A DNA stretch of 62,835 nucleotides, filler included, from Syncephalis fuscata S228 (lineage: Eukaryota; Fungi; Zoopagomycota), in NCBI GenBank assembly GCA_025786725.1. It is 5 parts of 5 records of this genome, joined end to end, with 100 filler letters (N's around TTAATTAATTAA, not from the genome) between each part and the next. Parts side by side here need not be neighbours in the genome. Positions count along the whole stretch, not along the records: positions 14,413 to 32,257 come from JAHLTZ010000189.1; 4 more parts are not named here. One strand, 5' to 3'. A program made the position numbers and the translations under genes. Below the pieces are notes generated by a model. That model was not told the DNA's origin. It ran no database searches and saw nothing but the letters and a program-made list of their open reading frames with translations. Positions 1 through 62,835 of this stretch are shown piece by piece. Position 1 is the stretch's first letter, and every line of letters begins with the position of its first letter.

Positions 1-735
1 ATCAGCTCACCTTGATACACGCGTTTCTTAATGACACGACAGGGTCGTCTTCAGGCAGCCACCAAGTAGAATTATTGCCTTTACCACCACGACGTCGTCC
101 ACGCGTATCCAACTCAAGTTCCGACACTTTACCAGCTTTAGCCGAGCAGTCAAGGCACAGTCGTCCGCCATTTGGTAATGACCGAGAAGCGTCGGTAACC
201 GTGAATCGACGGCGGCATTGTTTGCAGAACACTAAATCGGATTGACCGGCGCTGCGGTGCCGCTTGTTGCTACTTGCATCTAATTGAAATTCGTCCTCGC
301 TGTCCGAGTAACCTTGTTGCTTTCTGCGTAGAGCAGCACGTCTTTGCCGCATAGCTTGACCAATGTCGGCAATTGGGATTGTAGTTGATGCAGTCATCGG
401 TGCATCTTCTACTTTGACGTCTTGCTGTCGCTGACGACGACTATTGCGCGTTTTAACCATTGGTTCTGGCGAACTTTCCTCTTTAACTTTTACGGCTTTG
501 GATACTTTCTTTTTGTCCTCTTTGCTGCTATCGTTGTCGGAATTGCTGGACTCATATTCGAGTGGACGAGGCTTTGCAGCTTTTGGACTTAACATACTCA
601 TGTTACGCGGCTTAATACCTCGTTCCTGTAGACGTTAATACATTGTCAATGAAGTTACAGTAAACAGCGCTGTATAATACTTGCGCGAAGAAAATCGCTT
701 AACGCGGACGTAGGTCCCTTTACGCGATTGCTCAT
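1..735 (-). CDS. RAD7: Rad7/Rhp7-like nucleotide excision repair protein, N-terminal part (continues beyond window start)
   Basis: Exon 735-685 encodes MSNRVKGPTSALSDFLR. A GC-AG intron (684-626) joins it in frame to ERGIKPR and ORF 601..2. The ORF has the CxxC...RFTVT...LCxxC treble-clef motif followed by SLRNACIK, as in Rad7/Rhp7. Confidence 0.8.
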
Positions 736-820
736 TTTGCTTGCTTGTCAGAAAAGTAAAAAAACAAAGCGTGTGTATGTGCAAAAATAACGGCTAAGTA
801 AAATTTAAGACCTATACTGT

Positions 821-1682
821 TCCATTTTAACTTGTTTTTTTTTTTTTTTTAAACTGGTGTTAATCACCATATTTTATTATAATAAAATTATTACAAAACA
901 AGTAAGATAAAATATGATTTAGTAATTAGACCAGGTTGCGAAGTGTGGGCACTTTTTGTGTGAGCTTGTGTGTATGTGTGTGTGAAGACGTTTTGAATTA
1001 GTTTGAGTTATTTATAGATGGTGTTAAGGGCGCAATCAGAGTATTATTAAATATTACTCTGTTGCACCCATTTACCCCTCCACCTCTTTCATAGCTAAAC
1101 CATTGGCAATTACCAGTTGCCCACGTCTTTTCAAATGTGTTGTAATCATTGGTTCGTATTGCCATCTTTAGATGACTTCGGATCCGGTTTATAACTTCAC
1201 TTTGCCATCTGACTAGCATTGTGATAGCTGTTACCTTCTCTTTGTCAAATATTGTTTCAGTATGTGATCTGTATATCTGCCACACTGCTGCTGCATGCAT
1301 TACGTTGATTCCTGGAATAGATCTGTTCCATGCCCGCATTCCATTCAGTACATCCGCCAGCTCTAGCGGTGTTGATTGATGCGGTGATGAACTAATCCGG
1401 TCTAGGAAACGACCAATCATCCCCCAAAATTCATTAGTGCGTTTACATTCGTAGAAATAGTGTAATAATGTTTCTGTGTGTGTGAGACATATTGGGCACA
1501 TTTTAGTGGTGTTGGGTATAAAATGTGTTAATTGTGTTGCTGTGTTAACAGCACCGTGCTGCATCAGCCAAAGTAAAGATTGGTGCTTTGGTTCCAAACG
1601 GGGTGAAAATACATTTGACCATGATATCATTTTAATCGTTAATGTATTTCTTTCTTCTTCACTCCTATCCATTTTAACTTGT
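821..1682 (-). mobile_element. 5'-truncated non-LTR retrotransposon (L1/Tx1-like ORF2 C-terminus) with poly(A) tail and 15-bp TSD
   Basis: ORF 998..1696 contains a zf-RVT motif (W...LLWLMQHGAVNT...CPIC...ETLLHYFYEC...FW). A T16 run lies at 835-850. The direct repeat TCCATTTTAACTTGT occurs at 821-835 and 1668-1682. Confidence 0.88.
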
Positions 1683-1729
1683 CTTTTTGCACACAATTTA
1701 ATCTAATTACCAAAAAAGGAATAAATAAA

Positions 1730-2905
1730 TGGGAAATTAGAAAAATACACCGTTTTTAAAATTTTACCATAATACATTCCCCTTTTTAAATTTCTTTATT
1801 AATAAAATCATTTTTGTTTGCCCCACACCTCGTTTTTTGTAATGACGTTTACCACAGATTAGATACTCTTTAATGGTATGTTTTCTTTTTTTATAGCTGT
1901 TTCAATACTATTAGTACTAATTTTTATATAACATATTTTGTATTGTATTTTTTGAGTTGCATTTGCCACAGCCATATCTTTAAAAGTCTTTTAACAAATA
2001 AAATACGATTGGCATATTGTTAATATAGCTACAATTGATTGAATTACGTAAATAAGCAAAGTTTTAAATTAAAATTCATTGCATTTATTGTAATTAGCTT
2101 TTTTCCCGTCAGGCAATTTTTTCCCATCAGGGATTTTTAGCTTTGCAACTTTTATTATTCAATAATATCATAAATACACAATACTATTACTCAAATAATA
2201 ATAAAAAGGCCTTTTATAATCCAATTATTTAGTTTATTATCAGAATTTATACATTTACGACTTCTATTATAAATATACTAATTTGAGCTATTGTTATAAG
2301 TTAAAAGCATTTAATAATAATAACTTTATTAAAGTGATATTAAAACATTTGATTAAGCTGCTACTTCTATTTTTTCCCTCGTTTAGTTGCTTGGTCAATA
2401 TTACATCATTTTATTACTGTTTTTGTAACAATGTCACTATTTTTTATCGAATCAAAAACAGACCAAGTTTTGTAATAAAAAGTATTAGCATCTATTAAGC
2501 TATTACAATTGTTAGTGTATATTAAATAATCAAATATGTAACTAATAATTTTATTTGTACATTTTTGGTTTTACAGATAAAAAAGTAGCAACATAATTTT
2601 TAATAAATTTATTGATAAATTTAATAGGTCATTACCAGAATCATATGGACAATCATTAAAATGCTTAATACTGTCATCTTGTTGAATCACTATTTTTACT
2701 CTTGAGATTGCAACCATTAACAAGCTTAAAATTGTCAACAGCGGCCCTCAATTCTTCAATACTGCTAAATATAGCTTCTTTAAATAGTTTGGCAGACATT
2801 TGGTAGATTTTTCAAAACAATGTATTTTAATAAACAAAATTTAAAAATTAAAAACAAGGAATTTATTATGATAAAATTTTAAACAGTGTATTTTCTAATT
2901 TCCCC
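1730..2905. mobile_element. Non-autonomous/decayed TIR DNA transposon (MULE-like)
   Basis: About 43-bp imperfect TIRs: GGGAAATTAGAAAAATACACCGTTTTTAAAATTTTACCATAAT at 1731, and ATTATGATAAAATTTTAAACAGTGTATTTTCTAATTTCCCC ending at 2905. The 9-bp flanks ATAAATAAA/ATAAATCAG match 7/9. No intact ORF; superfamily assignment is tentative. Confidence 0.7.
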
Positions 2906-2925
2906 ATAAATCAGTTATTACTTAG

Positions 2926-3241
2926 CACTATGATGCTTCTAGCGCCGTTCACTATGTCTTCTGCTTCCGAAAGAAAATAAATGAACTTCTTTGCCGCTTA
3001 TAAATTCTTCTACACCTTACAGAAACCAATCGTTGCCTTTGATGATGATAATTTTGGTGTGTCTATGAAAGAAAAACTATCTGCCCCTACACGAAGAATC
3101 ACCGAAGCTATCAAGTAAATGGCCAATAGCTCTGGTGGTTCTATTGAGTTTATTTATGTTCATAAATACTTAACACGCCAAGTTTGCAATAAGTGTGAAT
3201 TTAGAACATCGGAAAATATGACAGCTATTGAATCAATATGA
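2926..3241 (+). pseudogene. Fanzor/TnpB-like RNA-guided nuclease remnant (RuvC-II plus start of zinc finger)
   Basis: 3020-3241 translates QKPIVAFDDDNFGVSMKEKLSAPTRRITEAIK*MANSSGGSIEFIYVHKYLTRQVCNKC. This resembles the Fanzor1 pattern IVAFGD...KG...AP...VDEYLTSQVCxxC. It has an internal stop and no RuvC-I or RuvC-III. Confidence 0.72.
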
Positions 3242-3672
3242 AATTGTGTTAAATAATTACTGCTAAAAATAAATAAATATATAATGCATTAAAATAAATT
3301 GAGTACGCAATCTAAATTGGTTTAAAGTTTCAAACAAATATATTGTAGCGCATGCGATTAATGTATACAAGCTATCGTAAAAGTAAAAATCTACACATTT
3401 TACTTTAAAAAATGTAAATTTTCGTCATTTATTGCCAAAATAAATTTTTTCTTCCAAATTCGACATATATCTCGTGCCTATTCGTGTAAGACTTAAGGGG
3501 CAACAGCAGCATGGCTTGTTTCAAAATGAAATGTAGAAAAACCAAAGAATAAAGCAAAAATGATCTATAATACACTGCATGTTTAACAATTTTGTAGGCT
3601 TTTACGATAATACGCTATTTTTTGCATTTACAATTTTACGCGTGGTTTTTTAAATAACAAACTATAGATACA

Positions 3673-5137
3673 ATGAAAATCATAAAGCAGCATCAACTTA
3701 CAATATTAAGAAGTGCCTTGGCATTACTATTAACTGTTCAGTCTACATCTGCTATACCGCGTGATGCCGGTTTAGCCAAAGGTAATTTGTTATATTAGCT
3801 GCTTCATGAGTCCATACTAATAATAGCGACACAGAAATATTTGCGGTTGATCCACCGCAACTACCTTTGAGTATTGTTATACCTGATGGGTTTAATCAAA
3901 GAAACGAGGTATCATGGAGCCAACAACTGAACAGCAAAAAAGTGAGCGTTTTATGCCAAGTGCAATATAATGTTAATAGCCAATTTCAATTTTCCAGGTA
4001 TTTATTAAATATTGCTACTATTACAATCATTTAATTAATTACAAAAGCTTAGAATCTTAAACACAGCCAAAGATCATTACGAAATGGACATGGAGATCAA
4101 TATGTTTTACGTCCACAAAGCTCGTTTAATTTCCAAGGCAAATGTTGCCTTATTAAACCTCAATTATCTGATCTAACGCTAAGCTCGTATATGGGATCTC
4201 TGTCGCCTCTTGATAGGGCCAAATTAATTATACCGTTTTTACTAAACTAATACGAGGTAAGACTAGCTGCCATGCCAAAAACATACACAAGATTACTTAG
4301 CACATTTTAACTAGGTATTAATTATATACACAAAGTTGGATGGACCAATATCGACATAAGTGCTTTTGGTAAGGAATATTATGTTAACATTTAAATATTG
4401 CTAATGAATATTGTAGATGTTGTTGTCAGATCGGATTCTGGGATAAATCCTATTATTAATGTTATGAAGACTAAGCATCCAAGACGCATTGAAGTTAGAA
4501 ATGGCATTGTAGTACCGATTGATCCACCTCAAACGAAACTAATATATTTTACGGAATGGATTGAAAATACTCAAATCGATCCACGTAAAGTTGATTTATG
4601 GAAGTTGGTGAGCTTCTTTATGATACTCAATATAGTTTTTATCCTGAGAGATCTGAAAAAACCATTGAACAAATCGTTGAAGAGACTTTCTCCAAGATGC
4701 CAAACGTACGACCAAATCTTAGTAATACAAAAGAACAATTTAAAAAATTCATGCCTCAGTTCAATGAGCTTATTGGAAGAAGCTATAGGTCTGGTTTACC
4801 AATAGCGAATAACGATAAAGCTATTTTACTAAATACAAATGGTGGCATTCCCCTAAACAATGTTGATATATTGTTGTCACCACTCAAGCAGGCTTGGTTA
4901 ACGGCAGAAATGATGGACTTGCTAAAGGTTGCGCAGGAAAGCATTTTTGGCATTAGCAATTTAGAAACTCGCTCATTGTTTGTGCTTAATGGATTGTTTC
5001 GATTGGGAATATATTGTAAGTCCACCAGCAAGTATACAGAGCATCCAAATGTGTATGCACCCATATTCGATATGATAAACAAATTGTTAACAATCGACCC
5101 CAAAAAACGATTGACGCTGGAACAATACTCAAAATAA
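3673..5137 (+). CDS. Secreted kinase-like protein (pseudokinase), tandem copy 1; 4 introns; two apparent 1-nt deletions
   Basis: Signal-peptide-like N-terminus (ALALLLTVQSTSA|IPR). Kinase C-lobe-like motifs: KLIRGINYIHKVGWTNID, DLWKVGELLY, LLTIDPKKRLT. Frame breaks at ~4240 and ~4601 relative to copy 2. Confidence 0.7.
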
Positions 5138-5755
5138 ATTGGTAGTAATTCATGCGTCAATTGTTTACATGCATCTTTTCAGCAATCTCAACATAAAACA
5201 TAACATTATACACTATTGGTTTTAGTAACAAATATTGACATTTGCATTTAACTGTTCGTCATATTAGTATACTATACCAAAGGTATTTATGATGGCACAA
5301 TTAGTGCTAAAATGTTTGCTAGTATCAATAGCTGCTTTTTAGTACAAATAATAAACAAAGTGTAATAATATCAAATTAAATGGACAATTTACAGTGGTTT
5401 CATTTTCTTTAACACCACATTGCAGCGCAACACCGCTAATGCATATTCACTATAGTAAAGCTAGAATTGTACACGTTTTACTTCAAAGTATTTAACACCC
5501 AGTCGTCTGCTGCTTAAAATAAAAGAATTTATCCAAATTTAGCATATTTCGCTCGTGGATATTCGGATAAAGTTTATTAGGCAATAGCAGCATGGCTTAT
5601 TTGGAATAGAAATACAAAGGGCGAAAACGAAAAATGATGTATAAGTACACAGTTTGTTCTATATTCTTTAATATTTTTTTACGATAAATAGGCCATTTCT
5701 TGCACTTACTCTTTTTACACACGGACTTTTTAAAAAATAACGAATTATATATATA

Positions 5756-7215
5756 ATGATAAGCAGTGTTTTAGTATTGATGCTTATTGTTCAGCTTGTA
5801 TCTGCTATACCGCGTGAAGCTAACTTACCCAAAGGTAAGCTATTATGCTGTATAATTATTCATTTACATTAATAACAATAATGCATAGATGTATTTGATC
5901 CTGATCCACCGCAACCATACTTTGGTTTTGATATACCTGCTGGATTTGATCGGAATGACGAGATATCATGGGATCAGCAATTAAATGACAGAGATGTGAA
6001 GGTTCTATGCCGTGTACGAAATAATCTTACTAATCAATTCCGGTTTTTACAGGTGTTTATTAAACACTATTAATATTACAAACAGTTAACCAATCACAAC
6101 ATCATAGGATCTTAAGCGCAAGCAAACATCATTGCAAGATGATCCTGGGCGCCATTATGTTACACACCCACAAAGATCGTTTACTTTTCGAGGCAAGCTA
6201 TGTTTTGCTATACCTCAATCGCCTAATGAAAATTTAAGTGATTTGTATGCAAGCCATATATCGCCTCTTGATAGGGCCAAATTAACCATACCGTTTTTTA
6301 CTAAACTAATACGAGGTAAGACTAGCTGCCATGCCAAAAACATACACAAGATTACTTAGCACATTTTAACTAGGTATTAATTATATACACAAGGTTGGAT
6401 GGACCAATATCGACATAAACGCTTTTGGTAAGCAAATACTGCGCTGAATCTAGATATTGCTAACTAGACATGCAGATCTTGGAGTTGAACCAAATCTTGA
6501 TAAATATCCTATCCTTAATGTTATGGAAATTGAACAACTAAGACGTATTAAAATTAAAAATGAAATTATAATGCCAATTGATCCACCTCAGCTAGGATTA
6601 ATATATCTTCCTGAGTGGATTGAAAATACCAAGATTGATCCACGTAAGGTCGATTTATGGAAAGTTGGCGAACTTCTCTACAATATTCAATATAGTTTTT
6701 ATCCTGAACAGACAGAAAAGCCATTTAAAGAACTTATGAATGAAATTGTTTCCAAGATGCCTGACGTACAACCAAACCTTAAGAATACACAAGAACAATT
6801 CAAAAAATTTATGCCTCACTTCAAGAAGCTTATTAAAGAAGGTTACAGATCTGGTTTACCAACAGCGAATAGCGATCGAGCTATTTTATTAAATACAAAC
6901 AGCGGTCTTTCAACAACCAGTATTGATACATCATCGTTTCCACTTAAACAGACTCGTTTAACAGTAGAAATATTGGACTTGCTAGTCATTGCGCAGGACA
7001 GTATTTTTGGCTTTGGTCATCTTCAAAATTTCTTACAGTTTTTACTTAATGGATTTTTCCGATTGGGAATATACTGTAAGACAAGTTATTCGCATACTAC
7101 ACACCCAAATTTATATAATCGCATATTCGAGATGTTAAATACATTGCTGGAAATCAATCCCAAGAAACGATTAACGCCGGAACAATATTTGAGAAAAATT
7201 GACAGCAATAAATAG
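5756..7215 (+). CDS. Secreted kinase-like protein (pseudokinase), tandem copy 2; 4 introns
   Basis: MISSVLVLMLIVQLVSA|IPR signal peptide. GT-AG introns sit at the same positions as in copy 1. Motifs DLWKVGELLY and LLEINPKKRLTPEQYL. Confidence 0.78.
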
Positions 7216-8447
7216 TGCAATAATCAATGCTAAAATGATTGAATGATAGCAGAAACAGACAAACGAATACATCACAACACTTGCATAATAATAGCTGTCT
7301 ACCAACTGCATTAGCATTATATGAACGATGCTGCCGTTATTGCGACTCAACATGTTCCAATTAACAGAGTGTTCGGCACTTATATTTTTGTTGCTATACC
7401 CTTTCGCTCAATAAAACATACACAGAAACACACACGCACACGCACACACACGTATATATATTTTATTTATTGTAATATTAACAATTTTTTTTTGTCCATT
7501 ATATAATTTGTTGGTATTATTTGATGTTTGGCTGTGAGTGAGCATAGCAACTTGTAAATATGCTTAGCTTTCCTAATAATAATCCATTTTGTTTAGCACT
7601 TACAAAATGAACTGCATGATGATTAGATAATAGCAATGGCTAATTACCAAATTATCAATTAATGATATTGCTGCGGGATAATATTAAATATTTTAACATT
7701 CATTAACGTTTATTATGCTGATTAAATAACAGATAATAGTAATGTATTAGCCAGTTTAAATGGCCGAATGGATAGTTTTTAGTGTTAATGCAACAATGGA
7801 TGTAATATGCTTAAAAATCTACTGACATAACCAGTTGACTAAAATCATCTGCTGAGTATGGCAGCTTTATTTGATCAAAGCAAATGCATGATGGTTAGTG
7901 TGCTGTTGCAGCGTGCCTCAATCCAATAGATTGAATGACACTTCAATTGCATTTAGAGTAAAGGCATCAAAGTCTATCTAAATCAGAGAATCATTCATGC
8001 TAACATCAGTAGCCAATAGACTACAGATTATAGCTGGCATATCTGTAAAATGAACAGCGATTTAGATACAACGCCATCTTTCTTATGTATACCACCATGC
8101 TATAAGATGTGCCATTTACACAGTGATATTATTATTTGCAGTATGATACTGTAACGCGTAATTGAATGATATAACATACCAGCAAAACTATATCATTTAA
8201 TTCTATGATACTTTTCAAGTTTACTGTATATTATTTCATTAATAGGCTGATACTTACGAGTTGTATGCCACAAACAGTTACCACTTAGCAGATAGTGCTT
8301 CAGGCTGTTTTTCTCGCATGAATATCATTGCCCGTAACGAGTTGATCTGCATTCAAAATCTAGCATATTGTTGTTGATGCTATATCTTACAGCAAACAAC
8401 CTAATTGCTATGGAATGTTTATACAAATATTTTGTTTAGAATAAAAA

Positions 8448-8559
8448 TCCTCCTAATGGAGGCAGAAAAATTGAAATAATCCTTTTAAAGTATTCCCCTA
8501 CACGGAGCGCTCTAGTAAAAGGCGAGAGTGCTGTTCGCTCTGTAGAGGAACCAAGGACA
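8448..8559 (-). ncRNA. U5: U5 spliceosomal snRNA
   Basis: The minus strand carries invariant loop I GCCUUUUAC (8523-8515) closing a long stem with the CCG internal loop. It also has an Sm site AAUUUUUCUG and a 3' hairpin CCUCCAUUAGGAGG. The 5' end is approximate. Confidence 0.93.
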
Positions 8560-8649
8560 GCACCCGAAGGTGCGAATGACTAGCTTCAAGACGGCTGTGA
8601 TTGCAAACCAATTTAAGTTGTCGGAAATGCTAGTGGGATAGGCAATACA

Positions 8650-8853
8650 GAAATTACTAATTTAAAACTGTCAATCAGCAATTTACATTTCATACCCATT
8701 GACTATCCTTTTTTCATCACATCACAAATGGCTACAATTGTTATTAATATTCGCTAATAAAAATTTATTATTTTCTTTCTATACCCCTCGACTACCACTA
8801 TATACTATGTGTAAAATTTAGAATTGGTGATTGATAGTTTTAAATTATCAATT
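8650..8853. mobile_element. MITE-like element (~200 bp)
   Basis: About 32-bp imperfect inverted repeat: AATTACTAATTTAAAACTGTCAATCAGCAATT (~8652-8683) versus AATTGGTGATTGATAGTTTTAAATTATCAATT (~8822-8853). Non-coding interior. Confidence 0.55.
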
Positions 8854-9398
8854 TAACGTTTTATATCTAATGTATATACTAATATGCTAGTGTCGGAGTT
8901 TAGAGTTTGCCTGCTCAACATTTTTGCCACGTATTCACCAAACGAGCAAAGATTAGCCGTCAGGTCAGCTCTATTAACAATATGATGTTACAAAACCTTA
9001 ATTAGATTACAACGAAGCTTAATCTGAACTTCGTTAAATCATGGAATTTAGTCAATACTGCCAATAACACTTGGATCTATCATAGTATACTGATTATTAT
9101 ATGAATAGCTACACAAATAATTACATAAAAAATAGCTATACAAGTATTATCGACATAATTAGCAATAGCAAAATATTAACACTAGTATTACCATTATTAT
9201 TACTATCATTACTGCATTCAATAACTGATTAGCATATGAATGTATATTTCATAAATAAATAAACTTACATCCTAGAATTAATTGCTATTTGTTTTATTTG
9301 ATTTTCAAACCCTTTATTGTAAAATATCACTATTTATCCCGATATAACAGCATTGATGTTATTGTGTATAAAGAATAGGTTCCTGGGCAGTATTTATA

Positions 9399-10310
9399 CT
9401 ATGGCACATCACCAGTAATTGTTTTTAGCTTAGGAAATATACGGTATGCATTACGTGTTGTTGCTGTGGCAACATCAAGCGTTGAAACACCTTTCAGTTC
9501 GGCAATTCGTTTGCAGACCCACTCTATTTGAGATGGTGTACTTGGTTCACCGCGCACCATTCCCAAAGCTGGCGCATCCGACTCTAAAACCAAGCGGTCT
9601 AGCGGCACCAGCTGCACCAACCGTTCCAGCTGAGAATCACGTGCCAGTGACGGAGCAACCGAAAAGTACGCGCCAAGACCGAGACCTTCTTTAATGTATT
9701 TTGGTCGACCATCAAATGCATGAAGTAATACATTTGATGTTGCTGAAGCCTCGCCGCTATAGCCAGCTTCACGAAGCACGTCCAATACGTGGCGACCAGC
9801 TTGTCGTGAGTGTAGATTGACCGGTAGTTCTAGACGACGGGCCAGTTGCAATTGGGCCAGTAACACTTCACGCTGCTCAATACGGGCTGCATCCACGCCA
9901 TTTGGATGTGTGGCCAGAACATGGGGCGAAAAATCCAATCCAATTTCACCAATGCCAACCACTTTGGGACTACTTAGCGCATAGTGCTCAAAAGCATCTT
10001 GTGATGTAAACCAATCAGTAATACGTACCGTGGTAGCAGTAGCGGTAGCATTATTAGCATCATTGGTAGCAGTTGTACACGGGTGTATTGCTGTTGTTGG
10101 TTGCATGGGATGTAGCCCAATACAAAGTGCAATGCGATTGTTAAGTGCAGCCGCTTCAGGCAATGAAAGCCATGCTTCTATAGCCTGTATATCGCTATAG
10201 CGTTCCGTAACAATAATGCAAATCGGCAAACCGTCTCCCTGTGCCACTAATTCGCTTGTCGAATAGTAAGGCGGATAAAGATGCGCGTGACAATCAACTA
10301 GTAAAGCCAT
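9399..10310 (-). CDS. TatD-family DNase (TATDN3-like), intronless
   Basis: Motifs VDCHAHL, IGLHP, VVGIGEIGLD, PVNLHSR, LLHAFDG, LVLESDAP. Confidence 0.93.
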   Translation of the reverse strand: MALLVDCHAHLYPPYYSTSELVAQGDGLPICIIVTERYSDIQAIEAWLSLPEAAALNNRIALCIGLHPMQPTTAIHPCTTATNDANNATATATTVRITDWFTSQDAFEHYALSSPKVVGIGEIGLDFSPHVLATHPNGVDAARIEQREVLLAQLQLARRLELPVNLHSRQAGRHVLDVLREAGYSGEASATSNVLLHAFDGRPKYIKEGLGLGAYFSVAPSLARDSQLERLVQLVPLDRLVLESDAPALGMVRGEPSTPSQIEWVCKRIAELKGVSTLDVATATTRNAYRIFPKLKTITGDVP

Positions 10311-12977
10311 TTATTTGCGTATAAAAAAAGTAAGAAGTCATAGATAGCAGTTTGCGAAAACTGCAAAAGCAATTATTAACCAGCCAAACGCCGTACTGGT
10401 CATAACTACAATTATAGTAGCGGCAATAGAGCCATTACCACAGGCCACAACTGGCCTCCTATTCTTATCGCGCCATCCAGTTTAAGGGATACGCGGGCAA
10501 GTAGTTTGCAACACTGTGTGATTATCAATGGTTTGATGCCACCACCCACCGAGCAATCAGCGGGCTATTGGTATGCATGTTCGGCAATAAGGCTATCCAT
10601 AGGTTGTACAACAGCTGACATTAATTATGCCAGCTGTCGCAGCGACTTGATAGCCACCTCTAGGGCGTTATCGCTCAGCGATGAAGGTGTGGCAATGGTG
10701 GTAGTGGTGTGATACCCGTTTCCTTGGTTGGCCCGTTTCCTTCGTAACCTTGTCATTCATTTGCCCATTGACTTTTGGTGGCATGCCAATGAAGGCGTAC
10801 AGGCCAAGTAGTCCCTAAGCATGCTTGACAAAGCATCATGAACAAGCCTTACTCATCAGTTATCTGTTAAATGCAGCGGCCCACATGCCACGTCTGCTGT
10901 TCGGACTCCCACACACGCCACAATTGTCCTGCAGCTGTGTCATCTGCCGTCACCTTTGGCATTTCTCGATTGCCTTTTACTTTTCTCTACTTGGTGGCAA
11001 GACGTCGACGTGTACATACACGTGGTGGGATATCTTCCATCATTTACTATTTAAATTAGCCTGGCCTTTAGCAGGTGGTGTCCTATTTCCATCTTCTTGC
11101 CTATTTAATAATATTATTGTCTTCTGCCACCCACCCATCTACCCACATTCACACAAAGCTTATCGCCGTGCTATTTTGTCTATATCTTTGCTTGCACACA
11201 TTGTTTTATTTCGCTCGTCTTGACAATCCGCTTCGTTTAACCGTTATTAGTTTGTAAATTGTTTATACTACATTATAGCTTGAAACCGATAATCGCCATA
11301 GCATCATGACTTCTTTGTTATCAGGCAAGTAATTTTTATTTATTCTAAACTCAGTTTGCGTATCACTTCACGTGGCGAGCAAATAATAGCTTCTTTAGCA
11401 ATATTGCGAAAGCGGAGTTCCCAGTCTAGTAGGCGCATGTGGTTGTTTGTTAAAATAGAATCTACATTTGTAGAATACTTGTATTAGTTGTATTGATGCG
11501 TATCATTAGCGTTGCATTTTACGGGCGTAAATATACAACATTCATTATGACACATGTCATGTGGGAATGAATAGCATTATGCAATAACGTTTGGCGATTT
11601 GTTTTATTGTTTCATTTCACATCAAGTGGTTTCGACAACTCGTTGAAACACTTATTTGCTACGCCCATTCTGTAACAACAACAACTATAGCTTTGTTTAT
11701 TGAGTCCACATGAACATACTATGCCCATGCCGGCCTTGATGTTAGCCTATCGCTCTTATTGTTCAGACTATTGTGTTTTAAAATAATCCTTGAATGTTGT
11801 ACTTGTAAAAGTCGTACGATTGTACCGATCCAAGGATTGCTGTTGTCATCGATGATGCATGACTTTTCTAGTTTCAGCTCCATTGCTTAACAACAACAAT
11901 TGCCATCGTCGTGGCCATAAAAACACCATTTCTTGTTGAACCAATGATCGTTTTATTCGTTTTTTTTCATTTCCAAGTTGGACTCTTGTTTTCACGTGCC
12001 GTTCATTGTGGAGAAGGAGAAAAAGGTCTGTCAGCTGCTGTTTCCGTCTTTTCGCCTCGGCCTGTCAGCGCTGCCCCTTCATCCTATTTTTTTAAACCAT
12101 AGCACGCGTGCCTCCCTTTTTGCCTAGTTTTACCATTTACTATTATTCTTTCTTTAACTCACTTACACACCTACCCATCCACACCATACACTTGCCATTG
12201 GTATCTTTTTACTTTCGCTTCTTTGTGCTGTTGCTGTTACTATATTACGGTAACCAAAACGACAACAACAACAACAACCAACAACAACACTCACTACCAC
12301 ACACACACACCACAAACGGATACTGTTTGTCGACATTTCCCGTAGTTATAGTTGTAGTAGTAGAAGCCACGATTATTTCTGTTATTCGTTTATTCCTTTG
12401 TTGTCAGTTTAGCTAAGACGACAACGACAACAAGACGCTGTCATTCTTTGCAAGCTTTGTTCTAACTGCGTAGTTTATTGTCTTGATCTACCGTGTATTC
12501 GTTTTCTTTATTCTCATTACATCATCTTATCAATCGTTGATTCGGCGAAACAGCAGGTGGCCAATTATTAACAAAACCGCTTCATATAGGCATGGGAGAT
12601 TCCTCAATTACTGGCCGACGTTGTCTACTTTACCGGATTTATCTTCCATGCTAGTAAGTAATCTATCTAAAGGCTGATTTAAGAGTGGCCTATGAATTGG
12701 CTGGTTATGCGTGAATAGTTGTCTCAAAGACTCCTTTTACAAAGGATGGCTGGCCGACTGACATCCAAACTATATGTGGGTGCGTGTGGGCGTGTGTTCG
12801 CCTAACTGGCTGGCTGGTGGGCTGTAGATCAGTTTCTAGTCGGTAACACCTGCATATAGCTTGGATGGCTTTACCAATAAGGCTGACTGCGCATATCTGC
12901 GTCGGGCGAACAGGTGTGATACTTGTTCATCTGCACGTGCAGCAGCTACATCAAATGCCTATAACACCTTGACTTCA

Positions 12978-14252
12978 ATGGTGGTCAATGTCGTACAAAT
13001 AGAATATTGACGCTGACGCCTTTGTAGCGCTTTTACTGCTGGGCGTACCTGTAATACATGCAACATTTGGACCGCCTGTAAATGGCTGGTCTCTTGCGCA
13101 GCATCTAATGGTGCGATGGACTCGTGCCGTCAATACTTCGCTTAAAATCCATCAGTTACGCTTAATGTCGCGTCTAGGTGGATGGCTACAATCCCGCGGA
13201 CTATTAGTGACACACGACTCGGTTTTGCCGGCCTTTTGGCTCGGTGATACGCCCTGGTCTGTACGCACTCGGCTGGCCCGAGGTGAAGTAGATCTTTTAA
13301 TTGTGTACATTCATGGTAAGTTCAAAAGTGTAAGATCGGCTTGACAGGCTATTAATTCTGTGTTATCAGGCGGTGGCTTCTGTTGTGGCAGTCCTTTGTT
13401 GCAGATACAGTCGGTCAATGCGTGGCGCCAAAAGCTTGAACAGCAAGGTCTTCGTGTGGCAGTTGCCTTGTTGGAATATGAACTTGCGCCCGAAGCTGTG
13501 TATCCACAACCTACCAATCATCTTTGCCAGACTATTCGCGATCTACGTGCTATACTGGCGTTGATGGCGTATCAATGGTGCTGACTGGTGATTCAGCCGG
13601 TGGACACTTGGCCATTTCCACTGTACAACATCTTGAGCCAGCTGAACAACCTAATGCCTTAGTACTTATCTCTCCTTGGGTACGCCTTTATCCTACCTCG
13701 GATGCCATTTGTCGCAATATCAGTACTGATGTATTGACACCACAAAATCTATTAACATGGGCCAATGCTTACTTGGGCATTTCTAATAATGGTCTATCTT
13801 TACCTGCTAAATCATACTACGCTACATCCGATACCGTTGAAGTTGTTAAACCGACCGCCACATCGCCTTCAATCAACTCTGCCAATGCTAATGAACGTAC
13901 CGCGCTATTGGCATCATCAAACTGTATGGAACCAACCGGTGTATCCGATATCAGTACAACATCGGCCATGGCAGCAGTCTCGACCAACATGACGGCACAA
14001 CGTGCACTTGTTCCAACCCATATCCCACCTTGTCTTATAGTTGTGGGCAGTCGCGAGTTATTTGTCGAGGATGTTGTGGCATATGCTTGCATGCTTGAAG
14101 AGGCCGGCACCGATGTATCCATTCTAGTTGAGCCAGGTGCAGTGCACAACTATGCTATGTTGCCTGCTTTGGCCGGCTCGGACGCTTATCATCGCGCCGT
14201 TGATAATATCACCAGCTACATTGGCAAGGTTGCCACTGTCGAGTGCAATTAA
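12978..14252 (+). CDS. Alpha/beta hydrolase, hormone-sensitive lipase/GDXG family (Say1-like); 1 intron; apparent frameshifts
   Basis: HGGGF is split by an intron (~13316-13369). It has the GDSAGG nucleophile elbow, LISPW, GSRELFVED and EPGAVH. Frame break at ~13555. The start is inferred by assuming 1-nt deletions near 13000-13020. Confidence 0.8.
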
Positions 14253-14312
14253 TACCATTTTGCCCAGTATTTTATTAGTTTTATTTGCTTCTTATTAGCC
14301 GGTAGTAATGCT

Positions 14313-14412
14313 NNNNNNNNNNNNNNNNNNNNNNNNNNNNNNNNNNNNNNNNNNNNTTAATTAATTAANNNNNNNNNNNNNNNNNNNNNNNNNNNNNNNN
14401 NNNNNNNNNNNN
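14313..14412. other. Assembly spacer (N run with TTAATTAATTAA)
   Basis: 100-nt spacer with a 12-mer giving stops in all six frames; same design at all four gaps. Confidence 0.97.
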
Positions 14413-15668
14413 GGTTGTAAATGAATATTTTAATAACATTCGCGCAATTGCACTGCACATTCACTCTATTGAACATGAGAACAAGTGGTGAGTTTTATTT
14501 AATCGTCACATCATCACACTTATTGCTTTTTTGGGGGATAAATGACTAATATTTAATAACGCCCAATCTATTGAACATGATGATGGGTGGTGAGTGACAT
14601 CAGTCATCAAATACTCGTCATCATAGATTCGTTATCCAGTATGCATATATTATCACAGTATGTGTTGTTACTATTTATACCCGTCATTTTGCTTGATTAA
14701 CATTAAAACCATAACTAATTGACATGATTTAGTCTATTTATAAATAATCTTAATAAAACATAACTCCGTTTATATTCATATTATTTGTTCTATCAATATA
14801 ACTCAGTAAACAAACTAAGTGCGATATTTCAATATTTATTAATAAAAAGGCTGAAACCATACCAACGACGGTTATAAATAGCGTATAGTCAATATACAAT
14901 AAAATAATAAGCATTATAATGAATACACAATATTGAACGAGATTAGCAATGTTTAAGTTATTGAGCATATATGCATGAACAGATGACCGACATTAGTTGG
15001 ACTTTTTTAATAATAAAGCTAGAACAAAAAGGACAACTGCAATAGCTAGTGCGTATTTACTGGACAATAAAGCAGTATATAGAATACTAAATATGCAATA
15101 TAGAGGGACGATTAGCAGTATTAAAGTTATTGAGCATATATGCATGAACAGATTACCGACATTAGCTGACATTTATTAATAATAAAGCTAGAACAAAAGT
15201 AAAAATATATTTGGATACAGAAAGGTTAGACAATTATAAAATGATATATAAAATAATAAATGTACGGCAAGAAAGCATATAAAACGATGTTAAAGTTATA
15301 GTGCATATAACGCAATGAGTGGACTGAGTGAAGTGTAATGAAACATATAAACAATAGAATATGTCTAATGTATTGTAGAATGATACATAGTAGCGTGGGA
15401 CAGAATGGGAATGATATAGGTAAACGGTGGATATATGCATACTGGATAACGAATCTATGATGACGAGTATTTGATGACTGATGTCACTCACCACCCATCA
15501 TCATGTTCAATAGATTGGGCGTTATTAAATATTAGTCATTTGTCCCCCAAAAAGCAATAAATGTGATGATGTAATGATTAAATGAAACTCACCACTTGTC
15601 CCTATATTAAATAAGACAAAAATGTAGTTCAGTTGCGCGAGTGTTATTAAAATATTCATTTGGAACCC
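14413..15668. mobile_element. Non-autonomous long-TIR (MULE/foldback-like) element, left end at contig edge
   Basis: About 240-bp inverted repeats, 14413-14650 versus 15430-15668, with the inner ~110 bp essentially perfect. Right end is ...GGAACCC. An internal ~75-bp direct repeat lies at ~14955 and ~15122. Confidence 0.82.
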
Positions 15669-16277
15669 AAACAACAATAAACTATAATAAACTATAATTA
15701 TTACAACGTATATGAAGACTGGAAGGGCGGCTGGTGGATAAATGCGGTCAAGTGTGAAGAAAAAAGGAAAGTTATGACGTAGATTAGCAGCTATACAATT
15801 GCCAGAATAGATGTATAGTGCTGTTAGTCAAAGCGATAAAGTAATGCGAATGATAAACTAATGCATTTGGTGTCAAACAGTTATTTTAAATGATATTTGC
15901 ATAATAGAACTAGACATTTGTTTTATTGAATACTATTATTCGTTTGTTGCTACCTCCAGTATTTATAAACTTTACTTGTTTTACTCATTCACATATGCAG
16001 ATATACACTGTAAAATTAATGCTACTAATTACATTCTTTTACTTATATATTAATGTACTTGCAATATATATTGTTTATTTATTTACATTACTATTTAATA
16101 GTAATTGCTGTCTATAGTCATATATTAACAATAATAGTATCTATTTATTTATAAGTATTATATATATGATTATTGATGTAGTTATGAGTGTTGCGTACAG
16201 TCAAATAGTAGCAATAACAATAAGATTTTACGTAAACTAAAAATTACGAACGAGTTGCAAAAAACTGCCTCCATTTC

Positions 16278-16395
16278 AACTACGTTCATTGCGCCTAGAA
16301 AGCACCGGATCCCGTCCGATCTCCGAAGTTAAGTTAGGCCGCGCTTCTGTAGTACTGCGGTGGGGGACCACGCGGGAATGAGAAGTAATGTAGTT
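16278..16395 (+). rRNA. 5S rRNA
   Basis: 118 nt with conserved GAAAGCACCGGATCCCGTCCGATCTCCGAAGTTAAG and AGTACT...GGGGACCAC...GGGAA. Helix I (AACTACGTT/AATGTAGTT) and helix II pair correctly. Confidence 0.93.
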
Positions 16396-16403
16396 CCAAG
16401 CTA

Positions 16404-16475
16404 TCTCTGTTAGTATAGTGGCAAGTATACCCGCCTGTCACGCGGGAGACCGGGGTTCAATTCCCCGACAGAGAG
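16404..16475 (+). tRNA. tRNA-Asp(GTC)
   Basis: Acceptor stem TCTCTGT/ACAGAGA plus G discriminator; anticodon arm CCCGC-CTGTCAC-GCGGG; T arm CGGGG-TTCAATT-CCCCG; 72 nt. Confidence 0.97.
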
Positions 16476-16478
16476 CTC

Positions 16479-16483
16479 TTTTT
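16479..16483 (+). terminator. RNA polymerase III T5 terminator
   Basis: First run of four or more T downstream of both the 5S and the tRNA. Confidence 0.8.
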
Positions 16484-16518
16484 GCGCCGTAGCGCTTTAC
16501 TTTTTGCAAATCTAGATT

Positions 16519-19159
16519 ATGAAGGACGAATTAGCGCTGGATCGCGGTAGCGACAGCGATCTTTTATTTTTTAAAACGCAAAAACGGTCAGGGGAAGCTG
16601 AAGATGGTAGATCGCCAGATGATCAGCTTCAAAAAAGGTCACGTACTGCAGATCAGTCTGCATATATTCAGGTAGTTCAAAATTCGCTTGAAATTGTTTT
16701 AGGACAAGAAAGTTTTTTATTTGAGCAAGATGAGTTAAATCTATTTAGCATATACCGTCAACTTGCGGGTAATTTATTGTGTATAAAGGAAAGGATTAAA
16801 CTAATGCTTTAGCATAGTGTCAGCACAACTGCTGTTTGTTCGGCTATATGCGCGAAAGCATAAGTGGATACGTGTGAGCAGTATTGAATATGATGAGATC
16901 AACAATGTTGCCCAGGTGCTGGTTCAGCTAAAAGCTGCGCAGTTGATCGATCAGCATGATGCTGCAGAGAGAATACAAGAATTACTATATACGCTGACTA
17001 GTGAAGAGTTGCGTTGTCTAGGACGTGTACGATCCACTAGCCAGAGATTGTCAAAAAAAGATGAGCTGATTGAACATATTGTGGATCAAGCTCGAACGCA
17101 ACGCAGGCTAATGTTCCAGCGGAATACGGATCAACAGCCGTCATGTCTAGCTATAGATAAAAATAGCGGTTTGAATACGTTGCTAGCACAAGTATTGAAG
17201 ATTACAGGTAAATAATTAAAATATATATTTAATTATAATAACATCATATAGGTGGCGTAGTTCGTTTAAGTAATATGGCTTTGAATGCATTCAATCGATT
17301 GCATACAGTGCGATATCGCTGTGTGCAAATAGATAGTTCTACTATGTTGTCAGCAACGTTGCTTGCAGCGTTTGGTTTACGCCGTTATCCTGCATATACC
17401 GTAAAAAGGTCGTGCAAAGTCTTTCCAAATCGATCTGCTTTATTAGCATATGAAGCGGCTGTTGCAGTTGAACATAAACTACACGAATTAATAGCCGACA
17501 ATAGCAGCGAAAGTATTGAACATGCCTGGCTTCTTTGTCAAGAAAACGAGGCTGCATGGGATCTGACGCTAGTTGAAGCAATGGAAAGCAATGCATACGA
17601 TAAAAACAACTATTTTTTAGCTAGATTTACAGCAGGTGAGGTATATATGTAGCTAAAATCATTTGTATTTAACGGTAAATTAGGATGGGTATACACAAAG
17701 ATTATGGAGCATGGCAGTGAGTTGCTGGGTCGTTTAAAACGTTATCAAGACGAAGCAGTATTATTACAAAAACTGCTTAATCAGCACAGCTTTCGTTTAG
17801 GTACACGTGGTAGCTGGTATGAACGACTTGCACTGGTACAAGAACGATATTTAAAAGATAAACGAGCTGCATTGGCCATTTGTATCAAAGGAATAGAAGA
17901 CCCAAATGTTTGGATGGGTAAGACTAATGTACTTGCTTATTATTTACTGATTTAAGTAATTATTTTAGCCAAATTACAAAGTTTACAGCAACGTATACTT
18001 CGACTGCAAAAAAGTATTAATTTGCCCATAGAAGAGCGCCGTTGTTTTGATCATATTCAAGTCAAACAAACACCTCAAATATTCATTGAAGGTGTCCGTG
18101 CTAATCAAAAAGGACCTGGAGCCAAAGCTAAATATGTTTTAACAGATGGAAGTGAGGGAACTGTTGAAGAGCTGGCACTTGAATATTATACAATGAATGG
18201 CTATCAAGGGTAAATAATTAACTATTACAACATATAACAATAGTATTTATTAACTTAATACAGAGTTCATTCAGAAACAAGTATATTAACAACACTGGTA
18301 AGTAGTAGTAGTTATTTGTTTAAAAAATATATCTAATAAACATATAGTTTGCATTATTATTTTGGGACATATTGTTTAGTGAACATGAGGGTGCATTTGA
18401 AACACCTGAGCAATCAGCGCCTTTAGATCTAACTACTGATGCATTTTATATAGGTAAATAGCCAATAAATAGCCAATTTATTTACTATTTACTAAGTATT
18501 ATTTAAAGGACGCAGAGACAAGATTGAGAAGCGCCTAGAACAACTAGCAATGCCGAATATATCTACAAACGACTCAACATTTTATTTAAAGCAATTGGAA
18601 AAAATAGATGATGCCGAAAGAGCACAACTTACCGTTTGTCGAGGTGTTTCTTGGGAGTATTGTAAGGAAGATTTAATGGATATTGCCCAGGTAAGAACCA
18701 TTTATAGTTATTTATTTGATTATTTAGTAACACATCCATATAGTGTTTAGGTGGGCGTGCATTATCAGCCATTTGCCGAGTATTGGCTCAAGAATATGGT
18801 AAACGTGCCTCTGGTGCACCTGATCTATGGTAAGTATTAATATAATATAAAATAATGCCATCTAACAATAACTATAGCTTATGGAAGAAAAATGAACGTA
18901 TTTGCAAGTTTGTAGAAGGTTTGTAACAAATTTATTACTAATTAATTACTAATTAATTAATTAATACAGTAAAAGGACCAGGTGATCGTTTGTCTGAAAC
19001 TCAAAAGGTATGCTATATATTACAATTCAATATATACTCATACCATTGTTTTTATTGCTAATCTGATTAACATTTAACTGATGGTTATAGATTTGGTGTA
19101 ATGTGTTCATACAACATAATATTGATATTGAAGTATGCCATGTTCGTTTAAGTAAATAA
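16519..19159 (+). CDS. FAN1: Fanconi-associated nuclease 1 (VRR-NUC domain), multi-exon
   Basis: Motifs LFVRLYARKHKW, RGSWYERLAL, TVEELALEYY, HSETSILTTLFALLFWDI, SAPLDL, SGAPDL, VEVKGPGDRLSETQKIW after removing GT-AG introns. Confidence 0.93.
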
Positions 19160-19400
19160 ATATTATTAAATAGTATTAGCCAGTTCATTGTTAATAGAGA
19201 AACACCATTATTATTCTAATATGCTGTAGTTGATCTATTATATTTGCTAATTACTTTGAATATCGATACGCTGTTTATTACTAATATTACGATACATTTG
19301 TTAGTATATAAAATATAGCCAAATCCCAAGCAATAAAGTAAATAGTAATGATTTAATAGTATGGCATATTTATTTGTTTATGTATATAGATACATTACTA

Positions 19401-20518
19401 TCATGGTCTACGTTCAGGCGTCCGCTGCTGTAACGCAATGTGATCTATTTGTCGCAACTCTGCAGCACTAAAATCAAAGTCAACACAGTATATTGTGCCT
19501 ATCGTTAGCCTACCCTGCTAGTAATGCTTTCAATCGTAGTAATGCCTCAACAGCCCGTGGTATTTGTTCAGAATCTGGCGAAACAGCCGTGGCTTCAACA
19601 ATCCAATCGGTATCAACGGGTGATGCACTAGCAATTGATTGTCGTACATTTAACTAAATACACGTCAGTTACTATCTTTAATCATACACACACCCACTAC
19701 CTTGTAGCATTGATAGACGTGGACTTCAATCGTTCCGTCGAAAATAAATAGGTAGCCACGACGAGCATATTCCAATAGAAATCTATATAAATTATTCAAT
19801 AAATGATGATTGAATACATTTTAAAACAGACCCATAGCCCAATGCTGTAGTAAATAGCAATGCATTGCCTTCAATATTAGTCTGTAAAAAAGGACGAACA
19901 GTTACTTGTCGGCCTGGACGTGTTTCTGGATGGCCATATTGACCAAGTAGCCTTTGTTATTACAAAATTAAATATATCCACTATCGATGAGTATATGTAT
20001 AGAAATAAACAGGTATACTTACCAATCGCGACAGTGTAGCACGTCAGTATGAAGTTCATCGTGTCGAATCCAATCGGTTGGTGATATATCACGTCGTAAC
20101 CGTAGCTGAACCTCTTGGGCGGTCAGGGCAGTGGTAGTTTTACGGTTATCTAAGTCATAGATCGTCTTTTGCATTAAGATCTAAGCGTGCATGCATGCAG
20201 TACTTACTTACCAGTAGGTACAAACGCTATAATATGGTCGGCAAACGGCTTTCCTGGGCCATGGCCGCATATTGCTTCAAGACGATCTAGTAAACGCGTA
20301 CATACATTACCTGAAGTAACACTAGCATGAAGCGAAGCTTCATACTGACCGGCATTGCTAGCGTTACTAGCACCGCCACTAGCACCGCCACTCGCAACGC
20401 CAGCTGTAGTAGCTGTAGCAGCAGTCAATGATCCACTGGCCAGATTGGCTGGTGGCCCAACGCTAATACCAGCCGCTGAAGACGGCACTAGCATATTTGG
20501 TTGTAGTTGACCTGACAT
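19401..20518 (-). CDS. MED18: Mediator subunit 18-like, multi-exon (probable indel errors)
   Basis: YEASLHA...LLDRLEAICG...HIIAFVP N-terminal motif, PEGSATVTT segment and C-terminal WIVEATAV...LLRLKALLAG. Confidence 0.68.
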
Positions 20519-21042
20519 ATTGTAAATGTAAATGTAAACGTATAGAAATAGTATTATGCAATGGGTAAACTGTATACTAAAAGCCAAATAAAATAAAGCA
20601 ATATAGCTATTGTTACAAAGGCGACATTACACATATACACACGTCTTTTGTGTTTATATTGTTTTGTTTTGGGAATCAAATAGATTTATTTGGTAATATT
20701 TACGCAATTGAACTACGCAGTCGTTCTATTAAACGTGGAGCTAAGTGATGAATAACATTAGCCATCGAATTACTCATTATTATAGTTTGTAAGCCTAACT
20801 AGTCACAGGCCTTTGAAGATATACGTCACCTCTATAGCTGTAATACATGGGTAATATGCACTTAATATAAATACACACATAAGTATATATCTCTTAATAA
20901 AGTATTGATCTTTATTCTGTTGCTATTTTATTGCTGTTTACTGTGAGTTCTATTACAGTAGCACGTAGTGATAGCTAGCTAGTTGATTAAAGCAGTATTA
21001 TTTGTTTATTACTCGTAAATAGCCAACGTTTAGTTTACAATC

Positions 21043-21696
21043 ATGGATAGTAGCCACAACGATAAACAACCAACGTTTACTGAAGATATCGACTTGTTGG
21101 CTGGGTTTGCCGTCACTCCTCGGTTAGATTGTCCACACGTACTTGGATTACAAACAACTTTACAGTCATCAATACCGCATTTTAACCGTAAGTTATACAG
21201 CCCTGCTTCTTTATAGTATTTATAAGCCATCAATGCTTTAGTTGATACACCTTGTCAAGAGTGTCAAGATAAAAGCGAGAATTGGCAATGCCTTACCTGT
21301 AATAAAGTATTCTGTAGTCGGTAGGCCATGATAAATAAACAATATATATAGACTAGCCATTGATGTATACAAAATAGATATGTTCAAGGTCATATGGCTG
21401 AACACACAGCTGCTCAAGAGAAAGCACCAGAAGATGAACATGCCATATGTATAAGCTATTCAGATCTATCTTTCTGGTGTTTTCGCTGCAATGACTATAT
21501 AGAACACCCAGTATGTACATTATTATATTCATAATCCTTTATTTATTTATTATATATTTATTAGATATTAGAACCTGTACGATCTGCCCTACACATGGCC
21601 AAATTCAACACAGTACCTGGAGAACAAGTAATAGTACTGAGCCATGATACAAGCAATAAAGATAAATCGTCAAGTGCCAATCGCCCCTGTAAATAG
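21043..21696 (+). CDS. Stand-alone ZnF-UBP (HDAC6-type ubiquitin-binding) protein, 3 introns
   Basis: Spliced product FAVTPRLDCPH...PCQECQDKSENWQCLTCNKVFCSRYVQGHMAEH...ISYSDLSFWCFRCNDYI...HMAKF. Confidence 0.85.
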
Positions 21697-21762
21697 TAAT
21701 GTATAAATTACAAGTTTATTCTGTAGTAGCATTGCTGTTGGCCATTATCATCATCGTCATCA

Positions 21763-22341
21763 TTATCCCGGTCCAACCTAGTTTAATAAAGTTAGGCTAT
21801 GATCGTTAAATAAAAATACAAATAAGTACCTTTGGAATATCGTAATGTTCACTTAAATTGCCCAAATACTCGTTGAATTCCTATTTATATTCCACATTAT
21901 TAGTATACTGTTATTAGCATGGCTATTAAAATACGTACAGCTACTTTTTCTTTATGTGATTTGGCAGCCGCCTTCTTAATTCTATCCTCCTCCTAATCAT
22001 TATAATTAGTATTGTATTATAATTTAGCTATTTATTTATCTATTAGGCAATATTTATCTTATTACTTACCCGTTTACGCTGCACTTCCTCAAAGCGAATC
22101 TCAGCTTGTGTTTTGCCATCCGAATATTCTACTGCACCAGAAGATGCGTCGATTCCTGCATCTTTTAAAGCAGCTACCAGCTTTGCCTTCTCTTCTTTCT
22201 TCTTCTTTTTACTCTTTCTATTGATTCTATATTTAAAGGACTGATACTTGTAGATCTATCGACTTACTTTTTAATACCACCACCACCACTGCCGCCTTTT
22301 ATCTTCAACGATGATCGAATAGTTAGATCATAGTCCGACAT
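21763..22341 (-). CDS. FAM32A-like (DUF1754) small basic protein, multi-exon
   Basis: Spliced product ...LKIKGG...KTQAEIRFEEVQRKR...[28 protein letters not shown]. Confidence 0.88.
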
Positions 22342-22697
22342 GATGATTAACTAGGTAATCCACCAGAACTATGTTCAATAGCTGTAAGGGATAAGTAAAA
22401 GAGTCTAGAGTAAATTCAATCAAGGTTATGTGATATGACAAATGTGTGTGTGTTTGTGTGTGTATCTATTTGTGTATTTATTTGTGTACCTGTCAGTGTA
22501 TTGAAGTGAAAATGGAATGCACCCAGTTTGTAACAGCGGCTATTATCGGACCGATTAAACTGTTTTTTATTTTTGATCGGTAATTACATATCCGTGTCTT
22601 CAGTTATCTTTAAGTAATTATTTTTATTTAAATATCAGGGGGAGAAGCTTATATTTGTCATTATTGGCAGAACAGTACGTTTAGTATCAAATTATTT

Positions 22698-24435
22698 ATG
22701 TTTTCTTTAGTTATGGCATTTCTACAGACCACTTGGGATTGGTTGACATTTACGTCGCGTGTACATTTAATACACCATCCTACAACCCTGCTATTAAAAT
22801 ATACTGACGAGGATAGTAATGAGTCAACTGCCACCGATACTACCAACGATACGTTGAACAAAGGTGATACACTTAAAAACTACTTATCTCCTCGGTGTCC
22901 GTCGTTATTTGGTCCCAAGGCTTTTTATCGTTCGACGCCATGGCTAGCCAATGGACATTTACAGACAGCATGGGCCGCATTTAACGACTTTAACGAGTGC
23001 CATAATATTGTTTATGACCGGTAATGAATAGTAGTTAAATAGATATTATATATATATATATATATACTAATGTAACTATTGTAATAGTGAAATGCTTAAT
23101 TTGCCCGATGGAGGTCAGATTGCTCTTGACTGGACACCAGCCCGTCCTACACCAGAGACAGCATCTATGCCAACATTCATTGTGGTTACTGGATTAACTG
23201 GTGGCAGTCAAGAGGCCTATGTACGCAGTCTACTTGAACGATTGACCGTAGTCGATCCCAATCATCCAGATCGTCAGCCTATTTGCCGTGGTGTTGTTAT
23301 GAACTTCCGTGGCTGTGGCAATACTAAATTAACTACACCACGCCTCTATTCTGGTGCATGGACCGATGATCTACGCTATTCTGTATCTTATATAAAAAAG
23401 AAGTGTCCAGATGCACCCCTTGGTGCGGCTGGCTTTTCACTAGGCTCGAATGTGCTAGTTAAGGTGCGTTGTATTGATATTAACTATATATACACATATA
23501 GCTAGATATTAATCATAATATATAGTATTTGGGCGAAGAGGGCGACAAGTGCGACTTTAAGTTTGCCATGTCTATTTCGAATCCATTTGATCTATTTCTG
23601 TAAGTTATAAGTGCCAATAGAGGAGTAAGCTTTAACCAATGAATTAGTGGATCGATTGTCTTGGAGCGTACATTCCTAGGTCGCAACGTTTATTCTCCTC
23701 AGCTATGCCGTAATCTACAACAGTTATATATAAAACACTATGACCAATTGAAGGATGATCATCGTTTAGACGCTGAGAAGATATTAAATGTAAATATTGG
23801 TATTTATAGTATTAATAGTATCATTGCTAACTGTAGTATGGTTAGGCAAAGATGTTACGTGAATTTGATCGTCATACAACCCGAGCCTCTTTTGATTATG
23901 ATACAGTTGATGATTATTATCGTGATGCATCTTCATCTCGTTGGATAACCCGAGTACGTGTGCCATTACTATGTTTAAATGCCAGCGATGATCCAGTCAC
24001 TTCAATAGAAAGTGCACCTTTAGATGAAGCCAAGTAAGTAGTGTGTATCATTTAGACGAGTGACATACTAATGATGTGTAGAATCAATCCATATGTTATT
24101 GTTGCTATGACATCTTGTGGTGGACATATTGGATGGTTTGAGAATATGTTTAATCCACGTCGATGGTGTGATAGACCATTGACCGAATTTGCCACTGCTA
24201 TGTTTTCTGTAAGTAGTTTAAATGATGTATTTGTATGTACATTAGCTAATCTGTAAATGAATTACAGCTTAATGCCACCTATGATACTACACAGGTTATT
24301 AAACCAGGTATACCACCACGTATGTTACCTGGTTCATTTTTAAATGCTGGTCCAGTTGGACTAACTGCCTCATCCACACTTATACCCACCTCTGATATTG
24401 TCAAAGATGATAGTAAATTAAGTGTTATGGCTTAG
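22698..24435 (+). CDS. Alpha/beta hydrolase family 4 (Eht1/Eeb1/ABHD1-3-like), multi-exon
   Basis: Motifs WLANGHLQT, DGGQIALDW, GLTGGSQEAYVR, NFRGC, GFSLGSN, LNASDDP, GGHIGWF. Confidence 0.9.
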
Positions 24436-24634
24436 TAATATCAGTTATAGTAAATAAAAATAGTTTATTTCATACACTTAATAAATAGCGTCTATTGTTT
24501 ATTAGTAAATATTAGTAACTAGATGACTGTATTGTGTTAAATGGATTGACTTTAATATTTATTTAATGTGATGACAGTGACAAAATGGATAATTCTATTT
24601 AAATACTTTTTTTTATTTTTACAATATTATAAGA

Positions 24635-26646
24635 ATGCCCAAGACTAAAAGTAAAAAGAGCAAGGCAAAGCGATCGACGCCTTCAAATACGCCAGAGTCT
24701 AAACAAGAGAATACACCTACTGTTACAACACCAGTAGAAGTAACGCCAGTAAAAACACCCACCAGTACGGTAGTCGAATCTAGTAATGAAAACAAAAAAC
24801 AAAACAAAAGCTCTAGTAAACGAAAGAGTAAAAAGAAGAATAAAGCTAGTAAAGGAGAACTAGTAACAACTACACCGGATAAACCATTAGAATCTACACC
24901 AGTTATTGAATTATTAACACCAAATCAACTTGACAATATTTATAATAATAGTAATAATAATGGTAAGTAATCCTGTAACTAGTGTTAATAGATTGATATG
25001 TAATAGTCCTTACTAACTATAATATAGAAACTATTAATGGCAGTATAGATAATGATAGAAATACAAATACAAATACAAATACCGACAAATCATTACATGG
25101 TATTGATATGGCAAAATCCATGGCTGTATTTGCATCTAAAGCCAAGAAATTACAATCAATAGGAAGACAGGCTATATCAACACTATCTATAGGAATAAGC
25201 CATAATATCAATCTTGTTAATAGTAGTGGTAGTAGCAGTAGTAGTGAGGATGAAGAGGATGGATTACAAGATCTAATAGCTGATGATGATCGAATGGATC
25301 CATTAGATAAACAAGATATACTTGCCAAACATAAGAAGAAAAAGAAAGAGAAAACAGTATTAGTAAATGAAGTATCTAATAATATTGCTACTATTGATGG
25401 TACAAATCTATTAGTACAACAATTAATGGATAAAGTAAATCAACTAGAAAATCAACTAAGCAATGCATCTAAATTACACCAAAGACTAAATCAACGTAAG
25501 AGAATACCGTGTATACTATACATAGTGTTAATATATTAATATATATCTATTAGATTTGACATGTAGTATATGTGTTGAACCATTAAATATGCCACATGTC
25601 ATTCAATGTGGTAAGTAGTTATATAGTACATCTATTAATTGTTAAAGAGTGAGTAGGACATGTTTACTGTCTGGATTGTCTACGCCATTGGTTCTCTCAA
25701 AGTAAATCGTGTCCTAGTTGTAGAAGACAATTGACTCGACGACCAGTACCTGTATTGATCCTACGTAATCTAATCGATGAATTACCAAAATATATGATAT
25801 CCAATGATCAACAACAACATAATATATTACAGTTATCAAATGAACGTCGAACTGCTTTGTTGGCCAGTCTATTGAAAAGTGATGATCCATGGAGTGATTG
25901 GTTTCCGGCAGAGACATCCCCTACAAGTGTCATTTTAGATGAAGAGGATGGTGTACAGTAAGTAGTTGTATTATAATCTATTAGTATATTAAGCAATACT
26001 CTATAGTCGGTGTCCTACTTGTGCCTGGGAAGTTGTTGGTCGTAGTTGTGTTAATTGTGGTCTAGTATTTCCACATCTAGATGATGTAGAAGAAGAATTG
26101 CCATTATCAGCTATGGAAGATAGTGACCATGAAGGGATTGAAGAACAACATAGTGAAAATTCATTTATATGTAGTGATGGACATGTATCTTATGAATCTG
26201 ATACAGGGGATGAAGTAGAAGAGGAAGTAGAAGAGGAAGAGGAAGAGGAAGAAAAATTTGAAGATTTTAGACAAAAAAGACTAATCAAAAAACATACGAT
26301 ACCAGTAATTAAATCAAATGAAGAAGAAGAAGAAGAAGAGGAAAAAGAAGAAAAAGAGTTAAAACAAAGAAAGAAACGTAATATATCAATCATTGAATCA
26401 AGTGATAATACAGATAATGATGATGATGATGATGATGATGATGAGGAATTACAAACACCTGTATTACGTAAAAGACATTTTAATAATAACCAGACTATTA
26501 TTAAAGGACGAAGAAGACAACAATTGCTAAGTGATACAGAAGATACACCAATGGAACAGTCAAGTGATGATACATCTGTTGTAATAGAGACTAGTAGGAA
26601 AGTAAAGAAGAGACGCACTCAACGGAAACACCGTAATAACAAATAA
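24635..26646 (+). CDS. RING-finger E3 ubiquitin ligase (Psh1-like architecture), multi-exon
   Basis: C3HC4 RING LTCSICVEPL...CGHVYCLDCLRHW...SCPSCR, a second Cys cluster RCPTCAWEVVGRSCVNCG and an acidic C-terminal region. Confidence 0.75.
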
Positions 26647-26801
26647 ATTAATAAATTAATAAATTAATAATAACATTCTGTATACAATAAATAGTGTAAT
26701 AGTCCATATATTATATTGAAGAACGGTGATGGTAGAGGGATAATAAAGCAGGTTATAGATATCATTTTGTCTTTTACTAGTTATTAGATAGACGGGACAG
26801 A

Positions 26802-27598
26802 TTAGAACCAGTAATAGCGTAGATAGACAACAAGGATCATAGCCAGTATGACTACAGCAGGTAGACCGTATTTACGATAGAGCATCTCTAAATTGAGTCG
26901 TTTTGCATCTCGTCGATATTGTGCCGATTGATCACGTAACGTGCTTGACATTGTGCTCATACCTGAAAATAGATAGTTAATAGATTAAATAAGTTAAATA
27001 GATTAAATAGATAGTTAATAGTTAATCTATGTTATACTTACGATCTAAACTATCACCACGCCATAGTAAATCTTCCATATTCTTTGTCATAATTCGATGT
27101 ACATCTTGTAAATCTTCATTTAATTTAGTCAAATTACTTTGAGCACGTGTATCTTGATAAAGACGCTTTGTTTTTTGCATAAATGTATCTATATACATAT
27201 ATGTATATATATAAAGTGTTAATTAATATATAATTACTATATAGCTACTTACCAAACTTGATAAAAGCATAGGGACGCAGTCCTTGTTTCTGGGCTTCAG
27301 CGCCATAGCTTGCATCAAACTCTTTCGACAATTCATCCAAATAAGAGAAGGCTAGTTTACGTGGATAGGAGCGATCACACACACATAAGTAACAAATACC
27401 ATTATTGATAAGATAGTGGAAGGTAAATGTGTTGGCCTCAACAGAACAACGTGGTTCTGAATTAGGCGTCAATTTACGAAAGAGAATCTTGGCCTGCGAT
27501 TTGGCTTCTGTCAATTCTGATTCCGATTGTTCATCGTCAACTGATGCTGCCAATGGTAATGCATCAGCTACACGAGCAATAATAGTAGTGCGCACCAT
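26802..27598 (-). CDS. SEC22: Longin R-SNARE Sec22, 2 introns
   Basis: MVRTTIIARVADALPLAASVDD, YPRKLAFSYL, RPYAFIKF, NMEDLLWRGDSLD and a C-terminal TM. Confidence 0.96.
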
Positions 27599-27831
27599 AG
27601 TTATCAGTAATGAGTAGATGAATTAGAACAGTGATGGTGTGTGTGTGTGTAGTGAAGAGAGAGAGAGAGAAGTAAAGAAGTAAAGAAATAGAAAGGGAAT
27701 AAAGAATACCATGAAAGGAAATACTGCCACGTCAGAGATTAATTTAGAATCATCATTATTATTATTTGATGGATCCATTTATAATAATAATCATAATAAT
27801 AATAAAGGTTATTTGGTTATTGTTATTCATC

Positions 27832-29311
27832 ATGTCGACTGCATCAGTTAAGTCGTCTACTTCTACTACTTCTACTACTACTTCTACTAGTCAAGGGTAT
27901 ATAAATAGGTTAGGTGATCACTTTACTTTCCGTAATACATTATGGGTAGCTATTATTCTACGCACTGTATTACTGATCTATGGCGAGTGGCAAGATGCCA
28001 CTATGACCGTTAAATACACGGATATTGATTATCGTGTCTTTACCGATGCTGCTCGTTTCTGTGCAGAAGGTGGTTCGCCGTATGAACGGGCCACCTATCG
28101 CTATACACCACTACTTGCTCTACTACTTACACCTAATATATGGTTACATATGACATTTGGCAAAGTGTTGTTTGTAGTGGGTGATTTGATGGCCGGATGG
28201 CTTATTCAACAACTATTGACCCTAAGAGGTGTGCCCTCCTCTATGGCGGTTAAATACAGTGCACTCTGGTTACTTAATCCATTTGTCGCTACCATATCGA
28301 CTAGGGGCAATGCCGAGTCACTTTTAGGGGCACTCGTACTATTGACCCTTTATTATTTAACTGTGAAGCGTATTGATGCAGCGGCTATCATATTTGGTAT
28401 TGCCGTACAGTTGAAGTTCTATCCAATTATCTATGCCCTGCCATTTTGGTGTTTTATCGATAATGATTACACGGGTCGTTCATCAGGACCAACGCGTTCT
28501 CAAACGATAAAACAGCGTTTACATCAATTTATACTCAGTGGACCACGACTACGATTTGGTTTGATAGCCGGTGGGGTATTCCTTGGTCTATCTATGGCTA
28601 TGTATGCCTTGTAAGTAATTATAGCCATACCGACTAGTTCTAATTATAGTATAGATATGGATGGGACTATCTAGAACATACCTATCTATACCATGTCACA
28701 CGTCGTGATCATCGACATAACTTTTCTGTATGGTTCTACAATATGTATCTTGGTTCTTATAGTGAAGAGGGTGCACCTAAATTACTGGCTTTCTTGCCTC
28801 AATTACTGCCGGTTATTTGTTTGGGTGCAGTCTATGCTAAAGATCCAGCATTTGCGCTATTTACTCAAACATTTGCATTTGTAGCCTTTAATAAGGTGTG
28901 CACGTCACAGGTAATTGGAATAGCTAGTATAACTATAGATAATTAATATAGATGTAGTATTTTATGTGGTATCTATGTCTATTACCACTGGTACTGGCCA
29001 GTAGTCGTATGCAGTTTTGGTGGCGTGGTATTACACTTATTATCACTTGGGTCATTACACAGGTAGATATTAATTACGATGACCAGTATTGATTACAATA
29101 ATTAACCATATAATAGGGGCTATGGCTTAATTATGCCTATCAATTGGAATTTCTTGGACAGAATACATTCTATGCACTATGGCTAGCTGGACTATCATTC
29201 TTTATGGCTAATGTGTGGATATTGGTTGAAATGATCCAATGGCATGACTATAGTGCGTGGTTCTACCAAGGACAGTTACGTCGTGTACAATCCATAAAGT
29301 TAAAGAATTAA
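27832..29311 (+). CDS. GPI14: GPI mannosyltransferase I (PIG-M), multi-exon
   Basis: Motifs KYTDIDYRVFTDAA, YERATYRYTPLL, ISTRGNAES, RDHRHNFS, NKVCTSQYFMWY. Confidence 0.95.
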
Positions 29312-29320
29312 TGGCATTTA

Positions 29321-30444
29321 TTATAATGCTTTATAAAGACCTGCTGTCTCTATATACTCGATGACTGGATCAGGCAATAAATATTTTATCGATAGACCTC
29401 GTCGTAATAGTAATCTATAGATAGGCGATGAATATGATGATGGTCTTTATTTACTTCTTACCTAATCTTTGTTGAACTAACATCGTTCTGTACCACTTGT
29501 TTAACAATATGTATATTATTCTATCCAGTTATTAGTATTATAGGTATAAATGAACTATGAATAGATAGTTACCTGATGTTTATATAGAATATCATGATTT
29601 AATATGATTTGCCATAAATCAGAACCATCTCGTTCCACAACCACACAACCAAATTGACCCAGAATAGTATGCATCTAATATAATTGGTATATATAATTAG
29701 TATATATAATTAGTATATATTCATATATATATGAATATAAATATAAACTTACATCAGGTACTGACCATAGATTAGGTACATTCATCGAATCTATTAAATC
29801 AGCACCAGCTAGTAACATTACTCTAATGGGTCGCTTCTTTGTATTTGTTAATGTATCGACCAATACACCTCCATCTTTATTTAGACATCTATTGAATCGT
29901 TCTAATACACGGGCACTGGGTAGATGATCTGGTTGTTGTGACTCCCAACGATCTACACTGATCCAATTGGATGTATCATTATTGACGGCCAATTCACACA
30001 TATTGATACGATCTACAGCAGATGCTAGATACTTTTTACCATACGCATCGTTGACGGGTGAGATATAACCAGCAAGTACTTCATACTTGTTAGTAGTATG
30101 TAAATAGTCACGAGATATTTCTATTAATAATAGTTGTATATATTATAGATATATTATAATATGAATAGATGATGGATGAATAGTTACCAAATAGACGTAG
30201 ATGAAGATAAGTTATAGGTGAAAATGAGCCACAGGCTAATAAAACAATAGGTTCTTTTGTTCCATCTAATTATAATAATATTAATGTATAAATGATTAAT
30301 GTTTTTATTAATGTTTCTATTAATGTTTCTATTAATGTTACCTTGTAAAGTAGTCTTTAATTTCTGGCGTGGAATATCGCCATCACCTTCTAATACACCC
30401 AAAGTATTTGGTGTATTATGAATTGTACTAGTTACTTTACTCAT
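29321..30444 (-). CDS. NMA1: Nicotinamide mononucleotide adenylyltransferase, multi-exon
   Basis: Motifs ACGSFSPITYLHLRLFE, SPVNDAYGK, VDRWES, LLAGADLI, NDVSSTKIR, YLLPDPVIEYI. Confidence 0.93.
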
Positions 30445-30699
30445 TGTATCTATTGAATAGAATCACTATAAAGTATATATATATAGTTGGTATATAGTTG
30501 GTATATAAACGTGTCAATAGATAGACAAATAGAAAGCGTAGACTTACAGAAGAAAACAAGTCGGTGTTGTTTGATGAGTAATCCAATATATAATTTATAT
30601 TATATCTATTAGGGTGTATAAGCCTCTTCTATTACTTTTCGCTTTTGCATTCCTTTCTATCCTTACCGCATTATTTGTCATCTAGTCTATTTGTTAAGT

Positions 30700-31768
30700 A
30701 TGTTAAATGAGTTGAATACAGTGAGTAATAGTGAGGATTCAGTTAATGAATCACGGCGTTTAACGTCTCACTCTTCATCTTCTTCATTATCTTCGGTCTA
30801 TTCTTCTTCGTCTGAAGTCATTGATCTTGACGATATTACGGTTGCTACTACTACACCAGAAAATACAACAACAGAAAATACAATAAATACAATAAACTAC
30901 AACCACTGCTACTTCAGTCATTGCTGCATCTACAACTACTCGGTCAGAATTATTACCAAGTGTAACTTCTACTGTGACCACTTCATCAATTTCTACAAAT
31001 ACTACTACATCGACTATTAATTCAACTAATACTGGTGCATCTATAACCACCCAAAATGTTACTAAAAAGGAACCATTTACTGCACCACCATCTATAAATC
31101 AATCACGATCTAGTCTATTAAAGCCATGTAAGTTTGTATAATTTATAAATAATGATAATGGCTAATAGATATGAATTAGCTATTCCTGCACCTGCCTTTC
31201 CATCTTTAAATAGTCCACAAAGATCGGCCGGAGATAGGTTGGGGAGTAAACCGCTAAACGACTTATTAAAGTGCCATTGGAACCTGGCATTCGGCATTAG
31301 ACTGGGCCGTCTTAAATCATCTGGTAAAGATTTACGAGTAAGTTATAATACACATATATATGTATATGTATATGTATCGGTTAATGTTTATTAATGGATG
31401 AATAGGGCGTCGCTCAACTTGGACGGTATACCCTGGCTGATGTTCGTCAACACCGTACTGAATCTGACTGTTGGTGTGTACTTCATGGCAAAGTATATAA
31501 CATTACAAGTTATATTCCATTCCATCCTGGAGGTAAGTAAAATAAGATGGATATTAATCATGTTAATCATATAATTAGGTAAACGTGATTTAATAGCTAT
31601 TGCTGGTAAAGATGCCACCAAGTTATTTAGTAAGTTAAATGGTAGATAAATAGTCATTATAATTTATTGATTATGGTATAATATGATATAGTGGAGACAC
31701 ATGGATGGGTCAATGCTGATATGATGTTGGATCAGTGTTTAGTTGGATTTCTAGTTAGAGATCATTGA
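30700..31768 (+). CDS. Cytochrome b5-like heme-binding protein (Irc21/CYB5R4 N-terminal type) with S/T-rich N-terminus; indel errors
   Basis: Spliced C-terminus QHRTESDCWCVLHGKVYNITSYIPFHPGG...AGKDATKLFMETHGWVN...LVGFL, preceded by VPLEPG...LDW. Confidence 0.82.
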
Positions 31769-31876
31769 TTAGATTGATGTAGTTTTTATTCTATTAGATA
31801 TTAAATAAACATTGTTATTTATTTATTTTTCTTATAATTTTCTTTCTTTTTGTGTGCGTATTTTTGTTATTTGACT

Positions 31877-32228
31877 ATGAATGAAGCAACGGCTACTACA
31901 TTTGTACGATCACTTTATCGTCAGTTATGGCGGGCATGTAAACCAGCAGCAGATCACCGTTCTAGTGGTATTCGTGTTCTACAAGGCCATGTACGCCATT
32001 CATTCCGTGAAACGCGTGATGTAACTGATCCCATTACCCGTGAGGCACTACTAGAACGAGGTAATAGATACTGGATAGTTTAAAAGTGATGTAATAATGA
32101 ATTAATGTTATTTAGGTGAAAACACACTAAAGTTTTTACAATCGGCAGCCCATAAAAATAGTACAGAACAGCAACTAGTAGCCAATCTTATTTCCATTAA
32201 CATCTATCGTAATAAATATAGTGAGCGG
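31877..32228 (+). CDS. Small LYR-motif-like protein, truncated by gap
   Basis: VRSLYRQLWRAC...VRHSFRE followed by a spliced second exon; runs into the N-spacer. Confidence 0.6.
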
Positions 32229-32257
32229 TAAGATAATAGTTATAATATAGTTGTATA

Positions 32258-32357
32258 NNNNNNNNNNNNNNNNNNNNNNNNNNNNNNNNNNNNNNNNNNN
32301 NTTAATTAATTAANNNNNNNNNNNNNNNNNNNNNNNNNNNNNNNNNNNNNNNNNNNN
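32258..32357. other. Assembly spacer (N run with TTAATTAATTAA)
   Basis: Same 100-nt spacer design. Confidence 0.97.
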
Positions 32358-32799
32358 TCACTTTTTAAGAATAAAAACAATTTATAGCATACAAGTATAG
32401 TTGGCAAATTGTAGGACATAATGTATAGAAGGTGCGATTTTGATAAAATGGGATAGTTGGTTGACTACATGAAACACGAAAGTAAGAGCCATTAAGGACA
32501 GGTGTGTTTTAGCATGGTGTGCTTGGAGATGTGTTTATTCATCATTCAAGACCTAAAAAAGAACACCCCTGGTCATGGTATAATCATGAAACATATTTTA
32601 GCATTTGCAATATAATACTGAATATAAATACTCGGCTTCTATGGTCAATGGTTGATTCAGCATCAAAGCAACAGCTTCTGCAACAAATACGCCATATCTT
32701 TACGCCATTATCTTACGCCATTGATTACAGCTAGTCTGATCAACCAACTAAACTCACCACTGTTACGCACAACGTTTAAAACTTACGAACATTATCATC

Positions 32800-33285
32800 A
32801 TGCAATTCCTCACTACTCTTGTTATGATTACTGCATTCGTCGCTAGTGCGATCGAAGTAAGCGCCGGTCCGGTTAGCTTCGATCCAACAAAGATGATTTG
32901 CCTGGTTAACAAATTCCGCGCTGGAAAAAAGCTTCCACCATTTGCAGTTTATGTCGGCCTAAACAAGGCTGCACAGGACCATAGTGCACTCCAAGCCCGT
33001 AATAATCAGATGAGCCATTCGTTTGCTGGTGAGCCTGGTTTAATGCAGCGCTGCTCTGCCAGTGGTGGCGGATGGAACAGTGCAAGCGAGAACATCGCAA
33101 GCGGACAGACATCTATGGAGCAAGTCATGAACAGCTGGATCAACTCACCTGGTCATCTCAGGAATTTACTAAGCGATGCTACGCATTTCGGCAGTGGCAT
33201 GGCTTTAGGCAGCAACGGTCGAACTTACTGGACACAAAACTTTGGTCGCAATGTTAGACTACCAAAGGACCTCCCAAAATGCTAA
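32800..33285 (+). CDS. Secreted CAP/SCP (PR-1-like) domain protein, intronless
   Basis: Signal peptide followed by CLVNKFRA, LNKAAQDHS, MSH, ENIASG, WINSPGHLRNLL, YWTQNFG. Confidence 0.93.
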   Translation: MQFLTTLVMITAFVASAIEVSAGPVSFDPTKMICLVNKFRAGKKLPPFAVYVGLNKAAQDHSALQARNNQMSHSFAGEPGLMQRCSASGGGWNSASENIASGQTSMEQVMNSWINSPGHLRNLLSDATHFGSGMALGSNGRTYWTQNFGRNVRLPKDLPKC

Positions 33286-35356
33286 ACAAGCAACGACCTA
33301 CAATTGAAATAGAATAATGGATAACATTAGAACTAGACCAGCATCAAGAGTTTTAATTAATAAAAGTTATTTTATTACAATCCATCGTCTTTAGTTTACT
33401 AATTTACTCATGAATTTGAGTCAGACTAAACAGTTTATATTTAAAAGGTTGTCATTGTTAATGTAGATACAATCAAATAGCATAATCTATTTTGAAAAAA
33501 ATTGCTGTTGATGTTGGCACTATTAGCGCAAATTGATTATTTGTTTGTCTAATGACTCTAGTATATTATAAGTGATTAGTTTAGACAAGTTTAAAATGTC
33601 ATAAACTCAACAGCATTGTATTTAGTTTATTGCTTTTAATGAACAAAATAAATGCAGAATAGCAATGGATTATCATTTATAAATAAATGTCACAAATAAA
33701 TAATAGTGTCAGCGATATATACTTGGATGTTCTGTACTGCACCATTAACACAGTGCATTATTTAATACGATTGCTCACACATTTACAACTAGCAAGTATT
33801 TATTGATCATATGATCGTAATTGCTGTTTTTATTGTTAGTAATTGCTATCGATATTTGATATATATATTATTGTCCATTCACATACGATGTTAACAATTA
33901 GTTTAATAACACGGTTTATCCAATAGTCACATCGTCATAGCAATACAAACATAACATCAAAATGGTAGCATTACGATAAGATATTTTATTGAAAATGGCC
34001 ATTGTTTTTAACTTTTGAAATCACAGTTGTTTAGCTTTGTCATTAAAATCACTATGTTTGACTAGGATAGAATGGCATTACCATAGTGGATAGGATATAG
34101 AGCATAAGTATAATGGTTATGATGCTGTTTATTAGTTTTATTTTATTATGTGTTAAGTTTAATTTATTTTAAAAGCTTCTATTGTTTGAATCAAAGTATA
34201 ATAGTATGATTATAGCAGATAATGTAATGTTTACTTTTGAATCTACACGGCCAAACAATTGTAAGAGTAATAGCTTAGCGATGAACAGATAGAATGAGGT
34301 AGATTACTAAGCAACTGAATAAAAACATGGCATTTCATTTGACGATAAGTGTAAAACAGTCTTTTTGGAATGTACGCCATAAATACACGGTAAATTGTAT
34401 GATTTTGTTTATGCTTGTTGGGCATGTTTTATTGAATAAAAACATAGCAATGTTTGTTTGATAAATAAAAAGTGATACGTTTCCAATATAAACTAGTAGG
34501 ATATGTTGCAAAAAGAATAACCTGCAACAATCCATCATAAACACTGGCACCAGCCACAATATTGGATCAGGAAAGGCAGTGTAAAAACAAAAAGGCTAAT
34601 ATAGCGCCTCAAAAACAACAATGCTTAGAAAAAAGTACTGATGAGTGAGATTGTTCGGGTTGGAAAAGAGCAAAGAATAAGACAATCAGCGGAGAGGGAA
34701 CAGGACATACAGCTAATACAGCAATCATGTTGCCAAAGTCATTGCATGCTTTAGTTTTGCTATAGATTGCCACTATGAATCGTGCTAACAGCAGCCTGTA
34801 CCGTCTCGACAGTAGCAAACCACACTGCCTTTGTTGAGATTGCAAAGCTGTTGTCAGATGACCTGTAATGGCGACCCATAGCAAAACAAAGCATACAACG
34901 AGATTTGCACGGTGCATATTCAACATAGCATAAACAAAGCCAGAAATGCACTTAACGTGCCAATAAAGATGCCAATATCAATGATTGAAGTGAAAAGATG
35001 CTTTGTAAATATGTAAGATTACAAAAGAGCAATGCAAGGACATAAAGTAAATAGCATATATAGAGTGTACAAGTATATGCAATGTATATATGCTATCAAG
35101 TGTAAAGAAAGAGAAAGAGAAATGTGATGACGTAGATTGTGAGATGTGAGCTTGTCAGTCAATATTTATAAACAGCCGAGTTTAATTGATTAATAAATGG
35201 AGTGTGAAATAATAAAAGTCGATCTACCCAGCATTTGATAAATCATAGAACAGATTAATAGTAAATGATGACTATTCTATATAGTTGTCATTCTTTTCAC
35301 TCCATCATCTTGCTCTCTACAATTCTTAGACTTTAATTGTTTACACTATCATCACA

Positions 35357-36207
35357 ATGGGTATTATGTTAACAAAGCTGTGGCGTTTATGGACAAGCGG
35401 TCAAAAACATAAGATTATTATTATTGGTCTGGACAATGCCGGCAAAACAACACTTCTATACCGACTGTAAGCTACTGTTGATTGAAGCTACGTTTACTAA
35501 CGTTTACTACTTAAAGCTTGCTTAAACAGACTGTAACCACTTCACCCACTATTGGAAGTAACGTAGAAGTAAGTATTATAGAAGAATAAGCGCAAAACAG
35601 CTAATGCTTTGTTTAGGAAATTACTTATAAAAACATTCAATTTGTTATGTGGGATCTGGGTGGACAAGAGTCTTTACGCGCTTCATGGTCCACCTATTTT
35701 GATAGTGCAGGTGTAAGTAATTGATAGAACTAGTAAGGTGTCACTAAGCAAAAAAATATTTAGGCGGTAGTCATGGTGGTGGATAGCATGGATAAGAAAC
35801 GAATGCCAGCTGTACGTGATGAATTGCACCGACTTGTGGCACAAGAGGCAATTTTAAGTAACATAAAACGATTATTTGCCTAACTATCATTGCAGAGTGT
35901 ACAGGGTGCATGTATATTAGTGTTGCTAATAAGCAAGACTTGGAAGGGGCATTAACTGCTGCTCAAGTATCGGAGGCTCTAGATCTTACTAGCCTTAAAG
36001 AGCACCCATGGCAGATCCAGGTAAGCAGTTATGACCCATATAAAACAATGGCATAATTACTTATGTATACACCACTAGGCATGTTCTGCCATCAAAGGCG
36101 AAGGATTACACGAGGGACTTGACTGGATTGTTAATCAACTAACTGGACATAGCGACAGTGACAATACTGGTGACCTTAAGGGAAAAGCCAGTGCTACTTC
36201 TTTTTAA
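35357..36207 (+). CDS. ARL5: ARF-like small GTPase, ARL5-type, multi-exon
   Basis: [55 protein letters not shown]; NKQD needs a 1-nt correction near 35924. Confidence 0.85.
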
Positions 36208-36237
36208 AAAAACATTTACATTTTTTATTATTATTTC

Positions 36238-37371
36238 CTATCTACAATAATCAAGAAGATTAAGCAGATGTATTGAATGATGGTGTGCATGAGCTGTAGC
36301 CAGCAATCTTGTCACTTGTTCATTGGTTGTCTATAAAATTATATAATATATTATTATTATTAAAGCGTGTTTAATTAAATGTTAAAAAAGCTACCTGAGT
36401 AAAATCATCATAGAATCGACCTATTATTATAGATTATTACACTGATTAACAGCTTCTATTTATATTTACCAATGCTACTAAGATAAGTGGGACATGTCAG
36501 ACAAATAACACGATCGGCTAGTTTGGCCATTGCTTGACAACTTTCAGGCGCACCCACAGTGCTGCAACAATAAGCTGCTTTGGATGTCTATTAGATTATA
36601 TATAATTTATATATATAGATTATGTGTATAATTTATTAGTAATTATGTTTAAATAATTTGTAAATAAACTTACCCAGATCGCACACTTTGACACGCAACA
36701 CGCATAGTTGCACCAGTGGCAATACCTGTAATGTAAATATTATTTAAAATTAATTTAATAAAAAATACAACTAGATTTTTTACCATCTAATATTACAGTC
36801 AATATTAGTCATTACTAAATAACGGCTATATTATTTGATATAGCTTACCATCAACTATTATTACTGTTTGTTTATAATTGAAGGTGGAGATTTGCCCTGA
36901 CGGTATATTGCTCACGTTGGTTTATTTCCGCCAACTGTTAGATTAACAGCGGTTTATTAATATACATATTGGACGACTAAATAGACCTACCTCTCTATCT
37001 TTAACCTCTTCAGCTATACTGTCATCAATACCGGCCGCTTGACGAATTCCATCATTATATACAACAAAATCTCCTTCAGCAATAGCACCAAACGCCAATT
37101 CCTCATGACTAGGTAATATTATAGCTATTGCTATTTATTTGCAAAAATACACCTGCTTACCGGGTACTCCTAGTTTACGTACAAGACACACGTCAAGAGG
37201 TGCGCCCAATCGTTGAGCTACGATCGATGCCACCGGCACACCACCACGAGGCAAAGCCAGTACAACGATGTCCTCGGGCGCCACATCGCTTAACTTCTCC
37301 ATTAGACGATCAGCGAGCTGCTGTCCAGCATCTACACGATCTTTGAAGCAAATATTTTGATTATACAGCAT
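36238..37371 (-). CDS. Bacterial-type type I phosphoribosyltransferase (COG1926-like), many introns including a 3-nt microexon
   Basis: Spliced product FKDRVDAGQQLA...VVLALPRGGVPVA...LDVCLVRKLGVP...EELAFGAIAE...VIIVDDGIATGATMR...IGRFYDDFTQTTNEQV. Confidence 0.88.
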
Positions 37372-37551
37372 AATTAAAGCTATGAGAAAGAAGTAATATT
37401 AAATTGAAACGGTTTCAAATAATTGCTTATAGGTCTAATGTGTGTTATGTGACGTTTACGATGATTGGCCATATCTGATCAAACTGAGAAATTAGTCATT
37501 ATTATTATTTCTTTTCACCTTCTTTCTTCTGCCATTGTGCCCATCGTTGCT

Positions 37552-39321
37552 ATGGATTCACCCTTGTCAGCCACGTTGTCGCCAACGAGTACAGCGCAGT
37601 CTGTGCAGAATTCGCCAAAAAAATCGACAAAGGAGATGCGAAGAAGGAACGACGTGAATTACAGGTAAGTTGACAGATCACTAGCTACTTGATGTTGATT
37701 ATGATCCAATACTTAAGGAACGTCAACGAGCGAAAAAGCCGCCCAAAAACAAGGCATCACTCCAGATAATAAGGGAAAGAAGGTGGTAAAGCCGGCACCG
37801 CTACTAATGCACCTTCAACGGCCACTACTGCCTCTACTAGTGGAGGTACAGCGACTACTGCTACAGCAAAAAGCAAACGTAGTCTATTTGACCAAGAGTA
37901 TCCATCGCTAGTGGCTCATTTAAGTGTTGCAAAGGGGGTCACTAGCAAGGCAGATAAGGATGTCCATCCGGCTATCCTCGCCCTTGGACTAGCCTACTCG
38001 GAATATCGTATTTGTGGCAGTAATGCACGTTGTGTTGCGTTACTTGGTGCTTTATAAGAAAGTAAGTTGCTATTATTAAGTACCAATTACATATGGTATA
38101 CTAAATGATAATGAACTAGGTTATTAGAGATTATCAACACCGCCTAATGTGCATATATCTCGTCATTTACAAACTTATTTATCACCACAAATCAACTTTC
38201 TAGTGGTATGCGACCATTATCAGTCACATGGCAATGCTATTCGCTACTTAAAATACGAGATTTCTACATGTGATACTTCTGATGAAGAGGTAATATATAT
38301 ATATACAGATATATATATATTTATTAACGATAATGATAATATTATTATATCAACACAATTAGAGCAAAAACATATTATCGGTCGTATTGATGATTTATCA
38401 ATGAGCGAATCTTACGAGCCGATGAAGAAATAGTAGAACATGCAGTTCGCAAGATACAAAATGGTGATGTTATTTTGACATTTGCACGTAAGAAGTAGAA
38501 TAAATATAATAAATTAGGTATATAATAATGTGTATTAGATCATCGCTGTACAACAAGTTTTAATGGCTGCTAAAGAACGAGGCATTAAGTTTAAAGTCAT
38601 TGTTGTCGATTCCCGTCCATTATTAGAAGGTGAATGGACTGTACTTATTGTATTAGTGCTACTAATTAATAGTTTATTAATTGGCTAAATAGGAAAGAAA
38701 TTGTTGACGGCACTTAATGCTGTGGGTATTGATTGTACCTACACTTGGTTAAATGGTCTATCAATTGCTATGGAGAATGTAAGTCATTTAGTAATTGCTG
38801 AATAAAGATTGCTTATTTGTTTACAACTAGGCCACTAAAGTATTCCTCGTGCACATGCTATGCTGTCCAATGGTGCAATGATATCACGAGCAGGCACAGC
38901 ATCAGTGGCATTGGCCGCTCATGAACGGCGAGTACCTGTTCTTGTTTGTTGTGAGACTTAAATTCACAGATCGTGTGCAAATGGATTCATTTGTATGGAA
39001 TGATTGGGAAATATACGTTTAACGTTAAATAGCATTAATTGATCAAATGATTAAATATAGGTCGTCCATCAACAATTTTAAATACACCCAATGAAAGTCC
39101 ACTTCATAGTGTAGTTGACAATCCACGTCTTAAACTACTTTGCATGACCTATGATGTTACACCACCTTCTCTCATGAACTTGGTGGTGACAGATATTGGC
39201 ATGATTCCATGTGAAAGTGTTTCAATGGTGTTACGCGAATACAAGTAAGTGGTTAAATAGATGTAATAAACTGTTACTAACACGATTGACGCGTTATAAT
39301 AGACCCATGACACAGCAATAA
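37552..39321 (+). CDS. GCD2: Translation initiation factor eIF2B delta subunit, multi-exon, several indel errors
   Basis: Motifs [71 protein letters not shown]. Confidence 0.88.
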
Positions 39322-39458
39322 GTGTCGTTTACTTGGTTTATCTATTCCATCTGCCCATTTGACTATGCCTACTCGTTGACATGCACATATACATATACAC
39401 ATTTATCTATTATCATTTTAAAGAATATTCCTATTGTTTAAAAATTAATGACCACCCA

Positions 39459-39973
39459 TTACATCATATATGTCTTGTCTGGTCGAGTAATGATATCTTT
39501 CAATTTGTCTCCTAGCTTGATGGTTGTTTGACGAATAACCCGTGTATCAATACGCAAATTATCCGTTAATTCTTTTACAGTGGCGGGGTTTGCATCAAAG
39601 TGCATTAACCAATAGCTAGAAGAAGCGAAGACGCGATCAGTATTGTTACATGTATATTCTAGTCTCTGTATTTGTTGTAGATAACAACAACACTTCTACT
39701 CACTGGCCTCGGTGATGATAGAGCTGGTGACGTTTCATACGGTAGGGCAATTCACGTTCTCCTAGATTAACAAAGCCACGTACCACGCCGCCATTCTGTA
39801 GAATAGAACGCGCGCTTGTTCGGAGTAGATCTCCTAACTGTGCCTAATAATCAATACATGATCATAGATAAGTAAGAAGATCAACAACATGCTGTGTCTT
39901 CATGTATACCTAGATCTACACTTACCGTTTGTATTCTACCGCGTGAAATGCAGACAAGTTCGTAGAATGGCAT
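39459..39973 (-). CDS. MRP17: Mitochondrial ribosomal protein bS6m, 2 introns
   Basis: MPFYELVCISR...ILQNGGVVRGFVNLGERELPYRMKRH...YWLMHFDANP...LRIDTRVIR. Confidence 0.9.
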
Positions 39974-40490
39974 AGTGGCGAAAGGAAAGATTAAAATGAT
40001 ATCTAAGAAAAGTAAAAAAATTGAATTAAATCAAATAACTATATTATTTACACTGAATCATAGTAACACTTGAGTTAATTAATAGCTATACGTAGTCATA
40101 AATGAATTGGATTTCTATAACATAGCTAATATCTTTACAATAAAACTGACAGTAATTATTACAATATCAATTAAACTTGTTGAAGTGGCGGTGTATTTAA
40201 TTAAATAGCTAATATTAATAAATGTAAATTATGTACCAATAACGATTGGACTAATTGTATGAATGGTAATAGATATACAATTAAGAATTAATAATAACAA
40301 CATACAATATCTTAATAATGCCATATAATAATACTAATAGTAAAACATTACGAATACTTGATGTATGTGACTGATGGTCTCAAAAACATATCCTTTTTCT
40401 TTTCCCAGTAACTACCTCATCTCATCTATTTTTTTGATATAGCTATTTTGTTATTGAAAGATCTACATATACAACTAGTGTCCATTGACC

Positions 40491-42683
40491 ATGTCTGGCT
40501 TGTACGAGTAAGTAACGGGTTGCTATTTAATGTAGATGATCAGTCTCTAATCAACATTATCTTATACAAGGGCTCTGCCTAAGCCAGTGTATACCACTGA
40601 AACGACTAAACCAACGCCACGATCTGGCTCTGCTTCGGATGCCTCTTCAGTGCTGTCAACTGCGATTACTTTAGTAGGAAATAGCAATACGAGACAAATA
40701 CCACCTTATGGACAGCGACAAAGTTATCTGCCTAGAGCAGAAGCTGATTTTGGTGATGGCGGTGCTTTTCCAGAAATCCACATTCCTCAGTATCCTTTAG
40801 GCATGGGCCGCAAGAAAGTGAGTATCTATCGTACTAATAAGCTAAACGCACTATTTAGCAATACTAATACTTGCGTACCACTCTATATTGCTATTGCATA
40901 GGATGCGGCTGGTAAAACATTAGCTCTGCAAGTAGACGCAGAAGGCAATGTTCGTTATGACGCAGTAGTACGACAAGGACATGACAAGATCGCATTATCC
41001 AGTCACAGTTTCGCGATCTAGTGCATTGAGAAATAGAGCTGATGCTGGAGAAGTATCATTGGAAAAGCCCGATGAGGACGCGATCCAGGAAACAACCGAT
41101 CGTACAAGAGCTGCACTAGAGAAGATTATTACAGGTAATATGGCGTGTGTGATGTATTTGTTATTACTATGGGCTAATTTTTATTAATATTTAGGCAAAA
41201 TTGCTGCGGCCAAGCCAAAAAATGTTAATGTTGAAAAGAAAGAGGCTACGTATATTCGATATACGCCTGGCCAACAAATGGATAGTCATAATTCAGGTGC
41301 TAAACAGCGTATTATTCGTATGTCAGAAATGCCTGTAGATCCAATGATGCCACCGAAATTCAAACACACAAAAGTGCCACAAGGTAATTAAAGGCTTATA
41401 TAAAATGATGAAATAGAAGGCAGTTTATTAATATGATTATTTATAGCTCCACCCTCACCTCCACCACCTGTATTACACTCACCACCGCGTAAACTGACGG
41501 CTGATCAACAAAAGGATTGGGTCATTCCACCATGTGTATCGAATTGGAAGAATCCTAAAGGTTTTACCATTGCATTGGATAAACGATTGGCTGCAGATGG
41601 TCGTGGCTTACAAGAAGTGACGATTAACGATAAGTTTGCCAATCTTGCCGAAGCGTTTATTGCGGCGGAACGACATGCCAGAGAAGAAATCCGCTTACGT
41701 GCAAAGATGCAGCAAGTATTGGCACAGAAGGAAAAGGTTGCCAAAGAGGAGAATCTACGTTTATTGGCTCAACGTGCGCGCGAAGAACGGTAAGTCGGCA
41801 TTAATGGTAAATCTATAACAGCTTATACATAATGCATTCATAGAGCGGGAGCCATGGGCGGAGAAGGCAATGGCAAACAGCCTGCCGATCAATCGGATGA
41901 GGATGGTGAACACGCGGAGGATGCAGAAATGCAGGAGCGTGAAGCATTGCGCAGAGAACGAGCACACGAGCGTCAACGAGATAGTCGATTGTCGCGTATG
42001 GGTGCAGAACAAAAGGCCAAGCATATTGCTAGGTACGCATATGAGACTATGATGAGTATTTTTTTATTAATAGTGGCGATATAGAGAGCAAGGTCGAGAC
42101 ATTTCGGAAAGATTGCACTTGGCTTGGCCAAACCAACTGTCTCAAAGAGAGTATGTTTGACCAGCGTCTCTATAATCAGTCGGCGGGTCTTGACTCTGGT
42201 TTCCGTGGTGATGATGTTTACGATACATACGATAAACCGCTATTCCGTGGCACGGCTAATGCCACTATCTACCGCCCTACAGTAGGCCAGGATGATGATC
42301 AGTATGGTGGTGGTAATGCAGAAGAGATTGGAAGTATGCTAGGCAATGAACGATTTAGCGCGGCCGGTTTGGGTGCATCTCGAGAAACAATAGAAGGCGG
42401 GGTAAGTTTAATCGACTAAATAACTACGAGCTTATTACAATATAGATGCTGACGATAATGATGTTAAATAGTCACGCGATGGTCCAGTGCAATTTGAGAA
42501 GGAACGAGTTCAGCGAATGGATCCATTTGGTACGGATAAATTATTGGCTGACGTGAAACATGGTAAACGCAGTCTAGAGTATGGACTATCGTAAGTTATA
42601 TGAGCCATTACTTAGATAATAGATACTGATATTGTGACAATTATTTTAGTAATGATGAGCGGTCTAAACGAACAAGAGATTAA
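40491..42683 (+). CDS. PRP45: Pre-mRNA splicing factor SNW1/SKIP, multi-exon, some indel errors
   Basis: Motifs DFGDGGAFPEIH, DPMMPPKFKH, LHSPPRKLT, WVIPPCVSNWKNPKGFTIALDKRLAADGRGL, FDQRLYNQ, RDGPVQFEK. Confidence 0.95.
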
Positions 42684-43456
42684 TAAATTTATAAATATAT
42701 TCAAAATAAAATCTGTTTGTAGCAACTATATACTAAATCATATGTGTGTGTATTTATTAAACTAACTTATTAGCAATAAATATTAAACTAGAATGCATGT
42801 TATTTAATTAAACTGATATTTGTTAGCTATTATGCTAGACAGATTGCTACATCTATCGTTTATCAAGTTTAACTAGTTGACCCATAATTGATTTATACCA
42901 TTTTTGAATACTATAATACTGCGCTGTTTAGTAGTGTTGGGGCGATTACAAATAATCTTGGTTGTTTATTTTATTTTAATGGTTAGTCATCTAGATACAT
43001 ATATTATTACTATGTTGCTAGTAAAGATCTGATAATAACCAGACATAAAAATTGAATGCATATAATAATAGCATTACAATGAGTGAGATAAAACCAAAAA
43101 AAGGTGATGGTAAAAATAAGCAGCATTTGTAATGATTCGCTCAATGCATACTGTCTACAATGTGATTGTATAGTTGCACCAAGAGATGATACATTTCATT
43201 ATTCATAGTAGTAGCAATTCAAGTGCTATTTAATATAATTAATATAGAATATTACGCAGTGTATCTTGCTATAGCGAGATATCCAACAATACTGTAGCTC
43301 ATTATAGTAGTGTTTATGTTTATGTGCAAATACTATAATAATGACACTGTACAATATAATAATGCTTAATAATGAAGGTTATTAAACAATTGCAATAGTC
43401 GTTAATAAACGGATTGCATTGTTTATAAACAGCTTCCGCTGGCTAATGTTTATAAG

Positions 43457-43669
43457 CTATCCCAATAGTGGTTTTGTTGATTGACTAATAACGGTAGCCC
43501 AACGACCGGTACCGTCGCCGTTGTCCTTGCACTGGTAAGCACCCACAGGCTTAGCGCCAACAACACATGGCGAACCGTTGGTGGGTGGTTTGGTGAATCC
43601 TGGTACGGCTTCAACTGAGACGACGCGACCAAAAGGCAGCGGCGCAATGATTACACTGGTGAACTTCAT
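43457..43669 (-). CDS. Small secreted two-Cys protein, copy A (signal peptide affected by indels)
   Basis: MKFTSVII...VVSVEA|VPGFTKPPTNGSPCVVG...QCKDNGDGTGRW. GC-richer than its flanks; paralog of 45031-45216. Confidence 0.62.
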   Translation of the reverse strand: MKFTSVIIAPLPFGRVVSVEAVPGFTKPPTNGSPCVVGAKPVGAYQCKDNGDGTGRWATVISQSTKPLLG

Positions 43670-46070
43670 GTTGATTAGTTGGTAGTAGATTGAGTAGTGT
43701 ATGTTGGATACAATTAGATTAAATAGCGAGTCAAACTAGATACTTTGTGTGTGTGCTGCGTTAATTGACATGCATATCAGCTTGGATATTTATACTATAA
43801 TTTGTCAAGGAAATCCACCATAACTATACATTCATTGAATAATACGACGCCATTCATACTAATGATGGCAAATACTTGATTTAGAAAGTAGCCTTGGCTT
43901 ATTGAGAAAATATCACTTGATTATAGATTTAGTCAGATTCAAGTATTATACAATAGAATACTTGCTTGCTAAATTCGCGTAAGACGTGGGAACCAGTGTG
44001 ATACGGCAAAACATTTAAAATCATGACTGCTTTGTTCATGTAAATTAGCAGTAATACGTTTACTACTAGTATTGATTACTGTAATGTCGGGCTGCTGTAT
44101 ATTGATATAGTATCAAGCGCAATTAATCAAATGATTAAATCAAATGGCCTCGCTCGATTACAAATTAAATACTAGTACACGTACACAGTTCTTCATACAA
44201 AAACCTTATGATAAATTCTGGCATCCATACTTGTTTAATTGCACTATTAGGCAGGCGTATTACCTAAATTGCCTACATTTAGTTTAAATTCCGATATTCT
44301 AAAAATAATTTCATTTGTGGAGAGCAAATCGCACATGTTAGCTACGGCATAAAAATACCCTATTGGCTAAGCTAATGTCATGCCAAAATAATAATATCAG
44401 TCGACTAATATGGCACAATATGACGTCAATACAAGCTTATCCGAGGATTAGCTAAAAAACCACTGGTATATACAGTATTAGCGGTAAACCTATGAATAAC
44501 AAGCATTCAAATGCAAAGTTCTTTCATTCTATTTTTAAATTTATATGGGAGGCTAAACAAAGCAATAATAAAACCATCAATTAGTATAGGTCTAAAATTA
44601 ATAAAACAATATACCGCCTAATAAATATTTAAATAAAATTTGCTTGTAAACTAGCAAGACTAAGCGCATTTAACTCTGTATTGGTTTATACAGTAAAGCG
44701 AAGTTTTAATATTAAATATTGTGGCTTTATTTCAAAAAAACAACCTAAATTATTGCTAATTTTACTGTTATTATGTCTACTTGATCCTTATGTTTTAATA
44801 GCTATAAAATATATATTATTTTATAAAAGACTTAGTCATTATTCATATATTATAATGTTATTTGATTAACATGCTGCTCCGTATCAACTAATCATTAACT
44901 AGCACATATTACTAACATGTTTGAGCTTGTATATATATAATAAATAGTTATTATAAACAATTACAGCAATAGTTAATAAGTAGTTGCATATAGCCGTATA
45001 AACTATTGCATATCAGTGTTCGCTGGCTATTTAGTATTTCCAGCCCCAAGTACCAACAGCATCGTTGCCTTCCATACATACGCGGCCGTCCGGGTTTACG
45101 GAACCAATGATACATGAACTAACGGTGATAGGTGGTCTGATAGTTAGTGGAGCAGCCTTGACCGAAACGACAGCGACAAGAGAGCGGTAGCAGCAATAAT
45201 GACAGTGTAAACTCATGCTGAATAGATGAGTGGCGTGTTGGATACAATTTGATTAAGATAGTGAGTCAGACTAGATATTGTGTGTGTGATGAGTTAATCG
45301 ACATACATATCAGACTATTTATTACTGTAGTCCGTCAATAAATTTAGCTGTAGCTATGCAGCTATCGCCAATACAACAATGTCCATGCTAATACTGATGA
45401 TTACTTAATTTAGAAAGCAACCTTGATTTGATGAGAAAATACCACTTGGGTATCGATTAGTCAAGCCAGATATTGGACGATAAAATCTATGCTACCGAAT
45501 TGTGTAAAACATGGGAACCAGTATACTACGATTAAATATGTAAATCAGTAATAATATACATTACTACTAGTACTAATTGCTGCGACATCAGATTGCTGTA
45601 TACGAATACAGTATTAGATGCAGCTGGTTTGATGATGAAATCAAATGGTGCCATTCGAATGCAGACTAAGCACTGTGTTTGTACAAGGTTCCCATGAAAA
45701 ATCGGGTACACATGTCGGTGTGTGAGTTGTAATAGTTACTTTGCTAAACAGGAGCACTACATAATCGTTTAAATTTGGTTCAAATTCCGATGTTTTAGCA
45801 AATTCACAGGTCAAATAGCATATGCCAAATACAGAATAATGCTTTATTGTCTAATTGGCTCTATGTAGGAGCATTGCTATCAGCTGACTTAATATGGCAC
45901 ACTATGACATCAAATACAAAACTATCCAAGGATTAGCTAAAAGTAATCACGGGCATATACAGTATCAGTGGTAAATTCACGAATGCCAAAATTCATGTAC
46001 AAATCTATGTCATTCCATTTTGAATTCTATATTAGCTAATACAAAGCAATAGTAAAATTGACAATTAAAG
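43480..46070. repeat. Tandem segmental duplication (~1.1 kb unit: gene plus upstream region)
   Basis: Colinear shared blocks, e.g. GTGTTGGATACAATT-like, TGAGAAAATA, TGGGAACCAGT, TTACTACTAGTA, AAATCAAATGG, AAATTCCGAT, TAATATGGCAC, AGGATTAGCTAAAA, between ~43480-44600 and ~45030-46070. Confidence 0.85.
45031..45216 (-). CDS. Small secreted two-Cys protein, copy B
   Basis: ...LVAVVSVKA|APLTIRPPITVSSCIIG...VCMEGNDAVGTWGWKY*. The N-terminus restores to an MKFT-type signal peptide if 1-nt deletions are assumed. Confidence 0.62.
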   Translation of the reverse strand: MSLHCHYCCYRSLVAVVSVKAAPLTIRPPITVSSCIIGSVNPDGRVCMEGNDAVGTWGWKY

Positions 46071-46377
46071 CAAATTCAATAGTGTGCTTGCATAAACAGT
46101 AGCACGGTATACAGCTAATAGTAGCACAAGTTGCTAATACTTAACTATTGCATTATTACCTTTACAAACAATAATTTAGTAAACTGAATTTAAATTTTTT
46201 AGACAACAATAAGTATATTGCTTAAATTTAACAAAGTCAAATCGATTAAAAAGCGTTTATTACCAAATCATCAAAAATGTAATCGAAACTGAACAAGTGC
46301 CATACAACTGTACATTATAACCAGAAGATCGGCGTCGTTAATAATAGTAAATAAAAAGTTAAAAATAAGTAGAGAAG

Positions 46378-46916
46378 TCACGCAGCAAATAGCAATTTTG
46401 TGCGATAAAAAACATAAGTATGAAATGGAAGCTTATTGAATTTTCGTAAGTAGAATAAATACTGATGCCCACCTACGTGCCGTATACACAGATCAATGTA
46501 TTGAAAAATAGCATTAAGAGAACTGAACTGTTGTCTTAATATCAACAAATCGTCGCCTACTTTACGCACTACCACCGTGTTAACCCAGTCAGCATTGCGT
46601 TTAAGCGCCGTGACTACTGCAGCCACAAATGCCGCTACAATAGCAATAGACTATCATGTACACGATCATACACGGGACGGAAAATGGCTCCTTCGCGCAG
46701 TAAAATTGCTTGCAGCATACGGTCGAACTCACGTGGAATAACCTCATGTACATATCGGGTCAATGCCTCTGTGATAAGATTGACTTTTTCAGTGACCAGC
46801 GCTTCAACACAGCTTGTACTGCATCTAAATGAGCGCCAAAACAGTACATCGTCGTAGCAAATCGGTACCTCCAGCACGTCCCGTACATCACGATCTACCG
46901 TAGAAACGACCAGATA
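46378..46916 (-). CDS. Partial helical protein of unknown function (weak resemblance to cullin N-terminal repeats), truncated by gap
   Basis: GC-richer segment with two consecutive minus-strand ORFs; QQFSSLNAIFQYIDLC resembles the cullin IFxYLDR helix. Confidence 0.3.
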
Positions 46917-47016
46917 NNNNNNNNNNNNNNNNNNNNNNNNNNNNNNNNNNNNNNNNNNNNTTAATTAATTAANNNNNNNNNNNNNNNNNNNNNNNNNNNN
47001 NNNNNNNNNNNNNNNN
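46917..47016. other. Assembly spacer (N run with TTAATTAATTAA)
   Basis: Same 100-nt spacer design. Confidence 0.97.
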
Positions 47017-47703
47017 TTGTTTCAGGCATTCGGTGCAACTGGTGGTGCTATAGCACTTTTTATTGTTATTTTTATTATACTCTTTGGTCAATGCCGTCTT
47101 CGTCCTTGGGGAATCATTCAACGATACGTTATGCGCAACAGAATGCTTAGTATTCTACCACCGTCCATGGTCAGCATAAAATCACATTATGATCCTGGAT
47201 CTAATCAAGAATCAGCTACTGATATGACATTTATAAATATGCCAAATTCAGAACAACGTGGTACAGCATCCAGGTTATCAAAGTCTACTATCAATACATA
47301 TCGGCACGAAATGCCAGACAATGACATATCTCAACATATACCGTCTATATTGACTAATGGCAGACAATCACACACATCTACTGCTGACACTCATACTAGC
47401 GAAATAAGCGAGCTTAAGGCAATGATGGAAACACAAGTGAAGCAATTTACAATAATGTCAAATCGACTTGCAACTCTTGAAGGTGATACAAGTACAAATA
47501 ATAGTACTATAATGTTAGATAAACCAACTCCAGATAAGACATGCCTACCAAATACTTCAATAGCTCAGTATAACAAAGCATTTGTATCTTCAGGTAATTC
47601 ATCATCAGTTGAAGCTCGCTTATCAGACGTCGAAGCTTTTCAACATCGACTAAAAACATTTTATTTATCATCTGACTTGTTTAAAGACAATTCGTTTAAT
47701 TAA
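47017..47703 (+). CDS. C-terminal part of two-TM membrane protein, paralog of 49703-51322 (5' lost in gap)
   Basis: Near-identical to 50576-51322 in two blocks; TM segment FGATGGAIALFIVIFIILFG followed by RLRPWG. Confidence 0.85.
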   Translation: MFQAFGATGGAIALFIVIFIILFGQCRLRPWGIIQRYVMRNRMLSILPPSMVSIKSHYDPGSNQESATDMTFINMPNSEQRGTASRLSKSTINTYRHEMPDNDISQHIPSILTNGRQSHTSTADTHTSEISELKAMMETQVKQFTIMSNRLATLEGDTSTNNSTIMLDKPTPDKTCLPNTSIAQYNKAFVSSGNSSSVEARLSDVEAFQHRLKTFYLSSDLFKDNSFN

Positions 47704-48263
47704 TATTTACAATAAACTAATTAGTTATATTACCATAATAACTATATATTTAAAACTAAAAAAGTATGTATCATTTAGCTATTAAACAGTTTTAAGCATT
47801 GATTATGCACACTATAATATTGTTTGATGACAATATAATTACAAGGCAATAATATTAATAAATACCTGAAATGTTTTATTAAATTACTAAGATTATTGTA
47901 AATAAAATAATTAAGCAAAATAATAACAAAATACTTGTAAATCAAAGGCCAATGTGTTATTATAAGCAAATCATGTATATATTTATATTGAACACATGCT
48001 ACATGAATATCCAGATAAATGTATATGTTGAGTAATCTCCAAGTAATCCATGCCTTTGGTTTTATATTCAGCTTACGACAATATAAACAGCCAATGATAA
48101 GACTAAACAATATAATAGTTAATATTATCACTATTGCATTAGAGCGAATTTATATGTTGAATATGCTTAATAGACAAATAGAACATCATGGCAAATATTA
48201 TATAATGGTCAATAAATAAAACATGATAAAATTATATAAATTTATCATAAAATACTACATATT

Positions 48264-48857
48264 TTATTTTGTTCGACATGGACCAAAGTCTGGCTTATCA
48301 TAGGCATTACCACATGTTTCAAGCATTCGGTCAATACAATATACTAGATTGTTAGAATTATTAGAAATTTGACTAATAATTCTTGCACAATTTACATATA
48401 AAACACCATTTGTTTTGTAAATGCAAAGTGGCCGATTTGCATAGCTTTGGGCAAGGTAACGTTGACCATTGAGCAGATTCGTAGAAAAATTCTTACGAGG
48501 AAACATATAATGCTTTGCTTGCTCTTTGTCCAAAATTCCATTAAATGACCTAGACTCTGGTACGAACGCAACGCCATTTTGAGAATTCATAGGATAACTT
48601 GCTTGAGAACTACCTGAAAATAAATTCTCAAGTATTTTATAAAACGACTGACTATTTTGATTGTCGCTTGATTGTATAGCTTTTCCCAACGAATATGGAT
48701 CTTCCATCCATGTGCTACCATCTAACGTATTCGAGCTTGAGGTAGATTTTTTTATAATGGGAATTTCATAGGTAAACTTTTTAGTTGTATATTCAATAGG
48801 TGCTGCTATCACCACCGATAATAAAATAAGTGAAATAAATATAACGTGGAATAGCAT
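48264..48857 (-). CDS. Secreted protein of unknown function (197 aa, intronless)
   Basis: Signal peptide MLFHVIFISLILLSVVIA|AP; five Cys clustered in the C-terminal third. Confidence 0.75.
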   Translation of the reverse strand: MLFHVIFISLILLSVVIAAPIEYTTKKFTYEIPIIKKSTSSSNTLDGSTWMEDPYSLGKAIQSSDNQNSQSFYKILENLFSGSSQASYPMNSQNGVAFVPESRSFNGILDKEQAKHYMFPRKNFSTNLLNGQRYLAQSYANRPLCIYKTNGVLYVNCARIISQISNNSNNLVYCIDRMLETCGNAYDKPDFGPCRTK

Positions 48858-48908
48858 GCTTGAAATGCTAATATGCTATCACGATAAATGGGATGCTTGA
48901 TATAAACA

Positions 48909-48995
48909 AAATGCAGTTAATGATTGACAGTATGGAAATGCAGTTAATGATTGACAGTATGGAAATGCAGCTAATGCTTGAAAATACAGAAATGC
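48909..48995. repeat. 27-bp tandem repeat (~3.2 units)
   Basis: AAATGCAGTTAATGATTGACAGTATGG at 48909 and 48936, with a degenerate copy at 48963. Confidence 0.85.
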
Positions 48996-49702
48996 TAAAC
49001 AAGAAGAATGCAATGAAATGAATGCGAAGTAAAGAGTATATCACTAACTCTGTATCGTTCACTCGTAGTTTTATACAAAGAATGGCACACAGTAGTAGTT
49101 ATCCAACTATTGGGCAAAGTCGATACTGAGATTGGCAAAATACGTCATTTGCCTATTTATTATACCTTTGCGCCTTTGACGTTGCCATTTAAATGAATAT
49201 TGAAATTATTTTATTATTTAGTCTTCATCACTGAATGTGTATTTATGTAACTATTTACAAATAGCGTAGTATATGGCTTTGTTTACAGCTGTTTAATTAA
49301 AAAGTTTATGGTAGCTTCAGCATGTGGTAGACTGTTCAATATTACATTCGTGTAACAATCAAGTTGAATGTGAAGCACATGCTTCATCAACTATTTCCAC
49401 ACTCTTTGTTTTCGTATGTGTTCTTCCAAACGTGTGACTTATAACATGCGGTTGCACAGCATGGACATGATTTGTTGCCATGCCCAGTAGGATAGTCCTT
49501 GAATACCACATGAATGCGAATAACATTTATTAAAGCAGTATTGCATGGTATATTCATCCAGTCTGTCACTTATTCTATTGCTCTGTATTTGCGCCCAACA
49601 CTCGTACTATTTGTAACTCTGTTTATTAGAGTTAGCAGGTCTGCTCTATTCTGTTATAGTCAACTCATATCACCAACTACTTGAATTTATTACTCAACCA
49701 AC

Positions 49703-51322
49703 ATGCGTTTCCTAAATCCCCCGCATGAACCCACTTCACTTGTAATATCGCGTTTCCTATTCTTAGTTATAGGGGCTGCTGGGTTAATTTTTATTATTGT
49801 TAAGCAATTCTCTGATATATTTGATTTAAAAGATATTTATCAAATTGAGTATCATACCGAAACACTTAATGTACCAACTCTACTATTTCGAACAGTAGCA
49901 GGACCTGGTATAGAGGTCCAATATAATGTCGGTGTCAACACTAAAGTAGGATTTAAGGAATACAGAGTTGCTGATGTTAAAAAAGTATTTAATGATATTA
50001 AATGGAATAAGAATGTAACCGAAGCAAACTATTTGATTCAAGATTGGAAGACAGTTCGTAATCAGCAAATATCTCCTTCATCAAATAACTCAGTACTCAG
50101 CATGGTCATGATAAAGCCTAATATTAATCATACTTTTGTTCCGGCAACTAAAAACGACTTTGAGAAGACCAGCGCAAGCGATCGATTTATTATAGATTTT
50201 GTTATCTGGATCAAAATGTCGCCTCGACCAGATACGATAAACACTGTTGGGCCTCTTTCTAATTTTCAAACTGACATATTTGTCATCAACGATCCCGATT
50301 TACTTGATCCAACAAAGTCTGGCCAATTACTTGAATTGGGCAGAATTCCCTCTAAAGATCGGTTTACTGTAAGAGGTGGTAATAATGTTAATATCGATTT
50401 CCTCAAAACTTATAAAAAAAAGAATCAAATTGAGACTGTGTATGATTTTGGGTTTTACGACCAGCAGGCTGTAAATTCAACAATGATGGGAATTATTATT
50501 ACTCCTCGTAATGACCCAGCTGAAGATAGCGATGCTTTTACAGTAAAAGAAGAAATTGCACGACGTCCTATTGGTTTGTTTCAAGCATTTGGTGCGACTG
50601 GTGGTGCTATAGCACTTTTTATTATTATTTTTATTATACTCTTTGGTCAATGTCGTCTTCGTCCTTGGGGAATCATTCAACGATACGTTATGCGCAACAG
50701 AATGCTTAGTATTCTACCACCGTCCATGGTCAGCATAAAATCACATTATAATCCTGGATCTAATCAAGAATCAGCTACTGATATGACATTTATAAATATG
50801 CCAAATTTAGAACAACGTGGCACAGCATCCTGGCAACCAAAACCTGTCAACAACCGTTCATATCAACACGAGCCACTAGATGATGCCATATCTCAACGTA
50901 TACCGTCTATATTTATTAATGATGAGAACAAACAATCATATGCTGTCGCAGATGCTCGTGCCAGTGAAATTCGTGAACTTAAAGCAATGATGGCGGCTCA
51001 GCAAGCACAAATGGAAACTCAAAAAAATAGTATGGAAGCACAGATGGTAGCTCAAATGAAGCAATTCACAATGATGTCAAATCGACTTGCAATGCTTGAA
51101 GGTGACACAAATACAAACAACAGTACTATAATGTTAAATAAACCAACTCCAGATAAGACATGCCTACCAAATACTTCAATAGCTCAGTATAACAAAGCAT
51201 TTGCATCTTCAGGTAATTCATTATCAGTTGAAGCTCGCTTGGCAAGCCTTGAGTTTTTTAAGCATCGATTGAAAACATTTTATTTATCATCTGACTTGTT
51301 TAAAGACAATTCGTTTAATTAA
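49703..51322 (+). CDS. Two-TM membrane protein with large loop and coiled-coil tail (candidate DEG/ENaC/PAC-like channel subunit), intronless
   Basis: 539-aa ORF with TM1 near the N-terminus, a ~255-aa beta-rich loop with N-glycosylation sequons, and TM2 preceded by FGATGGAIALF. Confidence refers to the CDS; the channel call is inference. Confidence 0.85.
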   Translation: MRFLNPPHEPTSLVISRFLFLVIGAAGLIFIIVKQFSDIFDLKDIYQIEYHTETLNVPTLLFRTVAGPGIEVQYNVGVNTKVGFKEYRVADVKKVFNDIKWNKNVTEANYLIQDWKTVRNQQISPSSNNSVLSMVMIKPNINHTFVPATKNDFEKTSASDRFIIDFVIWIKMSPRPDTINTVGPLSNFQTDIFVINDPDLLDPTKSGQLLELGRIPSKDRFTVRGGNNVNIDFLKTYKKKNQIETVYDFGFYDQQAVNSTMMGIIITPRNDPAEDSDAFTVKEEIARRPIGLFQAFGATGGAIALFIIIFIILFGQCRLRPWGIIQRYVMRNRMLSILPPSMVSIKSHYNPGSNQESATDMTFINMPNLEQRGTASWQPKPVNNRSYQHEPLDDAISQRIPSIFINDENKQSYAVADARASEIRELKAMMAAQQAQMETQKNSMEAQMVAQMKQFTMMSNRLAMLEGDTNTNNSTIMLNKPTPDKTCLPNTSIAQYNKAFASSGNSLSVEARLASLEFFKHRLKTFYLSSDLFKDNSFN

Positions 51323-52537
51323 TATTTACAATAAACTAATTAGTAATTATTGGCCACTTTCGCTTTATTCATCAATTTCAATGCTATTCACTGTTTATTC
51401 GCACTCATATTAATGCATTATATAATTGTGTTTGTACTATTATGTTGTTACTTGTTTCTAACATTATTATCTACTAGTAAACATGCTCAGTTTATTCAAT
51501 ACATAGTTTATTCATTGTTCAAACTGAATATCATTATGCGCAACATAAATATAGCAAATAGAAAATTTAATAAATAATATCAGGCTAAATATTGCAATAC
51601 TTGTTATATAAACATATATGAACAAACCAAATAATAAAACAAAAAAAATAAAATTCTTATTATATTAATAATATTTAATATAATTACGAATCAGTACAAT
51701 TCATTGTATTGCTGATACGTTTTACGTAAAAATTTTGATTTAATAAAAATATATATTATTAGCTAATGAGGTGTGTATGCATGAATAGTGTAATAACATA
51801 TTTTACCGATCAGTGTTTACTAGCTGTTGAATGCAAACGCAAATAAACAAAACTATGGAAAATGCTTAAATATAATTAAAATGAAATTATGTATTTATTA
51901 TCAGTTTGCACAGTTGAATAGGCACAACTCAGATTTGTTGACAATAAAATGATGCTATTGATTAATAGTTGAATAAAACGAGAGCATTGGCTGTAACTTG
52001 GTATGTAAGTGAAATGAATGATCGTCATTGAATGGTCATGATTTTGCCAAAGATATACCTAATATATTGCTCTAGCACCTCCATTTACACCACCAATGCT
52101 AATCTATTGAATATACAGGCTAAACTGTATCGATAGTATATATGTAGAATGTGCCATATAAGCAGCATATAAATTAATGCTATACGATGTCACTTACATT
52201 CTATTAATACAAGTTATCAAGCGCATACATTGAATGACATGTAACAAATATAAAATTGGTTAATATAGCATACTACTTACCAACTATCAATATAGTTATT
52301 AAATATACACAACGTATATTGTTTAATTAGCATATAGCTATTTAATATAAAATGCCACTTACCAGCTATTGATATTAGATTGTTAAACACACACAGCGCA
52401 TAGCATGTAACTAGTTTATATTTATTTGATACAAAACATCACTTGCCAACTATTAGTATTATTATTGGATATGCATAATATATAAAATATAATTGGTATG
52501 TAATCAAATAATATACAATTCCACTTACTGGCAGCTG

Positions 52538-52794
52538 TTATGTGTTATAATGGCCATCATGTGTATAATAGTGTCGATAAGTGTTGGAATAATGATCCAT
52601 AATCATGACTTATGTTCTAATGATGCATTAGGTAAACATAGTGTTAATAAGTATACTAATTTACATATTTATTGTAATTGCAACATACCGCGACGAGCTA
52701 GAACTGGCTTAGCATCCACCACGGTCATAGTGGCCACAAGAGCCACGACAATGGCACCGACGACGGCAATAAAAGCTTTGTAGTAATACTGGAT
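52538..52794 (-). pseudogene. Small secreted prepropeptide gene or pseudogene
   Basis: Signal-peptide-like YYKAFIAVVGAIVVALVATMTVVDA|KPVLARR, then a GTATGT donor and a His/Tyr-rich downstream exon. ATC stands where ATG is expected. Confidence 0.45.
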
Positions 52795-53648
52795 TGTTAA
52801 AAGAAACAAGTAGAATGGAAGATGGTATGTGTTTATTATAAATAATCCGATACATAGGCGGTAGAAATCTACATACAAGTCTATACAGCACCATTACACA
52901 GCTCAACTACACGTCGCAAACTAGATCTATTGGCTTTAAAAAAACAGCGACAATGCGCCATTATGCTTCTATTGTCACTTTTACCGGCAAAATCAATTTC
53001 CATACTTGCATGCATTCCAAACAGTTCATAACATCAATGCAACAGTAACATTGATACGCTGTGATATTGTTTGTTGCAGGATCTACCACTATGCATAGAC
53101 TAGTCGTACTGTCTAGAACTATGAGGATATACCGATTGACGTGTACTTGTTCAAATTAACATTGCACCTTGACTACAGGAATAAACAGCTCATTTTAGCA
53201 CTATAATATCAACTATCAATACAAAATATTTTTAACAAACAGTTTCTAGAATTGTCTATTGGATGTTGGATAGCAGCATTTATAATAAAGCATCAAGTTT
53301 AGCATTGATATTATTAATTGTTTGGTCATTAGGCAATGTAAAGACGCTAAACCGCACCATCAAACTGTCTATTAAATATAGTTAGTTCTGAGTGTACAGC
53401 AATAATACGCGGCCTATTAATTAGTGGTAATTTCGGTGCACATATGAGTTATTTAGCTAATAAACAAATAAAATACTATGGTATAATAGAACATACTAAC
53501 AGTGAAATAATAATAAATAATTCATTTTTTAAAAATAAACCATTTGTAATTATATTTATATCAACACAAGAATAATGACGATTATATCAGGGTGCAACAG
53601 TGCAAATAACACTCGTTTTACTTGACTATTTCCATTCCAACTACAATT

Positions 53649-56326
53649 ATGTTACAGTCAACGCCCAAGGACGCGCCACCCGGTGAGCGTACAGTATGGG
53701 CACGTAATGCACTACTGCTTATCGGTATCATATTCCACGTTACTTATATCTTTAGTATTTTCGACATTTACTTTACATCGCCACTTGTGCATGGTATGGG
53801 CCAGCACCGTTTATCGACCCCCGAAGCACCAGCCCGCCGTCTTGTACTATTTGTCGCTGATGGATTACGCGCAGATCGACTATTTGAACCACTGCCCACT
53901 ATTCAAGATGGTCATAGTGAAGAGCCACAACTACTCGCCAGTGACGGTTCGGTAACACGCGCTCCATTTCTACACGATATTCAAACACGCGTTGGTTCCT
54001 GGGGCGTGTCTCATACTCGTGTTCCAACCGAATCACGTCCCGGTCACGTCGCAGTCATTGCTGGATTCTACGAAGATGTAAGTGCCGTAACCAAAGGTAA
54101 GTATTCAACAAATAAAACAATTACTCCTACATATCATAACACTTATATCCATAATCATCAGGCTGGAAAATGAATCCAGTAGATTTTGACTCAATATTTA
54201 ATCAAACAGAACATACTTGGTCATTTGGATCACCGGATATCCTACCAATGTTTGCTCATGGTGCATCAGATCCTGATCGTGTTGAAACATTTATGTATAG
54301 CGCAGAAGAGGAAGATTTTGCCCGTGGTAATTATAGATAGAATCATCAATATATATACTGTTGAACTAATCAGTAGTAATCATGTTATGATAGAGGCATC
54401 TATTCTTGATACATGGGTATTTGATCATTTTGAAGCACTTTTAGAACGTTCACGTACCGATGAGCGTCTTCGAGAACAACTAGCCAAGGATCGAATTGTA
54501 TTCTTTCTACATCTTATTGGACTTGATACAAATGGACATGCATTCCGACCACATTCAAAGGAGTAAGTATAACTAGATAGATGGATGGATGGATAGTTAG
54601 TAATAGGCTTATAAATAACTACTAGATATTTAAATAACATTCGTCTAGTGGATAAAGGTGTTCAACGTATTCAAAACTTGATTGAGGCTTATTACAACGA
54701 TAAAAAGACATCTTATGTATTCACAGCCGATCATGGTATGGGCAATCGAGGTAAGTATCTATACTAATATATAATACATAATATAATAACACGATCAATA
54801 GGTGCACATGGTGATGGTGATCCAGATAACACTAGAACACCACTTATTGCATGGGGTGCAGGTGTAAAAGGACCAGAATTAAATGGACAAGGTCATGATG
54901 ACTTTTCAGAATCATGGACAAGTCTTAAACAAATAGCCCGTAAAGATGTGGCACAAGCAGATATTGCACCATTAATGGCATCATTATTGGGCATTAACTA
55001 TCCAGTTAACAATGTTGGTGTATTACCAGTTGGTTATTTAGGTGGATCTGATGAATTTAAAGCTCGATCGGCATTAACAAATGCACAGCAAATACTTGAA
55101 CAATATCTGGTAAAAGAAGGTAAATAATAGTTATAGTATTTATATTGTAAAATCAAATAACATTTATATATGATGATAATGATATGTAGAAAGTAAACGA
55201 CGAACAGAAATTGGTTTTAGACCCTTTGAACCATTAAAAGATCAACAGTCAATAGATAAACTTGATTATATTAAACAATTAGTTGACAGTAAAGATTATA
55301 CCACAGCAACAACAGCAGCCATTGATCTAATTCAGGAATGTTTACAAGGATTGCGCTATTATCAAACGTGAGTATTACGTCAATTGATAGATGTTATAAG
55401 ATATTAGTTGATTAATGGTATAATTCTAGTTATGATTGGCGCTTTTTAAGATCAATTGTATCTATTGGATATATTGGATGGATTGCTTATAGTTTACTAT
55501 TTATCATTAATGTTTATGTATTTGAAGGAAAGAGTAAACATTTAACTACAGTAATACAAAGTTCGACAATAAATCAATCATCATCCAATAGATTTGTAAG
55601 TAACTAATAATCCAAATATATTATTATTATTATTATTATTAATGTATTATGGATTAGATTAATGGTATGGCAGTTATTTGTGCATTAATCATGTCAGCCA
55701 TTTTATACATTCAAGGATCACCGACTATGTATTACTTTTACGTGGCATTTCCCATATTCTTTTGGCATCAAGTTTTACAACAACATCACACGTTTGCTCG
55801 TTTATTCTACGGACAAGCATCTGAGAATGACTCTACTTTGAAGCGTCGTTATAGTTGGTTAAATGTATTACTCTATGTATTATTATTGGTTGGTGCGCTT
55901 GAAGTATTAGTAAGTCATTATATACATATTACTATTGTTACAACTGTTATAATCTAATATTATTCTGTTATAGGTATATAGTTACTTTGAACGACGTATA
56001 CTTACCATCTGTTTATGGTTATTGGCATGTTGGCCATTCACTGCACCTGCTCCATTCAGATCTCATCATCGACTGTTGATTGGTATGTGGCAAATTGCTT
56101 GTATTGTCACATCGATATTTCCCATATTGCCAGTTGAGAAGGGCGATGATATTACACTAGTGTAAGTATTCTAGTCATAGTTATATAATGGAACTAAATA
56201 ATAAGATATATATTAGTATGGCTGGTGGTGTTGCGACTTTAACTGTAGCAATCATTTACTTGGTAAAACTGGTCCTTCACTTCGTTCCAATTCTCAGTCT
56301 AATTATTCGTTCTATCTTACATTGTG
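53649..56326 (+). CDS. MCD4: GPI ethanolamine phosphate transferase 1 (PIG-N), multi-exon, truncated by gap
   Basis: Motifs [67 protein letters not shown]. Confidence 0.96.
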
Positions 56327-56426
56327 NNNNNNNNNNNNNNNNNNNNNNNNNNNNNNNNNNNNNNNNNNNNTTAATTAATTAANNNNNNNNNNNNNNNNNN
56401 NNNNNNNNNNNNNNNNNNNNNNNNNN
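56327..56426. other. Assembly spacer (N run with TTAATTAATTAA)
   Basis: Same 100-nt spacer design. Confidence 0.97.
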
Positions 56427-57346
56427 CGTGGTATGTTTTGGACAGTGCTGCTTGCAACAGCCGGTTCGACCATTATTATTGGTTTATTAGGCTGTGCCTT
56501 TGTACTTCACTTCAAACCAGTATGGACAGCGCGTCTTTTTATTCCAACTATCGGCATGTTGCTTGGTAATTCCATTTCTGGTATTGCACTTGGCTTGCGA
56601 ACCTGTTTAAACGAGGTCCATGCACACCGCGATCATATCGAACAGCAGTTATCGTTTGGTGCAACACGTTGGGAAGCATCGCGTAATATTCTTCGATCAT
56701 CTGTCCGCATGGGTATGCTACCTACCGTGAACTCTATGAGCGTCATGGGTATTATATCGATTCCTGGTGTTATGTCGGGTCAGATTCTTGGTGGTGTTCC
56801 GGTAGATCAAGCTGTTCGCTACCAGATATGTATTATGTTTATGATAGCTGCCTCGACGACCTTAGGTATTGTTACTGCAGCACTGGCATGTGTCCACACC
56901 TGTGTCGATCATCGACATCGTACGCGGCCAGAGCGTATCATTACAACTCCAATTATTATATATGCATGGCGTAATGCTGCATTAAAATGGCTGGTATACA
57001 AATAATGAAACTCATTCAACCAAGTACTCAATGGATTAAGAAGCAATTTAAAAACATAACTTGTTTAAAAGGCCAATCTAACAAACACAGCCATCGTCGT
57101 AATAATGCACCAACATTGGCTGAGTTAGAAAAAGCTACTATTCAAGCAAAAGATACGACAAAAGATACAGCACCCGAAATGTCTCAAGTTACGAAAAGCA
57201 ATACAAATGAGCTTACAGATATTGTAGTTGAGCCACAAACCGCATCTGATTCACATCATTCTATTGTGGAGGTAGCAGTTGCACCAGCTGACAAGCAACT
57301 TCTGTTTTGTGTTCATCACCAAAATAAACAAATATTGTTAATTTAA
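56427..57346 (+). CDS. UPF0014/FetB(YbbM)/ALS3-type ABC permease, 5' truncated; possible tail in second frame after ~57000
   Basis: FIPTIGMLLGNSI, GATRWEA, PTVNSMSVMGIISIPGVMSGQILGG...AVRYQICIMF. Confidence 0.88.
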
Positions 57347-59461
57347 TAATATAATAATACTAATACCAATAATAATATAACTCTAATATGATAAATTATA
57401 ATAGTTACTTTAATAATGAACCATGCAAAATGCCAATATCTTGCATATTGCTGTGTGCCATATGCTTTTGTGCTGAAGAGTGATATACCGAGATTAGTCA
57501 AATGCCACGATAAACGAAATATATTAAGGCGAATTTACTAAAATACACCGTTTTGAAAATAGTGAATAATTCCCCATAATTAAGTACGATTTTTAAAATA
57601 ATGTAAATTAAAATTAATAAATGCAGTTAAATTGTTGTTTTGAATGCACTACCCGGAAGAAATAGACGGATTTAAATACTATTCGTCACTATTTTATAAT
57701 TAGCAACGGAAAGGATGATTATATTTAATTGGCAATGCAAAGCATTGTCTATATGCTTATGCAGAAAGCTACTGCGTTGATATTATGGTATAGCCCATGC
57801 TTTGTTGATGAAATGTGTATTATTATTGCTACTATATTCTTTGTAGATTCAACTTGGCTCGTTTAACTATAAATGCACACATATACATTTAGTTGTTGAT
57901 ATTCACACAATCCGTCTATCTATATAGCTTAATTATGGTATACTATGCCTTAATAGTGTAAAAGGCACTTGGAATTTTAAATTACAATTACATTTATGGC
58001 ATAAATAAAATAGTATGATCAAAAGCGCCGAATTAGAATATTCTATTTGGTTTTATTGTAAGGAAAGAGTAATTAATATACATATTTATCTTTTATGTAA
58101 CTGGAGAATAACACTTGAAATGTAGGAAAATGTGTGTAATTTACGATTCAAAACGTGAAATTGCAATCATATGGTTTTAATTAATATTCGCTCAATCTTG
58201 CTACACATGGCCAACAACAACATCAACAGCAATAATAATTGGTTTTAAATGTTCCAAATAAATCAAATAGTATGTTACATTATTTATTTAATCAGTTTAT
58301 TAACAACTGTATTTTTATTAGGAAACATTATAAATGTGCTGTGTATAACCGCATGACTTTCATTGGAAGGAGCTGTTTACTTTTGAGATAAAGTAAAATT
58401 CAATCTATTAATTTCAAGCCTCATTTTCTAAAAAACACTCAATTGAAATATTTCATATCTTGCTTCTTTCTCGCATTCTGGCTTTCATCTAGTCTGCCAA
58501 ATCTATTCTTATTCTTATCTGCTTTTTTATTATTAAAAGTATACTGCTAAATAGGGCAAACGGTCTTTTTTTTCTGGTAAGCATCGCGTATCTAGCTTCA
58601 TCTACTTTTGTTTTGTTTGATGCAGCTATTTAGCTGCTACATGCGTACTCTTTAACCATATAGCTGCAATCTCAGTTAAACCGAACCAGACTTGCTGGAG
58701 GTTTGCGCAGTATACTTTTAGTATTGCTAGATTGAATGCAATATATATTATTGTACATTATGAACAGTGACAAGCGGAATAAGCATGCTGCTTAAAAATA
58801 TGTACAATACTTTCCCTTTCGTTTTTTGTAGCGCTGATTGACTTGTCTTTTGTATACCTGCATAATATGGTCGGTGCAATAAGCCGATAAACTATTAGTA
58901 TTGAAGTTCAACTGGTTTGCATCCTTTTCGCTGCGCATCTCTCCTTGTCGAATAGAGAACTAGCGCTGCAGTTGCAGCTATGATTGATAAATAATAAGCA
59001 CTATTTAATAGCTAGCAATGTTGTTGAGTTTGGCGCGGTATTGATAGTTACTTACCCCCTTACGTTATTACATCTAGCACTTGAAGTAGCTTTCTGTACC
59101 GGACATCTTATAAAGGGACAAGTTATAGCAACAACATCGGCCGCAACTCCGCAGCTGTCTCTTTCCCTGTGTATACTTTCGAAAGTGTTGTTGTCTACGT
59201 ATTTTATTTGATATTTGCCATTTGAACAAAAAAGTAAGTAAATTGTGATATTAATTCACAATAACAATGTGACGTAAAAAGGTATTATCAGCTGACCTTC
59301 ACGTGTTGATAACGATTCTAGACTGCAATAACACCAACAGCTGTAACAATTATCGACCGTTTTTTTCATTTAACGCCACCTTAAGCTGGACGTTAAATAA
59401 CGAATTTTCTGTAAAGGTCAATTCGTAGCAACGTTTAAAAGCAACTGCAGCAGCTGTGTCG

Positions 59462-62400
59462 ATGAGTAGACTGCCAAAGTTTGGTTCTGGTATTCCTGGA
59501 CCCACTGCTGTTCTTTCCAACGGTCCATCGTTTGGCCATCACGTCATAATTCAAGTAGTAGATCTGAAATATCTGGTAGGATAGATAGCTGATTAATATA
59601 ATAACATTTATTTACTCTGCTATTAGATTCAACGCCAACATCACCAATCATGTCAACCGCTGGTGGATTTGGCGCCCCTCGTGGGCTACGCAAGCCTGGA
59701 ATGAACGGTGTGGGTGGTAGCGGCATTGGTTCTCCGATAAAGTCAGGACAGCATTCTAGAGGACCTAGTAGTAGTGGTGGAAATGGTCAATCAATGACCA
59801 CGGGGCATGCGACGTGTACCTTCTAATGCATCAAGTACGGGTACTGGATTGATGCGACCACCTGCTAATGGTGCAGGTACTGGTGATAACTTTCAAGTAA
59901 ATAGCCGAGTACGTGTCGAATCAATGAACATTGAAGGCACTTTACGCTTTCTTGGGTCAACGCACTTTAAGCCAGGCACTTGGGCCGGTATTGAGCTTGA
60001 CGACGAAGGTGCAGGTAAAAACGATGGATCTGTTGCTGGTCATGTATACTTTTCATGTCCGCCACAAACAGGTATATTCGTGTTAGCATCTAAGCTTTCT
60101 GCACCCAGTAATGCCAATAATACTGGTAGTGCATCTCGTATTGGACTTCGTGGCCCTCCAGGTGGACTTCGTCGACCAAGTACTGGTTCAGTCGGTGTTC
60201 CAGCGCCAGTTAAACCACTTAACTTTCGTCCAGAGTCAAGGGCAAGTCGTTTTGTTGGCATGTCAGCACAGCAATTCAAACGCCGTTCGCTAATGATGAC
60301 CGACGATGACGACGGCTACCAGCCTGGCTCACCACAAGCTGCTAATTCACCTGCTCGCAGCCGAATCGGTGGCGGAAATGGCCTAGGCATTAGAAATGGA
60401 CTAGATGGCATGATTGATGATAGTAATCCAGCTGACGAAGATTTAAGTGCACTTAACGGCACTGGCATAGACGGTGAAGCTATCAATGGTACTGGCAAGT
60501 CGGGTGTTGATTTAGCAGAAGCCCAGAAGATACAAGCACGTGCTGAAGTACTTGAAGCTGAAAACAGATTACTTCGACTTGAAGTGCAACAAGGCAAGGC
60601 CCGACTTGCTGCTGGTGAACTATTGGAACGTGGTATTGTTGGTGAAGCACATGCTATGCTTGGCCGTGATGAAGAGGTAGCGTCATTAAGAGAGAAAGTT
60701 GAACGACTATCACGCGAGAAGAGTGAAGTAGAACAAGAGCGTGAACGACTGCGACGTGAAATGACCGATCGCAAACGACAAAGTACCACGTCAACGCTAG
60801 CTCATGTAGAGGACGGAGAACAACTATTGCGACTTACTGAAGCGTTGGCAGAACGCGAATCACGTATTCGTGAACTCGAACAAACGATTACCGAGTTGAC
60901 AAAACGTGTAGAAGCTGCCGAGGCTGCAGCTAAAAATTTAGGTCCAGAGGAAGGCGCCGAGTCTATTGAAGCACTAAGACAGCGTATACACGACCTTGAA
61001 GAGGCTATGCATGAAACTGACCATGCATTGGCGCAAAAAGAAGATGAGGAGCGTGAATTACGTGAACAACTAGAGCGTTTAATGCGTGAACGCGACTTTG
61101 ACGATGCACGTCGCAGTCATGAAGGCGGCGACACTGAACGACAACAGGAACAAATCCGAATACTAGAACGCCAGCTCGAAGAAAAGTCAGGCGAAATGGG
61201 CCAGTTATCAGCTCGTTTGGATCGCATTAGCACTGAGCATGAAAAGGAAAAGGCTACTTTAGAGGAGACGATTAAGCAGCTACGTTCAGCAGGCCAGGAA
61301 ACAATTGAGTTGTATGAGTCTAAATTACAGGCATTACAACAGGCTGGTAAAGATGCCATGGCGCTAATGGACGACGAAGGAATGGTCGAGCGTGAAGCTT
61401 TAAACGAACAGCTAACTTTAGCGCAGGATGAAATACAAGAACTGCGTATGGCCGGCGCTGAAACAATTGAAGTATACGAGTTAAGAGTAACACAGCTTAA
61501 GGAGGAACTGGCTAAAGTCCAAGCAAGTGGTGGATCAGGCAGTGAAGCCGATGCTGCACTCCGATTACAGTTAGATGCAGCCCGTGAAGAAGTACGTGCA
61601 GTACAAGAGGCTGCAGCCAGACATGAAACTGAAATGGATGCACGTTTACGTGAAGCACAAGCTAATGGCTTTTCTGCTGATAGCCAAGCAAAGATTGCTC
61701 AACTAGAAGCAGAGCTTGAAGCAACATTGGCCGAACGATTAAGATGGCCGAACAAGTGGCTACTTTAAAGACACAAACACGCGAACTAAGAAGTACAAAG
61801 ACGGATTTAGAGCAGCGCATTGTTGAAGCGGATCAAGCTACTGAACAAGTGCGTGCCAATGTACGTCAATCTATTTCTTCCATGGACGACATTATGCGAG
61901 GCCGTGACGACGAATTAAAGGAGCTACAAGACAGCAAAGATGCATTGGAGATAGAGATTAAGCAGCTGCGTCAATCTCTTGAAGCTGCACGCCATGAGTC
62001 TACCGATGATGGAGAAGTGGTGGCATTGCGCGAAGAGCTAGAAGACCTACGTATGCGACTTAAAGATGCGAACAACGCTAAAGCAGTAGCGGCGCAAGGC
62101 ACAGCAGAAGATGGCGATGAAAACCAGATGGAAGAGCTTCAACGACGAATTACTGAATTGACACAGGACAATCGTGAAGCCAAACAGGAAAATCAACGGC
62201 TACTTGAGGTGCAAGCATCGCTATCGGAGGCACATCGTCAAGTGGAAAGCGAATGCTTAAAGCTTATGAACGAGCTTATGTATCTACATAATGAGCAGCT
62301 TAATATAACACCTGCTCAATCAGCACCAGAAGTAGATGCAGGCATTAAACTTGAAGAAGTAGCTGACGACGATACTGACAATCCAATGCCACCAGAGCAG

Positions 62401-62835
62401 CGTCGTTTATTTGATCTTTTAAAGGAGAAGCAAAGCCAATTAGAGGCACAACAACGTGCTCATCAACAAGAGCAACGACAATTACAGCAACGCATAGCCG
62501 ATATGGAGCGTGAACATCGTGCTGAGGTCGAACGACGTGACAAAGATATAAATGATCTTGAAAGCCTTGTTGAAAGCAAGATATTTAGAGAAGCCGATTT
62601 AGAAGAGCAATTAGAGCAACAAACGGCAACGATTAATCAGCTGCAACAACGTGTCGGCTCTGGCTCAACATTTGGTAACGAATTAACAGTAGATGCTCAC
62701 TCGCATGGTATGGCCAGTCGTGCTAGCAGTGTAGGCCGTCCAGGTGCTCGTAGTCCATCTACCGCATCTAATACAAGTCGTTCACGTAACCGCTCAGTAG
62801 CTCGTGACTATTCACAGCCGTACTGCGACATTTGA
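59462..62835 (+). CDS. CAP-Gly/coiled-coil microtubule plus-end protein (CLIP-170/Bik1/Tip1-like), runs off window; indel errors
   Basis: CAP-Gly GTLRFLGSTHFKPGTWAGIELD...GKNDGSV...YF and a long coiled coil. LESLVESKIFRE and terminal PYCDI fit the start of a CLIP zinc knuckle. Frame breaks at ~59540, ~59803 and ~61745. Confidence 0.85.

Follow-up and report, generated by a model that had tools for sequence, protein, structure and literature searches.

The window analysed here is a stretch of 62,835 nt of Syncephalis fuscata S228 DNA, and all coordinates are positions along this stretch and not along the contig records. At 16278-16483 it contains a cassette in which a 5S rRNA gene is followed, after a few nucleotides, by a tRNA-Asp(GTC) gene on the same strand. 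The parts of the cassette, together with a repeat that lies upstream of it, are the following:

14413 to 15667, no strand: foldback, MITE-like repeat with long inverted arms (14528-14650 with 15431-15553, 99%; 14413-14536 with 15544-15667, 81%)
16223 to 16277 (about -55 to -1), plus strand: conserved 5' flank of the 5S gene, a candidate TFIIIB/initiation region on the basis of its conservation
16278 to 16395, plus strand: 5S rRNA gene of eukaryotic type (RF00001 full model, 106.3 bits, model 1-120, match span 16278-16396)
16396 to 16403, plus strand: 8-nt spacer, CCAAGCTA, with neither a T-run nor a terminator (5S 3' trailer plus pre-tRNA 5' leader)
16404 to 16475 (end 16475/6), plus strand: tRNA-Asp(GTC) gene (ARAGORN; RF00005, 62.2 bits; genome search)
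16479 to 16483, plus strand: T5, the first Pol III terminator of the unit, at about +201 counted from A1 of the 5S
16501 to 16505, plus strand: second (back-up) T5, common to the other Asp cassettes

Helix I of the 5S is closed by A1 (16278) with U118 (16395), and the longest T-run in the 5S gene plus spacer (16278-16403) is of two residues. The RF00001 score, the letters of the spacer and the ARAGORN and RF00005 assignments bear out the first-pass annotation of this DNA, which had described a structurally intact 5S gene before tRNA-Asp(GTC) with an 8-nt spacer free of T-runs. The T5 after the tRNA, which had been taken as the sole one, is followed by the second T5 at 16501-16505. The reading frame of FAN1 starts with an ATG at 16519, around 35 nt past the Pol III terminator, and the promoter or 5' UTR of FAN1 may overlap with the cassette.

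The presence of 5S genes was followed over the whole 29.4-Mb assembly by a CM search and by two pattern scans with three mismatches allowed. The CM search revealed 22 genes; the pattern derived from the 5S 3' half returned an identical set of 22, and that from the 5' half detected 21 of these and nothing additional. All 22 had a tRNA gene on the same strand 7-8 nt downstream, the partners being Gly(GCC) in seven, Asp(GTC) in five, Ile(AAT) in four, and Glu(CTC) and Lys(CTT) in three each. With tRNA genes placed at random, the probability that one starts within 10 nt on the same strand would be about 1.4e-5 per 5S gene, assuming some 80 tRNA genes. The genome-wide RF00001 and tRNA search that had been proposed as a check thus gave a wider scope than the Asp case, with five tRNA partners. 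As seven pairs of cassettes have both flanks in common, the 22 copies correspond to about 15 distinct loci, dispersed over many contigs and with unique downstream flanks. The 5S sequence is nearly identical across all the copies, and the spacers, always of 7-8 nt, fall into five or six sequence families that follow the type of tRNA.

The rDNA contigs (C187 and C202) carry 18S-5.8S-28S without a 5S gene, and none of the 5S matches was located on contigs that continue the rDNA 3' spacer. The 5S genes are therefore dispersed and outside the rDNA unit as assembled; the assembled unit remains open, which leaves a small chance of a collapsed 5S copy with a terminator. Terminator-bearing 5S genes elsewhere in the genome had been put forward as the finding that would speak against a fused gene, and they are absent among the 22 copies from the CM search and both pattern scans, as well as from the assembled rDNA. 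The fused organisation is the only form of 5S seen in the assembly; the 5S-tRNA arrangement exists throughout the genome and, to the extent covered by the assembly, is obligate in both directions.

No run of four or more T was found in the 5S gene plus spacer of any of the 22 copies, the longest being T2 or T3, which means that an oligo-T of its own directly 3' of the 5S is missing in every case. The first T4-T7 run of the cassettes appears at about +198 to +203. In contrast, T4 or longer was present within 12 nt in 27 of 28 solo tRNA loci (Fisher p 1e-10 against 15 distinct 5S loci). A T3 that could permit weak termination is present at the 5S end in 14 of the 22 copies, and eight copies, among them four Asp and three Lys cassettes identified by their spacers, have T2 only. 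All 22 cassettes consequently show the organisation of a Pol III dicistron, with two intact genes on the same strand, a gap of 7-8 nt and the first terminator after the second gene. As a separate observation, the terminators of the tRNA genes, solo and fused, are short (T4 in 10 of the 28 solo loci) and mostly followed by G or GC, and the Pol III of S. fuscata seems to accept T4 as terminator.

For four tRNA species, every gene copy detected in the genome search stands behind a 5S gene: Asp(GTC) 5/5, Gly(GCC) 7/7, Ile(AAT) 4/4 and Glu(CTC) 3/3; for Lys(CTT) the proportion is 3/4. At least some of the cassettes must therefore be functional. The two-codon sets of Asp(GTC), Gly(GCC) and Ile(AAT) are normally decoded by these tRNAs alone, so that the cassettes must give working tRNAs.

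The 16223-16277 flank has 82-88% identity with the cassettes of other tRNAs, whose remaining 0.7-kb flank is missing here. Column conservation over the last ~55 nt before the 5S genes was 0.83-0.86, compared to 0.51 just upstream, and the final ~20 nt are similar to the 5S flank of S. pseudoplumigaleata. This conserved element is placed before the 5S gene and not before the tRNA gene. The AT content at -50 to -10 was 0.65-0.78 before the 5S genes and 0.43-0.45 before the fused tRNAs, where this region is the 5S 3' half; the median for solo tRNAs was 0.80. In yeast, the TFIIIA-C-B complex protects the 5S gene from -45 to +120 (PMC10245719), which covers the same DNA that a tRNA-driven TFIIIB would need in these cassettes. 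Where two tRNA genes stand in tandem, both are transcribed from the promoter of the first, and a GC-rich upstream context penalises the loading of TFIIIB on the downstream gene (PMC2566860). Engineered 5S-tRNA promoters are functional in fungi (PMC8542335, PMC8542773).

A gene encoding nine C2H2 fingers in tandem, with a tenth farther away, was detected at G000:C317 by a relaxed PF00096 scan. As S. pombe TFIIIA has the same ten-finger layout (PMC2566860), the C317 gene is, by the arrangement of its fingers, a probable TFIIIA, the factor whose gene the first-pass annotation had proposed to look for. PDB and Atlas searches with the C317 protein returned generic C2H2 matches only, which did not set it apart from other C2H2 proteins, and the PF22110 (TFIIIA finger) profile had no match in the genome, but none in the controls either. 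The protein searches with the spliced TFIIIA and FAN1 models used each exon by itself. As TFIIIA appears to be intact, a contribution of the tRNA A and B boxes to 5S transcription, which had also been suggested, would be unneeded.

With regard to processing, an RNase P RNA gene is present at C290 (RF00009, 75.8 bits). The predicted Gly, Ile, Glu and Lys precursors, of 202-205 nt, form two separately folded domains, with pairing probabilities of 0.90-0.93 for helix I and 0.84-0.99 for the acceptor stem, and with at most 0.16 cross pairs. The spacer is predicted to be mostly unpaired in the Gly, Ile and Glu cassettes, and that of Lys to pair partly with the trailer. In yeast without Rex1, a 3'-extended 5S remains (cited in PMC2566860).

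From these sequence data, we consider it very likely that the cassettes are obligate 5S-first dicistronic Pol III genes, co-transcribed from the 5S promoter and with their products released by RNase P. According to this proposal, TFIIIA would bind the internal control region of the 5S gene and recruit TFIIIC, which would place TFIIIB on the conserved AT-rich flank, with transcription starting at +1 of the 5S. As no T4 or longer run is encountered, Pol III would read through the 7-8-nt spacer and the tRNA gene to stop at the T4-T7 run. The product would be a 5S-spacer-pre-tRNA of around 200 nt, in which the 5S and the tRNA are predicted to fold apart and to leave the spacer mostly open. RNase P would then cut at +1 of the tRNA, leaving a 5S with a 3' tail of 7-8 nt that a Rex1-type exonuclease could trim, whereas RNase Z or exonucleases would finish the 3' end of the tRNA. 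Starts from the A and B boxes of the tRNA itself would be disfavoured, as they would require TFIIIB to occupy the 3' half of the 5S gene, which is GC-rich and where TFIIIB would overlap the TFIIIA site. The claim in the first-pass annotation that 5S is made as the 5' leader of a pre-tRNA gains support from the 22 of 22 copies without a T4+ run before the tRNA, from the RNase P RNA and from the probable TFIIIA, although co-transcription itself is deduced and not observed.

Such a dicistronic output would tie 5S production to five major tRNAs. It predicts that the 5S matures via RNase P and lacks an oligo-U end, that major tRNAs depend on TFIIIA and that the ratio of 5S to tRNA is set by the design of the gene. 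A bolder extension can be advanced tentatively, as something that we would not expect to hold in all its parts: the Asp-GTC, Gly-GCC, Ile-AAT and Glu-CTC tRNAs might be almost only passengers of TFIIIA-driven 5S transcripts, so that the cell could not supply these tRNAs without TFIIIA or mature its 5S without RNase P, and ribosome capacity would be rigidly coupled to decoding capacity; the downstream B box may help to load TFIIIC on the 5S gene, in which case the promoter would be a type 1/type 2 hybrid, and the Zoopagales as a whole may share this design.

As far as the 5S is concerned, this proposal is compatible with a mixed mode, possible but rather unlikely in our view, in which the 5S is always dicistronic and a large share of the tRNA comes also from tRNA-only initiation on templates free of TFIIIA. 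Cells need more tRNA than 5S, and some of the spacers contain pyrimidine-purine steps that could be used as start sites; on the other hand, the GC-rich context upstream of the fused tRNAs is of the kind that penalises TFIIIB loading for the downstream gene of a tandem tDNA (PMC2566860).

That the cassettes consist of two abutting but separate Pol III units appears improbable. In this case, the 5S transcript would end at a non-canonical signal, either the T2-T3 run or a road-block formed by factors bound to the tRNA gene, and the tRNA would be initiated from its own A and B boxes inside the 5S end or the spacer. The A and B boxes are indeed kept in the fused tRNAs, although the structure of the tRNA requires them too; the T3 of 14 copies could serve as such a signal, and non-canonical Pol III termination is reported for human tDNAs (PMC3141230). 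Against this, eight copies have nothing longer than T2 in a genome where solo tRNAs nearly all use T4 or longer, the TFIIIB of the tRNA would land on GC-rich DNA overlapping the 5S control region, within the span covered by the yeast complex (PMC10245719), and the fixed gap of 7-8 nt would be left without a reason.

The sequences further upstream were also compared. In 18 of the 22 copies, the ~0.7 kb preceding the 5S gene are homologous (65-99%), and this sequence is present only beside 5S genes. Three cassettes with different partners (Ile, Asp and Lys) have a flank of ~1030 bp in common at 96-99% and group in a clade with 100/100 support, while the spacer of each one matches its own tRNA class. 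Beyond this flank, at ~0.8-1.4 kb upstream of most cassettes and also in many other places of the genome, lies a high-copy family of foldback repeats, represented in the window by the element at 14413-15667 with its 123-nt arms at 99% and internal repeats of 169 nt.

These three features can be taken in favour of a mobile-element origin, in which a non-autonomous element with the 5S at its end would insert itself 7-8 bp in front of tRNA genes and the true 5S genes would be elsewhere. Cassandra-like elements and Ty3/TRE5-like targeting offer analogies for this reading, which we nevertheless regard as very unlikely. The flank contains no long ORF (longest Met-ORF of 49-132 aa), and four cassettes, including that at 16278-16483, are without the 0.7-kb flank. 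The 5S is near-invariant while the flanks are about 70% identical, which indicates that it is under selection. The spacers track the tRNA type and not the upstream clade, and thus point to a crossover inside the 5S. The ideas of the spacer as a target-site duplication and of the 5S as a solo LTR were unsupported, as no consistent duplicate of the spacer was found within 1.5 kb and each locus has a single 5S, with no second one as LTR partner. The simplest reading of the upstream pattern is that recombination or gene conversion, with its breakpoint in the identical 5S, has recently swapped upstream flanks between tRNA partners; the pattern is observed, and the mechanism would be a likely explanation for it.

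The possibility that the cassettes are pseudogenes or an assembly artefact, for which copy L022 with its single-base deletions could be adduced, has a minimal probability and is largely refuted by the spread of ~15 loci over many contigs, with five kinds of tRNA partner and a downstream flank peculiar to each locus, by the fact that no Asp, Gly(GCC) or Ile(AAT) decoder was detected outside the cassettes, and by DNA runs that contain about half of the words of the cassette, though these runs possibly come from the source sample itself.

The nearest named relatives of a PIG-M exon in the neighbourhood of the cassette were S. pseudoplumigaleata (77%) and Thamnocephalis (68%). The FAN1-SEC22-PIG-M synteny is kept in S. 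pseudoplumigaleata, which together with the PIG-M relatives places the genome in a Syncephalis-like fungus of the Zoopagales; no synteny at FAN1 was detected in Thamnocephalis. The syntenic contig of S. pseudoplumigaleata (KZ989327.1, L104:11885-12004) has its start ~350 bp upstream of FAN1, where it carries the initial 49 nt of a 5S gene, which lies ~300 bp from the FAN1 start, points away from FAN1 and is therefore inverted compared to S. fuscata; the contig breaks inside the 5S. Judging from this synteny, a dispersed 5S at FAN1 is conserved in S. pseudoplumigaleata, with its putative 3' partner beyond the contig edge. A metagenome scan for a 5S followed by an A box revealed no terminator-less 5S-tRNA fusion, a weak negative, as the scan used one C-box form and had no denominator. 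Of its two matches, one was a 5S that ends in a T5 ahead of a tRNA cluster, and the other a 5S with a T-run and no tRNA. A metagenome contig of 2.1 kb, Ga0163179_10101467 (L099:1-2081), is densely filled with 19 tRNA genes of eukaryotic type on both strands, and a 5S gene that ends in a T5 stands at their head.

The best known counterpart of this organisation is found in the tRNA-5S dicistronic genes of Yarrowia lipolytica (Acker et al. 2008, PMC2566860), where the 5S genes are also dispersed outside the rDNA and fused to a tRNA across a few nt with one terminator, and where the partners overlap in Gly(GCC), Asp(GTC), Glu(CTC) and Lys(CTT). However, the tRNA comes first in Yarrowia, where 48 of 108 copies are fused, TFIIIA can be dispensed with and RNase Z has been proposed to make the cut (PMC2566860). 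In S. fuscata the 5S comes first, all 22 copies are fused, no solo copy was found for four tRNA species, TFIIIA is expected to be required and the cut is probably made by RNase P. As the 5S precedes the tRNA in all 22, the cassettes work as a Pol III dicistron but do not belong to the Yarrowia type. The overlap of partners suggests a convergent coupling of 5S to abundant tRNAs.

In Trichomonascus vanleenenianus, which has a TFIIIA, each 5S gene is likewise reported to stand in tandem with a tRNA gene (PMC13130702), but the gap is of 1-3 bp and the species belongs to the Saccharomycotina, an unrelated lineage; the argument of the authors for the dispensability of TFIIIA implies that the tRNA comes first. 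All the 5S genes of Leishmania major are also associated with tRNA genes, but the gaps average ~200 nt, and the tRNA genes, each with a T-run, are interpreted as monocistronic (PMC2695483). Tandem tRNA-tRNA, tRNA-snoRNA and tRNA-miRNA dicistrons resemble the cassettes in their short gaps, in the terminator after the second gene and in the separation of the products by tRNA enzymes (PMC2566860). In these the leader is always a tRNA, with a type 2 promoter, as it is in every natural heterologous Pol III dicistron listed by Acker et al. (PMC2566860), whereas the leader in S. fuscata is a type 1 (5S) gene. The same order, with a leading 5S promoter and release of the parts by tRNA enzymes, is found in the 5S rRNA-tRNA hybrid promoters engineered for guide RNAs, which are listed as synthetic or hybrid constructs (PMC8542335, PMC8542773, PMC8858515). 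No natural eukaryotic 5S-first dicistron was found in the literature search, which did not cover subscription journals, and the 5S-first order appeared there only in engineered CRISPR promoters.

The rrn operons of bacteria can have distal tRNAs after the 5S (PMC5179076). The 5S and the tRNA are then in one precursor and RNase P acts at the 5' end of the tRNA, but the polymerase is bacterial and the operon includes the whole rRNA. As the 5S and the tRNAs of the cassettes are eukaryotic in type, this likeness represents convergence.

The natural eukaryotic Pol III dicistrons found in the literature are thus tRNA-led, and in S. fuscata the reverse order is the rule for all the assembled 5S genes. 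The cassettes provide natural templates on which it can be tested how type 1 and type 2 promoters of Pol III compete, and are candidate natural parts for guide-RNA expression in early-diverging fungi.

Some additional observations were made on small-RNA genes and rDNA. Two tRNA-Met(CAT) genes (L047 and L048:1501-1620; G000:C176:6760 and C268:236851) have a self-complementary trailer of ~40 nt before their T5, which is missing in a third copy; this trailer is a possible tRNA-trailer small RNA. One tRNA-Ser(GCT) gene (L081:250-382; G000:C157:259798) has a GC-richer 5' flank of ~50 nt, unlike the AT-rich flanks of other solo tRNAs, which is possibly another upstream small RNA. A GTCACGTGAC-type palindrome was observed at ~30-70 nt from several tRNA genes, downstream of them in L007, L009, L013, L016, L021 and L070 and upstream in L037-L039. 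Finally, the 18S and 28S genes (L063:1201-7705, G000:C187) measure 1979 and 3738 nt, compared to 1831 and 3401 in the respective Rfam models, which suggests the presence of expansions or introns.
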